A stretch of 64,000 nt of DNA from a virus. The notes beneath the pieces are model-generated. The model saw nothing but the letters and a program-made list of their open reading frames with translations, did not search any database and was not told the origin of the DNA. Positions 1-64,000 of this stretch are shown piece after piece. Position numbers and translations under genes: made by a program. Numbering within the stretch: the first letter of the stretch is position 1; each line of letters begins with the position of its first letter. The DNA lies in IMG/VR virus record IMGVR_UViG_3300035565_000044, positions 1-64,000 of that record, one strand, 5' to 3'.

Positions 1-384
1 CGTATCGCTACAGTTAGCGGCCTTGTGGAAGTTCGTATTATCCCAGTGACAACTGCTACTGTTACTGCTGTTGGCGCTGCGACATTTGTTCTTGGTGATT
101 CTGTAACGTCTAATAGTATTATACCATCAACAGCGGTTGCATCTTTTGCTTCTGCTGGATTGATCTGGTATAATAATGCTGGCACAGGCGCTCTTGCGAC
201 GACAATTGCTGCTGATGCTGCTGAAAGCTTGCAGGTTCTTACCTATAGCGGCGCTACAGCCCATAACATTGGCTATACAGTAGGCACATCCGCCCTTCTC
301 ACTGGTGGACTTACCTTCTACATCCAGTGGCGTCCGATAACTCCCTCTGCGACCGTTACAGCAGGCACAGGCGGCGTCCTTTAA
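1..384 (+). CDS. Virion structural protein, 5'-truncated by the window edge
   Basis: Frame is open from position 1; Thr/Ala/Gly-rich; lies in the structural gene run. Confidence 0.6.
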   Translation, partial: RIATVSGLVEVRIIPVTTATVTAVGAATFVLGDSVTSNSIIPSTAVASFASAGLIWYNNAGTGALATTIAADAAESLQVLTYSGATAHNIGYTVGTSALLTGGLTFYIQWRPITPSATVTAGTGGVL

Positions 385-406
385 TCCCTAAGCTAGGAGG
401 ACTGCC

Positions 407-1159
407 ATGACAGTAAGTGGCGTCACATCATTTAGGGGTAAGGTCCGCTTTACAGATACGTTTACCGGAAATGTAAGAGCTAGGTCTCCAATAGTAGCGT
501 ATGTAGGCGATAACCTCACATACGGTACTGGTGGAAGTCGCCCATACAGCTCTTACGTCGTTCCAAACACATGGAATGGACTCCAGCCCGCGAATAGAAC
601 ATTTGCGGCTCCTGGATACACCATTCCCCAGCTTTACAACCAATCTGAACTTGGCCAGCAGAATCATAGGACGGGGGCGACGCTATCACCTCCTAACTAT
701 CTGCACAGCTCAATGGGAACAGATTTTGGTTTAAATATAGCTGTTGTTTGGGCAGGAACAAACGATATCGCTGCTGGTACGCCAGTGGGCACGACATATA
801 GCAGCCTCATCGCCTACATGAATAATATAAGAAGCCGTGGATGGTCCACCATCGTTTGCACGATGATTTCCAGACGTGGCTACGATACGCAGAAGAACCA
901 GCTCAATGCTCTGATTAGCGCTGGTTGGACATCTTTTGCTGGAGGCTACTGCAACCTTGCAGGCGTTCCACAGATTGGAGCGGATGGAGCCTACGCCAAC
1001 ACAACGTACTTCAACGCTGATGGCGTTAACCTCACAGACGCAGGATATGTCCTCGTGGCTCAGGCCGTACAGCCTGTGGTCAATGGTATGATAGCTGGAG
1101 CTACTACAGGTTTTACCAACATAAATGCTGTAGCTGCGGCTCTCATATTCGGTGGCTAA
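407..1159 (+). CDS. SGNH/GDSL hydrolase-fold protein, probably catalytically inactive
   Basis: Blocks YVGDNLTYG, WAGTND and DGVNL correspond to the GDS, GxND and DGxH blocks, with Ser->Asn and His->Asn; RBS AGGAGG. Confidence 0.75.
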   Translation: MTVSGVTSFRGKVRFTDTFTGNVRARSPIVAYVGDNLTYGTGGSRPYSSYVVPNTWNGLQPANRTFAAPGYTIPQLYNQSELGQQNHRTGATLSPPNYLHSSMGTDFGLNIAVVWAGTNDIAAGTPVGTTYSSLIAYMNNIRSRGWSTIVCTMISRRGYDTQKNQLNALISAGWTSFAGGYCNLAGVPQIGADGAYANTTYFNADGVNLTDAGYVLVAQAVQPVVNGMIAGATTGFTNINAVAAALIFGG

Positions 1160-1179
1160 TTTAAAATAAGGAGGCCACG

Positions 1180-1746
1180 ATGGCCATTCTTCCATACACT
1201 TACTACCCAGAGGTTAAGGCGGGGCGCGTTTTCTACGGTTCTACTGCGGCTGGCGGCGTTGCTCTTCCCATTTCAACTGGTACTGCTGTTACATTCGCCC
1301 TTTGGAATACTGATCCTGGTAAGGTCATGATTCCTCTGTGGTTTTCTGCTGCATATGCTTCCGGTGTTATCGTGGTTAGCCAGATTGGCTTTACTACACA
1401 GACAGTTGGGTTGACAGGCGGCGCCACTGGCCTTCCTGTCGCAGCCTATACGGCAGGAACAGCGAAGAACGCAAATAGTGGTTCTGGATATAATTCCACA
1501 GCTACATTCATCCCAGCAACAGCTACTCTGACGGCTGGTAACGCGGCTGGCGTCCCTGTGTACTATACAGGAATGCAGTTCAATACCACGACCGCTGGTA
1601 ACGGCGCTTACTGGATGGATCACGAGTTTAATGGACGCATTATACTTCAACCAGGACAGATTATGTTCGCTTGCGGAAATGCTGCTCAGACAGCTCTTTT
1701 GTCAATGACGCTGGCTTGGGATGAACTTCCAATCGCTTCTATGTAA
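1180..1746 (+). CDS. Virion structural protein (hypothetical)
   Basis: 188 aa, RBS AAGGAGG, small-residue beta-rich composition, in structural operon. Confidence 0.65.
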   Translation: MAILPYTYYPEVKAGRVFYGSTAAGGVALPISTGTAVTFALWNTDPGKVMIPLWFSAAYASGVIVVSQIGFTTQTVGLTGGATGLPVAAYTAGTAKNANSGSGYNSTATFIPATATLTAGNAAGVPVYYTGMQFNTTTAGNGAYWMDHEFNGRIILQPGQIMFACGNAAQTALLSMTLAWDELPIASM

Positions 1747-1757
1747 TAGGAGCTAAA

Positions 1758-2165
1758 ATGGCTATAAAAGCAAACACATCAATACTATACGATGGCATTC
1801 GTAATGCTGTTGTCCAGCTAACGGGTATTAGTGACGGTGTTGATAACGAAAATAACGTCGTTAAAGTTGATGTGTCTCAGCTTGGCCTATCCCCTCAGAA
1901 CCGTCCTTGCGTTAAGGTAAGCGTTCTAGAAATAGCGTTCAATGTTTCTAGGGGGCAGGTGACGTTAGCATGGGATGCGCTGGACCCGGTCCCGTTCGAG
2001 AACTTGGAAGGCAATAGGACTATAAAGTACTGGTTTTCCAGTGGTTTGCATAACGACTTTATGCAGGCTAATGGCGCAACAGGAAATATCGTTCTATCGA
2101 CTTCCAATGTTGAGCCAGGAAGCACTTATACTATAATGCTTCAGCTCAAGAAGAAATATCAATAA
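1758..2165 (+). CDS. Virion structural protein (hypothetical)
   Basis: 135 aa, RBS AGGAG, operonic. Confidence 0.65.
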   Translation: MAIKANTSILYDGIRNAVVQLTGISDGVDNENNVVKVDVSQLGLSPQNRPCVKVSVLEIAFNVSRGQVTLAWDALDPVPFENLEGNRTIKYWFSSGLHNDFMQANGATGNIVLSTSNVEPGSTYTIMLQLKKKYQ

Positions 2166-2189
2166 TTATCCACTTCCTGGAGAACATAA

Positions 2190-2927
2190 ATGCCTATTAC
2201 CAGCCAAATGCAGGGAACTCCCTCCATTGTTCTGCCTACACCAGCGGCTACCGGCCCAAATCAGGTTGTAAACGTTCGCACAGACCAGTACGGAAACCTT
2301 TCTGTTAACAACCGCATTCCAACAAAGGGCGCTCTGGCTCTTGAGGGTGTGTACTACTCTGCGAATAATGCTCAGTCTGGTATTGCCACTGCGGCGGCGG
2401 TTACTGCTTTTTCTGCGGTTAACCCATTCCTGACAATCTGGAATACAGCTAGCGCTTCTAATACAGCGTCTGCACACATTGTGCTTGACTATATCTCGCT
2501 TGTGGCGACAGCGGCAGGCACAGGCGGTACTTCTTTGCAGTGCGCTGTGGTGATCGATTCTTATAATCGCTACACCTCTGGCGGTACGGCTCTGACGCCA
2601 CAGAAGAGCGATAGCTATGGAGCTCCTTCGATTGCTCAGGTTTATGCTGGCAACATTGTGGCGGCGGCGGCTCTGTCTTCTGCGCGCACCCCTGTTGGCC
2701 TGCGCTATCTGAAAGGCGCCATTCCGGTGGCTGGCGATACCTACACCTTGCAGTTTGGCTCGGTTGACTCGGTTTCGTCCCTCCAGGCCGCGACCATCAC
2801 ATTCTCTGAGCAGCATATGCCGCCTATCGCTGTCAATCCTGGTGAAATTGCTCTGGTCTACATCTGGTTGCCTTCTCAGTCGGCAGCTAGCTCGTATGCT
2901 CCAGAAATTGGCTGGTACGAAGTCTAA
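2190..2927 (+). CDS. Virion structural protein (hypothetical)
   Basis: 245 aa, RBS GGAG, followed by a hairpin. Confidence 0.65.
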   Translation: MPITSQMQGTPSIVLPTPAATGPNQVVNVRTDQYGNLSVNNRIPTKGALALEGVYYSANNAQSGIATAAAVTAFSAVNPFLTIWNTASASNTASAHIVLDYISLVATAAGTGGTSLQCAVVIDSYNRYTSGGTALTPQKSDSYGAPSIAQVYAGNIVAAAALSSARTPVGLRYLKGAIPVAGDTYTLQFGSVDSVSSLQAATITFSEQHMPPIAVNPGEIALVYIWLPSQSAASSYAPEIGWYEV

Positions 2928-2933
2928 GGCTAA

Positions 2934-2957
2934 TGGCGGCTCCTTCGGGGGCCGCTA
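2934..2957 (+). terminator. GC-rich hairpin with a TTCG loop, probable terminator
   Basis: TGGCGGCTCC-TTCG-GGGGCCGCTA. Confidence 0.55.
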
Positions 2958-2961
2958 TCCT

Positions 2962-2977
2962 TGTTTCACGTGGAACT
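2962..2977. promoter_or_regulatory. parS-like palindrome 1
   Basis: TGTTTCACGTGGAACT versus parS consensus TGTTTCACGTGAAACA. Confidence 0.75.
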
Positions 2978-2994
2978 AGCGCCAAGGGGCGAGA

Positions 2995-3480
2995 ATGTCT
3001 AAATATATAGCACAACTGAACTATACGTTCACGCCCTCGACGCGAACTGTAGATTTCAGAGGGCAGAATGGATTTGATCCAAGGTATCTTCTTGCCATAA
3101 GCAACCTTACCGCAAATCAGATCATATATACGGCTGGAATTTCCGGATTTGGATTTTCTTCTATTGACGCTACGGGCCGTATAATTACATTGCAGTATAA
3201 CACTCAGCTAATGAGCTCTAGTGATCTTCTGCAATTCCATTATGACGATCAATTAGACGCGCTTTCTGACATCAGCTCCATGATGACAGGAACCGCAGAC
3301 CCGGATAAATCTGTCAGCGGCCTTGGCGCTTGGGTTAAGGAGCCTACAGTCCAAGAACTTCTGCGTCGTCTCATTGTTGAAGTGAGAGTTGGAACAATTG
3401 TTACAGCTTATGGTCTTGGTATATCTGAGGTTGACATAGACGGTATGGTCACTGGTATGTACACTGATATGACCATATAA
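2995..3480 (+). CDS. Hypothetical virion protein
   Basis: 161 aa ORF with an N-terminal YTFTPSTRTVDF motif of the kind seen in tail-associated proteins. Confidence 0.6.
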   Translation: MSKYIAQLNYTFTPSTRTVDFRGQNGFDPRYLLAISNLTANQIIYTAGISGFGFSSIDATGRIITLQYNTQLMSSSDLLQFHYDDQLDALSDISSMMTGTADPDKSVSGLGAWVKEPTVQELLRRLIVEVRVGTIVTAYGLGISEVDIDGMVTGMYTDMTI

Positions 3481-3489
3481 TAGTGTCAA

Positions 3490-5088
3490 ATGAGCACGCG
3501 TCCCAACAAAGAACGCACCTACCTTGACCTTGGCTCCTACAATGTCACATGCGATAGGTGCGGAAAGAAAATTAAGAACACCAGCGCCAGGAAAGAATGG
3601 ACTGGCCTGATTGTCTGTGGACGGTGCTTAGACGAGCGCCATCCACAGGACTTTGTGCGTGCTCGCGTAGACCATATGACTGTTCCGGTTGCGCGTCCGC
3701 TCCCGGTATTCACATTTCTAACCACGCCAAATACCGGGATAACCGGAAGGCTCTTGACGCCACTCCCATCAGGGCCAGAAAACGTTTGGGACAATGGGAA
3801 CATAGTCAACGTCAGCGTAACGGGCGGGGCGCTGGCGTCAGTGATGGAGCTCCAGCTTTTAGGTGGGGCGAACCTGATTGCGATACAAGGGACAAATGGC
3901 TGGGAAGTTCTGCAATTCCAGAATGCTACTTTGGTTTCAGGAACGACATATAATCTAACAAAACTCCTTAGGGCAAGATACGGAACATATCAGAATATGG
4001 GCGCTCCTACTGGAGCGCTTTTTGTCTATTTAGGGCAGGCGTCTCCATCCGTATCTGCATGGATACAAACAGAACTTGGTTTGAACGTCCTATCTCAGCT
4101 TAACATATCGACGCCAATCCCACTGTATCAGCAGAGCATTATTACGACTGTTGGCGCTGGGGCTATCGTTGTCCCACTTGGCTTCACAAGAATGAAGGCT
4201 GAGGCAATTGGTGGAGGCGGCTCTGGCTCTAGCAATAATAGCTTCATATCAAGCGGTGGCGGTGGAGGTGGCGCTTACGCTGTCACCAATTCTATAACTG
4301 TAAATCCAGGAAGTGTGGTCTATACCTATGTTGGGGCCGGAGGCGCTTCACCAGCTTCGCCTCTATCTGGAAATAACGGTTATGACTCATGGGTCAATAT
4401 CGCTAACGGTTCTTCTCCAATAGATAAAACTCAAGGTTGTTTAGCTAAGGCTGGCGTAGGGGCGGTGTTTCTTACTGGAGGATTAGGCGGCGCAGCGGCG
4501 TCTTGCATTGGAGACACTGTCTATTCTGGCGGAAACGGTGGACGTGGTGGAGCGCACGGCGCATCATACTACGGCGGCGGTGGCGGCGGCGGTGGTTCAG
4601 CAGGGCCAGTTGGCGCTGGCAAGAATGGCGGTGGCGACGGCAGTGGCTCTTATGCGGGCGGCAGCGGCGGCGGCGGCGCAAATGATGGGGCTTCTACTGC
4701 TGGCGCAACCCCTGTAGCTATGGTTGGTGGTTCAGGCGGCCTAGGAGGACTAGGGACGGGCGCTGGCGTTGGTGGGCTATCTAACAGCGTAGGAACCGCT
4801 GGCACGGCTGGCGGAGGCGGTGGCGGCGCTGGTGGGGCCACTAATCCTAACAACGGGTTCCCTGGTGGTCCAGGCGGCATGGATACAGCTTTTGACTCCA
4901 CTCATGGCGCTGGCGGCGGAGGCGGCGGCGGAGGCGGCGCTGATTTGACTGTCGTCCCAACAGGCGGCTACGGGGGCAATGGCGGCGGTTACGGCGGTGG
5001 CGGTGGCGGTGGTGGATATGGATCAACCACAAATGGCCTTGGCGGGCGCGGCGCACAAGGCATTATCGTTATAACTTTCTATCCCTGA
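3490..5088 (+). CDS. Chimeric tail protein: Zn-ribbon + GTA-type tail (Rcc01698-like) segment + glycine-rich domain
   Basis: CDRCG..CGRCLDERHPQDF; GANLIAI..WEVLQFQNATLV..YNLTKLLRARYGT; long GGxGG tract ending GAQGIIVITF. Confidence 0.7.
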   Translation: MSTRPNKERTYLDLGSYNVTCDRCGKKIKNTSARKEWTGLIVCGRCLDERHPQDFVRARVDHMTVPVARPLPVFTFLTTPNTGITGRLLTPLPSGPENVWDNGNIVNVSVTGGALASVMELQLLGGANLIAIQGTNGWEVLQFQNATLVSGTTYNLTKLLRARYGTYQNMGAPTGALFVYLGQASPSVSAWIQTELGLNVLSQLNISTPIPLYQQSIITTVGAGAIVVPLGFTRMKAEAIGGGGSGSSNNSFISSGGGGGGAYAVTNSITVNPGSVVYTYVGAGGASPASPLSGNNGYDSWVNIANGSSPIDKTQGCLAKAGVGAVFLTGGLGGAAASCIGDTVYSGGNGGRGGAHGASYYGGGGGGGGSAGPVGAGKNGGGDGSGSYAGGSGGGGANDGASTAGATPVAMVGGSGGLGGLGTGAGVGGLSNSVGTAGTAGGGGGGAGGATNPNNGFPGGPGGMDTAFDSTHGAGGGGGGGGGADLTVVPTGGYGGNGGGYGGGGGGGGYGSTTNGLGGRGAQGIIVITFYP

Positions 5089-5098
5089 GGATTTAAAA

Positions 5099-5614
5099 TT
5101 GTCTAGTGGACTCCTCGCCCCTGTGATCATAACCGGATTGAATGATGGCGGCAACATCGTCATAAGCTGGGTAAGGTGCTCACGCATACCTGGAATTGAA
5201 CAAGATAATTGGTCTTCTCAGTACTTTGAAGCTCCACTTGATTCTATTGATGAAAGATATGAAGTAGACGTTATATCCCCATCAGGTTCAGTAGTCAGAA
5301 CGCTGTACGCCATAGGCTCCCCAACAGCAAACTACACAGTTGCTAATCAGACGGCTGATTTTGGAACTGTACAATCAACATATACGATAAATGTTTATCA
5401 AACCGACCAGATATTGGGCAGGGGATCATATAGGCAGGCTGTTTTGAACGTGGCTTCTCTTAAAAACTTGAAACATTATAATAATATGGTTATTGAATTA
5501 GATGTAACGATTTCAATGTCAGCTTCGTTTGCAATTGTTCATGGCGTATATCCCATTCCATTCATTTTTGGTGGAGCCCCGATATCATCTGCGCCTCTTG
5601 GCGGAAGCTTATAG
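5099..5614 (+). CDS. Tail protein resembling the extreme C-terminal domain of GTA-type megatron proteins
   Basis: ISWVRCSRI..DNW..PL..ERYEVDV..VVRTL..YT.A.Q.ADFG motif. Confidence 0.65.
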   Translation: MSSGLLAPVIITGLNDGGNIVISWVRCSRIPGIEQDNWSSQYFEAPLDSIDERYEVDVISPSGSVVRTLYAIGSPTANYTVANQTADFGTVQSTYTINVYQTDQILGRGSYRQAVLNVASLKNLKHYNNMVIELDVTISMSASFAIVHGVYPIPFIFGGAPISSAPLGGSL

Positions 5615-5628
5615 TAGGAACATAAGTC

Positions 5629-6240
5629 ATGGCGATACCAAAATTAGTAAATTTAGCGCAGATGACCACGCCGACAGTCGGAACTGGCCAGATAACAATG
5701 GGCGCGGCTACGACAACATACAGGACGTTTGCGGCGGCTGGCATTGTTAATGGCGATACGGTTAGTTACTCTATTTTAGACTCAGGCCAACGTGAGTACG
5801 GCACAGGCGTCATAACGGTAGTCGGCTCTATTATGACTATGACAAGAGTGCTTAGAGGATCAACAACTGGTTCTCTATTGAACCTAAGCGGTGGAGCTGT
5901 CGTATCGTTAACGCCAGCAGCGGAAGATTTCCCTAATTTATCACAAACCGTTGTAACGGCCACGCCATACACGGCTCTGACTACAGACAAAAACATATTC
6001 ATAGCTCTTTTGGCTAATAATATATGCACCATAACACTTCCATTGGCGGCGGCAATGGGAGGTAGTCTTTTTATAAAAGACGCATTAGGAATTGCTCTGG
6101 TTTATAACCATCAGATAAAAACATCTGGTTCTGACGTTTTTGAAGGCGGCGGAACTACATTTACGTATTATACAAACTATCAGGGACAAGAGTTCATACC
6201 CGTCCTTCTAGGAACGACATGGACATGGAGCGTAAGATGA
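5629..6240 (+). CDS. Tail-fibre-associated protein
   Basis: N-terminal MTTPTVGTGQITMGAA..YRTF..GDTVSYSI..EYGTG motif typical of tail-fibre adaptor domains. Confidence 0.6.
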   Translation: MAIPKLVNLAQMTTPTVGTGQITMGAATTTYRTFAAAGIVNGDTVSYSILDSGQREYGTGVITVVGSIMTMTRVLRGSTTGSLLNLSGGAVVSLTPAAEDFPNLSQTVVTATPYTALTTDKNIFIALLANNICTITLPLAAAMGGSLFIKDALGIALVYNHQIKTSGSDVFEGGGTTFTYYTNYQGQEFIPVLLGTTWTWSVR

Positions 6241-9101
6241 GAATACTTGCTATCGTTGGTTGGATTGCGCTATGTTTGGTGGCTGGCGTCGGCGCTGGCG
6301 AGTTCCTGTCGTCCATAGCCTCAGCACAGTCTGGACAGCTCCGTCCAGGTTCTATATGGGGGAACCCAACGACAGGCGCGGCTCCCGGCCGTGATAGTAC
6401 GCCTACTGATATAATGGACTCTAAGGGCGTATTCTATGTGGATGATTATACCACGTATGCAGATTTTATCCATGACGATACCCCGGCATTCACAGCGGCT
6501 TTGGCGGCAGCAAACGCTGCTGGCGGCGGTACTGTTTATATTAGCCAGAAACATTATTGGATAAATACAGCAAATTTAACTATAGGAAAGCGCGTAACTC
6601 TTCAGTGCACAAGCCATCCTAGCAAGATGACCTCTGGATTTGATTTTAGAAATCTTCCATGTACGCTATATATGACGTCTCCATATGGAATAATTCTTAA
6701 TGGTTCCATAAAAGACGTTAATCTTCTTACATACGCTACTCAGTTGTACACTCAAAATCCAACAACTCGTGCTGCAATGAGAGCATATGTTGCTGGATTT
6801 ACGGGTACTGGCATTACTATTGGAGATGGAACTACAGCAGGTTCACAGATTGCTGATAACGCCACCATTGATAATGTTTTAATAGGTGGCTTTGGAACAT
6901 GTATTATCCAAAATCAAGCCGACCATACCTTAATAAAGGACGTTCTTGGCGATTGCACTAATGGTTTAGATATATCAAAGTCTTTTGATGATAATAGGCT
7001 TCGTGGCATAGAATTCTGGCCATTCACTACGACAAATAAGACCCATTCTTTCGACACATGGACAGTAACTAACGCAGCAGATAACGGTCTTGGCGCATGG
7101 CGTTTGACTCTCTCTGCTCCTAGCGATATCGCTACAGGTGAACAGCTTTGGGTATCACAAGGAACTGGAGCGGAAGGTGCTGGCGGACTCTATACCGTAA
7201 CCGCTGTAGATACTACGCATGTTGATTTGCAGGGCTCTGTGGTGTCTCCATCCACTACAGGAACGACAATCCAGGGTTCAACATATGTTGCAGTTACATC
7301 AACTGATGATTTGCAACCTGGAATGTCAGTCACGGGCGTTGGAATCCCAGCAGGCGCCGTGATTGGAGCCGTATGGACGACACGCCCTGCTATCAGCCTT
7401 GACCAAGCTCATCCAGCTACGGCTGCTGGCGTTGGCGTCGCTCTAACATTTGCCAGCAATGCATATGTTTCTGGAAAAACAATCGCATACAATTCCACAT
7501 GGCGCTCTGGCACTGGGTTCCGCATTGGCAGGGCTGATGGAACAACCTGCGAAGGCTGCTTTGACTTTGGATTTCACATTGGTTTCAACTTTAACCAAGC
7601 TGTCGGCGTAAGTTTTACAAACACACAACACGATCAGCACCAGCGCGTACCGAATAAGAATAATGTTGATATTGGAATGGAATTTACCGGAGCTGCTACC
7701 TATAGCAACTATATTTCAGGGTCAATGGTCACATGCGGAGGCGTATGCGTTGTATCTAATACTACTGGGAATGCTGTAAGCAATAACAACGTTATTGATG
7801 GGTATAGACTACCAACAAGTATTGCAAAGTCAACAGCTATTGAGATAGCGGCTGGTGGTTTGACGACAACAAATATAGTTAGCGCATCTGATCAAGTTAT
7901 TCTCATAGACAATGCTGCAAATATTGGAACATTTCACGGAAACTCAGCCGCAAATACAAAAATATACAGCACTGGAACATATAACAGATTTGTTGGAGCT
8001 GGAAACTTCTATGGTGGACAGATTGAATACCAAAGTCCAACAAATGAGTATGCGCAAAAATATACAGCAACTAATAGTATACCTTCTGGAACAACAAGCT
8101 ATGATCTTTATGACTCAACACAAGGTGCTGATAGTAAGTATTGGAGATGGTCAGCATCCGGTGGCGTGCTAAGGGGACAGACAGCAAATGACGCATATAG
8201 TTCTGCCGCCAATTGGATAACTGTAACCAGATCAGCTAACGTTCCATCAGTATCTACATTTGCGACTCAACTAGTGACAAAGGCTTCTGCTACTACTGGT
8301 TCTGGGTTTAATGTTCCACATGGGACAGCTCCAACAACTCCTGCTAATGGGGATATATGGACGACTACAGCAGGACTTTATTCTTATATAAATGGAACTT
8401 CATATCAATATTTACCAGTAAGTTCTACACTATCTCCAACATTTGGTAGTGGCGTTAGGCTAAACAGTACGGCTGGAAGCTATCAATGGTATGCTTCTGG
8501 CGCTGGTGTTGACCAAAAATTCTGGGATTTGTATGAGGGAACATCGGGTAACCTCGCATTTAGAAGCGTTAATGACGCCTTTACCCTATCAAATTCATGG
8601 CTAACATTCAATAGAGCCTCTGGATATACCATAGGTACGATATCGACTGCGGCTCCATTGACCGGAGGAACAGCCGCTTCCTCAAGCCTTATCCTAGAGT
8701 CCACATCTGGCGCTGGCACAACAGACTCCATTGTTTTGAAAACAGGTTCTCAGGTCCAGGCTGGCGTGTTTGATACAACGCAGCATTTTCAACCTGGAAA
8801 TGCCACAGCTCCTACAATAGCTAGCGCCGCCTGTGGCGCTCTGACAAACGGCGCTGTCGTAGCTGGCTCAAATGATCAAGCTATGAGCATCACGATTGGC
8901 GCGGCTGCAACCACATCTTGCGCAATAACTTTTGCAGGAACATGGGCGACAGCGCCGCGCGCTTGCATGTTCACTCCAGCTAACGCCACAGCAGCGGCAC
9001 AGGGAACGACGCTAGCCTATGTTAGTTCGATCACTGCGACAACCCTTACAATAACGGGCGCGGCTCTGGCTAACGCCAACTACTACATCCATTGCTACTG
9101 A
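6237..9101 (+). CDS. Tailspike/depolymerase-like beta-helix protein with an N-terminal signal-peptide-like segment
   Basis: ATGA overlap with upstream gene; DDTPAFTAALAAA..GGGTVYI pectate-lyase-3-like cap; hydrophobic N-terminus ending ASA|QS. Confidence 0.7.
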   Translation: MRILAIVGWIALCLVAGVGAGEFLSSIASAQSGQLRPGSIWGNPTTGAAPGRDSTPTDIMDSKGVFYVDDYTTYADFIHDDTPAFTAALAAANAAGGGTVYISQKHYWINTANLTIGKRVTLQCTSHPSKMTSGFDFRNLPCTLYMTSPYGIILNGSIKDVNLLTYATQLYTQNPTTRAAMRAYVAGFTGTGITIGDGTTAGSQIADNATIDNVLIGGFGTCIIQNQADHTLIKDVLGDCTNGLDISKSFDDNRLRGIEFWPFTTTNKTHSFDTWTVTNAADNGLGAWRLTLSAPSDIATGEQLWVSQGTGAEGAGGLYTVTAVDTTHVDLQGSVVSPSTTGTTIQGSTYVAVTSTDDLQPGMSVTGVGIPAGAVIGAVWTTRPAISLDQAHPATAAGVGVALTFASNAYVSGKTIAYNSTWRSGTGFRIGRADGTTCEGCFDFGFHIGFNFNQAVGVSFTNTQHDQHQRVPNKNNVDIGMEFTGAATYSNYISGSMVTCGGVCVVSNTTGNAVSNNNVIDGYRLPTSIAKSTAIEIAAGGLTTTNIVSASDQVILIDNAANIGTFHGNSAANTKIYSTGTYNRFVGAGNFYGGQIEYQSPTNEYAQKYTATNSIPSGTTSYDLYDSTQGADSKYWRWSASGGVLRGQTANDAYSSAANWITVTRSANVPSVSTFATQLVTKASATTGSGFNVPHGTAPTTPANGDIWTTTAGLYSYINGTSYQYLPVSSTLSPTFGSGVRLNSTAGSYQWYASGAGVDQKFWDLYEGTSGNLAFRSVNDAFTLSNSWLTFNRASGYTIGTISTAAPLTGGTAASSSLILESTSGAGTTDSIVLKTGSQVQAGVFDTTQHFQPGNATAPTIASAACGALTNGAVVAGSNDQAMSITIGAAATTSCAITFAGTWATAPRACMFTPANATAAAQGTTLAYVSSITATTLTITGAALANANYYIHCY

Positions 9102-9111
9102 GAAAGATACA

Positions 9112-9501
9112 ATGTCTGTCCTTACCCCCACCTCAGCCGCTTCAGTTATAAACTGGATGACGGGGAACGCTACGGCGACAACATCGACAAGATATATCGC
9201 TATGTATGCTGGAGACCCTACGGCGGGTGGGGTTGAGCAGACGTTCAACCTCACTGGCGCCACTACCAGAACCAATATCACATCTAGCATACCATCTGCA
9301 TCTTCCGGAAGCGTTACGAATAACGTCGCCATCGTTATCACAGCATCAACCATAATAGCTTGCAGCGTTAACTATTTCGCAATCATGAGCGCCGCTACTG
9401 GCGGAATAGTGGTGGCGTACAAGCCTATAACGCTGATAAACCTTGGCGTTGGCGACTCTCTTACGATACCCATTGGAAGCTTAACTATAGCGATACCATA
9501 A
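9112..9501 (+). CDS. Small virion/tail protein
   Basis: YIAMYAGDPT motif; Thr/Ser-rich; 129 aa. Confidence 0.6.
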   Translation: MSVLTPTSAASVINWMTGNATATTSTRYIAMYAGDPTAGGVEQTFNLTGATTRTNITSSIPSASSGSVTNNVAIVITASTIIACSVNYFAIMSAATGGIVVAYKPITLINLGVGDSLTIPIGSLTIAIP

Positions 9502-9572
9502 GATGACAGATCACGTAATATCAGTTAATTTGAATATAGAAGTTGACGCTAAGGCGGAGACGCCTGTCCCAG

Positions 9573-9588
9573 ATTTTCACGTGAAACA
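9573..9588. promoter_or_regulatory. parS-like palindrome 2
   Basis: ATTTTCACGTGAAACA. Confidence 0.65.
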
Positions 9589-9650
9589 ACAGATGTCTAT
9601 CATAATTGAGAATGTATCGTTCTCAGTTGGCCGGATAGAGGAAAAAGAAG

Positions 9651-10211
9651 ATGGTAAACACTAGTCCTATATTCGGCTTACAGTATCTGTTTCAGAATCA
9701 AAGCCAGAAAGAGGTCTATGTAAATCAAGACCTTACGGTAATTGACGCCTTTCTTCAGCCTACCGTCATAAGCAACGTTGTCTATACGCCTCCGCCTACG
9801 CCTGCCGATGGGGACAAATACATCGTTCCTACTGGTTCTTCTGGAGTTTGGGCTGGTCAAACCAACGCCATCGCCATGTACAGCGCTCCAAGCATGTACT
9901 GGTCATTTTACACTCCTAAAATTGGATGGATAGTGTATAATCAGGCGTATCCAGGGCTGTTCCTATTCACGGGAACGGCTTGGACGCCTTACATACTAAG
10001 GGGAACTTTTACCCTTACCCCTAGCGCTACATCAACAGTGATTACAACATCAGCGTGTTTTACGACAAGCGTTGTGCTATATTCTCCAAATACGCCAAAC
10101 GCCGCTAACGATATGGCCACAACTTCCATCGTCCCTGCGAACGGAAGTTTCACAATAACCCATGCGAATAATGCCAGAGTGGATAGGACGTTCAAATATG
10201 TCATTGTCTAA
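9651..10211 (+). CDS. DUF2793-like protein (GTA head-spike base family)
   Basis: GLQYL..QSQKEVYVN..L..ID..PPPTPADGDKYIV..G.WAGQ..IA..WSF..P..GW. Confidence 0.75.
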   Translation: MVNTSPIFGLQYLFQNQSQKEVYVNQDLTVIDAFLQPTVISNVVYTPPPTPADGDKYIVPTGSSGVWAGQTNAIAMYSAPSMYWSFYTPKIGWIVYNQAYPGLFLFTGTAWTPYILRGTFTLTPSATSTVITTSACFTTSVVLYSPNTPNAANDMATTSIVPANGSFTITHANNARVDRTFKYVIV

Positions 10212-12171
10212 ATATGTTGCGATATGCGCCGTAATCGCACTTGGCGCTGGTTCCGCATACGGTCAAAGCAATTATCTTAAAGACACTGGCGTGTTTGGCA
10301 ACGTCAATAACACTGACTTGCCGACTATGCCCGCCAATACGCTTAAGTGCAATAATACGGCGCTGGCGGCGCAGCCTGCGGATTGTACATTTCCATCTGT
10401 GGCAACGCAGGTTGAGTCGTCTATCAATGCGCAATACAACTACATCACAGATTTTGGCGGCGTAGCTGGCGGCGTCACTGATAATTTCCTCACGCTCCGA
10501 GCGGCCTGTAACGCTTCTGGAGGCGCTAGACTATATATCCCTGCTGGAACCTACGCCGTGACGGTTCCGGCCGTCACAACCCTCTGTACGGTCCCTGCGA
10601 ACACGGTTATCGAGGGCGCTGGCAAAGGCGTCACCGTCCTTAATCTAACAGTCTCAGATACGAGCTATGCTACCGTATTTTTGCTAGCGAACGCCAACGT
10701 CGTTTTTAAGAATTTAACCATAAATGTGATTACCAACTCAACGGTTCTTACGACAATTTTTGGTCTTCAGGCTAATAATGTAAGATTTGAGAATTGCTCT
10801 TTCATCGGAAATTCCGTTGAAGGCGTCCGTGTAGGCGGAACCGCCACCAATCTTGACACGGTTAATATCATTTTTGCATCTACAGCGCTGACTGGCACTC
10901 CGATAACGATAACATTCACCGTCACCACTGGCCTGACAACGGCGCAGATCGCGAGTGGTCTTGTCAATGCTGTGAACGCCAATGCCGTGCTTACGGCGGC
11001 TGGCGTAACGGCTACGCTTGATGGTTCATTTGTTAAGATAAATCAAATAGATACGCTTATCCCTCAAGCTTCATACACAACGTCCGTCACTGGCGCCGCT
11101 ACTGAAACGCTTACAATTGGACCATCGTCTGGTCTAAATCTCGTGACCATAGGCGGAACACAGGCCGACGACTTCAGTATGTTGAACGATGATGTTACAT
11201 CTTTCAGCTATGTTGTTCTTAAGGCTAACGCTACTACAACAACTAATAATAGGTTCACATTTAGAGGCGGATTCTATAATAAAAATATAACTGGAGCATT
11301 CAATATTAACAGCCCTTCTGGAACATTCAATGGAGTATTGATTGAAGGAACTACTATTGGGTCAGTTGGAATAAATAATGCCAATGATTTGCCTATTGCT
11401 CTTGCTCATGTTACTGACGGTAGAATAATTGGAAATTATCTATATGGTACATACAATCAGAACGCCATGCACTTTGAAGAAGGGGCTAACGATCTGATTG
11501 TCTCAGGAAACGTTGTAGAGATGGCGACGGCGACGGCGCTTGGAGCGGTATACGGCGGAACATGTATGTACTTTGTAGATAACAATATTGGTGGTGCTGG
11601 TTTTAGACCCGTTAATAACGTAACCATAGCAAATAATGTCTGCACAGCCTCCACAGCAAATGAATCTGGATTTGCTATATGGCAGGCGTCTGTGAGTCTC
11701 GCTTCCCAGAGATGGGCGATAACTGGGAATGTTTTCTCTGGATTTGCAAATGGTGTGAGGACAGACGTTATCAATGGCATGACGATGACGGGTAACTACA
11801 TATCTAATAACGCAGCGAGCGGCAATGGAATCGTTTTAGGGGCTGGTGTTACGTATGCAATGGTTTCCCAGAATGTTATTAGAACATACCTTACGCCATT
11901 GACGACAGCAGCAACCCTATCTGTTATTAGAGATAACTATGGATATAACCCTGTTGGCGCAGCTACTGTGACTCCAGGCGCTTCTCCATGGACATATACA
12001 GCAGGTTCTAGTCCTGAGGACCATTATGTAAGGGGTGGAACCGTTAGCTCTATAACTACTGGCGGACAGTCGATAGCAACAACTTCTGGTTTAACTATTC
12101 ATTTGGAACCAAATGAAAGTTATGTAGTAACATATACCGTCGCTCCAGCCGTTACCAAGTCGGTGCACTAA
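10198..12171 (+). CDS. Second beta-helix tailspike/depolymerase-like protein with a signal-peptide-like N-terminus
   Basis: ITDFGGVAGGVTDN..LYIPAGTY cap; repeated I.GN/IANN beta-helix rungs; MSLSKYVAICAVIALGAGSAYG|QS. Confidence 0.7.
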   Translation: MSLSKYVAICAVIALGAGSAYGQSNYLKDTGVFGNVNNTDLPTMPANTLKCNNTALAAQPADCTFPSVATQVESSINAQYNYITDFGGVAGGVTDNFLTLRAACNASGGARLYIPAGTYAVTVPAVTTLCTVPANTVIEGAGKGVTVLNLTVSDTSYATVFLLANANVVFKNLTINVITNSTVLTTIFGLQANNVRFENCSFIGNSVEGVRVGGTATNLDTVNIIFASTALTGTPITITFTVTTGLTTAQIASGLVNAVNANAVLTAAGVTATLDGSFVKINQIDTLIPQASYTTSVTGAATETLTIGPSSGLNLVTIGGTQADDFSMLNDDVTSFSYVVLKANATTTTNNRFTFRGGFYNKNITGAFNINSPSGTFNGVLIEGTTIGSVGINNANDLPIALAHVTDGRIIGNYLYGTYNQNAMHFEEGANDLIVSGNVVEMATATALGAVYGGTCMYFVDNNIGGAGFRPVNNVTIANNVCTASTANESGFAIWQASVSLASQRWAITGNVFSGFANGVRTDVINGMTMTGNYISNNAASGNGIVLGAGVTYAMVSQNVIRTYLTPLTTAATLSVIRDNYGYNPVGAATVTPGASPWTYTAGSSPEDHYVRGGTVSSITTGGQSIATTSGLTIHLEPNESYVVTYTVAPAVTKSVH

Positions 12172-12884
12172 TGACAACATCTGGCGTAACCGCCTTAAAT
12201 CTAACGGCAAGAGATATTATCTATTTTGCCCTTAGGAAGATAAACGCGACGCCGATTGGACAAGACCCTTCTCCGGGGGAGGTTGATCCAGTAACCATTG
12301 AGCTAAATCTCATGCTCAAGGAATGGCAGCTTCATGGTCCGCATCTCTGGCGCCACACAGAAGGAAGCGTAGCGGTGGTGGCAAACGCCCCATCGTATTC
12401 CTTGGCGACAGACAACCCACTACGTCTTGTTGAAGTGCGCTATCGCTATCCGCCAACAAGTGACCCGACTGCGCAACGTGATCTTCCAATGGAAATGATG
12501 ACAAGGGAGCAGTACAAGACGCTTCCTGTTAAATTAACATCAGGAAGTCCACCCACACAGTGGTACTTTGATCCACAGGAAACTACCAACAACCTTTACG
12601 TATGGCCAGTGCCAGCAGTTACCGCTGGAGACACTATTCAGTATACATTTCAGCGTAGATTCCAGATAATAACAAACCTAAGCCAGAGTCTTGATATTCC
12701 TGAAGAATGGCTATCAACAGTAGGTTATGGTTTAGCTGCGCGGTTGATACCTACATATGGTATTGAGACGAAAACTGGTGAAATAATCATAGCGATGGCG
12801 ACTGACCTCATTATGAAGGCCAAGGGCTTCGATAGGGAAGACGTTGTCCACATGATGCCACAGTGGCGCGGGCGGAGGCGCTAA
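12171..12884 (+). CDS. Head-tail adaptor (P22 gp4-like position)
   Basis: TARDII..ALRK..LN.ML.EW, GSPPTQWY, LYVWPVP and IPEEW..GLAARL motifs; directly upstream of the gp10-like gene. Confidence 0.7.
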   Translation: MTTSGVTALNLTARDIIYFALRKINATPIGQDPSPGEVDPVTIELNLMLKEWQLHGPHLWRHTEGSVAVVANAPSYSLATDNPLRLVEVRYRYPPTSDPTAQRDLPMEMMTREQYKTLPVKLTSGSPPTQWYFDPQETTNNLYVWPVPAVTAGDTIQYTFQRRFQIITNLSQSLDIPEEWLSTVGYGLAARLIPTYGIETKTGEIIIAMATDLIMKAKGFDREDVVHMMPQWRGRRR

Positions 12885-14305
12885 TGCCTGACTTTCCGCT
12901 AAGACTGCCAACAGAGTCAACAATTGGAAGAGACGGCCAGGAAGCCTCTGTACGCCTTATAAACGGCTATGCAGAGCAGATGGGCGTTGACCAGGATGGA
13001 AAGTCTCCATACGTCGTCTACGCCGCTCCAGGGCTTACCAGATGGGACTCAGGAGGTTTCAACGGAGCCGAGCGCGGGGCTGTCGTCCTTGACGCCAACA
13101 ATCTTATATATCTTCTGGGAAACCAACTTGTAAAGTTCGACGCCAACGGTGCGCCAACAGTCTATGGAGCCATCCTAGGAACAGACAGAGTCACCATGGC
13201 TCGTAATAGGAACGGCACACCCCAGATTGGAATAGTGACTTCAGTAAACAATGCTTACTATGTGTTACAAGGCTCAACGCTTACACAGCCAGTAGAGCCA
13301 AATCTACCTGCCCCGAACTCTGTAGCTTATCTTAAGGGAAATTTCTTTTATGGGATTAATGACGGACGCATATTCTCAAGTCCTCAGGAGCAGGCTACAG
13401 GGATTGGCGCCCTAGCTTTTGCTATAGCTAATGCTGACGCTGGCGGCATCGTTAGGATTATAGCTCACGTTGGATATCTTTATATATTTGGGCCTAGAAG
13501 TCTTGAGATTTGGCAATACACTGGAGATATTCCTTTTCCATTGCAGCCAGTTCAGCAGTACATTGCTCTAGGGCTCGCTGCGCCTGCGTCTCTTGCAGAA
13601 ACGGACAAAGGACTAGTTTGGGTTGACCACAAAGGGTTTGTAAGATTTGGGCGCGATGGTTCCGCTCAGAGAATTTCCACTCACTCAGTTGAACGCGCCA
13701 TCTCCGCATCAGGGGCGAGTCGTTCAAACTTAACTGGTTCATTTTGTACATTCCAGGGCCATGAGTGTTATGTTCTAAGTCACCCCACAGACTGGACATG
13801 GGTTTATGACTTCAATATGCAGAGATGGTATGAGCGTAAATCTTATGGACAGAATAGATGGTTGGCTAGCACATTCACTTGGTTTAATAATGATTATATA
13901 TGCGGATCAAATGCTAATGGACGTCTATACAAGATAGATATGACTAATTTTGAGGAAGATCACCAAGTTTATACCATGGAAATTTGGTGTGAAAACTCTC
14001 ATAATTATCCAAACTCTCTATTCATAGATTCTCTTAATATCGATATCGTGTCTGGCGTCGGCAATTTGGAAGACCCTGAGGATATGGACCCAAAAATATC
14101 CATAGATTATAGCGACGATGGTGGGAAAAACTTCTACGGAGAACGTATGATAGGCATCGGCGCTATGGGTAACTTTAGGAAATTGGTGCGCACGGGGCGC
14201 TGGGGTCGTGTAGGACAGAAGGGGCGTATCTGGCGCTTCAGAGCCTCTGCTGGTGTTCTAAGAGCATTTATTCAAGCAACATTGCGCGGTAGACCAGGAC
14301 TATAA
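12884..14305 (+). CDS. Tail nozzle / packaged-DNA stabilization protein (P22 gp10-like)
   Basis: APGL, FG..SLEIW, QRISTHSVE, GHECYVL, TWVYD..W.ER and SDDGGKNF motifs. Confidence 0.8.
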   Translation: MPDFPLRLPTESTIGRDGQEASVRLINGYAEQMGVDQDGKSPYVVYAAPGLTRWDSGGFNGAERGAVVLDANNLIYLLGNQLVKFDANGAPTVYGAILGTDRVTMARNRNGTPQIGIVTSVNNAYYVLQGSTLTQPVEPNLPAPNSVAYLKGNFFYGINDGRIFSSPQEQATGIGALAFAIANADAGGIVRIIAHVGYLYIFGPRSLEIWQYTGDIPFPLQPVQQYIALGLAAPASLAETDKGLVWVDHKGFVRFGRDGSAQRISTHSVERAISASGASRSNLTGSFCTFQGHECYVLSHPTDWTWVYDFNMQRWYERKSYGQNRWLASTFTWFNNDYICGSNANGRLYKIDMTNFEEDHQVYTMEIWCENSHNYPNSLFIDSLNIDIVSGVGNLEDPEDMDPKISIDYSDDGGKNFYGERMIGIGAMGNFRKLVRTGRWGRVGQKGRIWRFRASAGVLRAFIQATLRGRPGL

Positions 14306-14308
14306 CCC

Positions 14309-15115
14309 ATGGCTACAGGTTTAACAAGGCCACAGGACAAGGTTATCGTTGACCCTAAGACAGGGCGCTTAACGCTTGAATGGGATACGTTTTTTAATAA
14401 CATTGGTAAAATTCTAGGTGGAACGCTAAGCCAGTTTACAGGACGGCTCATAGCTACTCAGAAATTCACTATAACAGGAACATATACGCCAACAACAGGC
14501 GCTAACTCAGCCGTAATAGTTTGCGTAGGCGGCGGCGGCGGAGGCGGTGGCACTGGCGGCTTAAATCCTGGACAGAATGGCGGAGGCGGCGGTGGCTCTG
14601 GGGGATACTCTCAGCATTATATATCAGGATCGCTAACGACGCAAACGGTGACTGTTGGCGCGGGTGGGGCGGCTGGCGCTGCTGCGAACGATATAGCGGG
14701 GAATGGCGGAGATGGAACTGCTACCTCATTCGGCGCTCTGTGCATTGCTAATGGCGGAACACACGGTCTAGGCGCTTCATCTGCGAATAGCACTTACTCA
14801 CAAAGTGGAAGCGGTGGAGCTATTGGAACAGGAAATGTTTACACTATAGCTGGTAATGATGGTGGAAGCAATTCCATGATACAGAATGCTAATTATGGCG
14901 TTATTGGAGGACATGGAGCAGCTTCTGCCCTTGGTGGGGGGACAAAAGGAGCATTTATATCAGGTGGAAGTTTTGCAACATCTGGAGTAGCAGCAGGAAT
15001 TGCAGGAAAAGGGTATGGAGCTGGTGGATCAGGAGCCGTATGTCAGAGCAGCGTATCAACAGCCCTTGGCGGTGCGGGCGCAGCAGGAATCTGCATCGTC
15101 TATGAGTACAGCTAA
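14309..15115 (+). CDS. Glycine-rich tail needle/fibre protein
   Basis: VDPKTGRLTLEW..FF N-terminus followed by a Gly-rich domain ending GICIVYEY. Confidence 0.65.
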   Translation: MATGLTRPQDKVIVDPKTGRLTLEWDTFFNNIGKILGGTLSQFTGRLIATQKFTITGTYTPTTGANSAVIVCVGGGGGGGGTGGLNPGQNGGGGGGSGGYSQHYISGSLTTQTVTVGAGGAAGAAANDIAGNGGDGTATSFGALCIANGGTHGLGASSANSTYSQSGSGGAIGTGNVYTIAGNDGGSNSMIQNANYGVIGGHGAASALGGGTKGAFISGGSFATSGVAAGIAGKGYGAGGSGAVCQSSVSTALGGAGAAGICIVYEYS

Positions 15116-15560
15116 AACAATAATACGCCAAGCCATAGAAACAGATGTTCTCGGAATATACGATTTATATCGCGACCATCTTGATAATAAGAAATATGGT
15201 GTTACAATGGCGTATGCCCCAGAGCGCCTTCTGGCCTACGTTGAGAACGTCATTTCTAGCGACAATTTTTGCGCCCTCGTTTCAGTAAAACCAAAAGAAG
15301 TAGACATTATCACAGGCATAATAACCTGCGTCATTGTCGATTGCCCCTTTTCCTATGAAAAAGTTTGTAGAGAACTAACGTGGATACGAAACCCCAAGTA
15401 TCCAAGCAGTGGACTTCGACTTCTTAGGGGAATTGAGAATTTAGCGCGTGACCGTGGCGCCACCGTGGCCATTGTTGGATGTACAGACGATAAAATCGCA
15501 AGGCTTTTAAGCTTACGTGGCTATGTGAGGTCTGAGATTGTATATGAGAGGAATATCTAA
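15102..15560 (+). CDS. GNAT-fold protein (P22 gp14-like position)
   Basis: IRQA..D start, GLRLL..E..AR.RG, LL..RGY; lies between tail and ejection genes. Confidence 0.65.
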   Translation: MSTAKTIIRQAIETDVLGIYDLYRDHLDNKKYGVTMAYAPERLLAYVENVISSDNFCALVSVKPKEVDIITGIITCVIVDCPFSYEKVCRELTWIRNPKYPSSGLRLLRGIENLARDRGATVAIVGCTDDKIARLLSLRGYVRSEIVYERNI

Positions 15561-16204
15561 TGGCCATAGCGATTGTCGCCGCTGCGGCGATTGGCGCTGC
15601 TAGCGCTTACTTTGGAAACCAAACAGCATCTAAGCAAGCCGAGAAGGTAAGACAAGACGCTGTAAACTGGCGCAATCAGGTTGTAAAGGCCGCTGATCCG
15701 TTTCTACAGGGCGCCCAGAATGACTATAGCGTTCTAGATAACGCTATGGGCGTCAATGGACAGGCGGGAATGCAGAGTTATATGACCAATTCTCTTAATC
15801 CTTTGTTGGCTGGAGCACAGAGCAACGCCCTTAATGCGCTCAATCAAAAGTATGCAGCTATGGGCTATGGTCCTCTTAGCGGAAACCAGATTGCTGCTGG
15901 AAATAACTTAATGCAGCAGTCATATCTCAACCAATATAACCAGCAAGTAGGTCAACTCGCACAGGCCGCACAGGCCAGAGGCGCTATTGGCGCTAATATG
16001 TATGGTACGGCTGGACAGGCTAACGCCTACTCCACACAGGCTGGCCTCGCTGGCGCTCAGTATCAGGGACAGGCGATTGCTAGAGCCGGACAGCAGGCTG
16101 CGGATGGCCTAACATCATTGGCTGGATATCCAGGAGCGCAGAACTGGTTCTCTGGACTAGGAAGCAATACAGGCGCGGGCGCTGCGCCAGCTAGCAAAGG
16201 TTAA
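15560..16204 (+). CDS. DNA ejection/pilot protein (gp7-like)
   Basis: Hydrophobic Ala/Gly N-terminus, Gln/Ala/Gly-rich body, synteny. Confidence 0.65.
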   Translation: MAIAIVAAAAIGAASAYFGNQTASKQAEKVRQDAVNWRNQVVKAADPFLQGAQNDYSVLDNAMGVNGQAGMQSYMTNSLNPLLAGAQSNALNALNQKYAAMGYGPLSGNQIAAGNNLMQQSYLNQYNQQVGQLAQAAQARGAIGANMYGTAGQANAYSTQAGLAGAQYQGQAIARAGQQAADGLTSLAGYPGAQNWFSGLGSNTGAGAAPASKG

Positions 16205-16209
16205 GGAAC

Positions 16210-19200
16210 ATGGGCGTTTTAGACGAAGTCCCTAATCTCGCTAATCAGGCGCAGACTTGGTCAAACTATTGGCAGAACCAAAATAAGTGGGAATCTGAGC
16301 GCGCCGCTGGCCAAGCGCTTGCGAACGACAATATTGACCAAGCTAAGAAAGAAGCCGCAGTACGCGGCAACTTAGGTCTATATTCCGACCTCCATACAAT
16401 GCAGCAGCAGCGCCAGTTGGAAATTGGCCAGAAGATGCTTGCTGTTGTCCAATCCGCCAAGACGCAGAACCAATATCATTCCATGATTGACCTGCTTACC
16501 CAGCATGGCGTCCCTGGATTGAGCAAATATCGCGTTCCCCCTGGTGGAGATTTTGAGACAACTAAGAATACGGCGCTGGCGGAGCTTGGAACACATACTG
16601 AATATCTGAAATGGCAGCAGGAACAGCTAAAAGCTGAAACAGAACGGCGTAAAGTTAATTATCGTGGGATAATGACCGTTCCCGGCGCTCCACGTGAAAC
16701 ACCAATTGGTCCTATGGACTTACCACGAGAAGGCGGGATTACGCCTGTAACGCCAGTCCCGACAGGGGAGTCTGGGAAGCTCGTAGGAAGGCCAACAGAA
16801 GGCGTAGAAGCCACTGGCGCATTGACGCCAACAATGTCCATTGGTGATATCAGCGCCCGTCTAGGCACTGAAATGGCGAGTCGTGGATTAGCTCCTACTA
16901 CTACCAAGACTGGAGAACCCGGCCCAGATCGCAAATTTGCCTATTCTACGACAGAGGAAGGAAAACCAGTACTTGAAGAGCTGCCTGAAGGCGCTGAGTT
17001 TGAAGGGACTGGGACAAAAGCGAAGAGAAGCGATTATGAGATTTCTTTGGAACGGGTTAACGCTGATCCACTAAACGCTGGTAAATCCGAAACAGAACGC
17101 GCGCGCCTTGCTGCGGATATCGTCAAGACGATGAAGCAGAAGGATTCTTCTGATGTTCAGATGACCAAGATATTTGCTGATCCTCAGATGGCTGAGGCAG
17201 CGAATAAGCTATATGCGGCAAAGAAAGGTCCACAAAAAACTACTGCTGTTGAGCGCGCTGCTGATCGCATTAGTTCCGCGTATGAAGCGTCTCACAATGG
17301 TGAGAAGATGGACCCGTTTCAGGCGCTTACGCTTGCTAAACAGGCTATTGAGAAAGAACCTGAGGGAATACAGAAGCTTAAGATGCTCATGGGGCCAGAG
17401 CATGATAAGCTCTTAGGTGTTATTGAGGAAGACGCCAGAGCCGAAGGTAAGATAAAGCAGCCGGAAACAATGCAGATTGCGCGCGCCATACAGGATGAGC
17501 GCAGAAAGATGGGCGCAGACGTTCCGCCCATCACTGATGCAATCAGAGAAGCTGTAAAAATAACCAATAAGGGTCCTTCTACAGTTGCTCTTCTTAACTA
17601 CTTGTCTGGATTGCCAGAAAACCAGGACAAGAGCATAGAAGAAATCCAAAATCAGGTTGTCAAGCTCCAGCGTGAAACTGGAGCCGAGCGCGAAACGCGC
17701 AAGATTGGCGAGGAAGAGGGGCTGAGCACCCGCGAGGCTATCCGTGTCCGCGCCAAAGAGTCCAATGACGAACAAATGATGGCTGATATTCGTGAGCATA
17801 ATCCGAATATGACAGACGCGGAACATAGAGATATATTCCGCAAAATGAAGACTCATATCTCTGAAGTTGAAAATATAAAGAAAGAGACAGGTCTTGACAC
17901 TCTTGGTTCTATAGAAGCCAAGGAAAAAGTTAAGGCTAAGGCTATAGCTGAGGGGCGCACAGTCCCCATGGCCCTACAGACTACCAAAGAAGTTGACGGA
18001 AAAGTAGTTCCTGGAACTATGTTTATAAATCCGATAACTCAGAAAGAGACATTTGTCCCGCATCCTCCAGGCACCGGCGAAGTTACAAAATATGGAGCCA
18101 GGATTGGGAAAATAAACGCTGAGCTAGATGAAATTGAGAAAATACGTAAAGAAAATCCAGGAATGAGCGAGCTTGAAGCCATTACCGCGCGTAACAACGC
18201 TAAAATGACTTCAAAGAATCCTAGCGCAGAATTGCAGGGAATTAATGCGCTAAAGACGCTTTATCCCGATGAAAACTTTGAGCAGCTTACTAAGCGCTGG
18301 GTCGGTCTCCATGAAAAGAAGTCCGATAAGGACAAAGAAATTGCTGCTATTATGGACGCCCACCCTGGGGAAACCAAGGAAGACGCCTATGCGCGGCAAG
18401 CGGCTCTTAATAAACTCACTGTCCTGAAGAAAGATCCGACAACTGGTGAATTTAAGGCTATTCCCATCGAAGGAACAATAGAGAAGCAGAAGCTTGATAA
18501 ACCTCTTAAGGCTGGAAATGAATCTGATCTAACAAAAGTTGTCAAAGCTCTTGGTAATGATCCAAGATATAAAGATATTCCTGAAGTTGATAGATATAAC
18601 ATAGCTAAGAGTATCCTTAACCAGAAAGGATATAACGTACACATAGCTAATGATGGTAATCTTGCATTCCAGGCTGCTGAAAATAGTGAAGCTGATATAA
18701 AGAAGAAAACTGAGGACCTTAGAGAGAGGCAACTCGCCTTGCGCGAACGAGTAGCCACGGACCCATTGCTTAGCGCTCAGATGACATGGGCTAGAGAAAC
18801 TGCAAAATATAATGTTAAGACAGTAGGACGTGAAGCTCAGACTATTGTTCTTGATAACCATATTAATGGTGTAGTTGACCTTGCTGGCGGAGCTGATCCA
18901 AAGAAGGCTGAAAATCCCCAGAAGAGACGTGATCTGGAGTCTGCAATTGGTTTTCTAAATGCTGGTCTTGGGTTAAGAATATGGCGTGGAGAAATTTCGC
19001 CAACATCTAAAGTTCCTCAGGCTGCTATGTCTTTGCTTCAGTATAAGCACGCTATCCAAGCGGAGGCGGCGCGCGTCCTTAGTATGGGCATGACTGGGAA
19101 TATAGCCCATGAGCACGCTGTTGAGCTTGGGAGAATTGTGGGAGACCTGGAGAAGGCGCCAAGCGTTGAAGCCCTTCTTGCACAGGTTAAAACTGTGAAA

Positions 19201-19452
19201 GAAATAACCCACGCTATTAGAACCCTACCAATGTTGCCAGCAGACGCCTTTGAGGCACAGAAGATGCTTAGCAGCAGGCAGGAAGAGCCTGATCATGCTA
19301 AGGCCAAGTCTATGGCTGATGAAATTACAGGGAAAGATTCTGAAGGAGTTTATACTTATAAAGACGGAACCACTAGGAGATGGAAAAAAACTCTTAATGA
19401 AACTGGCGATAAAGTTGTCCCAATATGGTTAGAGGATAAAAAAGAAAAATGA
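16210..19452 (+). CDS. Large internal virion/ejection protein
   Basis: 1080 aa, charged and helical, with internal quasi-repeats; synteny. Confidence 0.6.
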   Translation: MGVLDEVPNLANQAQTWSNYWQNQNKWESERAAGQALANDNIDQAKKEAAVRGNLGLYSDLHTMQQQRQLEIGQKMLAVVQSAKTQNQYHSMIDLLTQHGVPGLSKYRVPPGGDFETTKNTALAELGTHTEYLKWQQEQLKAETERRKVNYRGIMTVPGAPRETPIGPMDLPREGGITPVTPVPTGESGKLVGRPTEGVEATGALTPTMSIGDISARLGTEMASRGLAPTTTKTGEPGPDRKFAYSTTEEGKPVLEELPEGAEFEGTGTKAKRSDYEISLERVNADPLNAGKSETERARLAADIVKTMKQKDSSDVQMTKIFADPQMAEAANKLYAAKKGPQKTTAVERAADRISSAYEASHNGEKMDPFQALTLAKQAIEKEPEGIQKLKMLMGPEHDKLLGVIEEDARAEGKIKQPETMQIARAIQDERRKMGADVPPITDAIREAVKITNKGPSTVALLNYLSGLPENQDKSIEEIQNQVVKLQRETGAERETRKIGEEEGLSTREAIRVRAKESNDEQMMADIREHNPNMTDAEHRDIFRKMKTHISEVENIKKETGLDTLGSIEAKEKVKAKAIAEGRTVPMALQTTKEVDGKVVPGTMFINPITQKETFVPHPPGTGEVTKYGARIGKINAELDEIEKIRKENPGMSELEAITARNNAKMTSKNPSAELQGINALKTLYPDENFEQLTKRWVGLHEKKSDKDKEIAAIMDAHPGETKEDAYARQAALNKLTVLKKDPTTGEFKAIPIEGTIEKQKLDKPLKAGNESDLTKVVKALGNDPRYKDIPEVDRYNIAKSILNQKGYNVHIANDGNLAFQAAENSEADIKKKTEDLRERQLALRERVATDPLLSAQMTWARETAKYNVKTVGREAQTIVLDNHINGVVDLAGGADPKKAENPQKRRDLESAIGFLNAGLGLRIWRGEISPTSKVPQAAMSLLQYKHAIQAEAARVLSMGMTGNIAHEHAVELGRIVGDLEKAPSVEALLAQVKTVKEITHAIRTLPMLPADAFEAQKMLSSRQEEPDHAKAKSMADEITGKDSEGVYTYKDGTTRRWKKTLNETGDKVVPIWLEDKKEK

Positions 19453-22094
19453 GTGGGGAAAAAATAACTGATCCGGAAATTCTTTCTCAAATTCCGGGAA
19501 TGCAGGCGGATGCGCCTTCGCCAAGCGTCTCTGACAGCGGAATGGTTATAAGTGACCCTGAAATATTAAAAAAGATAAACTCTCCTCGATCTGATGTAAC
19601 TCAGGAAGAAAATTCGCTCATACCCCCAGAAGAACGCGCCATGCTATCCGAAGTTGGCGCCGCTGGAGTGCACTCTGGGGCTTGGACAGGGTTTACAGGT
19701 GGCCTTGGAAGCGTTCTTGAGTCTGCTGTTGCGACTCCTTTTACATATATACAGAGGAAGTCGGAGGGAAAAGACACAAGCTTTGCTAAAGAGTACTGGA
19801 GAAACCTTGAAGCCCTTAGGATAATGCAGAAGGGTTACGAGAGAGCTAATCCTCTGACAGCCGCTGCCTCTGAAGCAATTGGAATGTACGCCAACCCCAT
19901 TGGTGGCGCTCTAGAGGGTCCTGGAAAGGTTCTGGGGGGAGCTATTGCGAGTAGAGTAGGAACAGCTATCCCTTCAGCTTGGGGTGGGCAGGCGGCGGCA
20001 AGAATTGCTGGCATGGCTGGTGAAGCTGGATTGGCTGGAGCCGGGATTGGTGCAGAGCAAGCGCTAGGGCAAGGATACGATTTTACTCCGTCTCAGTACG
20101 TCACAGCACCTCTTGGCGGGGCTGTGGTGGGTGGAGCGCTTGGCGCTGCTCTTGCTCCACCGTTAGCGGGAATAGGAGCTGGCCTTACCTATGCTGGAGA
20201 AAAGGTTGTTAAACCTCTTACTGGAGCAGCCGGTAGACTTATAGCCAATGCTGTTCCTGAGGCTCCAGGGAAATGGCTTAAGGGTAATTCTGAAGAAATT
20301 GCTAAATCTGCTGCGACTAAAGACGTTGCTGACGCCATGGACGAGGTGTCTAGAACTATTAATGAAAGACGCGCAGCCAAAGGGCAAATTCCAATTGACC
20401 CATTAGACAAAATTCGTGAGAGCATACTCCCTCCTGTGCTCCCTCCTGCATCTGGAAAAGGCATAAAAAATATTGATAATGCTGAAGATGTTGTTTCAAA
20501 TATTGATGCAGTAAGCAAGCTAAGAGTATCTGGTGGTAGGTCAGGATTAACTGAGGCCAGAAAAAGAGCAGTTCAGGAGATAATGGTTAGCAAAAGGCTG
20601 TCACCTGAAGCTAGAATAGAAAACATAAATAAATTAAAGTATTTGAGCCAGACTGAAAAGGATTCTTTGACAAAAGCTATCCAAGAAAACCCAATAGATG
20701 CTAAAGATAGGGTTGATGCGGATAATGCTAATAGTTATTTTGAATCGTTTACAAACCATCAGAAGATACCTACTAACCTCATTGATCAAACAGCACAGGT
20801 AGCGGCTGCGTCAAAGAGTACTGGCGCTGAAAATCCAATGGATAAGCTCGCTAGAGTTGCTGCTGGCTCTGGTGGCGCTGAAAAGAGCGCCTTGGCCGCT
20901 GAGCTTGGTCAAAGGCAAGCAGAACAGCCATTACGTATGGCTAAGCATATAGAAGAAGCTGCAAAATCTGCTACTCCCGCTGGAGATTTTCAAAATCTTG
21001 ATCAAGCGAGACAGACAGCGGAGCATCTAACTTCTACGGTTGCTAAGGACGCATATGGAAAAGTTCGCCAAAGCAGAGCTCCTATTGACTTAACGGAAAA
21101 GCTTGCTGAGTACGGGCGCCAGCGTATGGGTATGACTGGGGAAGCTGGCAACGCTTTGGGCAAAGCTATTCAAGAATTTAGGACAGTTCATCATAAAGAA
21201 TCTCCATATGGACTTTCTCCTGATGAGATGTCTGATATCCAGGCTACTTTCAAGGGGCACCAGTTTCAGCCTGACGTTAGTAGGTTTATAGACGCCAGAC
21301 ATACATTAGATGACATGATAAAGGGCGCAAAGGGCCATGCGTATCAAGTTCTAAACCAATTTAGAGCTGATATGAATGAAATAGCCCGCGCAGCGCATCC
21401 TCAACTAAAAGTTGCTGATCAGACTTTTGGCGAGGGAAAAACAATAGAGAAGATTATTGATAAGGCTTTTGAATCGTCAACAAAGCTAAATCATTCAGCA
21501 GAAGACACAGTTAAGTACTTTGACTCATTAATTCCAGAGCAAAAGAACTTATTTAGAATGTCATTTGCTCAGAAATTAAAAGAAATTGTGGAGTCTGCCC
21601 CTGAAAAGTCGGCGTTCGTTGGAGGTAAATTCCAGAACAAAGCTACAAGAGATATGATAAATCATATATTTGGTAGCGTTCCTGGGGAAGTTCTTAATAA
21701 TGCTATAGCTAGTGAAGCTAGCACTACACATACAATGTATAAAGCATTCGGAGGCTCCCAAACTACACCATGGAGAGACGCCATAGAGCAGTTTCGCCTT
21801 GGCGCCGAGCTTCCAGCCCATGTCATGGTGCATCCGTTAAGCCCACACGGCATATGGAACACTGCGGCTAACCTATTGAAAACAGACATAGCTAATAGGC
21901 AGGCTACTCATATTGGTAGGATGATCGCACAGTCTGATCCAATACAGAAGTTGAAAACTATTAATATGCTTAAGCAGGCAAAAGATCAAGCCTCACAGCA
22001 GGCTATGAATAGACGAGCGCTTAGAGCTGAGCGCATACAAGCTTTTGCCCCACTCTTAGCAAACGCCCATACGGTAGGCCAAGATGCCCAGTGA
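19449..22094 (+). CDS. Large internal virion/ejection protein
   Basis: 881 aa with Gly/Ala hydrophobic segments, GGSQT motif near the C-terminus, synteny. Confidence 0.65.
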   Translation: MSGEKITDPEILSQIPGMQADAPSPSVSDSGMVISDPEILKKINSPRSDVTQEENSLIPPEERAMLSEVGAAGVHSGAWTGFTGGLGSVLESAVATPFTYIQRKSEGKDTSFAKEYWRNLEALRIMQKGYERANPLTAAASEAIGMYANPIGGALEGPGKVLGGAIASRVGTAIPSAWGGQAAARIAGMAGEAGLAGAGIGAEQALGQGYDFTPSQYVTAPLGGAVVGGALGAALAPPLAGIGAGLTYAGEKVVKPLTGAAGRLIANAVPEAPGKWLKGNSEEIAKSAATKDVADAMDEVSRTINERRAAKGQIPIDPLDKIRESILPPVLPPASGKGIKNIDNAEDVVSNIDAVSKLRVSGGRSGLTEARKRAVQEIMVSKRLSPEARIENINKLKYLSQTEKDSLTKAIQENPIDAKDRVDADNANSYFESFTNHQKIPTNLIDQTAQVAAASKSTGAENPMDKLARVAAGSGGAEKSALAAELGQRQAEQPLRMAKHIEEAAKSATPAGDFQNLDQARQTAEHLTSTVAKDAYGKVRQSRAPIDLTEKLAEYGRQRMGMTGEAGNALGKAIQEFRTVHHKESPYGLSPDEMSDIQATFKGHQFQPDVSRFIDARHTLDDMIKGAKGHAYQVLNQFRADMNEIARAAHPQLKVADQTFGEGKTIEKIIDKAFESSTKLNHSAEDTVKYFDSLIPEQKNLFRMSFAQKLKEIVESAPEKSAFVGGKFQNKATRDMINHIFGSVPGEVLNNAIASEASTTHTMYKAFGGSQTTPWRDAIEQFRLGAELPAHVMVHPLSPHGIWNTAANLLKTDIANRQATHIGRMIAQSDPIQKLKTINMLKQAKDQASQQAMNRRALRAERIQAFAPLLANAHTVGQDAQ

Positions 22095-23529
22095 AAAATA
22101 TTTTAACTATCTAAGAGCTTCTGAGTCTGGTGGAAATGATCAAGACCAGTCTAGAACGTCTTCGGCAAAAGGGCGCTATCAGTTCACTAATGGCACAAGA
22201 GACCATATAATATCAGCATACCCTCAGCTAGGGCTGACAAAAGAAAATTTCTATACGCCAGAGTCCCAAGAGAAGGCTATAAGAGCCCTTACTGCCGAGA
22301 ATGAAAACTACCTTAAGAGCAAGGGCATTCCGACAACGGACTTAAACGTCCATATGGCCCACTTTCTTGGCGCTGGCGGCGCCAGAGACTTTATCAACGC
22401 CCATGATAAAGACCCCAATACGTTGGCTGTGAATGTCGTTCATCCACAATCGGTTGCGGCTAACCATGAGGTATTTTACCATAAAAACAATGGTAAAGTA
22501 GACCTCAACAGCCCTAGGACTGTCGGTGAAATCTACCAGATGTACGGCAAGCGTTTTGGCGAAGGCGCAGCGTCTCCGTCCCAAACTTATCAAGCGCCGA
22601 CGCCTTATAATCCAGCCGTGCGACAAGGATGGACGGCTAGCGCGGAGCCAGCGGCGCCAGCAGCGGCCACAGACAAGCCTGCTACGCCAGGGCAGACAAC
22701 GCCCCCTGGACCAGCCACATTCAATCCCATGGGAATGTCCCGCAATGCTCTTAGCGGCGGTCCTGGTGGCTCTAGTTCGCTTACTCCTGGTCCAGCAACA
22801 GATAAAGAGGGAAAAGCAAAAGAAGGCGAACCTCTGTTTACCCCTTACCCGTGGCAAAACATATCGAGCTATTACGTTCCCCAACTTCCTATGAAAGTGG
22901 GCGGTCGCGCTCGCGCTCACAAAGTCCCAGTTCTTCCATCGCATCTTGCTAAGGATAAACACTTCTCAAAAGTTTGGGAGGGACTACACACTGACCCGCA
23001 ATCGGTTTCCCACGAAGACCTTCTTAAAGCCTATCAGAAGATTAGTGGTTCCGACGAGAACCCGGCGCCAGCAGTGGCGGCGCAACAGGCGCAGTCCACG
23101 CTGGAACAAGGGCCGCCTGCCTACGCCTCAGGAGGAGTTGTACAGGAAACTGAGCCAGGAGCGAAAAGCAAAACAGCCGTTGGGTATATAAGGTCCGATA
23201 CTGGTGGAACGGCAGATAAGCTGTCATTCAATGTGGTTCAAGACTCTTATGTAATACCTGCTGACATTGTTAGTGGTCTTGGCCATGGAAATTCTGATGC
23301 TGGAGCAAGAATAATAGCGGAACGCTTCAAAGGGAGACTTTCTGCTAGAACTCAGGGTACTGTTCCTGTTAAGCTTTCCGGAGGGGAATATGTTATTCCG
23401 CCTCATGTGGTTAAACGTGTCGGTAAGGGAAATATAGAGCGCGGAATAGACCATTTTGAAGACTTCATCAAAACAGTTCGCGCCAAAACGATCCTGGACC
23501 TTCACCATAAAAAGAAACCGATACGATAA
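22084..23529 (+). CDS. Virion-associated lysozyme/transglycosylase-fold protein
   Basis: ESGG..SSAKGRYQFT..T and MAHFLGAGGA motifs; Pro-rich linker; C-terminal YVIPADIVSGLG domain. Confidence 0.75.
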   Translation: MPSEKYFNYLRASESGGNDQDQSRTSSAKGRYQFTNGTRDHIISAYPQLGLTKENFYTPESQEKAIRALTAENENYLKSKGIPTTDLNVHMAHFLGAGGARDFINAHDKDPNTLAVNVVHPQSVAANHEVFYHKNNGKVDLNSPRTVGEIYQMYGKRFGEGAASPSQTYQAPTPYNPAVRQGWTASAEPAAPAAATDKPATPGQTTPPGPATFNPMGMSRNALSGGPGGSSSLTPGPATDKEGKAKEGEPLFTPYPWQNISSYYVPQLPMKVGGRARAHKVPVLPSHLAKDKHFSKVWEGLHTDPQSVSHEDLLKAYQKISGSDENPAPAVAAQQAQSTLEQGPPAYASGGVVQETEPGAKSKTAVGYIRSDTGGTADKLSFNVVQDSYVIPADIVSGLGHGNSDAGARIIAERFKGRLSARTQGTVPVKLSGGEYVIPPHVVKRVGKGNIERGIDHFEDFIKTVRAKTILDLHHKKKPIR

Positions 23530-24146
23530 TGGTTAATCCTCAGTACTCCGGAGCCTCCCCCGAAGAAGGGCAGGACTTTGATAGTCATCTTAGCCAACTT
23601 GCTGAGATGATACAAAGGAATAAGGCTGCTCAGCAGGCCGACGCCGGTAGAACAGCAATGGCGCAGGCCACCGAGCCATATGCTCCACCAGCGCAGCCGT
23701 CTCCAGAAGCGATGAAAGCTCAGCAGATGTTACAGCAAGGGGGGATGGCCTTGCAGCAGAAGGAAAAGATGATAGGCGATTCGCTTAAAGCGGCGACAGC
23801 CAATCTCGATCCTTTGCAGAAAGCGGCCTTGGCCCTGAAGCTTCACCAGAACGCGTTAGCGGCTGCTACAGGGCGGGATACGTCTAGCCACCTGGAGCTA
23901 CCCCTCGATCCACGTTCGGCCCTCCTGAGCGCATCCTACGGCGCTGGAGGCTCATCCCTTGGAGACCCCTTTGGCGGGGCTGCGCGTATCTTAGCGAGCC
24001 TAGGGCCAACGGCGCAAATGCCGCGCTCTACCCTTGATCTATACCATGAAATGCAGGCTAGGCGTCCACATAAAATTGTTATCCAAGTGAACCATGGCGC
24101 ACCAGAGCAAAATTCTGGCGGAGAAAATAAGAAGAAGGCTTCGTAA
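23529..24146 (+). CDS. Hypothetical internal virion protein
   Basis: 205 aa with TAATG translational coupling on both sides. Confidence 0.6.
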   Translation: MVNPQYSGASPEEGQDFDSHLSQLAEMIQRNKAAQQADAGRTAMAQATEPYAPPAQPSPEAMKAQQMLQQGGMALQQKEKMIGDSLKAATANLDPLQKAALALKLHQNALAAATGRDTSSHLELPLDPRSALLSASYGAGGSSLGDPFGGAARILASLGPTAQMPRSTLDLYHEMQARRPHKIVIQVNHGAPEQNSGGENKKKAS

Positions 24147-25129
24147 TGGCTACTACATCATTATACCGCCGTCGCGGAGAACAGTTCTTTGATAATAATG
24201 GTGTAGTTCTCTCTGGGGGGCAACTATTTTATTTTCAGTCTGGGACAACGAGCCAGGGGTATACATATTCTGAGCAAACTGGTGTTGTGCAGAACCCATC
24301 TCCCATAATCCTTGATGCTTCAGGAAGGATACCAGTAGCAGTATTCCTTGGGTCAACATATGATTATAAAGAGATACTAACAGACTCTCTTGGAAACACC
24401 ATATCCCCGTGGCCGTTTGATGGAATACCAAGAGCTATATCAACAGCTAATCCACTAACGGGTTTTGAGCGCCTTTACCAGCCATGGGTTTTAGTCAACG
24501 GGACAAACTCCCCGCTTACAGTAGCCAATTCCGCCGTAGGTAACGCCTACGAGTGCGACTGTACATCAGGAAATTTGGTTATTAATCTTCCTGCTGTTAC
24601 AACATGTCAAACTGGTACTGGATTTACATTTAAAAAGATAGACTCAAGCGCTAACACTGTTACAATAAATCCAAACGGAGCTGATACTCTTGATGGATCA
24701 ATTGTTCCTGTGGTCATTGGCGTAAAGAATATGGCTATTGGAATAACCAACGATAGCGCTCAGTGGCTCTCTACAATATTTGCGTCACTTCCGTTCTTCT
24801 TAGCTGCTCAGAGACAGAGCGTCACTGCTGGCGCTTCTCTATCAATAGATATGAGTAAAGGTTGGCATGTTGCTCTGTCCCTTGGAGCAACAGTAACATC
24901 ATTTGCAGTTACGAACTGGCCAGCAGCAGGAACGGTTGGAAAGCTTACGCTAGACATAACAAATACTGGTACATTCAACATAGGAACGTGGCCGACGACA
25001 ACAATATGGGCCGGTGGCTCTACTCCAGTTATAACTTCAGGAAACGGAAAGCAAGACACTGTAGTTCTTACAAGCACCAATGGCGGAACTGCATTTCGCG
25101 GATACGTCGCTTCACAAAATATGTCGTAA
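24146..25129 (+). CDS. Tail fibre with a head-binding-like N-terminal domain
   Basis: QFFDNNG.VLSGG.L.YF.SGTT..TY..NP.PIILDASGR motif. Confidence 0.7.
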   Translation: MATTSLYRRRGEQFFDNNGVVLSGGQLFYFQSGTTSQGYTYSEQTGVVQNPSPIILDASGRIPVAVFLGSTYDYKEILTDSLGNTISPWPFDGIPRAISTANPLTGFERLYQPWVLVNGTNSPLTVANSAVGNAYECDCTSGNLVINLPAVTTCQTGTGFTFKKIDSSANTVTINPNGADTLDGSIVPVVIGVKNMAIGITNDSAQWLSTIFASLPFFLAAQRQSVTAGASLSIDMSKGWHVALSLGATVTSFAVTNWPAAGTVGKLTLDITNTGTFNIGTWPTTTIWAGGSTPVITSGNGKQDTVVLTSTNGGTAFRGYVASQNMS

Positions 25130-25132
25130 ACT

Positions 25133-25942
25133 ATGCCCATTATATACCTCACCTCAGGCACTTCCTGGACAGTTCCGGCTGACTGGTCTAACGGAAACAA
25201 TTCAATCGAATGTATTGGCGGCGGTGGCGCTGGCGGAGGCGGTTGGTATGACGGCAAAGGCAATGGCAACCAAAGCGATTGGGCTGGAGGCGGCGGGGGC
25301 GGCGGCGCTTACTCTGCAATATTCAGCTTTGGCACTACTCCAGGGAATATCATAACTTATCACGTTGGCGGCGGAGGAAATGGACCAACTCCGTACAATA
25401 CCAATGGTAATATAGGTGGAGATACTTGGTTTAATGGCGCTAACTTAGCCGCATCCAGCGTTGGAGCGAAGGGCGCTCTAGGGGGATATAAGGGGCAGTC
25501 TTCTGGTGGTGGTGGAGCTGGCGGACTAGCATCTGGTGGTGTTGGAACTGTTAAATACAGCGGTGGCACAGGAGCTAATGGCGGTCAATATCCTATTGGC
25601 GGCGGAGGCGGCGGCGCGGCAGGTCCTAACGGGAATGGCGCCGATGGCGGTGTCGGCTTTTACGCTCAGGCTCAAGGCGGACCTGCTGACAATAACACTG
25701 TGGCTGGAGCTCCCCCTGGAAACTACGGGAACACAGGCGCGGAGTGGCCTGCTGTAGGTTGCGGTTCTGGTGGCGGAGGAAGCAATTACACTGACGCAGG
25801 CGGCGGCGGATACTATGGCGGCGGCGGTGGTGGTTGGGGATATGGCTATGGCGGAGCCAACAACAACTACGGCGCTCCAGGAATCATAATTATTAAATAC
25901 TACATAGCCCATCCTCAAGTGTCAACCCTGATAGGAATGTAA
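25133..25942 (+). CDS. Glycine-rich fibre protein
   Basis: LTSGTSWTVP..IECIGGGG.GG ... GAPGIIIIKY. Confidence 0.7.
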   Translation: MPIIYLTSGTSWTVPADWSNGNNSIECIGGGGAGGGGWYDGKGNGNQSDWAGGGGGGGAYSAIFSFGTTPGNIITYHVGGGGNGPTPYNTNGNIGGDTWFNGANLAASSVGAKGALGGYKGQSSGGGGAGGLASGGVGTVKYSGGTGANGGQYPIGGGGGGAAGPNGNGADGGVGFYAQAQGGPADNNTVAGAPPGNYGNTGAEWPAVGCGSGGGGSNYTDAGGGGYYGGGGGGWGYGYGGANNNYGAPGIIIIKYYIAHPQVSTLIGM

Positions 25943-25943
25943 C

Positions 25944-26636
25944 ATGTTGTCTAATTACAACCTGAGTTTCAGAGCTGTACTCAAGTTCGAGGGCGGATTT
26001 TCCAACGACGCCCATGATCCTGGTGGCGCTACCAATCTAGGTATTATCCAAAGGGAATACAATGCCTATCGCGACAAAAAAGGACTCGATCAACAGAGCG
26101 TTCGTCTGATAACACAAGATGAAGCGAATGAAATATATAAAATACAATATTGGGACTGGTTGCGCCTGGACGATTTTCCAGCAGGAATTGACTTCGCCAT
26201 ATTCGATGCTGCTGTCAACAATGGCGTTGGAGCCGCGCCCAAGTTTGCCCAGCGCGCTAGCAACAAAGTTAGCGGATCAAACCTCGTTGTTGACGGGCAC
26301 CTGGGACTGCTCTCTAGAGCTGCTATCTTTGCCTGTCAGCCAGAAGCATTCATCGACGCCTTCTGCGATGAGCGTCTTAGATATGACCGTGGCTTAAAGA
26401 TTTGGCGTTACTTCGGCGGAGGATGGACGAAACGCGTGAATGGCGATCCCCGTACAGGCTATCAGGGTGTCCGGGGCATCGCCAAGGCGCTAGCGTTGAA
26501 GGCGAGGGGCTTGACGCCTCCGCTAGCGCCACCTCAACTCGTTTCACGTGAAACACCAGTTGCGCCGTGGGCGTTAGGACAGGCTTTAAGCGCTGTCTTC
26601 AACTGGATTCTTGCAAGATTCGGAAGGAAGACATAA
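25944..26636 (+). CDS. Endolysin, glycosyl hydrolase family 108 with a PG-binding domain
   Basis: EGGFSNDAHDPGGATNLGI, IY..QYW, FDAAVNNG, VDG..G and FG.GW.KRV motifs. Confidence 0.9.
   Translation: MLSNYNLSFRAVLKFEGGFSNDAHDPGGATNLGIIQREYNAYRDKKGLDQQSVRLITQDEANEIYKIQYWDWLRLDDFPAGIDFAIFDAAVNNGVGAAPKFAQRASNKVSGSNLVVDGHLGLLSRAAIFACQPEAFIDAFCDERLRYDRGLKIWRYFGGGWTKRVNGDPRTGYQGVRGIAKALALKARGLTPPLAPPQLVSRETPVAPWALGQALSAVFNWILARFGRKT
26540..26555. promoter_or_regulatory. parS-like palindrome 3 (inside the 3' end of the endolysin gene)
   Basis: CGTTTCACGTGAAACA. Confidence 0.7.
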
Positions 26637-27319
26637 TGCCAATGAACCCTACGCCTGCTGGGTTGCAACAGAGCCCTGGTTTTCCAGGGAGCTGGCAGAG
26701 CCAGACATTTGGACAGCAAGGCGGAGCTGCCGAGATGCAGAACCACGGCCTATCGCCATCAGCTAGGCCAACTTCGGGACTTCCAGCGTACGGCAATCCA
26801 CCATCGATCTATCAGCCGCCGTCATACCAGCCATTCACATCTGGACCACAGTCTCAATTCAGTCCGATGATGGACCATCCATATCAGCCTCAGTACCATA
26901 CGAGCAAAGAACCCGGAGGAGGAAACCAACAGCAGCAGCAGCATCAGCAGCAGCAGCAGCAGGGGGCTAATCAATCTTATCTAGGGGGAACTAATGGGGT
27001 TGGTGATGGGAACTATCTACATGGCCACCATAACAATGTCCCCATGAATAGTCCATGGGGACAGCAAGATATGAACAATGATTACCAAAGTTGGGGTGAT
27101 CCTTACTCATTCCTCAATCCATGGCATATGTTCGGCGGTGGCTCTCATATAGGATTTTCTACCCAGTTCAATGCAGTTCCGAATATGGCCCCTAATCCTA
27201 CTCCAATTGGTTTCTCACAAGGATACCAATCTTCGCCAATGGGATTGAATCCATACTCTTCTCTAAATCGTAGCGGAACCCAGCCGTATAGTTTCTTGGG
27301 AGTCCAGACTAGTGCCTAA
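26636..27319 (+). CDS. Q/G/S/P/N/Y-rich low-complexity protein
   Basis: TAATG coupling to the endolysin; poly-Q tract; very few charged residues. Confidence 0.6.
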   Translation: MPMNPTPAGLQQSPGFPGSWQSQTFGQQGGAAEMQNHGLSPSARPTSGLPAYGNPPSIYQPPSYQPFTSGPQSQFSPMMDHPYQPQYHTSKEPGGGNQQQQQHQQQQQQGANQSYLGGTNGVGDGNYLHGHHNNVPMNSPWGQQDMNNDYQSWGDPYSFLNPWHMFGGGSHIGFSTQFNAVPNMAPNPTPIGFSQGYQSSPMGLNPYSSLNRSGTQPYSFLGVQTSA

Positions 27320-27369
27320 TAATGTAACCTGTACTGAGTTACACACGAGTAAATGTGGGAGACCGAATA

Positions 27370-27930
27370 ATGACTGACCAAAACACTGGCCTCAATGGGC
27401 TTATCGCCGCCATAGAACTTGCAGCTCCGTCGCTTGCAACCCTGATGGGCGGCCCATTGGGCGGGGCTTTGGCGTCTGGCGTTGTATCCGCTCTACAGAG
27501 CGGTGGCGTAGGCGCGGATTTGCCCGCCCCTGTTACCCCTGGGGCTATTGCTCCAGCGGCCCTGGATAGCCCTCTAGCCCTGTTACAGACCATCCTGGGG
27601 GCGCTGGATCAACAGGCTTCTGACCATCTTAACGAGGTGACTGCGGCTCCCACCGCTGCCGGTTCGTCGGCTACACCATTGCCACATGCGGACGGAGGCG
27701 TCCAGGTAAATTCTACTGATAATCTAGCCAAATTGTGCGTAGCAGTTGTGGGCGCTGTCGTCGCTGCTGTTGGTTTCGCCTCCCCCACAGCAGGGAGCTT
27801 CTTAAACGGGTATGTGCCGGTCGTCGGTGGCGTATTGGCCGCAGCAATTAGCATGTTCCTTTCCCATAGAACCGTGGCCAGGGCTAATGCCAATACTGCG
27901 GCTTTGCAAAACCAGACTGCCGGTAAATAG
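27370..27930 (+). CDS. Holin-like membrane protein
   Basis: APSLATLMGGPLGG motif; C-terminal hydrophobic helices; near the endolysin. Confidence 0.6.
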   Translation: MTDQNTGLNGLIAAIELAAPSLATLMGGPLGGALASGVVSALQSGGVGADLPAPVTPGAIAPAALDSPLALLQTILGALDQQASDHLNEVTAAPTAAGSSATPLPHADGGVQVNSTDNLAKLCVAVVGAVVAAVGFASPTAGSFLNGYVPVVGGVLAAAISMFLSHRTVARANANTAALQNQTAGK

Positions 27931-28074
27931 CGCCAGAAAGGATGTTCGGACGAGAGAGACACAACCGTAGGAAGCGCTGTGTCTCTCTCTAGCCGTAGTG
28001 TGCGTTCACCACGGCTACCGTACATATAGTGAAATGACGCTTACAGAGCAATAACCCGCGAGTAGGAACGCGCC

Positions 28075-28590
28075 ATGGCGTTGGAGCAGGGAAGGGGGAG
28101 TCCCGATCACGAGCAGGGAAAAGGTCGTGAGATGGAGAACCGTATAGGCGCGCTTGAGCGTGATATAAACGTTCTGTCGCATAATCAGAAAGTGTTGAGT
28201 GAAAGCTTTCATTCTCTAGAGAGAGAAATGAAGGAGGGTATTTCATCGCTAAGAGATGGAATTGGTGTCGCTCTATCCAAAATGGACCAACATATAGTTG
28301 CAGAGCAAGCCAGAAAACCTATGCCGTACCGGGACATGGTGTCTATGGCGACGAGCATGGGCACCCTAATTATAATGTTATCAGGAGCAATTTTTTTTCT
28401 TATAGAAGCTCGTGTCAGCGCAGCGGTGACAGAAAGTTCCGCATTCGTGAGGGAATGGAAACAGGATGGGCGGTTGTACGTCACGCTGTCTAAGCTCCAG
28501 GACGACATAATCCACATGACACAGCGCATAGCAGAGCTTGAAAAACAGGCCCAAGGAAGGCCGCAGACGCCCGTACAGGCCCACAAATAA
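28075..28590 (+). CDS. Membrane-anchored coiled-coil protein, possibly lysis-related; start may be 28132
   Basis: One transmembrane segment flanked by heptad-like regions. Confidence 0.55.
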   Translation: MALEQGRGSPDHEQGKGREMENRIGALERDINVLSHNQKVLSESFHSLEREMKEGISSLRDGIGVALSKMDQHIVAEQARKPMPYRDMVSMATSMGTLIIMLSGAIFFLIEARVSAAVTESSAFVREWKQDGRLYVTLSKLQDDIIHMTQRIAELEKQAQGRPQTPVQAHK

Positions 28591-28630
28591 AAAAGGAGTG
28601 GGGATATGCTCCCCACCCCTAATTGAGCCA

Positions 28631-29638
28631 TCAGCGCTCTTCTGAGCCGATGAGCTTCCTCAAGCTCGCATTCTCTTCATCTATCTCTTTAGACATTCTT
28701 TCCTTGTTGCGCTTGTAGGAGCTTCCCGTCCTTTTCCCCCCCATCACATCGGCAGTGACAGAGCGCGCAATCCTATTGGTTTCGTTGGCCTGGATAGAAA
28801 GAATATTCCCCTCACCGAAACAATCGTTAGGCGTCCACCCTTCCAGCTTCACGCCCTCGGGAACCCGTATCATTCCCACAGCCTTGTTTTCCCTGAAGCA
28901 ATTCCAGCACCAAACCAATAACTTAGCTCTCTCTTGATCAATCATGATCTTTTTGTCAGAGCGCAGTCTAATGAAATGTTCCCTGACCCTATGGGCAGGA
29001 CATCCCTCATATCCAGGTTTCCCTGTCCGAAAAACATCGAGAAAGTTATTCGCTTCCTCAAGATATCCCTGGTGGTATCCACCGATATAATGAATGGCGC
29101 CCAATGTAGACTTGGGAACGATCTCAATCGGCGCACAGCGCTTAACGCTGCTCATAACATTGGGATGGCGGTCGAGAATGTTAAGAACTTCTTCAATGGT
29201 AAGCTTAACTTTATCCGTCTGCTCATAGGCAAAATAGGCGAGCTTGCGGAGCACGGCGCTCAGGACGTGAGTGGAGATATTCCCCTGAATATTCAAGTGG
29301 TCACGGACTGTACGCAAGCGCCCGGTATCGATAGTCATCATGGCGTCTTCTTTGATGCCATAGACAACCAGACAGAGAAACGGGGGAAGGTTAGGATTGA
29401 CCTGCAACGCCGCGAGATAGCCCGTAAGGCGATGGCGGCCGTCAATCAACTGACCATTCGTATTGAAACGAATAGGCGCCCCATTAAACTTCCATTTTCC
29501 ATCGAGGAATGAACGCATCCTTTCCGCAACCGTTGCCTCAGACAAAGGCCGGTTAGGAGCCGTAACTGCAAGATAGTCTTTCGCTAATTGGGCGTCGATC
29601 TCGATAAGTTCCATATCGATTTCATCGGTTTTCCGCAT
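28631..29638 (-). CDS. ParB-like N-terminal domain protein
   Basis: NRPLS..V..G.W..NG.PI.F..G.LIDGRHRL motif. Confidence 0.75.
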   Translation of the reverse strand: MRKTDEIDMELIEIDAQLAKDYLAVTAPNRPLSEATVAERMRSFLDGKWKFNGAPIRFNTNGQLIDGRHRLTGYLAALQVNPNLPPFLCLVVYGIKEDAMMTIDTGRLRTVRDHLNIQGNISTHVLSAVLRKLAYFAYEQTDKVKLTIEEVLNILDRHPNVMSSVKRCAPIEIVPKSTLGAIHYIGGYHQGYLEEANNFLDVFRTGKPGYEGCPAHRVREHFIRLRSDKKIMIDQERAKLLVWCWNCFRENKAVGMIRVPEGVKLEGWTPNDCFGEGNILSIQANETNRIARSVTADVMGGKRTGSSYKRNKERMSKEIDEENASLRKLIGSEER

Positions 29639-29694
29639 AATCTTCCCTTTCTGATATTTGCGACGCAACCCTGTGTGAGCTGCGTCGCGTCCTG

Positions 29695-30087
29695 CTATCC
29701 CATCTTCCGTTCTGAGCGTGCCGTCGCTTCCTGACTTACGCCTTGCCAGTAAATTCTGTCCAGATTGAGCATTTCAACCTTTTTCAAGTTGGCCTGCGTT
29801 CTGGCGTCGTGCATGGCTTTAACGTGCGCCTTGAAAGCAGCGGATGTTCTCGCTAGTCTCTCAGCAGCGGACTGCGTTAGCTTCGCATTCTGCTGTAGCA
29901 GGTTATTAATAAGCTCGTCCAGAAGAATCTTCCTCCCCTCCTCAAGGCGTGAAGCGGCGTCGTCGGCCCATACCCACCGTTCGGCGGACAGGCGCCATTC
30001 CTCACGTTTCCTGTCGCGATCCCAGTCGTTATTCCTTTGGTTTTCTCTTGGATGATTTTGCTGCGTCCTCTGCTGATACTGGTTCAT
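29695..30087 (-). CDS. Phage hypothetical helical protein
   Basis: 130 aa, co-oriented with and overlapping ERF. Confidence 0.6.
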   Translation of the reverse strand: MNQYQQRTQQNHPRENQRNNDWDRDRKREEWRLSAERWVWADDAASRLEEGRKILLDELINNLLQQNAKLTQSAAERLARTSAAFKAHVKAMHDARTQANLKKVEMLNLDRIYWQGVSQEATARSERKMG

Positions 30088-30808
30088 TTGCAGCCTCTAA
30101 GGTCTTCTTTTTGTCAGCAAAAGCGGTTCTCACAGACGAGAGTCCAGGGCCATCTGGGATATTATTGAGGGCGTCTCGATTCTCTTCTAACCATTTATTA
30201 AGTTCAGGAATGGCCTTGCAACGACGTATCTCATCTATAGCCGTTTCTACGACTTTAGCATTATGAGTTTCATCGAGCCTGTTTTGGATGGTGGCGGCTC
30301 CATCATCATCGGTTGTGGCTAGGCACAAATAGGACTGAAGCCCATACCTCTTGCCAAACGTTAGAGAGGAACCAATGCTGTAGACAGTGGTTTCAGTAGG
30401 GAGTTCAACAAGAACAGCTTCCCACTGACCAGATTCTACATGCGTTATAAGTGTGATGATGGGGGATGTGTACCAGCGCTTTACCGTATTACCATGCGAG
30501 CGTATTGTTCCTGAGAACTGCTTCAGAAGGAACCCGTGTTTATTCAAGACGGGGCGCACGGTTGCTAGAAGGTTGCCAAGGCTGGAGAATCTTGATTTGG
30601 TAAACGGATTAGCTTTATCAGCGATAATTAACGCTTCAAGCTCTAATTGCACCTTGAGCATCGCCTTATTGAAAGGGAATGATGCGGTAGAGGCGATAGC
30701 TTCACCAAATCCTCTGAAGTATGGGGCAGGTATGTCTTGTAGTGGTATTCTATCTTCTGATTCTACTGGGTTTACTTGCGCGTCGAAGTCTTCTTCTATT
30801 TCACTCAT
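30029..30808 (-). CDS. erf: ERF-family ssDNA annealing protein
   Basis: KANPF.KS.F..L..V.PVL.KHG and GSSLTFGKRYGL..DDDG motifs. Confidence 0.85.
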   Translation of the reverse strand: MSEIEEDFDAQVNPVESEDRIPLQDIPAPYFRGFGEAIASTASFPFNKAMLKVQLELEALIIADKANPFTKSRFSSLGNLLATVRPVLNKHGFLLKQFSGTIRSHGNTVKRWYTSPIITLITHVESGQWEAVLVELPTETTVYSIGSSLTFGKRYGLQSYLCLATTDDDGAATIQNRLDETHNAKVVETAIDEIRRCKAIPELNKWLEENRDALNNIPDGPGLSSVRTAFADKKKTLEAANEPVSAEDAAKSSKRKPKE

Positions 30809-30821
30809 TTGATTTTCCACG

Positions 30822-30860
30822 AAAAATAGCTGGAAGGAAACTATATCCTACCAGCCATTC
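30822..30860 (-). terminator. Intrinsic terminator directly downstream of pentamer array 1
   Basis: Minus strand AATGGCTGGTAGGA..TCCTTCCAGCTA followed by TTTTT. Confidence 0.6.
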
Positions 30861-30869
30861 AAAATCAAA

Positions 30870-30954
30870 CGGTGCGTTGAGATGTGTAACGATATGTAAC
30901 GATATGTAACGATACGCCACGTTACGCCACGTTACGCCACGAGGCGAAACGATA
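30870..30954 (-). repeat. CGY-NN pentamer array 1 (17 units)
   Basis: NN on minus strand: AT TT CT GG AA GG AA GG AT TA AT TA AT TA AT AA AC. Confidence 0.9.
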
Positions 30955-30993
30955 TCTGGTGAAAGACGGAGCCAATGCCGAGCAAGCGATCCG

Positions 30994-31245
30994 TCAAGGA
31001 TTTTTATCAGCTCCGTCCTTCTGCTGATTAACGTATCCAGCTTCTTTGATCATGTCAAGCGTCTCTATTATCCCTGTGATAAACATTCCTATGCATATAC
31101 CGCTTGTGAAGCCAAATGATCCCCATATGAAGTCAAAGTACATACTTGCAATCGCAAGAATTGACATGATAGACATGGTTACGATGGCCAGTCTCCATGC
31201 TGGTTCAGTCTTGAGAAGGATAAAGAATATCTTTGTTCTTGTCAT
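30994..31245 (-). CDS. Small protein with two transmembrane segments
   Basis: 83 aa with two hydrophobic stretches. Confidence 0.55.
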   Translation of the reverse strand: MTRTKIFFILLKTEPAWRLAIVTMSIMSILAIASMYFDFIWGSFGFTSGICIGMFITGIIETLDMIKEAGYVNQQKDGADKNP

Positions 31246-31248
31246 CTT

Positions 31249-31264
31249 AGTTCCACGTGAAACG
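31249..31264. promoter_or_regulatory. parS-like palindrome 4 (at the 3' end of array 2)
   Basis: AGTTCCACGTGAAACG. Confidence 0.7.
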
Positions 31265-31327
31265 TTGCGTTGCGAGACGGCGCAGGGCGCTGCGGCATGT
31301 TACGTCGCGAGATGTTGCGACGCGAGA
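31263..31327 (-). repeat. CGY-NN pentamer array 2 (13 units)
   Basis: NN: CT GT AA CT GA AA GC AG CC GC CT AA AA. Confidence 0.9.
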
Positions 31328-31535
31328 AACAATATTCACTGGTGTGCTGTTACGCCAAAGAGGGCACGGGTTTATCCTAGGCAAATCGCGGACCACACGA
31401 AGCACCGTTGGCCTCCCCTCACTCTTTAAAGGTATAGTGGAGTCCATCCCACTTGGCTGCTTCTAGGCCAACCTCCCAGTGAAATTAAGCCCTTAACGTG
31501 AGTTGTGCGCGTGAAGCGTAGCTTCGCTACTCCCG

Positions 31536-31841
31536 TTAAGCGGCTTCCGAGTTGTGGGCAGCTTGGAAACCAGCCATCCCACCAATTTCAATCCAATTTT
31601 CAAACGACTTTCTGTCTCCACAACACACAGCGGGAACGAAATTGTTTATAAATTCGGCAATGTCGTAAAGGCGGCGGCGGCTGGCGAAATCAGCATGCTC
31701 CAGAGCGCCTAACAAATTATTACTAAAAAACGCTTCAAGAAAACATCCTGGGTTAACCCCTTCATCAACATAACGCGTCAGGGGATGGCGTAAATGCGCC
31801 GGAACAAAGTCCCATACAGCCCTAGACTTCCAATCGTCCAT
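31536..31841 (-). CDS. Phage hypothetical protein
   Basis: RYV..G..PG.FL.A..SNNL..A...AD motif; RBS AGGAG. Confidence 0.7.
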   Translation of the reverse strand: MDDWKSRAVWDFVPAHLRHPLTRYVDEGVNPGCFLEAFFSNNLLGALEHADFASRRRLYDIAEFINNFVPAVCCGDRKSFENWIEIGGMAGFQAAHNSEAA

Positions 31842-32129
31842 GTTTCTCTCCTGAAAAAAAATTCCCGGTTAGCCGATAGGGAAAAGCCAACCGGGAGAAG
31901 TTGATAGAGGGAACGCAGCCCATCCCCTTTGGTTTGGACGTACAAGGGACGGGCGTGGGATTAATATAGACCCTTATGAAAAACACGCAAGGGGTAATCG
32001 TTCGATACGGACGACATTTTAGAATGAGGCAAAAATATCACAGAACCGTGGCCAAACGCCAACGGATGGGTTGACCATCCGCTACGAATAGGCTACATCC
32101 ATTCTCGTAGTAACCGAAAAGGGGAAATT

Positions 32130-33092
32130 ATGAAGTTCGGATATAAGGTTCTGGCTATGGTCGCGCTCTCTGCGACTCCTGCCATGGCGGCTGATCTCGG
32201 TAATTCTGGCGGATATAAGGACTCGGTTGAAACCGTAGCGCCTGGAGTGTCCGCAAGCTGGACTGGCTTCTACATCATGGGTGGACTGGGGCGCAGCTCC
32301 ACGTCGCATGATGTGAAGGGCCAGGAAGACTTGGCTACGGCGAAGGCGCTGACTGACGTTTATGTTCATTTCGATGGTGAGGGAAAGCGTACCTACAATA
32401 GCACTGCATGCGCAGTCAATGAAGATTGCTATAGGGCTTATAAGCAGGGCGATACTCTTCACCATAATAAAACTGGCCATGATCTTGTGGACAGCAATTC
32501 TAGCCTTGCTGGTTACACTGTAGACGCCACAAACTTTTTCTCCACTGATGGCACCGCTAGCGGGTTTGTAGGCTCTTTGGGCGTTGGCTACGATAAGCAG
32601 ATTGGCTCCATGCTGCTTGGCGTCATGGCTGACTACCAATTCCGCACCAACAAGACCACAATCGGCGGAGTTAGCGTTAAAGAATCTGACGCTATCTTCC
32701 TCGGCGCCCGTGCTGGTTTCCTTCCAACCCACAACATGCTTGTCTATGTGCTGGGTGGATACACATGGTTGAACCATTCTGGAGTTGTTAATTCTCTTCA
32801 GAGTGCTGACACCAACTATGGTGATGCCGGATACACAGCGAAATATGGCGATGGCAGCTTCGGCGGATTTACCCTTGGCGGAGGTGCTGAAATCCCCGTG
32901 GCTCGGAACTGGTTCCTTGGCGTTGAAGGCCGTCATACTTGGTACGGAAAAGAAGACCTCGTGTCCTCTACCTATACCTACACGTCTCCAACGGCCTACC
33001 ACCAGGACAAGTACCACGTTACCGACGAGCCTACCGAATGGTACGTCGGCGCCACCCTCAAGCTGAAAATGGGCGGCGACAGCTTCAAGTAA
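32130..33092 (+). CDS. Outer-membrane beta-barrel protein, Omp25/Omp31/RopB-like
   Basis: Signal peptide ..PAMA|ADL; SWTGFY.GG.G, GYD.Q.G, RAG...LVY..GG and GFTLGGGAE motifs. Confidence 0.85.
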   Translation: MKFGYKVLAMVALSATPAMAADLGNSGGYKDSVETVAPGVSASWTGFYIMGGLGRSSTSHDVKGQEDLATAKALTDVYVHFDGEGKRTYNSTACAVNEDCYRAYKQGDTLHHNKTGHDLVDSNSSLAGYTVDATNFFSTDGTASGFVGSLGVGYDKQIGSMLLGVMADYQFRTNKTTIGGVSVKESDAIFLGARAGFLPTHNMLVYVLGGYTWLNHSGVVNSLQSADTNYGDAGYTAKYGDGSFGGFTLGGGAEIPVARNWFLGVEGRHTWYGKEDLVSSTYTYTSPTAYHQDKYHVTDEPTEWYVGATLKLKMGGDSFK

Positions 33093-33123
33093 CTTGCACG
33101 ACGACCCGACTCGCGTGTAATGT

Positions 33124-33170
33124 GAGCGCTCTTCTGAGAGGCCCCCCCTTTCAGAGGAGCGTTTTCTTTT
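33124..33170 (+). terminator. Intrinsic terminator after the OMP gene
   Basis: GAGCGCTCTTCTGA..TCAGAGGAGCGTTT followed by a T tract. Confidence 0.7.
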
Positions 33171-33225
33171 TAACGCTCCGTGGCGTATCATAGCACCCCG
33201 CCCCGTTCCACAACGCAACGTAACG
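33171..33225 (+). repeat. CGY-NN pentamer array 3 (11 units)
   Basis: NN: AA TC GG AT AG CC CC TC AA AA AA. Confidence 0.9.
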
Positions 33226-33232
33226 AGATATC

Positions 33233-33550
33233 ATGACTGTTATTGGAATACAGATGCTGGAGCCAACAGCAGAAGGTAAAAAGAACCTAAGCAATAGAGA
33301 CGTTGAATTTCTTAATCATGTAGCCCAAGAGATTGTTTTTGCTCGTGGGAAATTTCCAGGAACGAAGCATATGGTTGCCGTACTCTTGGAAGAGGTAGGA
33401 GAGCTGGCCAAGGCGCTCCTGGACTATGAGAACGACATTGCCCCTAAGGACGAGATTTGGCTGGAGGCGGTTCAATCCAGCGCCATGGCCATGAGATTGG
33501 CTACAGAGGGCGTTGACGGCATGCGGTACTCCAGATACAGTAACGAATGA
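33233..33550 (+). CDS. MazG-like NTP pyrophosphohydrolase
   Basis: LLEEVGELAKALL..E..Q motif. Confidence 0.75.
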   Translation: MTVIGIQMLEPTAEGKKNLSNRDVEFLNHVAQEIVFARGKFPGTKHMVAVLLEEVGELAKALLDYENDIAPKDEIWLEAVQSSAMAMRLATEGVDGMRYSRYSNE

Positions 33551-33610
33551 TTTCTCCCCGCTCCGTATCGTAGCGTATCGTACCGCAACATACCTTGACG
33601 TAACGCATCC
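33551..33610 (+). repeat. CGY-NN pentamer array 4 (about 12 units)
   Basis: NN: TT CC TC AT AG AT AC AA AC GA AA AT; begins immediately after the MazG stop codon. Confidence 0.9.
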
Positions 33611-33629
33611 GAATCAGATACTTTCGTAG

Positions 33630-33658
33630 AAAGGCCCTCCACCTTGGGGGGCTTTTTT
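33630..33658 (+). terminator. Intrinsic terminator downstream of array 4
   Basis: AAGGCCCTCCA-CCT-TGGGGGGCTTTTTT. Confidence 0.7.
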
Positions 33659-33672
33659 GCTATGGGGATGAT

Positions 33673-34041
33673 ATGCTGAAAGAACGTGCGCTCAAGAGGT
33701 TAAAGAAGAATCTAGGGAACACATATGGCTACAGAAACGCAGCGTTGGCTAAAGAGCCGACGCCAGCGGAAAAGGTCATAGAAACCAAAAAAGAGGAGAC
33801 TGGTCTAACCATTTTAGACCTAGGCTCCAAGCAATGTAAATGGCCTACAGGCTACAACGAGTTCGGAGAAATTACTTTCTGTGGCAAGAAGAGACACCAA
33901 AGAGAGGACACTGGTGCGAAAAGTCCGTATTGCGCTTCACACCATCGGCTTGGACTCGACAAATATAGACCAAGACGAGGAAACGGAGGCGGCGGAGACG
34001 CCAAAGGCGATAGTGTACGCTCAACTGGCAAGGGCGGTTGA
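33673..34041 (+). CDS. gcrA: GcrA-like cell-cycle regulator (C-terminal Cys/His domain)
   Basis: LTILDL..QCKWP.G..FCG..SPYC..H motif of GcrA. Confidence 0.8.
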   Translation: MLKERALKRLKKNLGNTYGYRNAALAKEPTPAEKVIETKKEETGLTILDLGSKQCKWPTGYNEFGEITFCGKKRHQREDTGAKSPYCASHHRLGLDKYRPRRGNGGGGDAKGDSVRSTGKGG

Positions 34042-34342
34042 CGAGTACGTCTGCGACATGATCATGGTCAAGTCTAAGGCTGGCCATGGGCTTCCTGCCA
34101 TTGCTGAATATCTTGGCCTTGAGCAGGATACCATATTGCATATGGGGAGCACCAAAGTAGAGGGCAGCTACCAGGGAAAGGCTGGAGCCAAGCTATCTGA
34201 CAGAGAGCGATTAGAAAGAAATAGGATTATTATAGACCTTTATGAAAAAGGTTTTCGACAGGTAGACATAATTAGGAAAATGAATATTTCCGCCCCTGTC
34301 GTCAACACCATTATATCAAAGCACCTTGGTAAGAATAAATGA
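33881..34342 (+). CDS. HTH protein; start uncertain, overlaps gcrA
   Basis: RN.IIIDLYEKGFRQVDIIRKMNIS..VV..II HTH pattern. Confidence 0.55.
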   Translation: MARRDTKERTLVRKVRIALHTIGLDSTNIDQDEETEAAETPKAIVYAQLARAVDEYVCDMIMVKSKAGHGLPAIAEYLGLEQDTILHMGSTKVEGSYQGKAGAKLSDRERLERNRIIIDLYEKGFRQVDIIRKMNISAPVVNTIISKHLGKNK

Positions 34343-34371
34343 TCAACAGCGTCGTCAGAAATGGCGGCGCT

Positions 34372-34387
34372 TTTTTCACGTGAAACA
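34372..34387. promoter_or_regulatory. parS-like palindrome 5
   Basis: TTTTTCACGTGAAACA. Confidence 0.65.
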
Positions 34388-34656
34388 CAAAAGCAAACGG
34401 CCCAGAGCCGTTCCAAGCTCTGAGCCGCCTACCTCAAGAAAGGAGATTACCAATGTCAGTGTAGAGAAGGTACACTTAAGACACATCGCGCCCTTAGCGC
34501 AATTGAGGCTCATGGAAATGCAACCCAATCACAACGCTATCTCTGCCGTCCTTCATATTAAGGATGACATTAACCATTCACCCTGATAATCTATATTTAT
34601 AATTTAAACATGGATATCAGGACTCATGATGCCTAGTGTTGTACCACTAAGCGGCC

Positions 34657-34938
34657 ATGGAGTCAACCCCCTGGAGGTTTACCATGCCGCTTGAGAGCCT
34701 ACCCAAAATGGTGATGAAAGCAGTACATGAGGCAGATAACGATCCTGACGCACAGGCGGCTATCGTGGAGGTCCAAGCGCGTATGCTGGGTATGTCCATA
34801 GCCCTCATGACAAATGGCGACGCCAGGGCCGCCAATGAGCTTCTAGAGGGCGCTTCTCAGTACGCTATAGAGCAGGCTGCATCAACACAGCAGATCGACA
34901 GAATGTTGAACATAGCCCTTAAAAAGATCGGTCACTGA
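34657..34938 (+). CDS. Hypothetical protein; start possibly 34684
   Basis: Helical ORF; GGAGG precedes the second ATG. Confidence 0.55.
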   Translation: MESTPWRFTMPLESLPKMVMKAVHEADNDPDAQAAIVEVQARMLGMSIALMTNGDARAANELLEGASQYAIEQAASTQQIDRMLNIALKKIGH

Positions 34939-35413
34939 GGCCAGGGAGCTGGCGCCAGAGACTTTCTCTAATAGGAATTAGCTCTGCGCCAACTTCACTG
35001 AACATCCTGTCTGCATGAACGCAGTTCTCATGCCACCTGTCTGAGAAACTACTTCTAACGATGAAGGGAAATACCACCCTCCGAATTCCACGTTGGATGA
35101 GCATAGCTGCGCACCCAGCGCACACGGGACACCAGGGTGCTGGCACGGCCACGTGTATGGTGCAACCGTGTAGCCGCTCTGTAGCGTAGGCCATGGCGTT
35201 TGCTTCTGCATGGATAATTCTCGGGTATTTAAGTGATCGATCATTAAATATCTCTGGAGAATCGTCACAGCCGCTAGGGAAACCATTTACGCCCATGCTG
35301 ACTATGCTATGGTCCGGCCTTGAAATAACGGCTCCGACCTTTGTTGATGGGTCTTTACTCAGGCGCCCAGCGATGTAGAAGGCGAGGCCGAGATATTCTA
35401 AGTCCCAATTCAT
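34919..35413 (-). CDS. dCMP deaminase
   Basis: SKDPSTKVGAVI, G.NGFP.G, HAEANA and C..C motifs. Confidence 0.9.
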   Translation of the reverse strand: MNWDLEYLGLAFYIAGRLSKDPSTKVGAVISRPDHSIVSMGVNGFPSGCDDSPEIFNDRSLKYPRIIHAEANAMAYATERLHGCTIHVAVPAPWCPVCAGCAAMLIQRGIRRVVFPFIVRSSFSDRWHENCVHADRMFSEVGAELIPIRESLWRQLPGLSDRSF

Positions 35414-35506
35414 ATTGGTTCCATAAAAATATCCCCCCAGCCAGGAAGGGTGACTGAGGGGATAAGTCAATCTGGGGAGATTATGCGATATCCGTGAGGA
35501 ATATCC

Positions 35507-35731
35507 GTGAGGACAGATTTATCTGAACTCTATCCTGCTGTCAAAGAGAAAATCATCCGTGTCAGATGGAAAAAAATGATAGCGGGCGCGGTATGGCAAA
35601 AACAGGGGAACCGCTGGCGTTGCGTTTTTAGCCCTCATGAACTAAGGTGGATGGCGAAGAGCACCCCAGAGCAAGCCAGGAGACGCCTGGAGGCCATGGG
35701 AGCTAAGTGGGAATGGTTAGAGCAGGATTGA
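35507..35731 (+). CDS. Hypothetical protein
   Basis: RBS GAGGA; the AVW.K.G..W.C..L.WM pattern recurs in 36163-36408, suggesting paralogues. Confidence 0.55.
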   Translation: MRTDLSELYPAVKEKIIRVRWKKMIAGAVWQKQGNRWRCVFSPHELRWMAKSTPEQARRRLEAMGAKWEWLEQD

Positions 35732-35927
35732 GATATGGGACGCCACAGGCCGAAAGACAGAAAGCATAAGGGCAGCAGCGAAACGCGGTATGAAGGCGAC
35801 CCGCGCGCTGTGCGTATTTATTTTGAAGATAGATCGAAGTACAAGGGCGCTATGATCTTGGCCGTGCGCCACAAAAATGGCGTAGGGCGTCCGCCAATGG
35901 TAAATATAAATGCGCGTGGTAAGTAAG

Positions 35928-36176
35928 ATGGCATGGAATTATAGGGTAATGGAGTTCCCTGGAGACGAAGGTCATACTCTCTTGGGAATTCACGAAGTTT
36001 ATTATAACGAAGCTGGGGAGCCTAGGGCGTATTCTAAAGAACCAGTTCCAGTTGTGTGGGAAGGGTCAAATACCCCAGACGACATGAATGGCGGCAATGA
36101 TATCATCAATACGATGCTTGAGGCCATCAATAAGCCTATTCTAAAACCTTCAGACTTCCCTGATGGAAGTTACTGA
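35928..36176 (+). CDS. Phage hypothetical protein
   Basis: WNYRVM..GIHEVYY..G.P motif. Confidence 0.7.
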   Translation: MAWNYRVMEFPGDEGHTLLGIHEVYYNEAGEPRAYSKEPVPVVWEGSNTPDDMNGGNDIINTMLEAINKPILKPSDFPDGSY

Positions 36177-36408
36177 GAAATATCTCTGGGTGGACACCGG
36201 CCATTATGCGGCCGTGTCCATCTGGGAGAAACGGGGCAAAGACGGAGAATGGGTTTGCACCTACGCCGAGCCCCTTATTGGTTGGATGAAGGGTACGCCA
36301 GGGCTCAAGGTGCGCGACCGTCTTGATGCTGCTGGGACGTTCTATGTGTGGTGTGATCCAACGGATCGGGGAATTGCTCTGGGAAGAGCTTTTCGAGCTG
36401 GCGGATAA
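36163..36408 (+). CDS. Hypothetical protein (probable paralogue of 35507-35731)
   Basis: IWEK.G..WVC..IGWM pattern. Confidence 0.5.
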   Translation: MEVTEKYLWVDTGHYAAVSIWEKRGKDGEWVCTYAEPLIGWMKGTPGLKVRDRLDAAGTFYVWCDPTDRGIALGRAFRAGG

Positions 36409-36627
36409 GGCCAAGCATCTCGTAGAAGTAGTTGTCTTCAGCAAACTCACCTATGAAACATTCACACGGATCACGCTTGCAGGTACAAACATGTTTCTCC
36501 ATGACAATTTCTCCAATTTAATGGTTCTGGTGCTATTTATTATGTTGGCCATATTCGTTCTGGCTATCATGGCGCCAGTATAGGAACCATGAGCGAGCTC
36601 CTAGGAAGTATGGGAACCATCATCAGC

Positions 36628-36900
36628 CTACGCGCCTCCCGTTTCAAACGGGATGCTGGAACCAAATAAGATATCAAGCTCTGCAACGCCATATCTCTTC
36701 TCCTGAATTGTCAGCCCATTCCACCCTCTTACCCACCGCCTTGGGTTTCCGCATCCTAGACAACTGCATATCTGCAAGTTATCTGCGGACCTTTGCACGC
36801 GCCACAGCAGGTTAGTGGGTTTAGACGTAGAGTTTTGCTTTATTATCCGTTCAGCTTTTCTGCGCATACGCTGTTTGTGGTGGCGCCTCAGGGCTCTCAT
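36628..36900 (-). CDS. Phage hypothetical protein
   Basis: CSC..CGNPRR..LTIQE motif. Confidence 0.65.
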   Translation of the reverse strand: MRALRRHHKQRMRRKAERIIKQNSTSKPTNLLWRVQRSADNLQICSCLGCGNPRRWVRGWNGLTIQEKRYGVAELDILFGSSIPFETGGA

Positions 36901-37234
36901 TGATCCATTCCGTCATAACGTTGGTTGTCATGACGCGCCTCCCAGATCCTATTTTGAAGTAGGCGGGGGTTTCCACATTACGCCTTCCCCATAACTTTGG
37001 TACAATAATAATTTCATAACCCACCCATCCCTCGCGTTGAGCCGTTTGTAGGGCTAGGTGTACATTGGCGATAGAGAGGTGATGACCGTACATCCTCTCA
37101 AGCTCCCGTAATATGACCATAGACCGTTTTGAGCTAGTGTAGCTAAGGACGGATGGGAGGCTGTTGATGATATCATCTTGGTTAGGTCCACTGGAGACGG
37201 CCTTTATCATCCCTACTGCATCTTTCCAGCTCAT
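36851..37234 (-). CDS. Hypothetical protein
   Basis: TAATG coupling to the vWA gene. Confidence 0.5.
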   Translation of the reverse strand: MSWKDAVGMIKAVSSGPNQDDIINSLPSVLSYTSSKRSMVILRELERMYGHHLSIANVHLALQTAQREGWVGYEIIIVPKLWGRRNVETPAYFKIGSGRRVMTTNVMTEWINESPEAPPQTAYAQKS

Positions 37235-38262
37235 TACATTCTCCTGACTAGAGTCCATATCATAAGTTTAGAGTTTATAGGAAGCTTACGATTATTGCTT
37301 GTACTCTGGATATATATCTCATAACCCCCATGGTCTCCAGGGGACAGGGATATGTTACCCTGATGCGGCAAACCAAGTAGGTCACGGGCAGCTATGCCGC
37401 TGTAGACGCTCCCTGTGGCTTTGTCCCTTATGCAGATAACCTTATGATCCTGAACAACTTTTTCGTATTTAACCAACTCATACAAAGAAGTTCCCTTACG
37501 GAAATCTCCAGTCTTATCCCTGCAAAAACTCTCTATGTTGTTCGGCACGTCAACAGGAATAATGCGCACTTCACTAGAGATATCCACCAGGGCCGCTTTA
37601 ACGTCCTCAGCCTTGACGTTCTTCAGGTTCGAGTAGAAGCTCGTGGTAGAGCGTCCGCCGCTGGCTCTGAGGCTGAAATACTCATTCACAGCCAAATCGT
37701 TGGCCGCTGTAGCCGCTTTGAAACCGCTCTCAGTCTGCACCCACTCCAGGATATTCCCTTCGTGGACGCCAAGCTTAACCAGAGCTGATTTATAGCCCTT
37801 GGGAACTCTAAAGACAAAGCTCCACCTATCCGTAGCGTGAAGACGCTCCATCTCGGAGGCCAGCCCTCTTTTCCATTTCTCTGACGAGCTGTTCTCTTGC
37901 CCATCAGTTGTAACCATAACAAGAAATGAAACGTCTAGACTATCAGCGTCTGGAACGCTAGACAATAGAGTTATAGCTTCTCCAACAGAGTCAAAAAGTG
38001 GAGTGCTGGCTCCATTGGTGATATATGATTTTTCCTCAATAGGTTTAAGAACGTGAACACTAGAGTTGATGTGTTCTCTAACAACCTTGCCCTCACCGGG
38101 GCCAATTCCGCACTTTATAGTGCTGACGATTGTGTCGATATTATTTATGGTTGCGGCGTTCTTTATAGACGCTATGTTAGCGTTATAATCGCGAGCGGCG
38201 GGGGCAGCTATCCGACCCATGGAATAGCTATGATCACGGATAAAGGCGATGTACTGCTTCAT
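37234..38262 (-). CDS. von Willebrand A (vWA) domain protein
   Basis: MIDAS DHSYS, TPLFDSVG and TDGQENSS motifs. Confidence 0.85.
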   Translation of the reverse strand: MKQYIAFIRDHSYSMGRIAAPAARDYNANIASIKNAATINNIDTIVSTIKCGIGPGEGKVVREHINSSVHVLKPIEEKSYITNGASTPLFDSVGEAITLLSSVPDADSLDVSFLVMVTTDGQENSSSEKWKRGLASEMERLHATDRWSFVFRVPKGYKSALVKLGVHEGNILEWVQTESGFKAATAANDLAVNEYFSLRASGGRSTTSFYSNLKNVKAEDVKAALVDISSEVRIIPVDVPNNIESFCRDKTGDFRKGTSLYELVKYEKVVQDHKVICIRDKATGSVYSGIAARDLLGLPHQGNISLSPGDHGGYEIYIQSTSNNRKLPINSKLMIWTLVRRM

Positions 38263-38323
38263 GCTATTTCCTTTCTAGCAAAGACGCCGCCCAGAGCGGG
38301 GGCTCACTGGACGGCGTCAACTT

Positions 38324-38764
38324 CTACAACTTCTTTAGTACGTTAAGGATGCATCTGCCAGTATCAGCTCTTGTATGGGGATATGCGCCAAGGTTGTACT
38401 GGTCATCTGCATAAAGCCAATCGCACAACTTTTCGGTAAAAGCGGTTTTATCGTACACGCCTAGAGTGCTGCGTCCGTACTTGTAGGAGAGACGTCCAAT
38501 TTCACCGAAATCAGGGTCAACAAAACACTTGTGCTCAACTGAAACTCTGCTCTTACCTCTAATAAACGCATACGCTAAGAAAGAGCTACGCAACGCAGAC
38601 TTCACCACGCGTACTCTGTGATCGTGAAGGCCGAAGTTAAGTTCACTGCGTTTCTCATGATTTTTGAAACGCCCATGAACTGTGTATTTCTTTTCCTCAC
38701 ATCTAATGATGCGCGCCTCTTCAGAGAGGCTTTTTATTTTAATCTTAAGATAAACTTTAGACAT
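38324..38764 (-). CDS. Phage hypothetical protein
   Basis: LKIKIKSL.EEARIIR.EE..L..HR..LAYAFIRG pattern; RBS AGGAG. Confidence 0.75.
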   Translation of the reverse strand: MSKVYLKIKIKSLSEEARIIRCEEKKYTVHGRFKNHEKRSELNFGLHDHRVRVVKSALRSSFLAYAFIRGKSRVSVEHKCFVDPDFGEIGRLSYKYGRSTLGVYDKTAFTEKLCDWLYADDQYNLGAYPHTRADTGRCILNVLKKL

Positions 38765-38781
38765 TCGTTTCTCCTGATGTT

Positions 38782-38797
38782 TGTTTCACGTGGAACA
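38782..38797. promoter_or_regulatory. parS-like palindrome 6
   Basis: TGTTTCACGTGGAACA. Confidence 0.8.
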
Positions 38798-38858
38798 TGA
38801 AAGCAAATACAGGAGGTGGACGAGGTGCATATTCACGTCATTGAATGTTTCCTAAAGT

Positions 38859-38934
38859 TGGTAGCGGGAGCCAGATTCGAACTGACGACCTCCTGGTTAT
38901 GAGCCAGACGGGCTTACCTCTGCCCTATCCCGCA
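38859..38934 (-). tRNA. tRNA-Met(CAT), initiator-like (1:72 mismatch)
   Basis: Cloverleaf; anticodon loop CTCATAA; T loop TTCGAAT; encoded ACCA; U1xU72. Confidence 0.9.
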
Positions 38935-38938
38935 TTAT

Positions 38939-39025
38939 TGGTCACGGACTGCGGACTTGAACCGAAGACTTCCACCTAATAGATTGCTCTAGGGCGGTGG
39001 CGTTCTACCATTAAACTACCCGCAA
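38939..39025 (-). tRNA. Atypical tRNA-like gene with a 19-nt anticodon loop containing a hairpin
   Basis: D arm GTTT-AATGGTA-GAAC; anticodon stem CCACC/GGTGG; T loop TTCAAGT; 3' CCA. Confidence 0.7.
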
Positions 39026-39028
39026 CAA

Positions 39029-39100
39029 TGGCGCTCCTACACAGGATCGAACTGTGATTTTCAGGATTGAAAGCCTTATCCCTCACCAGAGGATAGGAGC
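39029..39100 (-). tRNA. tRNA-Glu(TTC)-like, with a shortened D loop and irregular anticodon arm
   Basis: Perfect acceptor stem GCTCCTA/TAGGAGC + GCCA; T arm CACAG-TTCGATC-CTGTG; loop CTTTCAA(T). Confidence 0.75.
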
Positions 39101-39110
39101 ATATACTACT

Positions 39111-39170
39111 CGTTACGTCACGTCAAGTTACGGGGCAAAGCGTCAAGACACGATACGATGCATCATGGAA
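39111..39170 (-). repeat. CGY-NN pentamer array 5 (about 12 units)
   Basis: NN: TC GA AT AT GT GA TT CC AA GA GA AA; ends 10 nt before the 5' end of tRNA-Glu. Confidence 0.9.
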
Positions 39171-39234
39171 ACATAATACTAGAGGGAAATGGATGGGGTC
39201 CACTCCCCTCTAGTACGGCCACGGTTCTCTACAG

Positions 39235-40875
39235 TTAGAGAACGTGATGGGCAATCTTCTCTACTATTTCCTTCAATGCCTTGAGCTCGTCATCTACGTT
39301 CGAGCTCTTATCGAGCATGGCTGTAAACTGACGACCAGCATGCTGATTAGGAGACACAGTCTCCGCATCACCGCCACTGGCGAACTCATGATGATGCTTC
39401 ATTCCGATAGCTGCATCAGCAATGTCTTGACCGATCAGTACAGAACGACCATCCATGATAGCGCTCAGCTTGGCGGACTTGCAAACCTCAGCAATAGTAG
39501 CTGGAGTGAAGCTATTCATGATGCGAACTGCGTCAGAAATATCTTCACCATTCCCCAGAAGTTCACCAGAGAACGCCCGGATCATACGATCCATGGTCTT
39601 GGCGTCAGGCAAGCTAACGTTGACGATAACGTCGAGACGCCCAGCGCGCCGAACAGCAGGTGTGATCTTTTCAGCGTGGTTCGTTGTAAATACGCTGATA
39701 ATCTGGTCATTCTTGCTCAAAACGCCGTCAAGCGTATTGAGAAGATCGTTCGTCAAATCTTGACCACGGTCATTCGTAACGCGGTCAATGTCTTCAACAA
39801 ATACAAGGCAAGGCTGGAAACGCTTGGCAAACTCCAGGGTTTCACGAAGACCCTTAGGGTTATCAACCAGAATGAAAGTCCAACCGTTCTGCACAGCAAG
39901 GGCGGCGGCGGCGCGTCCGGTAAGAGACTTACCCATGCCGTATTTGCTGCTGAGAAGAACCTTGCGGCTCAAACTAATTCCAGCCTTAACGCACTCAACG
40001 CGCTTACGGATTGGAGTGAAGAGAGACATATTCAACAGACGAGTAACGTCTTCGTTGAAAATCAAATCATCAACACTGATGCCGCTAACGTCAATAAACT
40101 TGGGCTCGCTTCCCTCGATAATGTTACCATTACCGTTGATGGAAAGGCGCAACGCCTTGGCCTTGTAGATAGACTCGCTGGCGATAAGCTTTTTCGTAAG
40201 AGCGATGAGGTCAAGAACGGCCTTGCGGTCCTTCGTCTTAACTTCAGCGTTCACATAGAATGAAAACTTTCCTGTACGACGATCCCTATCAAATCCAGTA
40301 GTGACGTTTCCGTCAATGCCAGGGAGATCGTAACGTCCAACCGGAACCATCACAGAGTCTTCTGGCTTATGGCTCAACTGCACGGTGCGCCATTCAGGCT
40401 TAACCTTGACAGGTCCGAAGAAACCCTGGACAGTGTACGACTTAACGTCGCTAAGGTGATAAGTCTGACGCAGAGCCTTCACGAACGCCACAGCGGCGTC
40501 ATAGGGATATGCGTCAAAATACTCTTCAACTTCACACTCTTCGTTCTGCGCCCTAGCATGGTCAGCGAGAATCTTGGATGCGGCTTCCGAGGTCATCTTA
40601 ATCGGAAGTCCAGGAAGCGTAATGCCCTTGCTGTCCATGTCATGGACGATAGCAGGTTCAACCTTGTTCCACAGCATTTCCGCAAATACAGCCTTATCGC
40701 TGTCGGGAAGAGCGTCGTAAAAAGCGCTGGCGTCAGTGTGGACGCCGTTGGCGTGTCCATTAGAAAATGAATTTGCCGCAGAGGCCATAGTATTAATGTT
40801 TGCCACTCCAACTTTCCTTTCGTTACCGTACTTCTTATTCAGTCTTTCAATGATCTGAGCGTCGGTTTCAGCCAT
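39235..40875 (-). CDS. AAA+ ATPase
   Basis: Walker A SKYGMGKS, Walker B VFVEDID, SRH TTNH..RRAGRLD. Confidence 0.9.
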   Translation of the reverse strand: MAETDAQIIERLNKKYGNERKVGVANINTMASAANSFSNGHANGVHTDASAFYDALPDSDKAVFAEMLWNKVEPAIVHDMDSKGITLPGLPIKMTSEAASKILADHARAQNEECEVEEYFDAYPYDAAVAFVKALRQTYHLSDVKSYTVQGFFGPVKVKPEWRTVQLSHKPEDSVMVPVGRYDLPGIDGNVTTGFDRDRRTGKFSFYVNAEVKTKDRKAVLDLIALTKKLIASESIYKAKALRLSINGNGNIIEGSEPKFIDVSGISVDDLIFNEDVTRLLNMSLFTPIRKRVECVKAGISLSRKVLLSSKYGMGKSLTGRAAAALAVQNGWTFILVDNPKGLRETLEFAKRFQPCLVFVEDIDRVTNDRGQDLTNDLLNTLDGVLSKNDQIISVFTTNHAEKITPAVRRAGRLDVIVNVSLPDAKTMDRMIRAFSGELLGNGEDISDAVRIMNSFTPATIAEVCKSAKLSAIMDGRSVLIGQDIADAAIGMKHHHEFASGGDAETVSPNQHAGRQFTAMLDKSSNVDDELKALKEIVEKIAHHVL

Positions 40876-40943
40876 GGATCACTTTCTCCTCTTGTCTATC
40901 CGAACCGGATGCTTTCGTCAACCACTAATTTGCAGAAAATTCG

Positions 40944-40959
40944 TTAATAATTAGTTAAC
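40944..40959. promoter_or_regulatory. CtrA-type box upstream of the AAA+ ATPase
   Basis: TTAA-TAATTAG-TTAAC (TTAA-N7-TTAAC). Confidence 0.5.
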
Positions 40960-41304
40960 ATGAGCCATTGGCGGCGGAGCTAACCAGAACCCTGTTTCCT
41001 CCATAAAATTGTCCCGCTGCTCAAGCGTCGCATGACAACGGACCAGGACAGCGCACTGTTTATATCTAGCATCAAATGCGTAAACTCTGCTGATGCCCAT
41101 CCTATGGCGCAAGGCGGCCTCGAAAAACGTTCCTAGGCTTGCCTTAGACAGATTGAGAGACCTATGCGGCCTCCCGTCTCTGGGGTATTCTCCAGCGTCC
41201 CAAGGGAATTGGCCATAGACGTTTGGATTGTATTTGTTTCCAATCTCTATGGCTCTTTCGATTTCGGCGCTGAATTTCTTATTTAAAGTTTCTTGAATGG
41301 ACAT
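40951..41304 (-). CDS. Hypothetical protein
   Basis: 117 aa, co-oriented with neighbours. Confidence 0.6.
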   Translation of the reverse strand: MSIQETLNKKFSAEIERAIEIGNKYNPNVYGQFPWDAGEYPRDGRPHRSLNLSKASLGTFFEAALRHRMGISRVYAFDARYKQCAVLVRCHATLEQRDNFMEETGFWLAPPPMAHVN

Positions 41305-41308
41305 AAGA

Positions 41309-41363
41309 CGTTGCGTTATGTTGTGATGCGAGACGTAACGGCGAGTTACGATACGACGTGGTG
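41309..41363 (-). repeat. CGY-NN pentamer array 6 (11 units)
   Basis: NN: AC GT AT AA GC TA CT AT AA AA AA; fills almost the whole intergenic gap. Confidence 0.9.
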
Positions 41364-41642
41364 TTACTCAGGCGGGCGCCATCCTTCTTTGGTAAGCGCC
41401 GCCATAGCCAATCTAGCGTACTCTTCAGCTAAAACTCTACATCCATCAATGACATCTTCACCACGGTAATGGATATCTGGCCTGGACCTTGGGCATAATT
41501 CGCATGTTTTCTTATCTCCAATCTGTCCATTGTTGCGGCATAAATGCCTACACATGGTCCAGGTTAAGAGATCACTCGGGCGTGGTTGCCTGCACATGTC
41601 CCGGATCGTTATCGGGATGAATTCCTCTTTCGTCTTCGTCAT
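41364..41642 (-). CDS. Cys-rich hypothetical protein
   Basis: C..C motifs; RBS GAGGA. Confidence 0.5.
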   Translation of the reverse strand: MTKTKEEFIPITIRDMCRQPRPSDLLTWTMCRHLCRNNGQIGDKKTCELCPRSRPDIHYRGEDVIDGCRVLAEEYARLAMAALTKEGWRPPE

Positions 41643-41802
41643 TGAGATATTCCTCAAGGATAACAATACCTTTACGTAGAGAAGCGGCGGCTACGTCTGT
41701 TTTGCAGCCGTTGAATGTAGAACCACGCCCACACTGAGATAGCATGGTGGCTAATTTTCTAATTTTGGTTAAATCTTCTTGAGAGAAGTGGCTTTGCGGC
41801 AT
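41572..41802 (-). CDS. Hypothetical protein
   Basis: Start trimmed to the ATG downstream of array 7 and its parS site. Confidence 0.45.
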   Translation of the reverse strand: MPQSHFSQEDLTKIRKLATMLSQCGRGSTFNGCKTDVAAASLRKGIVILEEYLNDEDERGIHPDNDPGHVQATTPE

Positions 41803-41803
41803 T

Positions 41804-41819
41804 TGTTCCACGTGAAAAT
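41804..41819. promoter_or_regulatory. parS-like palindrome 7 (at the 3' end of array 7)
   Basis: TGTTCCACGTGAAAAT. Confidence 0.65.
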
Positions 41820-41820
41820 A

Positions 41821-41880
41821 CGTTGCGTTATGATGCGGAGAGATACGATGCGCCACGTGACGTCAAGTTGCGCTGCGTCA
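41821..41880 (-). repeat. CGY-NN pentamer array 7 (12 units)
   Basis: NN: GA AG AA GA CA GG AT AT TC AT AA AA. Confidence 0.9.
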
Positions 41881-41887
41881 TCCGATT

Positions 41888-41916
41888 CAGATAGTCCACC
41901 TAGCGGGAGGAGTCAA
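41888..41916 (-). promoter_or_regulatory. Leftward sigma70-like promoter initiating at array 7
   Basis: TTGACT-N17-TATCTG; predicted start site about 41881. Confidence 0.6.
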
Positions 41917-41974
41917 CCCTCAAAAATTGTCCACACCCCCTTTCAAAAAAAGTCCAACATGTTACGTTTTCGTA

Positions 41975-42003
41975 TTGACTTCCAACCGGGCGCGTTGTAA
42001 AAT
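41975..42003 (+). promoter_or_regulatory. Rightward sigma70-like promoter for the replication genes
   Basis: TTGACT-N17-TAAAAT with an upstream A tract. Confidence 0.7.
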
Positions 42004-42481
42004 TTTTACTATGCTGCTATTGGCAGGCCCAGACAGAGATAACTCCCTAAAATCGAAGAATATCGCAACCAGATAGGTGAAAACCTTCCTGGTTTTCCGT
42101 GTTTATCACTCATTTGGTTAAAAATCGATGCCAGGACAGAATGTATGGATTGCTTCCATTTTTTCTGAAGCAAACGGCCATGCGCAGAATCATCTAGACT
42201 TCGGCGCCGCGAATCGTTTAAGGTCCGGAAACGAACAAAGGCCGGTGCTCCCTGAGAAAGAGCAACCGGCCTTCAAAAAGCATAAATCTGAACAGTGCCC
42301 CTCGCAAGAGCAATTCAGAAAGGAACTTTAGAAACCAAGCTTGGGCTATCTAGCTTCAGCTAAAGGCGGCTTTTGCCGTTCCAGGCGCCAACTTTACTTC
42401 TGGCGTCAACCAATGTCCGCTCCGAACGCGTCAGGTCGCCTTGACGTGTAACGGACCTATGCGCTCCAGTCAAGGAAAAAT

Positions 42482-43843
42482 ATGACAAACTTTAAAAATA
42501 GCGTTGCCGTCGCCCCTCTCGCCAACCATGAGCTGGAGAAGGCGCTGCTCAGCTCCATACTTAACACCCCTGATATATTTGATAAAATTGGGGACTCTAT
42601 CCTCCCTGAATTCTTTAGCTCCCCCCTCCACCGGGCTCTGTACACGCGCCTGTCTGCGTTCCTTATGCGGGGAGAGCGGGTCAATCCACTCTTGCTGACT
42701 AAAGATATGAATGATGAAAGTAAGAAAGAGGTAAAGGAAATATCTGATTACCACTCAGATGGTTCTCTTGCCGAAAGTAACCTGGAAGCCCTTCGGGAGC
42801 TATGGCAAAGGCGCGAGCTCCAGAGAATGTGCGATGAGGGAGCGGCGCTTGCTTCTACGGACATGGCACCTGAAGCGTTGATCAACAAGCTTGAGGAGAA
42901 ATTATATAAAATAGCTATTCCCGTGGAAAGCGAAATGGTTTCTTCTGCTCAAGCTTATAAAGAGCTTATGGATGAAATTAAGGCGCGTGTTGATAAGGCT
43001 AATGAGACTTTTCCCCGCACTCCCATTCTCCCAGGTCTAAGAAGTGGCTTCGAACAGCTAGATGACATGTTAGGTGGCCTCCAAGAAGGACACTGTATAC
43101 TTCTTGGAGCTCGTCCGTCTATGGGAAAAACGGCCTTATTAGGGAACATATCCCATAACGTAGCTGCTGCTGGAGACCCTGTTGGATTTATAACCTATGA
43201 AATGACTGTTGAGCAGTTACTCTTACGGGCGGCGGCGTCTGAGGCAAGTGTTAGCTCAGACGCACTCAACCGTGGAGACCTCAGCGATCCACAACTTATC
43301 AAGTTCCAAGAAGATTCTGGTTGCTTGGCGCATCTCCCCATACACTACGTATACAACCCAGGTAACATTGACAAGCTACTGACAGTCATGAGGAAGCTTG
43401 TTAGAGTTAAGAAATGCAAGCTTATCATCATAGATTACGTTAATCTTATACCTGGAGGTATAGGAAGAGATGCTACAGAGAAGCTTGGAAACATCTCTGC
43501 TTCTCTGAAAATGGCGGCTGGACGCCTTGGAATTCCAATTATCATAGCTTGTCAGCTCAATAGAAACCTAGAGTCTAGAGACGACCAAAGACCACAGCTC
43601 TCTGATCTAAAGCAGTCTGGTAATCTAGAACAGGATGCTGACGCTGTTATTTTTCTTCACAGAGAAATATACTTTGTTGAGCGTAGGCGCCCAGATGTTT
43701 CTGATCCAAAATTTTCAGCTTGGCAGGCTGATTGCAACAGATGGCGTGGAAGGGCTGAGATCCTTCTTAGAAAAAACCGCCATGGCCGTATAGGAGAATC
43801 CGAAATAAACTTTAACGAGTCCACCACCAAATTCTCTAATTGA
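42482..43843 (+). CDS. dnaB: Replicative DNA helicase DnaB
   Basis: GARPSMGKT, YEM, IIIDYV, QLNR..E.R...RP.LSDLKQSG.LEQDAD and KNRHG motifs. Confidence 0.95.
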   Translation: MTNFKNSVAVAPLANHELEKALLSSILNTPDIFDKIGDSILPEFFSSPLHRALYTRLSAFLMRGERVNPLLLTKDMNDESKKEVKEISDYHSDGSLAESNLEALRELWQRRELQRMCDEGAALASTDMAPEALINKLEEKLYKIAIPVESEMVSSAQAYKELMDEIKARVDKANETFPRTPILPGLRSGFEQLDDMLGGLQEGHCILLGARPSMGKTALLGNISHNVAAAGDPVGFITYEMTVEQLLLRAAASEASVSSDALNRGDLSDPQLIKFQEDSGCLAHLPIHYVYNPGNIDKLLTVMRKLVRVKKCKLIIIDYVNLIPGGIGRDATEKLGNISASLKMAAGRLGIPIIIACQLNRNLESRDDQRPQLSDLKQSGNLEQDADAVIFLHREIYFVERRRPDVSDPKFSAWQADCNRWRGRAEILLRKNRHGRIGESEINFNESTTKFSN

Positions 43844-43909
43844 GAAAAATAAGAGAAAAATAAGAAGAACATAAGAATTGATCTTCTTTCTCACACAGTT
43901 TAAAATAAA

Positions 43910-43938
43910 AAAAGGAGGCTGTAAGCAAGCCTCCTTTT
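43910..43938. terminator. Bidirectional terminator-like hairpin
   Basis: AAAAGGAGGCT-GTAAGCA-AGCCTCCTTTT. Confidence 0.6.
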
Positions 43939-43976
43939 AATAAAGAATAGAAACCCTAACCCATAAGGGACTTCCT

Positions 43977-45329
43977 ATGGCCGATTCTACTGCACAAAAA
44001 AATAATGTCAATAAGTTTTTGCCAGAGTACGAATCACAGAGTGTTTTCCGCTCAGACGGGGCTGACTACGCATACACACTGGTATCTAACAGACTGCTCC
44101 AAGACTCTGGCATTGATTGGGAAACCAGGGGAATGATTGCGGACCTGCTGAGCAGGCCAAAGGACTGGGATATTAGCGTTATGGGGCTGGTGGCTATGGC
44201 CAATGGCCTAACTAAGAAAGCAAAAATTTATAGGATGATAAACGCCGCTATGGCGAGTGGGTACATCCGACGCTTTACCAAGCGTGGCGCCGATGGACGT
44301 GTGGCTGGATATACGTATGTCGTATCAGACAACCCTTCTCGCCTTGCACTGCTTTCCGATTTTCAGGAAACTGCTAAGCAGGAAGCTGAAAAACAGCCAC
44401 AACAAAGTAAAGATCTTAAAAAAGTAAAAACAGAAAAAAAATACACAGCGCCAACATCGCATTTCCCACATTTTGAAGAGGACATGGAAACAAAAACTCC
44501 CCCCATCCCCCAAGGGGGGAGTGGTCATTCCTGCGTCATGACCGTTCGTGAAAACGCCGAGCCTACAAGCCAACCATCCCAACCAACGTGGGAGGACGAG
44601 GAAGGGTTTGTTAACCATATTAAGATAGACGACTCCGCTACTCATTCCACTTCAATGGTATCCAGCCTTGAGGAAACGCCAGAAGCGGTGAAAGCTGAAA
44701 CCCTGGTCCTGACGCCCCCAGAGCCAGAAGCGCCGTCTGTGACGCGTAAGAAGGCCAAGAAAGCGCCTTCTACGAAGCTGGACCACAATACCGACCCTGA
44801 GTTTGGAAAATTCTGGGATAAATACCCAAATAAGAAAGGAAAGGCTGGCTCTTACGCCCATTGGAAGAGATTTTGTAAGGATAAACCGGAGCTGGCTTCT
44901 CTTTTGCCACAGGCCGCTATGGAATACGAGAGCGATCTTCGTAGGCAGTACAAGAGCGCTTCTGAGGCTAAGCAGCGCACCTGCTGTGGATATAATTGGT
45001 TCAACAAAGGTCTCCATGAGTACTATGTTGATGTTATAATTGAGAGAAGTAAGCCACAGCCTGTGGAAAATTCAGAAAGCCAATTAGAGCAACGTGCACG
45101 CGAAGAACGCGAGAGAGTCGCTAGGGTAGCTGAAGCATGTTCTGAAACTAAGCGGGCTAGGTTCGTTGAATTCTTGTCAAAGGTGTACTCCAACGTTAAA
45201 GACGCATGGAACGAAAAGGTTATTGAATATTTCCATGCCCGTAAGTACTGGGATATCGACGCCCTTATCCCAGTTGATGTGAAGAATGAAGCCAGGGCTG
45301 CTATCGGAGCTCCACTTCTGGCTTGTTAG
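43977..45329 (+). CDS. Phage replication initiator (winged-helix N-terminus)
   Basis: YTLVSN.LLQD..I.W..RG....LLSRP.DW..GYI.R; C-terminal F..FW..YP.K.GK. Confidence 0.75.
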   Translation: MADSTAQKNNVNKFLPEYESQSVFRSDGADYAYTLVSNRLLQDSGIDWETRGMIADLLSRPKDWDISVMGLVAMANGLTKKAKIYRMINAAMASGYIRRFTKRGADGRVAGYTYVVSDNPSRLALLSDFQETAKQEAEKQPQQSKDLKKVKTEKKYTAPTSHFPHFEEDMETKTPPIPQGGSGHSCVMTVRENAEPTSQPSQPTWEDEEGFVNHIKIDDSATHSTSMVSSLEETPEAVKAETLVLTPPEPEAPSVTRKKAKKAPSTKLDHNTDPEFGKFWDKYPNKKGKAGSYAHWKRFCKDKPELASLLPQAAMEYESDLRRQYKSASEAKQRTCCGYNWFNKGLHEYYVDVIIERSKPQPVENSESQLEQRAREERERVARVAEACSETKRARFVEFLSKVYSNVKDAWNEKVIEYFHARKYWDIDALIPVDVKNEARAAIGAPLLAC

Positions 45330-45344
45330 AAAGGAAAGATTACC

Positions 45345-46253
45345 ATGTCCGAAAGGTTTACCGACGCCGCCCGCTCCAGGGGCTTGCTTATACAAACTCC
45401 CATTGCTGATGGGACTGTTCACCGAGTACGCACTTCTGACAAACCCCACTCCCGAAATGGCGCCTACGTGCTCTTTACCAACGGCCGGGGATGGTTCGAA
45501 AACCACGCTGACGGCATGGGGCGTCAGGAATACGCTCCAGAGTCTAAGGGCGGGCTCACAGCGGCCGAAAGGTATGAGGCTAGGATTAGGGTAGCCGAAG
45601 AGAGAAAGCGGTTCCAGGAGGCTCGCACAGAGGAATACAGAGCGGCTGCGCTGGAGGCCAAGGATCTCTTTGGCAGAGGGCTTATGGTCAAGGCGCATGG
45701 CTATCTGAGCGCTAAAGGCGTCCTCCCTCACGGACTGCGCGTTTTGGACGGCGCATTGCTTGTCCCAGTTCGAGACGCGAATGGGAACTGGCAGAGCTTG
45801 CAAAGGATTTTTTTAAATGGTTCAAAAACCTTTCTAAAGGGCGGGAGACTTGAAGGGGGGATGTTTGTCATTGGCAACATATACCCTGAAGGGGCGGCGC
45901 TGGTTGCCGAGGGTTACAGTACTGGGGCGACTATCTATGAGGCGACGGGTTGCGCTACGATTGTGGCGTTCAACTGTGGAAACCTTACAAAGGTGGCTAG
46001 GTCCCTTAGGAAGAGATATCCTAAGTTGAAAATAATCATTTGCGCTGACGATGACCGGAACACGCGTGGAAACCCAGGACTGACAAGCGCGAGCGAAGCG
46101 GCTAGGGCGGTGGGTGGTTATCTGGCCAAACCAAATGTTAAAAAAGGTAGCGACTTCAACGATATGTGTGCTGAACTAGGCATGCAAGAGGTTAGGCGCG
46201 CGCTTATGGCGGTAGTGAAAGGTTGCATGGCAGAGCCGGATCGTGGTAAGTAG
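45345..46253 (+). CDS. TOPRIM-domain primase (TraC-like)
   Basis: H.YL..KGV, LLVP, SLQRI, AEGYSTG, VAFN.GNL, ICADDD and DFND motifs. Confidence 0.9.
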   Translation: MSERFTDAARSRGLLIQTPIADGTVHRVRTSDKPHSRNGAYVLFTNGRGWFENHADGMGRQEYAPESKGGLTAAERYEARIRVAEERKRFQEARTEEYRAAALEAKDLFGRGLMVKAHGYLSAKGVLPHGLRVLDGALLVPVRDANGNWQSLQRIFLNGSKTFLKGGRLEGGMFVIGNIYPEGAALVAEGYSTGATIYEATGCATIVAFNCGNLTKVARSLRKRYPKLKIIICADDDRNTRGNPGLTSASEAARAVGGYLAKPNVKKGSDFNDMCAELGMQEVRRALMAVVKGCMAEPDRGK

Positions 46254-46259
46254 GAGCAT

Positions 46260-46319
46260 TAACGTTTCGCCTCGTAACGCATCATAACACGCCTCTCCTC
46301 TTCGCACCATAACGTAACG
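46260..46319 (+). repeat. CGY-NN pentamer array 8 (12 units)
   Basis: NN: AA TT CT AA AT AA GC TC TT AC AA AA. Confidence 0.9.
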
Positions 46320-46333
46320 TTTCATGTGAAACA
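46318..46333. promoter_or_regulatory. parS-like palindrome 8 (at the 3' end of array 8)
   Basis: CGTTTCATGTGAAACA. Confidence 0.65.
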
Positions 46334-46397
46334 ATGCGCTACCTTGACAAAATCGTTGAGATAGCGCATTGTGCTTTTGTATGCAAAATTGAAAGGG

Positions 46398-46757
46398 ATG
46401 AATATGTCTGAAGGGAATCAGTACAACTCTGGCGCCCGACCACGGGCTAACAGACTTTTACTCGGAAAGTTATACGAAAAGACTAGTCAGAGTGGACAAA
46501 AGTATTTTCAAGGCGTTCTTGGATTTCTAAAAGTCCTTGTTTTTCATGATGATAACGCGGAAGCGGGCAACGAATGGAATTTTTTCGTTGTAGAACGTGA
46601 TCCTTCAGAAACTAAGCCTCGTCAGATTAGTGGTCCACCTCAGCACCAGCCCAACGCTGTAGGCCAAGGCGGCGGATATGGCGCTCAGACGGCCCCCCGC
46701 CCCATACGCCAGCCGCGACAGTTGCCTCCAGAAGGTGGGAGCAATGACCCTTTCTAA
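46398..46757 (+). CDS. Putative ssDNA-binding protein
   Basis: Small beta domain, Pro/Gln/Gly linker and C-terminal DPF, an SSB-like tail. Confidence 0.55.
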   Translation: MNMSEGNQYNSGARPRANRLLLGKLYEKTSQSGQKYFQGVLGFLKVLVFHDDNAEAGNEWNFFVVERDPSETKPRQISGPPQHQPNAVGQGGGYGAQTAPRPIRQPRQLPPEGGSNDPF

Positions 46758-47298
46758 GCCTCCTAGAGGGTTCCTGACGCCTAGATGGGCGACAGAGGCT
46801 TTACTGTCCCATGTCGAACATTTGGTCAATGGCCTGGAGCCTGCGGCTGGTCAGGGGGGAATATCGAGAGTCTTGAAAGAAAGTGGTAAAAAAGTCGAAT
46901 CTTTTGATATTTACGAGCACAAGGACGATGGAATAACGGTTAACCGGCGTAACTTCCTCAGTCAGCATTGGGACGTTAAATATTCAAACTTTCGAATGAA
47001 ACTGAAAGCTTCGGATGGCGGGATTATCTGCCATCCACCCCAGCATCTATTCAAACAGTTTATCAAGAAAGCATTGACGCTAACCGAGCACCACGGGACA
47101 GTGGCGTTCTGGCTTAGTCATTCAATTGACACAGAGCTCTGCTACCAGGAGTTCTTCCATGGAAGCGACGCATTTTATAAAAAGATCGTTCCAATTCAAA
47201 GACTAAGACTATCGGATGATACTCTGGAGCCAATGGCGTGGTATATCTGGAGACATGGATATGGGGGAGTTCCGACTCTTCATTATGAAATAATTTAG
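46744..47298 (+). CDS. DNA methyltransferase-like protein with a degenerate catalytic motif
   Basis: TP.WAT.ALL and LEPAAG.G.I (motif I); IICHPPQ in place of IxNPPY. Confidence 0.65.
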   Translation: MTLSKPPRGFLTPRWATEALLSHVEHLVNGLEPAAGQGGISRVLKESGKKVESFDIYEHKDDGITVNRRNFLSQHWDVKYSNFRMKLKASDGGIICHPPQHLFKQFIKKALTLTEHHGTVAFWLSHSIDTELCYQEFFHGSDAFYKKIVPIQRLRLSDDTLEPMAWYIWRHGYGGVPTLHYEII

Positions 47299-47444
47299 GT
47301 GAGTAATGGGGCGTATGAGGAATAGAGCGGTTGATGGAGTGCGCCGCCATAGGCGTAAATTTTCAATTGACCGTGAGAAGGCTATTGAAAGCACTATAGA
47401 GGAAATGATATCCATCATGAATAGACTGATTATTTTAGTAAGAA

Positions 47445-48095
47445 GTGATGAGGATGGACTTGACTCTAATGAGGCAAATAGAGGAAACGGCAGTAGAGAT
47501 ATCAATGGAGCCACGGTGGCAAGACGCTACGGCCGAAAGGATAATGAAAGCCAAGAAGGCTGAACGGCAGGTCCATGAAAATATAGTATATGGTACAAAC
47601 GGTTTTCCTACTGGTGAGAATCGTAGAGAAATTTATTCTGCTTTGGACACTCTTTACAGGCGTAACCCACCGATGATCTTAAAAGAAGAGTGGGAAGCTG
47701 GTTGCCATTTCTTATTTATATATAGAAAATCAGAACAGCATACAAGAACTACAATGAAATGGGTAGCTCAAGTGGATGGAGGCGTTTATGCGCCAGACCC
47801 GCTAGAGTTTAAAGAGTTCTCAATTAAAGAACTCTATTCAGCTAGCAAGTCAGTCCATCCCCAGGGGCGTACAGCCCTTACATGGCTTATAGAAAACGAA
47901 TGGCATGATATGAGCCTCGTTGACCTTGGAAGCCAATACCCTGGACCACAGGGAAGGGACGCCCAAAGAGAACGAGGCCGAGTCTATCTGCGGCTGGCGC
48001 TTAACGATTTAGGGAAGTACTTCGGATTTATTTCCCCCAATAACGCTTGGGATACCAGGAGGTTTCTGGAGCAATTATTGGGGAAGAGGCGTTAG
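47445..48095 (+). CDS. Putative transcription regulator (DUF6456-like)
   Basis: EAG..F, T.KW, and a C-terminal LRLAL..L..YFG helix. Confidence 0.55.
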   Translation: MMRMDLTLMRQIEETAVEISMEPRWQDATAERIMKAKKAERQVHENIVYGTNGFPTGENRREIYSALDTLYRRNPPMILKEEWEAGCHFLFIYRKSEQHTRTTMKWVAQVDGGVYAPDPLEFKEFSIKELYSASKSVHPQGRTALTWLIENEWHDMSLVDLGSQYPGPQGRDAQRERGRVYLRLALNDLGKYFGFISPNNAWDTRRFLEQLLGKRR

Positions 48096-48457
48096 CGGTT
48101 CTTGTTCCTATTATATATGGTTTCTAGCGCAGTTATAGATTCGCTAGATAAGGCTTCTTTGAAAATCTCAATAAGCTTTTCATTGTTAGGAGTTTCCTTT
48201 TCGGTAGGGGCTGAGTCCCTGAGCGACACAGCCACCTTTGCCACCACGCCCCCAGCATAGTAGCACAGAGCGCAAATAACTTCGTTGTAGTCGCTCCCCC
48301 TTCTCTCCTCAGAATCAAGCCACCTAAGGGCAGACTCTAGCATGTGTTTACGGGCGCGTCCTACGAGCGCGACCTGTTCGCTATCGCTGAGGCTATCTTG
48401 GTGGGCTGACTCCACCGCCGCAACGATCATTTCATCAAGCTGCTTTTCAATGTCCAT
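48092..48457 (-). CDS. Hypothetical protein
   Basis: RBS GAGGAG before MDIEKQ. Confidence 0.6.
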   Translation of the reverse strand: MDIEKQLDEMIVAAVESAHQDSLSDSEQVALVGRARKHMLESALRWLDSEERRGSDYNEVICALCYYAGGVVAKVAVSLRDSAPTEKETPNNEKLIEIFKEALSSESITALETIYNRNKNR

Positions 48458-48512
48458 ATTTTTCTCCTCTAACCCCTTGTATCCGTTACGGACGTTCGTT
48501 GCAAATGAGAAA

Positions 48513-48528
48513 AGTTTCACGTGGAGCA
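48513..48528. promoter_or_regulatory. parS-like palindrome 9
   Basis: AGTTTCACGTGGAGCA. Confidence 0.55.
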
Positions 48529-48537
48529 TTTTCCTCG

Positions 48538-48566
48538 TTGACATGGGGTTAATTAGGGCTTAATTA
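48538..48566 (+). promoter_or_regulatory. Promoter of the Y-RNA cluster with an embedded CtrA-type box
   Basis: TTGACA-N17-TAATTA; TTAA-TTAGGGC-TTAA at 48549-48563. Confidence 0.6.
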
Positions 48567-48576
48567 TCTCTTCACA

Positions 48577-48642
48577 GCCGGTGGCTAGGAAGTCGATTAC
48601 AACGTCTTGTGAACGCTAACATCGCCTCCGCTTTCCCCCGGC
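48577..48642 (+). ncRNA. Y-RNA-like gene 1 (minimal)
   Basis: Closing stem GCCGG/CCGGC; shared GTGGCTAG..CGATTAC..ATCG..CGCTTTCCC scaffold; upstream of the Ro60 gene. Confidence 0.75.
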
Positions 48643-48652
48643 GTCTGAATTT

Positions 48653-48790
48653 TTGTGTCGTGGCTAGGGATACGATTACATCTTCTATAGACAAGAAGAC
48701 TTGCTTGGTTCGATTCCGAGCTCCCCCACCATCTACGGGGGAGTGTCCAGGGTGGACAGTCGTTATCGTCCCCGCTTTTTCCCGACGCAA
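48653..48790 (+). ncRNA. Y-RNA-like gene 2 (YrlA-like, permuted tRNA domain)
   Basis: Same scaffold; T arm CTTGG-TTCGATT-CCGAG, acceptor-like stem CTCCCCC/GGGGGAG, D-like arm. Confidence 0.85.
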
Positions 48791-48797
48791 CTTAATT

Positions 48798-48937
48798 CAG
48801 TGGAGTGGCTAGATTTCCGATTACAACGATAGCTCAGTTGGTAGAGCAACAGACTTCATATCTGTAAGTCGTAGGTTCAAACCCTACTCGTTATCCCGTA
48901 AGGGGTAATCCATCGTAAATCGTTTTTCCCTCCACTG
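48798..48937 (+). ncRNA. Y-RNA-like gene 3 with an embedded canonical-order cloverleaf (anticodon TCA)
   Basis: Closing stem CAGTGGAG/CTCCACTG; same scaffold; cloverleaf at 48823-48894. Confidence 0.85.
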
Positions 48938-48946
48938 CTTTAAACA

Positions 48947-48984
48947 GGCGCCGGTTCCTTCGCAAGAGGGGATCGGCGTTTTTT
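48947..48984 (+). terminator. Intrinsic terminator after the Y RNAs
   Basis: GGCGCCGGTTCCTTC-GCAA-GAGGGGATCGGCGTT followed by a T tract. Confidence 0.75.
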
Positions 48985-49000
48985 GTTTGTAATGCGTAAT

Positions 49001-49055
49001 TTACGTCTCGCTTCATAGCGTGTCGTGACGTGCCGCAACTCACCGTAACGTAACG
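49001..49055 (+). repeat. CGY-NN pentamer array 9 (11 units)
   Basis: NN: TA CT TT AG GT GA GC AA AC AA AA; directly upstream of the Ro60 RBS. Confidence 0.9.
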
Positions 49056-49075
49056 TCTTGTAGAAAGGAAAGAAA

Positions 49076-50482
49076 ATGGCTCGTACTAATACTAGGACCA
49101 GAGCGCCACGCCCTCTGACGCATGAAGGCGCTCCAGCCGATAGGATCACAAAAGAGCAAGAGTTGCGCCGCTCTGTGTCTTGCTGCCTGCTTTGGGAGAA
49201 TGAATTCTATGAAAGCGGTGAAGACATTGCTAGCCGCATCAGGCGTCTCGCGCTGGAATGTTCTCCTCAATTTGTGTCTAATCTTGCTATTGATGTTCGC
49301 AATCGTCTTCACCTTCGTCACGTTCCTCTTTGGCTGCTTTGCGCTTTGGCTAAAACTGGAACTGGAATTCCGGGGCTTGTGGGGAATACTGTAGCACAAA
49401 CCATCCAACGCCCAGACGAAATTCCTGAGCTTTTGGCGCAGTATTACAAGGCCAATGGCGTTGCTATTAAGGATAAGGGCGGAAAGATCAACAAGATCAA
49501 GATGCCTAAGCAATTCAAGAATGGTATCGCGCGAGCCTTCACTAAGTTCAACGAGTACTCGCTGGATAAGTGGAACAAAGACGGCGATATCTCCTTGAAA
49601 TACGCCATGCGCGGCGTCCATCCAAAGCCAAAGGATGAGGCTCAGGCTCAGTTGTGGGCTAAGCTTTTGGGTAAGGAAGATAAGGAAACTGGCAAGTCTC
49701 AGAAGCTTAAGACGGCAGATACAGTCATGTCCGCCTTGAGCGCTGGAAAAGAAAAGAAAACAGCAGAAGATAAGAAAACTGTTTTCGAGCGCCAGTTGCG
49801 TGAAGGAAAGATTGGATATTTCGCGTTATTGAAGAACTTGCGCGGGATGGTTGATGCTGGCGTTGACAGGCAGCTCGTTATTGACGCATTGCGCGCTAGG
49901 AAGGGAGACAAGGGAATTTTGCCGTTTCGCTATGTTTCCGCTGCGCGGGCGGCGCCAACGTATGAACCATATGTTGATGAAGCTCTTCAGCACGCGATTA
50001 AGAGCAGCAGGGAACTTCCAGGGCATACTTGGGTGCTTGTTGACGTTAGCGGCTCCATGGACGCCAGTATCTCTGCAAAGAGTGATCTTAGCCGGATAGA
50101 CGCCGCTGCGGCTCTGGCGTCTCTGATTCACGGAGACAGAACAGTTATTACGTTCAGCAATGAAATAAAAGTTGTTCCAAGTCGCCACGGTATGGCTGGA
50201 ATTGAGGCTATTCTCAAGAGCCAGATTCATAGCGGTACTGAGATGGGAAGGGCCATAAAGTATGTGAATGATCGCGCCAAGCCCCAAGATCGGCTTATCG
50301 TGATCACTGACGAACAGAGCGGGGATGTCGTCCCTGATCCAGTTTGCCAGAACGCATACGTCATAAATGTTGCGTCCTACCGCAATGGCGTCAGTTACGG
50401 CCATGGATGGAACCATATTGACGGTTGGAGCGAAGCCGTGATAGATTACATTCATGAGCATGAGGCTACGCTTAAATTGTAG
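49076..50482 (+). CDS. rsr: Ro60/Rsr TROVE-domain RNA-binding protein with a C-terminal vWA domain
   Basis: THEGAPA, LLWENEFYE, LRHVP, QRPDE, F.EY.L.KW, HPKP, ALLKNLR, LPFRY, DVSGSM, ITDEQ and GWSEAV motifs. Confidence 0.93.
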   Translation: MARTNTRTRAPRPLTHEGAPADRITKEQELRRSVSCCLLWENEFYESGEDIASRIRRLALECSPQFVSNLAIDVRNRLHLRHVPLWLLCALAKTGTGIPGLVGNTVAQTIQRPDEIPELLAQYYKANGVAIKDKGGKINKIKMPKQFKNGIARAFTKFNEYSLDKWNKDGDISLKYAMRGVHPKPKDEAQAQLWAKLLGKEDKETGKSQKLKTADTVMSALSAGKEKKTAEDKKTVFERQLREGKIGYFALLKNLRGMVDAGVDRQLVIDALRARKGDKGILPFRYVSAARAAPTYEPYVDEALQHAIKSSRELPGHTWVLVDVSGSMDASISAKSDLSRIDAAAALASLIHGDRTVITFSNEIKVVPSRHGMAGIEAILKSQIHSGTEMGRAIKYVNDRAKPQDRLIVITDEQSGDVVPDPVCQNAYVINVASYRNGVSYGHGWNHIDGWSEAVIDYIHEHEATLKL

Positions 50483-50496
50483 TTTCATGTGAAACT
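50481..50496. promoter_or_regulatory. parS-like palindrome 10
   Basis: AGTTTCATGTGAAACT. Confidence 0.6.
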
Positions 50497-50520
50497 GCTA
50501 CGCCCATAGCATGCTGATAG

Positions 50521-50558
50521 GCCCGCCCCTTGATCGCACCAGGGGGCGGGTTTATTTT
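50521..50558 (+). terminator. Terminator after rsr
   Basis: GCCCGCCCCT..AGGGGGCGGGT followed by TTTATTTT. Confidence 0.65.
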
Positions 50559-50769
50559 ATTTGTTGATGTTTATAGCTGGAGAATTTTGTCCCTTGGTGA
50601 TAGCCACCTGAGCCTTTCTTCCGCTAGTTATATTGATATTCGTATAGCCGTCTTCTGTTGTTATGGTTATCTGAGCCTTGTCTATGATAAACCAAAGTAT
50701 GAAGCTAATCACAGCTATAGCAACTAGACCAGCAACGTACAGGTTGATTGTTGATATGATATCTATCAT
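50557..50769 (-). CDS. Small membrane protein
   Basis: N-terminal transmembrane helix. Confidence 0.55.
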   Translation of the reverse strand: MIDIISTINLYVAGLVAIAVISFILWFIIDKAQITITTEDGYTNINITSGRKAQVAITKGQNSPAININK

Positions 50770-51054
50770 TTATTCTGTCACTCCAGCCTTAAACTCTTCA
50801 AGACACTGCCCCTTTTCCTTAAAATAAAATGGATACGGAGGATGGCAACCATATGGCTGCGGTACGTTATTGCATCCCTTCCGGTTCCATTCATCTATAT
50901 TGTAATATAGATTAGAATCCGCTTGGGCCACACAGAGTTTGTATCTCTGATTAGCCGCCTTTCTCTCGTCAGGAGTAAGACAATCGGCATGGGCGACTCC
51001 GCAGAGCCGCGCCAGAAGAGCCATTATGATTACGGTTCTATTCATTTCGCCCAC
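50770..51054 (-). CDS. Small secreted Cys-containing protein
   Basis: Signal-peptide-like ..VAHA|DC; several cysteines. Confidence 0.55.
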   Translation of the reverse strand: MGEMNRTVIIMALLARLCGVAHADCLTPDERKAANQRYKLCVAQADSNLYYNIDEWNRKGCNNVPQPYGCHPPYPFYFKEKGQCLEEFKAGVTE

Positions 51055-51638
51055 TTGATTTGAACTGGTTTTCCCATACGCAGAAGCGTTATTGCTCTGC
51101 GCTCTATGCCGTCTTCAGATACGAACTTAGCCTCCTCTTTCCACCTTCCATCTTCAAGAGTCCACAGAACATGCGTGCTCGGTACTGGATGCATTTGCGC
51201 AAACAGTTTTCCAAGCGTGGCCATGGGATCGGTGTCTAAACGAGTGGGGGAGGCGTCTGGAGCCTCTACGGCCTTGGCCTTGCCGAACAGGGTTAATTTC
51301 TCCCTTGCTGGCTTCTTGACCGTCACAACAGGACGTGGCGCTGTTGACTTCTTTATTTGGGCTATGCCGCGAACGTAGGGAACGCCTAGCGCGTCCTTAA
51401 GGTCATTCACTGCTCTTACTAGGTCAGCCTTGCCGTTCGTGTGAGCTCTTGAGTCTGTTGTGTTGAGCGTCACATCGATTTCAACTTTGTGCTCAACATC
51501 TTGATAGGTGTAGACGCCGCTGAATTTGGCGGATGCGCCGCGACGTTCGATTATAACTTTGGTTAAATCAAGCTTGTCCTTAGCGTATGAAATTAATTCT
51601 CTCATATGCTTCAGGCTTGAAACGTCAGATTTGGCCAT
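51042..51638 (-). CDS. Hypothetical protein
   Basis: RBS AAGGGA; about 200 aa. Confidence 0.6.
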   Translation of the reverse strand: MAKSDVSSLKHMRELISYAKDKLDLTKVIIERRGASAKFSGVYTYQDVEHKVEIDVTLNTTDSRAHTNGKADLVRAVNDLKDALGVPYVRGIAQIKKSTAPRPVVTVKKPAREKLTLFGKAKAVEAPDASPTRLDTDPMATLGKLFAQMHPVPSTHVLWTLEDGRWKEEAKFVSEDGIERRAITLLRMGKPVQIKWAK

Positions 51639-51755
51639 GATCATCCCTTTCGGACTGTGTTGCACTCTTTCTGTTCGATGTGTAGCCTACGGCATAACGG
51701 TTAAGAAACCGTTACCAATTCCCATTGACCACAACGTTCGTATCGGATATACATT

Positions 51756-52121
51756 ATGTCTAAGTTAAAAGGAAGGGGACTTGTAGAGGAACAGCTCCTC
51801 AAATTAGCCCCTAGCGTAAACGATAGGTTTCGATCCACGTTTGAAGAATCTGAGCTTGGCGCCCGGCGCTTCGCTCACCTCGTGAGATGGAAGATTGAGC
51901 CTAGAGTTCATGTCTCAAAGAATGGATGCGTCACGTTTCGTTTTATAGACATAGGCGTGTCAATGACGGCGTTCATTTTTTTAGATAACAGCGCCTTAGA
52001 TTACAGAGCTAGCATGGAAAGAGAAGGATTTAAATATACTCCGTATTGCCAGGGGATAGACACAATGGTTAATTCATTGTCTATTATTAAGGCGTTTGGG
52101 GTAGATTTATTTACCATATAA
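51756..52121 (+). CDS. Hypothetical protein, first gene of the RAMP operon
   Basis: 121 aa; ends 13 nt before the RAMP-like gene. Confidence 0.5.
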   Translation: MSKLKGRGLVEEQLLKLAPSVNDRFRSTFEESELGARRFAHLVRWKIEPRVHVSKNGCVTFRFIDIGVSMTAFIFLDNSALDYRASMEREGFKYTPYCQGIDTMVNSLSIIKAFGVDLFTI

Positions 52122-52134
52122 GAAAGGAAAGATA

Positions 52135-52737
52135 GTGAAGATTTGTACAGTCATGCTTGAGGGCATTTCCCATTACTCTCAATCTCGCATGCATTCAGAG
52201 CCAGCGTTGGAACAGGAAAGCGCTGACGAGTACGCCAAGCGCACAGCCCTAGACCATTTGCATTTCGACAGCAAAGGGCATGTGTTTATCCCCCCTATGT
52301 CTATCAAGCAAAGCATTGATAACGCTGCGAAATATATGCAGCAAAAGGTTCCTGGAAAGGGACAGGCGACATATACAAAGCATTTTAAAAGCGGATTGGC
52401 GGTTGTTGAGCCTCTTATGCTTTTTGACAGTGAAGGAAACCCTGTCATGAAGAGCGCATCCCCCGTTGAAAAACTATGGCTCAACTCCGATGGAGTCAGG
52501 GGAGGCGGAAAGCGCGTATGGAAGTATTGCCCATATATCCCTTCTGGATGGACAGCCGAGCTTCAGGCTCATATTCTTGACGACACCATAGGCGAAGAAG
52601 TTTTTTTAAATACTCTCGTGAACGCAGGAAGGTTTATTGGGCTTGGAAGGTTCCGCCCCGCTAGTGGGGGATACTATGGACGCTTCACATATAAGCCTGA
52701 TAGCGTCAATTGGGAAGTTCTTAGAAACTTCTTGTAA
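52135..52737 (+). CDS. Stand-alone RAMP/Cas7-like RNA-binding protein
   Basis: N-terminal strand V.LEGISHY; VFIPPMSIKQSI (compare IPxSSxKG of Cas7-group RAMPs); C-terminal G-rich loop AGRFIGLGRFRPASGGYYGRF; RBS AGAAAGGAAAG. Confidence 0.75.
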   Translation: MKICTVMLEGISHYSQSRMHSEPALEQESADEYAKRTALDHLHFDSKGHVFIPPMSIKQSIDNAAKYMQQKVPGKGQATYTKHFKSGLAVVEPLMLFDSEGNPVMKSASPVEKLWLNSDGVRGGGKRVWKYCPYIPSGWTAELQAHILDDTIGEEVFLNTLVNAGRFIGLGRFRPASGGYYGRFTYKPDSVNWEVLRNFL

Positions 52738-52746
52738 GGGCGGACC

Positions 52747-53277
52747 ATGAAAATAGAAGACGAAGACGGTAAGTATAATTATTACGCCGATATCTATGTT
52801 ATACGTGATTTGTTTTCCAAGGTGGAGATTGGGGATACAATAACGTTTTCTCAAATAGAAGAAGTTATGAAGAAACCCGTTGACGGCTCTGTCTACTCCG
52901 CTATTCATCAGGCAAAGATTTTGCTTGAAAGCGAAGATAGAATGGTGTTTGGCAACGTGCGCAGCGTAGGATACAAGCGGCTAACCGATAGCGAAATTAT
53001 AGAATCTTTCGAGCTCGACCGCCGCCGCCTCCGCCGAAGGGCTCAAAGGGCTGCGCGCAGATTGACTAATATAAATGACTACGCCAGCCTCAGCAATGTG
53101 CAGAAGATAACGCATCAGGCGGGGCTAGGCGTCCTAGCGGCAATATCTAGAGTGGCTATGCCTAGGACGGTTGAGGACGTTAAGAAGTCCGTAGCTACGC
53201 TGGAGGCTCCTACTAAGTCAACTCATGCCCCGATTGGGAAGATTTTGGATATCATGAGGGGAAACGTAAAAGATTAG
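52747..53277 (+). CDS. Putative DNA-binding accessory protein downstream of the RAMP gene
   Basis: GDTITFSQIEE and F.NVRSVGYK.L (wing-like), followed by an Arg-rich helix. Confidence 0.65.
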   Translation: MKIEDEDGKYNYYADIYVIRDLFSKVEIGDTITFSQIEEVMKKPVDGSVYSAIHQAKILLESEDRMVFGNVRSVGYKRLTDSEIIESFELDRRRLRRRAQRAARRLTNINDYASLSNVQKITHQAGLGVLAAISRVAMPRTVEDVKKSVATLEAPTKSTHAPIGKILDIMRGNVKD

Positions 53278-53291
53278 TTTCACGTGAAACG
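53276..53291. promoter_or_regulatory. parS-like palindrome 11
   Basis: AGTTTCACGTGAAACG. Confidence 0.75.
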
Positions 53292-53727
53292 GTGGCATAT
53301 GAACTTTTTCGATGGATTCGATAGCCAGGATCGGGCTAAGATAACGAATATCTCATCTAGCCTAGTTGGCTTGATGGTAAAGATTAATGGTTTGGTTAGG
53401 CAACTATCCAACTTTCGGCCAGAGGGACTTATGTCAGCAATTGAAGACCTGCGCGAAGGCGTAAAGAATGCAGTTGGCAAGATCGAAGCGCTTACAAGCC
53501 AGCTTGGTTCCGTGAGTTCGCACGTTGAGACTTTGTTTAAGGAAAACTCAGAGCTCAAAATCCAGCTTGCTGACGCCAATACTCAGCTAGCGGCGCTCAA
53601 GGGAGCGGCTACAGCCCCCGCTGAGGCTCATAGTGAGGTTGAGTTGCAAGACTTAGCCAATCAGCTTAAGGCGGCTGTGACGCCTGCTGTAACAGCTCCT
53701 GATGTCAATCCAGCGCCACAGGCTTAA
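53284..53727 (+). CDS. Coiled-coil protein; start uncertain, possibly 53431
   Basis: Heptad pattern; GAGGGA precedes MSAIEDL. Confidence 0.55.
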   Translation: MKRWHMNFFDGFDSQDRAKITNISSSLVGLMVKINGLVRQLSNFRPEGLMSAIEDLREGVKNAVGKIEALTSQLGSVSSHVETLFKENSELKIQLADANTQLAALKGAATAPAEAHSEVELQDLANQLKAAVTPAVTAPDVNPAPQA

Positions 53728-53729
53728 TG

Positions 53730-53763
53730 AAAAGGGCGCGGTCTCTTGATGGAGCCGCGCCCT
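53730..53763. terminator. Terminator hairpin between convergent transcription units
   Basis: AAGGGCGCGG..CCGCGCCCTT. Confidence 0.65.
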
Positions 53764-53767
53764 TGCT

Positions 53768-54028
53768 TTATGATACTTTCTCAAATAGGTGAGCCACCCA
53801 CCAGCCATCATCTAAAAGAAGAGTTCCTATATAATCGTATCCGTCTTCTATGGGCTTTCCTGTTTCAATAAAAGAGAATATTCTTTCTTCCTTGGGCTGT
53901 TCATCGTCTACGAGAGCCCACATGCAGCCAATGCCGTGTTGTATTCCTAGTTTTATCACCTTAGCCCCTTTGGGCATGGATAAGGTGTTATGCTCATTTC
54001 CTAATTTATATTTTAGTATGGTTTTCAT
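53768..54028 (-). CDS. Phage hypothetical protein
   Basis: K.I.KY.L..MP.GAKV..Q...WALVD..TG..YIGT..V.HLFE pattern. Confidence 0.75.
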   Translation of the reverse strand: MKTILKYKLGNEHNTLSMPKGAKVIKLGIQHGIGCMWALVDDEQPKEERIFSFIETGKPIEDGYDYIGTLLLDDGWWVAHLFEKVS

Positions 54029-54040
54029 CGTCTTTCCTTT

Positions 54041-54295
54041 CTATCTATGGTCATACATATGATAGCGCTGTCTTGTATAATTTGGCTTTGCCTTGAACGT
54101 ATTTAGACCGTTCCTATTCCAAGGCAAAATCCATGCTGGGAGCCAGCGCCAACCTTCCGCCTGACGCCCACGCCATACGCTCCTATCATATAGGTCTGTC
54201 ATGACGCATTCCCACATAGGAAAAACTTCATCTTTCCTATTGCAGTAATCGTCAGATAGTTGATCAGCAATATGCGTAGGAAGGCGCACTCTCAT
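54041..54295 (-). CDS. Hypothetical protein
   Basis: ATGA coupling with the upstream ORF. Confidence 0.55.
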   Translation of the reverse strand: MRVRLPTHIADQLSDDYCNRKDEVFPMWECVMTDLYDRSVWRGRQAEGWRWLPAWILPWNRNGLNTFKAKPNYTRQRYHMYDHR

Positions 54296-54470
54296 TTCTT
54301 TTCCTGTCTTTCGTACTGGCATACGCACTTCATTCGTGGACGCGTAGCCTTAGGGTCTTTCCCGGCGCCATCGATGCAAGCTGAATAGGAAATGTATTTG
54401 TGAATGAGCTCTGGGGGAATGTAGCCTTCAGGCGAGCAATAGAGCGCGTAGGCGACAAGAAGTTCCTTCA

Positions 54471-54833
54471 TCATCTTCCCTTTCTGGTTACAAGTTTTTC
54501 TAAGGCTTCGTGTAGATAGCGTATCACAAACTCTCTAGGCTTCCCTCCCCATAAACACCCCTCCCTAGCCTCTATAGCGGCCTCTAGAGCCTCTTGAAAG
54601 GTAGGGCGCGGCTCCCCTAGCCTGGACCACCTAGGACGCCCAGGACCGCCCGCATAGTGAGCTCTGAGCACCTTCCTAGTCCACACCTGATATGGGCCAG
54701 TTTTTCCCTTAGCCCATACCTCAAATGTATATTTATTCTCATGGGTAGACCAAGAAATTAGCCGTATTCCATCCGGGGCGGATAGGTCAATCTCAACGCC
54801 GCTAGGCATTGACGATAATAATTTGAGGGCCAT
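54471..54833 (-). CDS. Hypothetical protein
   Basis: 120 aa; ATGA coupling with the downstream ORF. Confidence 0.55.
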   Translation of the reverse strand: MALKLLSSMPSGVEIDLSAPDGIRLISWSTHENKYTFEVWAKGKTGPYQVWTRKVLRAHYAGGPGRPRWSRLGEPRPTFQEALEAAIEAREGCLWGGKPREFVIRYLHEALEKLVTRKGR

Positions 54834-54929
54834 TTACTAATATCTCATGTATCCGCGACAGTGAAGCTGTCGCTTCAGCGAACATGAGAAAAATTTTTAC
54901 ATTTTTTTGAAAAAAAGTCAAAAAAAGTG

Positions 54930-54983
54930 TTGACTCTACCTGTGAAACACACTATATGTTGTTTCACGAGAGTTCTTTGACAA
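54930..54983 (+). promoter_or_regulatory. rrn-like promoter with UP-element A tracts and boxA, facing the early genes
   Basis: TTGACT-N17-TATATG; GTTCTTTGACAA at 54972-54983. Confidence 0.6.
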
Positions 54984-55047
54984 TTTGTTTCTCTGATGAC
55001 TGGGGCCACTAATCCGTTTGGATCAGTGGCCGCAATGCGTTGTGGGG

Positions 55048-55515
55048 TTAGTGTTCTATGCTACACACGCTAAACATGGCGTAGCCAGTAGCGATAACGT
55101 CTAACAGCTCCGCTGTCTTCTGGTTGTGGCCACGCCTTTTCCAGAAGTCGCTAAGGTTTGGGGAAAACGACATGCGGTGATAAATTTTGTTTTTTATATC
55201 AACGCTTTGTCTGATTTTTTCTTGCTCATTCTCAACTTCGCGTGGAATTTGCGAAAGTTTTTCTTCAAACATCCTGGCATCTTCAGGATTATCTAGAAAC
55301 CTGTCAAAAGACTCTATGATATCTGGTAAATGCATAACGTCTGAGCCATCAATCATAACGATTGACGCCATGGGGATAACCTTTAGAAGGTCGTCAGCGT
55401 CGGCTCGCTCCATGGGCATGGCTTTATCTTTGGTTCTACTCATGCTAAGCGCCACGTCGTCAAACGACACCATGTAGGCGCCTTGCGCCATGATAAAACA
55501 GTCTTTCTCGCTCAC
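55048..55515 (-). CDS. Hypothetical early protein
   Basis: RBS AAGGA; 155 aa. Confidence 0.6.
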   Translation of the reverse strand: MSEKDCFIMAQGAYMVSFDDVALSMSRTKDKAMPMERADADDLLKVIPMASIVMIDGSDVMHLPDIIESFDRFLDNPEDARMFEEKLSQIPREVENEQEKIRQSVDIKNKIYHRMSFSPNLSDFWKRRGHNQKTAELLDVIATGYAMFSVCSIEH

Positions 55516-55526
55516 TTAATTTCCTT

Positions 55527-55853
55527 TCAGTTAGAAACTCTCAAACGGCTTTCGATAATCTGCTCTGTGCTCATTCTGCGACGATTGGCAGTTGATAGCA
55601 CCGCCGCCGCCTTTGTGCGGAACTTACGCGCCGTGCGCTTCATTCCCTCCTGGATAATGATGATTTTGCGCCAGACTTCAAGCTGATTGTCGGCTTCCGC
55701 CTTAGCCATGCGCCATGCCGTCTTGCGATGGGCGTAGACGCCAACCACCTTAACGCGTTCATCAACCGTGACAATCGCCTCAAATGTCCCATCTTGGCGC
55801 TTGTGGGTTTGCCATTTGAATTCATGACCAAAGTAATTGAGCGTTCCCATCAT
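55527..55853 (-). CDS. Hypothetical early protein
   Basis: Purine-rich RBS; 108 aa. Confidence 0.6.
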   Translation of the reverse strand: MMGTLNYFGHEFKWQTHKRQDGTFEAIVTVDERVKVVGVYAHRKTAWRMAKAEADNQLEVWRKIIIIQEGMKRTARKFRTKAAAVLSTANRRRMSTEQIIESRLRVSN

Positions 55854-55869
55854 GGTATCCCTTCCCTTT

Positions 55870-56064
55870 CTAATCTAAAATTCCCATCCTCTTACGGCAG
55901 ATGGGGCATAGTCCGCTAATAATCTTTATTCTCTTGTAGACTCCACCACAAGTTATGCAACGTAGGTGATAGTAGTCCAGAGCACGACGTTTCTTCTTCT
56001 TCTCAAACGCCACTGTCCCACGCTTCAGTCTAGCCTTATGGTTGTCTCTGTGTCCTTTCCCCAT
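55870..56064 (-). CDS. Small basic Zn-finger-like protein
   Basis: C..C...CP.C; RBS GAGGT. Confidence 0.6.
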   Translation of the reverse strand: MGKGHRDNHKARLKRGTVAFEKKKKRRALDYYHLRCITCGGVYKRIKIISGLCPICRKRMGILD

Positions 56065-56122
56065 CAGTTTACCTCTTAAAGGTTAACAAAATGAAAACGC
56101 CCAGGAGTTACCCCAGGCGTTT

Positions 56123-56138
56123 CGTTTCACGTGGAACT
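56123..56138. promoter_or_regulatory. parS-like palindrome 12
   Basis: CGTTTCACGTGGAACT. Confidence 0.7.
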
Positions 56139-56661
56139 ATTCATCAACCTTGAAAGGTTTAGACCAAACGTCTCGCTCAAAGCTTCTGGATAGGGCGTCA
56201 ACTAGATTGGCGTCTACAGGACGGTCATCGCTATGGTTATGTTCCATGCTGGTTAGGGAAACGCCGTCATTAATCATCTCCGCCGCCGCTTCTTCGAAGC
56301 TAACCTTGCACTTTTCCCCCTTACGTGGCGTGTATGTCTCTAGCTCTGGTTCTTCTCCCAAAAGATATCTGGCTCTTTCAGGAGTTATGATTTCATGGGC
56401 TAGATGACACTGACTAAGCGGTGGAAGGTCAATACTCTCTACAGGCGTGCGCCCATCCTCCCAGTGCAGCCCCTCAGCTCCACATGGCTCTGTTACCTTG
56501 CTGTGGTAGATCACCGAGCCATCTGTTTTAAGCGCGACACGGACCACAGAAGCGTGAGCATCATTTCCATTAATGGCGTATACAGCGAGATTACACTTGC
56601 AGTCTATGCCATATGGTTGCCCATGTACACAATTTGGGCAAGTCTTTTTCATTCCGTCCAT
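56137..56661 (-). CDS. Hypothetical Cys-containing protein
   Basis: C.NC.H..C..CG.EG..WE pattern. Confidence 0.6.
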   Translation of the reverse strand: MDGMKKTCPNCVHGQPYGIDCKCNLAVYAINGNDAHASVVRVALKTDGSVIYHSKVTEPCGAEGLHWEDGRTPVESIDLPPLSQCHLAHEIITPERARYLLGEEPELETYTPRKGEKCKVSFEEAAAEMINDGVSLTSMEHNHSDDRPVDANLVDALSRSFERDVWSKPFKVDE

Positions 56662-56674
56662 GGCATTAGCCTTT

Positions 56675-57007
56675 CTACTTAATAGGAAACATGCGAGCTA
56701 TTATTTCTTCGTCTGTTTCCTTCTCTATCGCTTTAGTAGCGCTACGCGTCTTTGCTATTTCTGCAAATGCGCGTATGTCTCCTAGATGCGCAATCCTCTC
56801 CACCTCCATCAGCGCGTTACAGATGTAAGGCGCCAGCGTTACAAAATCTTGGTATTCTTCCATTCCGTACATGCGAAATTCTGAATTTATTGGACCTTGA
56901 TAGTATTTGTAACACTGAGAAATATATTCAATGGCTACGCGCGCAACGCGCATATGATGCTCGTTGGGGGTAACGCTCTGAATTGGCTCAGCTTCTTTGT
57001 GTTTCAC
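56675..57007 (-). CDS. Hypothetical early protein
   Basis: RBS GAAAGGAAAG. Confidence 0.6.
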   Translation of the reverse strand: MKHKEAEPIQSVTPNEHHMRVARVAIEYISQCYKYYQGPINSEFRMYGMEEYQDFVTLAPYICNALMEVERIAHLGDIRAFAEIAKTRSATKAIEKETDEEIIARMFPIK

Positions 57008-57066
57008 AGTCTTTCCTTTCGTACAGGGAAGGGCGAGCTAGCCTAAGCTAACCCGCCGTATTGTTT

Positions 57067-57681
57067 TTACAGTCCTTCTGCGTCTTCGTACACGTCATAT
57101 GGGTTGCAAAGTTCAGGCTCGGCAATCACATTCCCATAAACATCATGAGTAATATCAGCTCTACTCATGAACTCAGGAATAATTTCCAGTACACTACGTA
57201 TGCATACTTCTTTCTGCCTAAGCTTTTTTACAAAGCTTTCTTCAATATCATGAATAGCGTCTTCGTAGTTTCTATTAGCCCTAGTGTGGGCGTCTTCACG
57301 TCTGCGCAAATTTTCACGGTTCTTTATAAAATCTTCTGTTCCGTGTTCTCTGTTGTAGATATTAAAGTCTAGTTCTGCGGCCTTGGCGTTGTCGTCCCTG
57401 TTTCTCTCAGCTTGAGTCATTTCAAGGTCTTTTATATAGTGCTCTTCTAGGGTAAGAGTTGGATAAGGCGGAACCTTTATGTCATGGATAGTGCGCCAGT
57501 TAACGCCAAGGCGCACGTTCGCCATTTTCTTCTGAAAAAAATTCAGAAATTCAAACGCTTGCTTATGATTTATAACTTCTTCCCAATTCTTACACTCAAT
57601 AAGCGCTCGATAAGTTCCGCAGCTTTGGGTAGCTCCTACGTACTGCGCCCATGCCGCCATTTGTTTGACTGTGACTGCCAT
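57067..57681 (-). CDS. Hypothetical early protein
   Basis: RBS GAAAGGAAAG; 204 aa. Confidence 0.65.
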   Translation of the reverse strand: MAVTVKQMAAWAQYVGATQSCGTYRALIECKNWEEVINHKQAFEFLNFFQKKMANVRLGVNWRTIHDIKVPPYPTLTLEEHYIKDLEMTQAERNRDDNAKAAELDFNIYNREHGTEDFIKNRENLRRREDAHTRANRNYEDAIHDIEESFVKKLRQKEVCIRSVLEIIPEFMSRADITHDVYGNVIAEPELCNPYDVYEDAEGL

Positions 57682-57742
57682 ATTAGTCTTTCCTTTCGTC
57701 AGTGACGCCCTTGGCGCCTGTGTTAGGGTATGATAGAGAAAC

Positions 57743-57952
57743 TTAATTATTAGTTACCTTTCCGCTTATTTTCACCTCGCCTTCCGCTATTTCGCGAAGC
57801 GTGCTTACATCTACGTCAAAGCCAACAACGATACGCAAGTTATTGTTATAATTGCGTAATACGTAGTCCCACGCTTCGATTGCGTTCTCTAAGCCAAACT
57901 CTTTAACGCGCGCACGGTCAACATCATCAGTTTCGAATATATGAATTTTCAT
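57743..57952 (-). CDS. Hypothetical early protein
   Basis: RBS GGGAAAG. Confidence 0.55.
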   Translation of the reverse strand: MKIHIFETDDVDRARVKEFGLENAIEAWDYVLRNYNNNLRIVVGFDVDVSTLREIAEGEVKISGKVTNN

Positions 57953-58204
57953 TTCTTTCCCTTCTCGTATCGTTCGATCTTAGCGCGGTTAGCAGCTCTA
58001 AGCGATGCTGCACGTATGGCTTGGGTTACGCCTGTGCGCCCGTTAGACGCTAGCGCCACTCTCAACGACAAATCTATTGAAATGGCCATGCGTTCGTCAA
58101 ACACCTTTGCGAATTTGATATCCATGCTACACCCCTTCTAAAACCGCCTACGTTGGGCCGTGGCGGCTTTAAGAGAGGGGCAGGCTCTACACCTGCCCAT
58201 GATG

Positions 58205-59215
58205 CTAATTGCCGTGTACAAGCGCCCTTGTGACGTTGTCAAAGAAACTCAACTCAAGGCCAAGCTCCCTTGCAATCCTTACGCTTTCAGCGCGTTCAAT
58301 CAAATGACAACCGGCCTTTATGTCGCCATTGGGATAAACGCAATTGACGGTAAAAGAACCTACGCGTTTATTGATCTCGAACGTACTAACGATTCTCATA
58401 GAGCTTAGAAGCTTGTCCGTGGTTTTAAACAGCTCCACAGCTTCACTAAGAGGGACACGGGCGCCGAGTGATGTTTCTAACGTGTCGCCCTTCACTCTGA
58501 GATATGCGCCGCCGCTTGGCGTCTTGAAGCCTTCCCAAGGCAACCTGACGTGAGCGCCTTTCATCCATTCCGTTAACGCCTCAAGTTGCGACAGCCTAAG
58601 CAGGCGCTCTTGTTCGGTCTTGGCATCCAGTCGTTTCTTCTCACGCTTAGCGCGGGCAGCAACCTTCTTTGGATCGTTCGCCGCAAGGGCTAGGCGCTCA
58701 AATCTGGCGTTAATACGCGCCCAGTCGGCGCCGTAGTCGATTGCAGGTTCTTCAAGGTCGAATATGAGACAATATCCGGAAACGTCTCCACGGGAGCGCA
58801 AAAGAAAATTCCGCCCGTATTGGTTCCATTCGTCAGATTTTATCGCGCGTTCATATCTGTTAACGCCTGCTCTGTATTGACTTACAAGGTAATCAATGTT
58901 TTCCTTGTGCCTTATCCTGCTATCTCCGAAATCTGGCTCAATCCAAGGGACGACATAGCTGTGAACAAGATGCTTAGTCGCCACTTGTGCAAGGCCGAAA
59001 TGTTTACTTGTAGAGTTAGACCGATTGCGCGCTGCAATGTTAAGAAGTACAACTGATATATCATCTTTTTTTATGATATTTGCTATATTCATTGCGTATG
59101 AATATAATTTTGTTCCTAAAAAAGATATTGTGTTTTTAGCGTTGTTCGCTTCATCCTGCGTTTGCGCCGCCCACAAATGCGCAACCATTGCTGAGTTAAC
59201 TACTTTACGAGTCAT
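58205..59215 (-). CDS. Phage hypothetical protein
   Basis: VAHLWA.Q.Q..LYSY..IA..S.STSKH and LETS.GA.VP..AGCH.I patterns. Confidence 0.75.
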   Translation of the reverse strand: MTRKVVNSAMVAHLWAAQTQDEANNAKNTISFLGTKLYSYAMNIANIIKKDDISVVLLNIAARNRSNSTSKHFGLAQVATKHLVHSYVVPWIEPDFGDSRIRHKENIDYLVSQYRAGVNRYERAIKSDEWNQYGRNFLLRSRGDVSGYCLIFDLEEPAIDYGADWARINARFERLALAANDPKKVAARAKREKKRLDAKTEQERLLRLSQLEALTEWMKGAHVRLPWEGFKTPSGGAYLRVKGDTLETSLGARVPLSEAVELFKTTDKLLSSMRIVSTFEINKRVGSFTVNCVYPNGDIKAGCHLIERAESVRIARELGLELSFFDNVTRALVHGN

Positions 59216-59295
59216 AGTCTTTCCTTTCTTGAGTTAACGTCTACACGCTAGCAGCCACAGCGGCGCCATGGCTGCTAACATTTAGGCATTATCTC

Positions 59296-59529
59296 TTATT
59301 CCCATCCTTCCGGATTCTGCGCCTTTTCCGCTGTCATAACGTCAATAATATTCTGCAACATGCTTATTAGCAGTTTAATCTCGTCAATTTTTATAGGTAT
59401 TGATTGAGACTCATGCGAAAATTCATTTGCTTCTAGATACGCGCATTTCCTATAATTTTCGTATGAAATTGAAATGTAGTCGTCATAATATGTATGAAGT
59501 GTATGTTTTACTTCATCCTTTCCTTTCAT
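59296..59529 (-). CDS. Hypothetical early protein
   Basis: ATGA coupling. Confidence 0.55.
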   Translation of the reverse strand: MKGKDEVKHTLHTYYDDYISISYENYRKCAYLEANEFSHESQSIPIKIDEIKLLISMLQNIIDVMTAEKAQNPEGWE

Positions 59530-59777
59530 CTTTTCCTTACCTTTATCGAATTTCCAGGCGAGAAAAAGTTCTGCTCAAACTTGGGATGCTTCCAAGCTGT
59601 TTCGCGCCTCATAAGGTTCTCTGCGCTTTTCTTCGCTTGCGCCGCAGTCTCTAATACGCCCCATGCGCCGCCTACGGACTGCTTAGCCAAAACTTCGCCG
59701 CTAGCGGTTATCTTTATGGCGTGATACGTCCATTTCCAATATGAACGCAGTAGCGCCTTTTCCTTAGCTGACAGCAT
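59526..59777 (-). CDS. Hypothetical early protein
   Basis: RBS GGAAGGA. Confidence 0.55.
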   Translation of the reverse strand: MLSAKEKALLRSYWKWTYHAIKITASGEVLAKQSVGGAWGVLETAAQAKKSAENLMRRETAWKHPKFEQNFFSPGNSIKVRKR

Positions 59778-60153
59778 TGTCCTTCCTTTGCGCCGCCTTC
59801 AACATCAACTCAGCGAAAAATTCTTCCATATTTTTCCTATATTTTTTCTCTTCTCTCACTTTCCTTAAGCGCTGCGCCTTTGTCGCTGGCGCCTTCTTAT
59901 ATTCTCCCCTAACAGCGTCGTCTAATTCCTTTAATAAATAGTTAATTAGCTTATGCTGCTCATCATGCCAAGCCTGATACTCCACATTATTTTCAGCAAT
60001 AACGCTTGCGAGTTGCCCCACTTCAGGCATGGGTTTATATGGGTTGTCGTAATGGTGGAGACTGGCGCTTGTGAGAATTGATTTGATATCTCTGTATGGT
60101 ATCCCTGATATGGTAACGTTTCCGTCCTTATGGAGTTTGACGCGTAGGCTCAT
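59764..60153 (-). CDS. Hypothetical early protein
   Basis: RBS AAGGAAAGGG before MSLRVK. Confidence 0.6.
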   Translation of the reverse strand: MSLRVKLHKDGNVTISGIPYRDIKSILTSASLHHYDNPYKPMPEVGQLASVIAENNVEYQAWHDEQHKLINYLLKELDDAVRGEYKKAPATKAQRLRKVREEKKYRKNMEEFFAELMLKAAQRKDNAVS

Positions 60154-60166
60154 ACCCTTTCCTTTC

Positions 60167-60182
60167 CGTTTCACATGAAACA
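60167..60182. promoter_or_regulatory. parS-like palindrome 13
   Basis: CGTTTCACATGAAACA. Confidence 0.65.
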
Positions 60183-60236
60183 AAACCATGCTAACGCCCA
60201 TGCCACGGCATAGGCGTTAACATTGTTCTGTTACCT

Positions 60237-60440
60237 TTATCTTATTTCCATGGCTGACTCTATTAGAGTCTTAAGCATTAAAATTTCACCACTATCCATT
60301 TTCGCGTATATTTCCCCGCCATCCTCAATCTGTATGGTTAAGGTAAATTCTTTTGTACCATTAACATGTCTAATTGACATTTTCTCTTTGTCGTCAATGG
60401 TGAATTTATGAATTGCTATTTCCTCAATCTTGTAAGTCAT
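60237..60440 (-). CDS. Hypothetical early protein
   Basis: RBS GGAAGGT. Confidence 0.55.
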   Translation of the reverse strand: MTYKIEEIAIHKFTIDDKEKMSIRHVNGTKEFTLTIQIEDGGEIYAKMDSGEILMLKTLIESAMEIR

Positions 60441-60453
60441 GCGTTTTACCTTC

Positions 60454-60672
60454 CTATCTGTTGAGCATAGCTCTCATGGCGTCAATAGTTTCTGAAAGTT
60501 TACGCAAATCGTCTGCGTAAAGACTCATAACAAAGAACTTCTTTTCCCCCTCTATTCCATGGGTTATTGAAAAGCGCACACATGGCGATGTTTCGTTGTC
60601 ATAGTTAATCTTTACAAATTCACCTGTTGACGCTTCAAAGCTGACTTGAGTTGTTATTCTAACCTCACCCAT
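60454..60672 (-). CDS. Hypothetical early protein
   Basis: RBS AGAAAGGAAAG. Confidence 0.6.
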   Translation of the reverse strand: MGEVRITTQVSFEASTGEFVKINYDNETSPCVRFSITHGIEGEKKFFVMSLYADDLRKLSETIDAMRAMLNR

Positions 60673-60735
60673 GCGCTTTCCTTTCTTGCTAGGGTTACTA
60701 AATTGGGCGAATTTCGCCCAATTGGATAATCCCAG

Positions 60736-60963
60736 CTATTCAGGTAACGCCCTAAGCGCCTTGTACGTAGGCTTACCTTTGCCGCCTATAGCCTTCCATG
60801 CGGCGTCTGCGGCGTCTCCATCCTTGCACCAGTTATTCCCTACGCCTGTTATGGTATCCCTGACGCCACCCATAAAGCGCTCTAGACGCATGGCGTCTTG
60901 CGCCCATGGATAACGTTTTAGGAGTTCTGCACGTAGGGCGACTAAAAATCCTGTTCTGGTCAT
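60736..60963 (-). CDS. Hypothetical early protein
   Basis: RBS AGAAAGGAAAG. Confidence 0.6.
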   Translation of the reverse strand: MTRTGFLVALRAELLKRYPWAQDAMRLERFMGGVRDTITGVGNNWCKDGDAADAAWKAIGGKGKPTYKALRALPE

Positions 60964-61017
60964 ACGCTTTCCTTTCTAGCTTGGTTAAATGAGCTTATTT
61001 CTGTGGGCTGGCGCCTG

Positions 61018-61272
61018 TTACAACTGAAAATAGTTGTGCGGTTTATATTCTGGATTAACTTCGTTTTGCATAAACGCGCACCACGTATCAGCATCGCGCA
61101 GAAGTCCTATGCGCTCAATAACACTAGCTGTGTCACAGAGCACGCGAGCTTTATCCGCGCTAGGCGCTTCTGCCATCTCCTCAATGGTCCGCATGTAGAG
61201 CGGACAAACAAATTCCTTTAATGGCTTAACCATTGCTAGAATTACGATGGCTTTAACAACTTCATCCATCAC
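61018..61272 (-). CDS. Hypothetical early protein
   Basis: Start overlaps the upstream stop codon. Confidence 0.55.
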   Translation of the reverse strand: MMDEVVKAIVILAMVKPLKEFVCPLYMRTIEEMAEAPSADKARVLCDTASVIERIGLLRDADTWCAFMQNEVNPEYKPHNYFQL

Positions 61273-61763
61273 AGAACCAATTCCCCATCTGCATCAACAA
61301 TGTTAGTCAAACATGTAAGAAACGTATCTGCTATGTACTCTTTTATGTCTCTGTAGTTTTTACCAGTGACTTTTATGTTAATTTCGCCAAAGCATGGCGT
61401 TACTATTACTGTGTGGTCCGTCCATCCACAGTAATAACCGTTGCTATTCATGTGATGAAATGCAGTGATAAAGATAAGCTTGTCATCTGTTGACTTGTCA
61501 AAGTTAAACTGCGTTCCCTTGTCAAAACCACTACCGCTAGGCATATGCGCCTTGCATGCGTGCTCAATGGCGTGTAAGTGGCCATGAAAGTTTTGATATA
61601 AATGCTCAGCTTGCTTTTGCGTTTGCTTGGCGTTGTAGTTATCGCCTTTGGCTTCATATGCCTTGCTTCTGCATTCCGCTTCTGCCTCTAACTTTCCGCA
61701 GTTGCGCATGGCGTTAGCCTTCAGCGCCATGTAATAGTACAGCGGTTTGTTATGGAGTATCAT
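61269..61763 (-). CDS. Phage hypothetical protein
   Basis: MPSGSGFD.G..FHHM..NG.Y.GWT.H.VIVTP pattern. Confidence 0.75.
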   Translation of the reverse strand: MILHNKPLYYYMALKANAMRNCGKLEAEAECRSKAYEAKGDNYNAKQTQKQAEHLYQNFHGHLHAIEHACKAHMPSGSGFDKGTQFNFDKSTDDKLIFITAFHHMNSNGYYCGWTDHTVIVTPCFGEINIKVTGKNYRDIKEYIADTFLTCLTNIVDADGELVL

Positions 61764-61995
61764 AGGTTACTAATCCTTTCTTGCGCGGCCTTCCATGATA
61801 CCAATAATAAGCCTGTTGGCCCAATGGGCCACGCGTGACTTTGAACTTACAATCAGGCTCATTTTTCCGATATATTTTAAGCCATATTTCTGTTGTTCCA
61901 TCGGTTAGCGTCATGACTAGACGCCAACAGTTAGGCTTGGGCGCACGGGGATTGTAGCGCCATAGCCTTTCATAACTGGCGTATTCTATCGCCAT
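61750..61995 (-). CDS. Hypothetical early protein
   Basis: RBS AGGAAGG. Confidence 0.55.
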   Translation of the reverse strand: MAIEYASYERLWRYNPRAPKPNCWRLVMTLTDGTTEIWLKIYRKNEPDCKFKVTRGPLGQQAYYWYHGRPRKKGLVTYDTP

Positions 61996-62048
61996 GGCTT
62001 GCCTTCCTTAGCGTAAGGCGCCGCCCACAGAAATAAGCTCATATCTAG

Positions 62049-63444
62049 GCATGCAATCTTAGAGCCTCATTGCGCTAGGCTAGTTAGATGTTAGTCTGAG
62101 AACTTGGCAAGAAGTGAATAAGCAGCAAACTCGTATTCGCGGCGTTTTTCCTGAATACGAATAGTTTTTGCAGCTTCTGTTAACGCCTCATGCGCATCAA
62201 ACACAGTTTCTATTGGATGCTGATTAGCATTGAAACCAATCTGCATAATCTTCTGCGTTTCTCCCTTGCCAATGGCTCTAACAAAAAGGCGCTGCAAGAA
62301 ATGCATTCTCGCCTCGTCTTTGTCATCATTCTTTTTGGAGTCAGTGATAGCCTTAATTCTTTCATTCTTCATTCCAGTTACCTGTTTAATGAAGGATGAA
62401 ATTTCTAGAGCGCTATCAAATATCTCGTCAGATTGACGGTTAATGCGCAGATTACCATTTTTGGTATGGTTAATCCGATGGGTTTTCTTCCCCATGACGC
62501 CACGCAAAGAAAGATTACAGCATACGCCTTGCAGCATCATACCTGTGAACCACGTAGACTGTGATTTTACCTCACTTCCACCAAACATTAAGCCTGGAAA
62601 GAATATATCAGGTAAACCACGACGCGTTTTTCCTATCTCTATAGGGTGGCCGTCTTGACATACAAAACACTGCATATCTTCCGGCCCCATAAAGAGACTG
62701 TTCTGCGCGTCCATATCATAGGGGTTATGCTCCATTGTTCCCCAGTTGATTTTTCCTGGAGTTTTCCACTTGAGCGGATTATTAGCCGTCAAATCACCTA
62801 GCAATGGGCGCAGCGCCCGCAAGAGTTGGGCGTTTGTCGTCCGTGTTTCTGGCGTAAACGCCAGCGAGCGCAATTCCCGTATGTCACCTTCGCCCCCATC
62901 CGCCGTGTACGCCGTTATTTTAGCGTCGGGCGCCAAATCCTTTAAACCTTCACGCAGAATTCTAGCCGCCCGTTTTGCATCGGGCAGCTTACGTAAATAG
63001 TTAGCTGGGATAGGCGTTTCCGCCGCTGCACATAACTGTGTAAACGCTAAATGCGTTGGATCGACGGGGATATATTCCCCCCTATGATTTGGAATAATAA
63101 TTTCCATGCTATCTGACACGACAATGTTGTGAATGTTCACTGTGTTGTCGTGGGAAATGCTTTCCCAATGCTCAGCGGCGTTTAAAAGTTCGTCAAACGA
63201 TGAAAACGTTTCATCGTCAGGACGCGTCGCCCATTGCTTAGACATGCTCCAGTCTACATCACCCATACGGTCAGGATTGACCTTATAAGCTCCAGATACA
63301 CGGCGCCCGTCATAGACAGGCTTAGTGTCCGCAACAACGTCAAACTTAGCGTCAATGATGGCTGGATTGTTGTTAGTCATGATTGCATTTCCTCTTGTGA
63401 TAGATTGTGAGAAAGAAACGCAATGAGGCTATAGGATTGCATGC
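62049..63444. repeat. Inverted repeat pair A (arms 62049-62074 and 63419-63444) bracketing the DUF932-like gene
   Basis: GCATGCAATC(T/C)TA(G/T)AGCCTCATTGCG, 24/26 match. Confidence 0.85.
62091..63380 (-). CDS. DUF932-like protein
   Basis: S.QWA.RPDDE.F.S, F.QLC, PA.YL, SEV, and VC.N..I.H motifs. Confidence 0.7.
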   Translation of the reverse strand: MTNNNPAIIDAKFDVVADTKPVYDGRRVSGAYKVNPDRMGDVDWSMSKQWATRPDDETFSSFDELLNAAEHWESISHDNTVNIHNIVVSDSMEIIIPNHRGEYIPVDPTHLAFTQLCAAAETPIPANYLRKLPDAKRAARILREGLKDLAPDAKITAYTADGGEGDIRELRSLAFTPETRTTNAQLLRALRPLLGDLTANNPLKWKTPGKINWGTMEHNPYDMDAQNSLFMGPEDMQCFVCQDGHPIEIGKTRRGLPDIFFPGLMFGGSEVKSQSTWFTGMMLQGVCCNLSLRGVMGKKTHRINHTKNGNLRINRQSDEIFDSALEISSFIKQVTGMKNERIKAITDSKKNDDKDEARMHFLQRLFVRAIGKGETQKIMQIGFNANQHPIETVFDAHEALTEAAKTIRIQEKRREYEFAAYSLLAKFSD

Positions 63445-63485
63445 TAGGCTAGATACGGACTTGCTATTGCTGGCGCCAGTGTGGG

Positions 63486-63674
63486 TTATTTCTCAAGAAT
63501 TTTATGCAATGGCTTCATTACATGCTTAACCAATTCATTCTTTGCCATCACAAGATTTGTACGGCAAAGCAATGGCAATCCAGGTATTTGTAACACCTGT
63601 TCTATCATGTAGGTTGAACGCTCAACCCACTTGATAACCATGGATATTTGCGCCCGTTCTTCGCCGTCTATCAT
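63486..63674 (-). CDS. Hypothetical early protein
   Basis: ATGA coupling. Confidence 0.5.
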   Translation of the reverse strand: MIDGEERAQISMVIKWVERSTYMIEQVLQIPGLPLLCRTNLVMAKNELVKHVMKPLHKILEK

Positions 63675-64000
63675 TGGCTTTTCTTCCTAGCAACTTTACA
63701 CATGCGCGCGCTATTGTTTTCGCTGACGCTGCACTCAATAAGAAAACTCATATACTTAGCTTTCCTATGGATAATTAACTCTAAATGGTCGCAGTGAAGG
63801 CCAGATTTTTTAGTGCAACCGTTATTACCGGCGCCTGCTTTCCAGAATAGGGTTAATTCATCGCCAGTCTTAAGCAGTGATACCACGGTTGACCATACGC
63901 TATCACAGCGTGATGCATGGTTCATTTCGAATGCATTCTCTATTTCATAGTCATAATTATACATTCCGTCATAATTATAACCATAAATAACAGTACTGGT
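63671..64000 (-). CDS. Hypothetical protein, probably starting beyond the window edge
   Basis: Frame appears open to the window end. Confidence 0.5.
   Translation of the reverse strand, partial: TSTVIYGYNYDGMYNYDYEIENAFEMNHASRCDSVWSTVVSLLKTGDELTLFWKAGAGNNGCTKKSGLHCDHLELIIHRKAKYMSFLIECSVSENNSARMCKVARKKSQ

Follow-up and report, generated by a model that had tools for sequence, protein, structure and literature searches.

Bacterial Y RNAs and Ro60

The RNAs YrlA and YrlB have been described together with Rsr (Ro60) in Salmonella Typhimurium, in Mycobacterium smegmatis and in 22 phages, including the Caulobacter phage CcrColossus (PMC4201824; bioRxiv 10.1101/312249; RF02553). The Ro60 protein of the Thermus phage phiLo has been shown to bind two upstream Yrl RNAs and to enter a ternary complex with the host PNPase (PMC12135203; PDB 9KOP, 9L5Y), and these RNAs, Yrl1 and Yrl2, carry three CGAA-motif hairpins between them (PMC12135203). 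Since 2014 it has been asked to what the tRNA-like half of these bacterial RNAs binds.

The DNA analysed here (the window) is a stretch of 64,000 nucleotides from a phage whose genome measures 100.5 kb. A preliminary description had proposed that it holds a phage Ro60 gene preceded by three tandem Y RNAs that share one scaffold and bear different tRNA-derived payloads. The proposal is supported, and the same design is found throughout a whole Ro60 clade. Tandem Y RNAs near Ro60 were already known from YrlA/YrlB and from phiLo Yrl1/Yrl2, and an upstream Y RNA array with Ro60 is a known arrangement that is common in phages. The unusual part is the third unit, which holds a whole tRNA without an amino-acid-bearing end.

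A Y RNA array upstream of a phage Ro60 gene

The features of the locus are as follows:

48538 to 48567, plus strand: putative sigma-70-like promoter of the Y RNA unit (TTGACA-18-AATTAT, 10 of 12 matches)
48577 to 48642, plus strand: Y RNA unit 1, short (66 nt) and scaffold-only, with an apical hairpin bearing a 7-nt anticodon-like loop
48653 to 48790, plus strand: Y RNA unit 2, YrlA-type (scaffold, variable hairpin, T arm, loop-closed acceptor-like stem, D arm)
48798 to 48937, plus strand: Y RNA unit 3, scaffold enclosing an unpermuted tRNA and a small GNRA hairpin (three-way junction)
48823 to 48895, plus strand: nested tRNA body (D, anticodon and T arms; 7-bp A/U-rich acceptor stem with a C2.A71 mismatch; CCA not encoded)
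48895 to 48904, plus strand: GNRA-capped hairpin CCC-GUAA-GGG, in place of discriminator and CCA tail
48946 to 48981, plus strand: strong intrinsic terminator of the Y RNA unit (16-bp stem, 8 G-C pairs, T run)
49076 to 50482, plus strand: Ro60 gene (468 aa; TROVE and vWA domains with a DxSxS MIDAS motif; full-length)
50516 to 50556, plus strand: intrinsic terminator 3' of Ro60

The assignment of the gene to Ro60 is borne out by several lines of evidence. Its product matches Pfam TROVE (28.3 bits, cut-off 23) and VWA_2 (28.8 bits, cut-off 27) in the expected TROVE-then-vWA order, DVSGS can be read at the MIDAS motif, and phrog_850 is matched at E 2.7e-40. Furthermore, the phiLo Ro60 structure (PDB 9KOP) is matched over residues 14-461 (E 9e-23). 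The nearest cultured Ro60 relatives, CcrColossus included, show 48% identity. Just as rtcB had gone unrecognised in the window, a search of the entire 100.5-kb genome returned no RtcB; rtcB and rtcA are both absent, with no other recognised repair partner.

The three structured RNAs occupy a promoter-to-terminator unit (48538-48981) just upstream of the Ro60 gene. Structure prediction for this stretch yields three separate long-stem structures (MFE z = -5.1). The description of three consecutive units between a promoter and a terminator is confirmed. The promoter, which is overlapped by a TTAA-N7-TTAA box at 48549-48563, is conserved in L021, a 96% relative. Only 139 nt separate the end of the last unit from the start codon of Ro60, which has the same orientation, and the array thus lies within the distance given for YrlA by Chen et al. 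(2014), at most 4 kb from Ro60 on the same strand.

A scaffold shared across a phage clade

All three units contain TGGCTAG-N5-CGATTAC, at 48582, 48661 and 48806, with zero mismatches by direct reading and by pattern search. When up to two mismatches were allowed, the window gave four matches, a number never attained by 100 shuffled versions of it, which averaged 0.52. On the 3' side, CG(C/T)-T run-CCC and ATCG occur in three of three units, while the closing stems differ. These common internal motifs had been described beforehand, although a T run of three to four was slightly off, the actual lengths across the units being 3, 5 and 4-5.

The 5' motif, GTGGCTAG, had also been described as different from the GNCGAA-type Ro60-binding motif, whereas it is probably of the same kind. 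The window's UGGCUAG is not a literal GNCGAA(N0-1)G, but related loci read GGCGAAG, GGUGAAG, GGCGGAAG and GGCGUAG at the same aligned position. Because these related units supply graded intermediates, GGCUAG is best read, on sequence comparison, as a shortened, derived variant of the published GNCGAA(N)G motif. In addition, CGAUUAC includes UUAC, an instance of the published YUAY, in each of the three units.

The suggested search with the Rfam YrlA model (RF02553, membership threshold 69 bits) recognised no unit of the array: there were zero YrlA matches at E <= 10 within 48400-49100, and the model aligned within the array only to an 18-nt D-arm piece of unit 3 (11.2 bits). Its best matches genome-wide (24.6 and 17.9 bits) fall on neighbouring tRNA genes near 85 kb. 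Since the Rfam models matched no unit, covariance models were built without the window units, R1 from 16 units of other phages and R2, a model of short units, from 16 units of other loci.

Approximately 200 scaffold units adjoin Ro60 genes in about 85 viral contigs, with further examples in cultured Caulobacter, Xanthomonas, Brevundimonas and Microcystis phages. R2 counted 50 units at 21 loci, 155 units at 62 further loci and 15 units in three cultured phages, all of them on the Ro60 strand, and CcrColossus has six units of the shared scaffold. Covariation of the stems, which the preliminary description had suggested examining, is strong for the scaffold helices beside Ro60 genes. The covariation score is 0.79, as opposed to about 0.12 in slid controls, and 93% of the R2 cells are paired, compared with 64% in shuffles. 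Differences from L021 likewise lie in loops or preserve pairing. The Rfam YrlA model overlooks this large phage clade with a shared scaffold.

Motif variants are more alike within a locus (84%) than between loci (75%; permutation p <= 0.0005), as co-evolution between a protein-binding site and its Ro60 would predict. Scans of viral and metagenome contigs for the exact 14-base window motif gave about 220 single chance matches and real units at one locus only, presumably the L021 contig.

Three tRNA-derived payloads

The payloads had been described as an anticodon-like hairpin, a permuted T-acceptor-D module and a full cloverleaf, and all three are seen as described. Unit 1 is a short, YrlB-like unit that R2 matches end to end (13.1 bits, E 0.0013 over 701 nt). 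Its loop is CUUGUGA (48606-48612), and the sole change to this loop in L021 is at position 37, from G to A.

Unit 2, a permuted tRNA mimic of the YrlA type, is matched end to end by R1 (41.4 bits, E 3.5e-8) and scores 25.8 bits with R2, and it shows the order given for YrlA by Chen et al. (2014), in which YUAY is followed by T, closed acceptor-like and D stem-loops. Here these elements are a T arm with GGUUCGAUUCC, a 7-bp closed stem and a D arm. The hairpin loop of this unit differs even in L021. An ACCA in the acceptor loop was considered as a functional CCA end and rejected, as L021 reads UCA there and the sequence is not conserved.

Unit 3 is reported as a unit by neither model. R2 gave zero matches to it, even with filters off, and R1 gave only a misaligned match of 14.9 bits (E 0.09). 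The tRNA nested in it scores 61.9 bits with the Rfam tRNA model (cut-off 29), fits a cloverleaf with the conserved core nucleotides and has every core tertiary-pair position. The fold constrained to this cloverleaf has an energy of -42.3 kcal/mol, as against an unconstrained minimum of -47.5 kcal/mol, in which the acceptor stem is disrupted; the difference of 5.2 kcal/mol favours the unconstrained fold. In L021, the scaffold helix of unit 3 has changed on both strands.

ARAGORN calls the anticodon of the nested tRNA as TCA. Its loop, CUUCAUA, has UCA at 48856-48858 and U at position 37. In an alignment with phage tRNA-Met(CAU) genes, the anticodon stem is identical and the loop is one base out of register. 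This insert lacks three traits of decoding tRNAs, namely a purine 37, a sound acceptor stem and the 3' CCA, whereas CCA is encoded by five of the six further tRNA genes that ARAGORN calls in this phage. The tRNA of unit 3 is most likely a mimic that arose from a gene of the tRNA-Met(CAU) type rather than a working opal suppressor.

Recoding of TGA or TAG was considered as an explanation for a UCA tRNA and was rejected for this genome on the basis of stop usage and frame junctions. TGA ends 30 of the 90 long ORFs, there is no excess of TGA-split frames, and TGA junctions between long open frames are not commoner than TAA or TAG junctions. This phage thus uses TGA as an ordinary stop.

Payload exchange and nested tRNAs in other lineages

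Three relatives whose Ro60 proteins are 71-80% identical have the same last-position closing stem with a different payload in each case, namely a nested tRNA, a short hairpin or a permuted YrlA-type module. As the same scaffold holds different payloads among close relatives, the design is modular.

Two further lineages have nested CCA-less tRNAs, L301 (CUA) and L319 (CAU). In the L301 example, the same architecture houses a canonical amber-reading tRNA whose anticodon CUA is accompanied by A37, and this tRNA is followed by the GNRA element GCCC-GAAA-GGGC, as in the window. None of the three nested tRNAs encodes CCA, compared with 36 of the 39 other tRNA calls in the three genomes; in the L301 phage the proportion is 29 of 30, the exception being a dubious call distant from the tRNA cluster. 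The three acceptor stems are A/U-rich or imperfect. Judged from these sequence features, the nested tRNAs appear to be built against charging. There was no sign of stop-codon recoding in the L301 and L319 phages, a test that is weakened by their high G+C.

None of the examined close relatives of L301 and L319 keeps the nested tRNA. Similarly, no nested tRNA was seen at the Ro60 loci of seven cultured phages, of which CcrColossus, MET23-P3 and Kikimora were scanned with R2, Rfam and ARAGORN, and Mvi-JY20, RsoM2USA, RHph_TM30 and Papperlapapp with R2 and the record annotation only. Three annotated tRNAs at these loci were considered and dismissed: what is annotated as "tRNA-Ser" in Kikimora is a YrlA-type unit, the "tRNA-Gln" of CcrColossus sits between R2 units with no Rfam or ARAGORN tRNA call, and Mvi-JY20 has an ordinary tRNA-Leu. 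Some Y RNAs of this phage clade carry tRNA-gene labels in genome annotation.

Proposed function and alternatives

The locus probably encodes a phage Ro60/Y RNA ribonucleoprotein in which a common Ro60 handle is combined with tRNA-derived modules that serve as adaptors. Three Y RNAs would be transcribed together as a precursor of about 400 nt, from which cleavage would release them, and each would be bound to the phage Ro60 ring through the handle. In this handle, a closing stem of variable sequence would lead to an asymmetric, conserved internal loop (5' UGGCUAG, 3' CGY-U run-CCC), and beyond it to another helix that ends in CGAU/AUCG and is followed by UUAC. The distal end of every RNA would then show a tRNA-derived module without an aminoacylatable end. 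For unit 1 this would be an anticodon-type hairpin, for unit 2 a permuted T/acceptor/D elbow of the YrlA type, and for unit 3 a whole tRNA body gripped at its acceptor end, with the position of the CCA buried in the GNRA hairpin. By precedent from other systems, such modules may dock Ro60 onto host proteins that handle tRNA or other RNAs, and host PNPase is the best documented candidate partner.

A pure adaptor model leaves unexplained the stop-codon-reading anticodons (UCA and CUA) of two of the three nested tRNAs. It is possible, if rather unlikely, that the tRNA-like payloads, and especially the loops of units 1 and 3, bait or inhibit host anticodon nucleases or other tRNA-targeting defences, with Ro60 stabilising or presenting them. 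Such a role has been put forward in print, as speculation, for YrlA (PMC7790460). The YrlA-type units of the clade retain the anticodon-loop signature Y-U-NNN-R-A with a triplet that varies by lineage, the loop of unit 1 is that of the phage's own tRNA-Thr(UGU) except at position 37, and Ro60/Y RNA loci often lie within phage tRNA clusters. Moreover, payloads turn over fast among close relatives, as an arms race would predict. However, no candidate partner nuclease or defence was identified, the phage has neither RtcB nor another recognised repair partner, and the unit 2 hairpin loop is unconserved even in L021. Salmonella YrlA is not cut by an SOS-induced anticodon nuclease, an observation that is compatible with an inhibitor and proves nothing.

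The tRNA of unit 3 could instead be a real gene whose scaffold is a paired leader and trailer, so that release by RNase P and a 3' nuclease, followed by CCA addition, would permit timed UGA read-through. The high tRNA score and complete core are what such a gene would have, M. smegmatis YrlA can be cleaved by RNase P and can gain CCA (PMC4201824), and the L301 lineage nests a canonical amber-reading tRNA. Even so, we consider this decidedly improbable in view of the pyrimidine U37, the C2.A71 mismatch, the A/U-rich acceptor stem, the 3' end locked into a GNRA hairpin and a loop that resembles a one-base-shifted tRNA-Met loop. The missing CCA sets it apart from most other tRNA calls in the window and L301 phages, and TGA, with no signs of recoding, is the normal stop for one third of the long ORFs. 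The tRNA-like pieces might also be taken for a decayed tRNA cluster, or the stretch for small-protein ORFs, as mechanical frames of 67-72 aa overlap the units (48572-48790, minus strand; 48609-48812, plus strand). That the array is functionally unlinked to Ro60 in this way is scarcely credible when the scaffold helices covary across some 85 loci, always beside Ro60 and on the same strand, when differences from L021 fall in loops or spare the pairing, and when RNA structure is enough to explain the conservation.

More speculatively, nested CCA-less tRNAs with nonsense or register-shifted loops (UCA in the window, CUA in L301, CAU in L319) might form a distinct, recurrent class of Y RNAs. Ro60 would then present an intact anticodon arm as bait for tRNA-targeting host defences or cage a suppressor for timed release, and the cassettes would be swapped between phages in an arms race. 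We regard this only as a tentative proposal that is unlikely to be right as it stands.

Whether as adaptors, as favoured here, or in another role, the RNAs of this clade make up a natural series, with an anticodon hairpin, a permuted elbow or a whole CCA-less tRNA as interchangeable parts on a single, presumably Ro60-binding handle. Since cultivable Caulobacter, Brevundimonas and Xanthomonas phages have this handle too, pull-downs and deletions are feasible in them.

Comparison with known systems

The array shares much with YrlA/YrlB systems. In both, the RNAs adjoin Ro60 on the same strand with several per precursor, a predicted one in the window, and the 5' and 3' ends form a long stem. A 5' motif of the GNCGAA(N)G type, or in the window its probable derivative, is followed by YUAY. 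T and D arms flank a loop-closed acceptor stem in one RNA, and a free CCA end is found in none. Unlike YrlA, the array of the window goes unmatched by the Rfam model, its motif is shortened to GGCUAG, and rtcB/rtcA are absent. Furthermore, in YrlA-type units of the window's clade the T arm is preceded by an anticodon-like arm and a variable loop of class I, whereas descriptions of Salmonella YrlA give it no anticodon loop. Unit 3 also differs from YrlA in nesting an unpermuted, whole tRNA, a layout not found in the literature searched.

The phiLo locus is alike in having a full-length, homologous phage Ro60 with Y-like RNAs directly upstream. By description, the phiLo Yrls are stem-bulge-stem RNAs that lack tRNA-like modules, unlike the units of the window. 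The Yrn1 and Yrn2 RNAs of Deinococcus radiodurans, which act with Rsr and PNPase (RYPER), differ in that they are cellular rather than phage-borne, arrange their tRNA parts in another way and nest no complete tRNA. They resemble the present units in combining a Ro60-binding helix with a module that has tRNA-like features, and in occurring as more than one Y RNA per locus, and in RYPER it is the Y RNA that tethers Ro60 to an exoribonuclease.

The Ro60 locus and its RNA array

The source record is 100.5 kb long with direct terminal repeats, and the window covers its first 64 kb. Promoter, terminator, fold and motif searches agree with the preliminary description, made from the sequence alone, that three structured RNA units lie between a promoter and a terminator upstream of a Ro60 gene. 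The features of the locus are:

48538-48567, plus strand: sigma-70-like promoter of the Y-RNA transcription unit (promoter search)
48577-48642, plus strand: structured RNA unit 1 (fold; match to short-unit covariance model R2)
48653-48790, plus strand: structured RNA unit 2 (fold; matches to R2 and long-unit model R1)
48798-48937, plus strand: structured RNA unit 3 (motifs in register; fold)
48946-48981, plus strand: strong intrinsic terminator closing the Y-RNA unit (terminator search)
49076-50482, plus strand: complete Ro60 ORF, next after the array (TROVE and vWA domains)

Folding of the promoter-to-terminator stretch gives three long-stem structures that are independent of one another (z = -5.1). 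A pattern search of the window found TGGCTAG-N5-CGATTAC three times with zero mismatch, and four times when up to two mismatches were allowed, compared with a shuffle mean of 0.52. The Ro60 protein carries a DxSxS MIDAS motif (read directly), matches phrog_850 (E 2.7e-40) and is similar over its full length to Ro60 of Thermus phage phiLo (PDB 9KOP; E 9e-23). No RtcB is encoded in the whole 100.5-kb genome, which extends an earlier statement restricted to the window. There is good support for identifying this locus as a Ro60/Y-RNA system.

The Ro60 leader contains about 13 pentamers of the type CG(T/C)NN in a strict 5-nt register (48995-49060; CG in a single phase 9 of 10 times), with the Y-RNA terminator on one side and the ribosome-binding site of Ro60 on the other. 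In addition, a perfect, CtrA-box-like TTAA-N7-TTAA (48549-48563) overlaps the Y-RNA promoter spacer. The closest cultured Ro60 relatives come from Caulobacter and Brevundimonas phages, and this element and those relatives together hint at an alphaproteobacterial host.

A common scaffold among phage Ro60 loci

An initial scan yielded 23 viral contigs with Ro60 relatives at 38-51% identity, plus one at 96% (L021), and a pattern scan indicated 335 IMG/VR contigs with relatives of the window Ro60. Motifs of the form GUGG(C/U)G(U/A)AG ... GGUUACUUC ... CGCCUGUUCCC recur upstream of the relatives' Ro60 genes. Sixteen long units (alignment A2) and 16 short units (A3, the source of R2) were aligned from these loci, with the window and L021 excluded. 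RNAalifold recovers one scaffold common to both alignments. Its closing stem is variable; the other parts are a GG/CC pair step, an internal loop that is asymmetric and contains the conserved motifs, and a second helix that ends with CGG/CCG immediately before UUAC. The shared scaffold proposed earlier withstands the covariation analysis then called for: paired cells in A3 reach 93%, versus 64% in column shuffles and 38-47% with partners slid, and double changes occur in 16 of 17 pairs.

Searches with R2 found 50 units in 21 loci and another 155 in 62 further loci, all on the same strand as Ro60. Among cultured phages, units lie upstream of Ro60 in CcrColossus (six), Xanthomonas MET23-P3 (five) and Brevundimonas Kikimora (four), and Microcystis phage Mvi-JY20 has two downstream of the gene, again all on the Ro60 strand. 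Other downstream, same-strand arrays are present at L018:4396-4811, L023:4395-4882, L324:2942-3441 and L362:2846-3058. Ro60 genes and their arrays are often situated inside phage tRNA gene clusters.

In the window, unit 2 gives an end-to-end match with R1 (41.4 bits, E 3.5e-8) and also matches R2 (25.8 bits); the match of unit 1 to R2 (13.1 bits, E 0.0013 for 701 nt searched) is likewise end to end. Unit 3 is not matched by R2 and gives only a misaligned R1 match (14.9 bits, E 0.09) that is not reported as a unit, although its motifs are identical to those of units 1 and 2 and in equal register. Its second helix has changed on both strands between the window (5' AUUUC, 3' UAAAU) and L021 (5' GGAAA, 3' UCCC-type), with pairing partly kept (about 3 of 5 pairs by hand count).

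Varied tRNA-derived payloads

The three payload types originally described are all present. Unit 1 carries only an anticodon-like hairpin, whose loop reads CUUGUGA in the window. In L021 it reads CUUGUAA, as does the loop of the tRNA-Thr(UGU) encoded by the window phage. Unit 2 carries a permuted tRNA mimic composed of a variable hairpin, a T arm, a closed acceptor-like stem and a D arm, and unit 3 carries a full, unpermuted cloverleaf (Rfam tRNA, 61.9 bits).

Most YrlA-type units of this clade have, 5' of the T arm, a hairpin with the anticodon-loop signature Y-U-NNN-R-A and, behind it, a variable loop of class I (AGGUC, for example). The triplet differs among units (UGU, GUU, GUA, UGA, CAG, GCU). 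Because of these two elements, ARAGORN labels some units as tRNAs. The GenBank 'tRNA-Ser' of phage Kikimora (L254:1263-1337) is a YrlA-type Y RNA unit with scaffold, anticodon-like arm, T arm, closed stem and D arm. The 'tRNA-Gln' annotated in the CcrColossus array (L252:625-692) is not called as a tRNA by Rfam or ARAGORN, and both annotated genes fall below the Rfam tRNA threshold.

Elsewhere in the window, a small cluster of tRNA-like genes occupies 38807-39100 on the minus strand:

38859-38934, minus strand: tRNA-Met(CAT)
39032-39100, minus strand: weak tRNA-like element (34 bits, no ARAGORN call)

Between these two lies a D-arm/T-arm stretch matched by the YrlA-type model (E 8e-4).

Whole tRNAs nested in the scaffold

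The cloverleaf of unit 3 has the loop CUUCAUA, giving UCA as the formal anticodon and a U in position 37, and an A/U-rich acceptor stem with a C2.A71 mismatch. There is no encoded CCA; a hairpin, CCC-GUAA-GGG, occupies the exact place of the discriminator and CCA. The unconstrained MFE structure (-47.5 kcal/mol) has a longer GNRA hairpin and a broken acceptor stem, and the cloverleaf inside the consensus scaffold has -42.3 kcal/mol in a constrained fold. In alignments, the D arm and anticodon stem are close to those of phage tRNA-Met(CAU) genes, and the loop corresponds to tRNA-Met CUCAUAA with CAU displaced by one position. We read unit 3 as a mimic derived from a gene of tRNA-Met type.

The same layout is found in two other phages. 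In L319 (Ro60 47% identical), the unit at 1428-1557 encloses a tRNA (53 bits) whose CAU loop is canonical, and in L301 (46%), the unit at about 1306-1447 encloses one (55.6 bits) with a canonical, amber-reading CUA loop. After the latter comes GCCC-GAAA-GGGC, the GNRA cap also present in unit 3, and the plain MFE fold of this L301 unit gives a three-way junction of scaffold, cloverleaf and hairpin. ARAGORN calls six other tRNA genes in the window phage, five of which encode CCA, and in L301 CCA is present in 29 of 29 tRNAs of the surrounding cluster but absent from the nested tRNA. Across the window, L301 and L319 genomes, CCA is found in 0 of 3 nested tRNAs versus 36 of 39 other tRNA calls, a contrast with a probability of about 0.002 by chance (our calculation).

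Payloads also differ at a single array position. L319 and two relatives (Ro60 80% and 71% identical) have the same closing stem at the final array position, where L319 has its nested tRNA, the 80% relative a short hairpin and the 71% relative a permuted YrlA-type module.

Other tRNA-like elements adjoin Ro60 loci of further phages. Stand-alone canonical amber-suppressor tRNAs with CUA anticodons, G/C-rich acceptor stems and encoded CCA occur at L295:2925-3000 (L007 contig) and L281:497-572 (L006 contig), and these phages may recode TAG. Upstream of another phage's Ro60 array, a 73-nt Rfam tmRNA match (L289:730-802; 65.4 bits, above threshold) may be a tmRNA-like tRNA domain.

Possible functions of the payloads

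Given its formal anticodon, unit 3 could be viewed as a real UGA-reading tRNA caged within the scaffold. Several features speak against this reading: position 37 is a U, CCA is missing, the acceptor stem is weak, and TGA serves as an ordinary stop codon, which terminates 30 of 90 long ORFs of the window phage with no excess of TGA-split frames. Likewise, the L301 and L319 phages give no sign of stop-codon recoding, in a test that is weak at their G+C content. The preliminary description proposed tRNA decoys, for example for anticodon nucleases, a possible role that is already in print for YrlA as a speculation (PMC7790460).

In published Y RNAs, a stem motif binds Ro60 and another module tethers a partner; in Deinococcus, Salmonella and phage phiLo this partner is PNPase (PMC4201824, PMC12135203). 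Because of this precedent, we interpret the payloads as tRNA-shaped adaptors: the stem motif would engage Ro60, and the payload, having no aminoacylatable end, would connect it to a partner.

Comparison with YrlA and other Y RNAs

Phage Ro60 with adjacent Y RNAs, multiple Y RNAs per precursor and YrlA-type mimicry are already known (PMC4201824, PMC12135203). In the literature searched, we found no description of whole tRNAs that are nested, lack CCA and carry a GNRA cap, of an anticodon arm retained in this clade's YrlA-type units, or of payload swapping inside a constant scaffold.

YrlA is defined by a 5' GNCGAA(N0-1)G motif and YUAY, followed by T, closed-acceptor and D stem-loops (Chen et al. 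2014, PMC4201824). The UUAC of the units is the published YUAY. The window motif had been regarded as different from the GNCGAA type, but relatives carry GGCGAAG, GGUGAAG, GGCGGAAG and GGCGUAG at the aligned position, and therefore the window's GGCUAG is, judged from this series, a shortened variant rather than a separate kind. Motif similarity is 84% within loci versus 75% between loci (permutation p <= 0.0005), a pattern that fits either a putative protein-binding site that co-evolves with the Ro60 of its locus or units that evolve in concert.

The anatomy of YrlA is present, but the Rfam YrlA model RF02553, a search suggested in the preliminary description, matches none of the three units, and neighbouring tRNA genes give its best scores in the whole genome. 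A five-gene tRNA cluster (Thr-UGU, Pro, Met, Asn, Tyr) lies outside the window on the minus strand, at genome positions 84946-86136, and adjacent pairs of these genes outscore the true Y RNAs with this model. This preference fits the published idea that YrlA originated from a dimeric tRNA transcript. Salmonella YrlA has been described without an anticodon loop, whereas most YrlA-type units of this clade retain an anticodon-like arm, which likewise fits a dimeric-tRNA origin.
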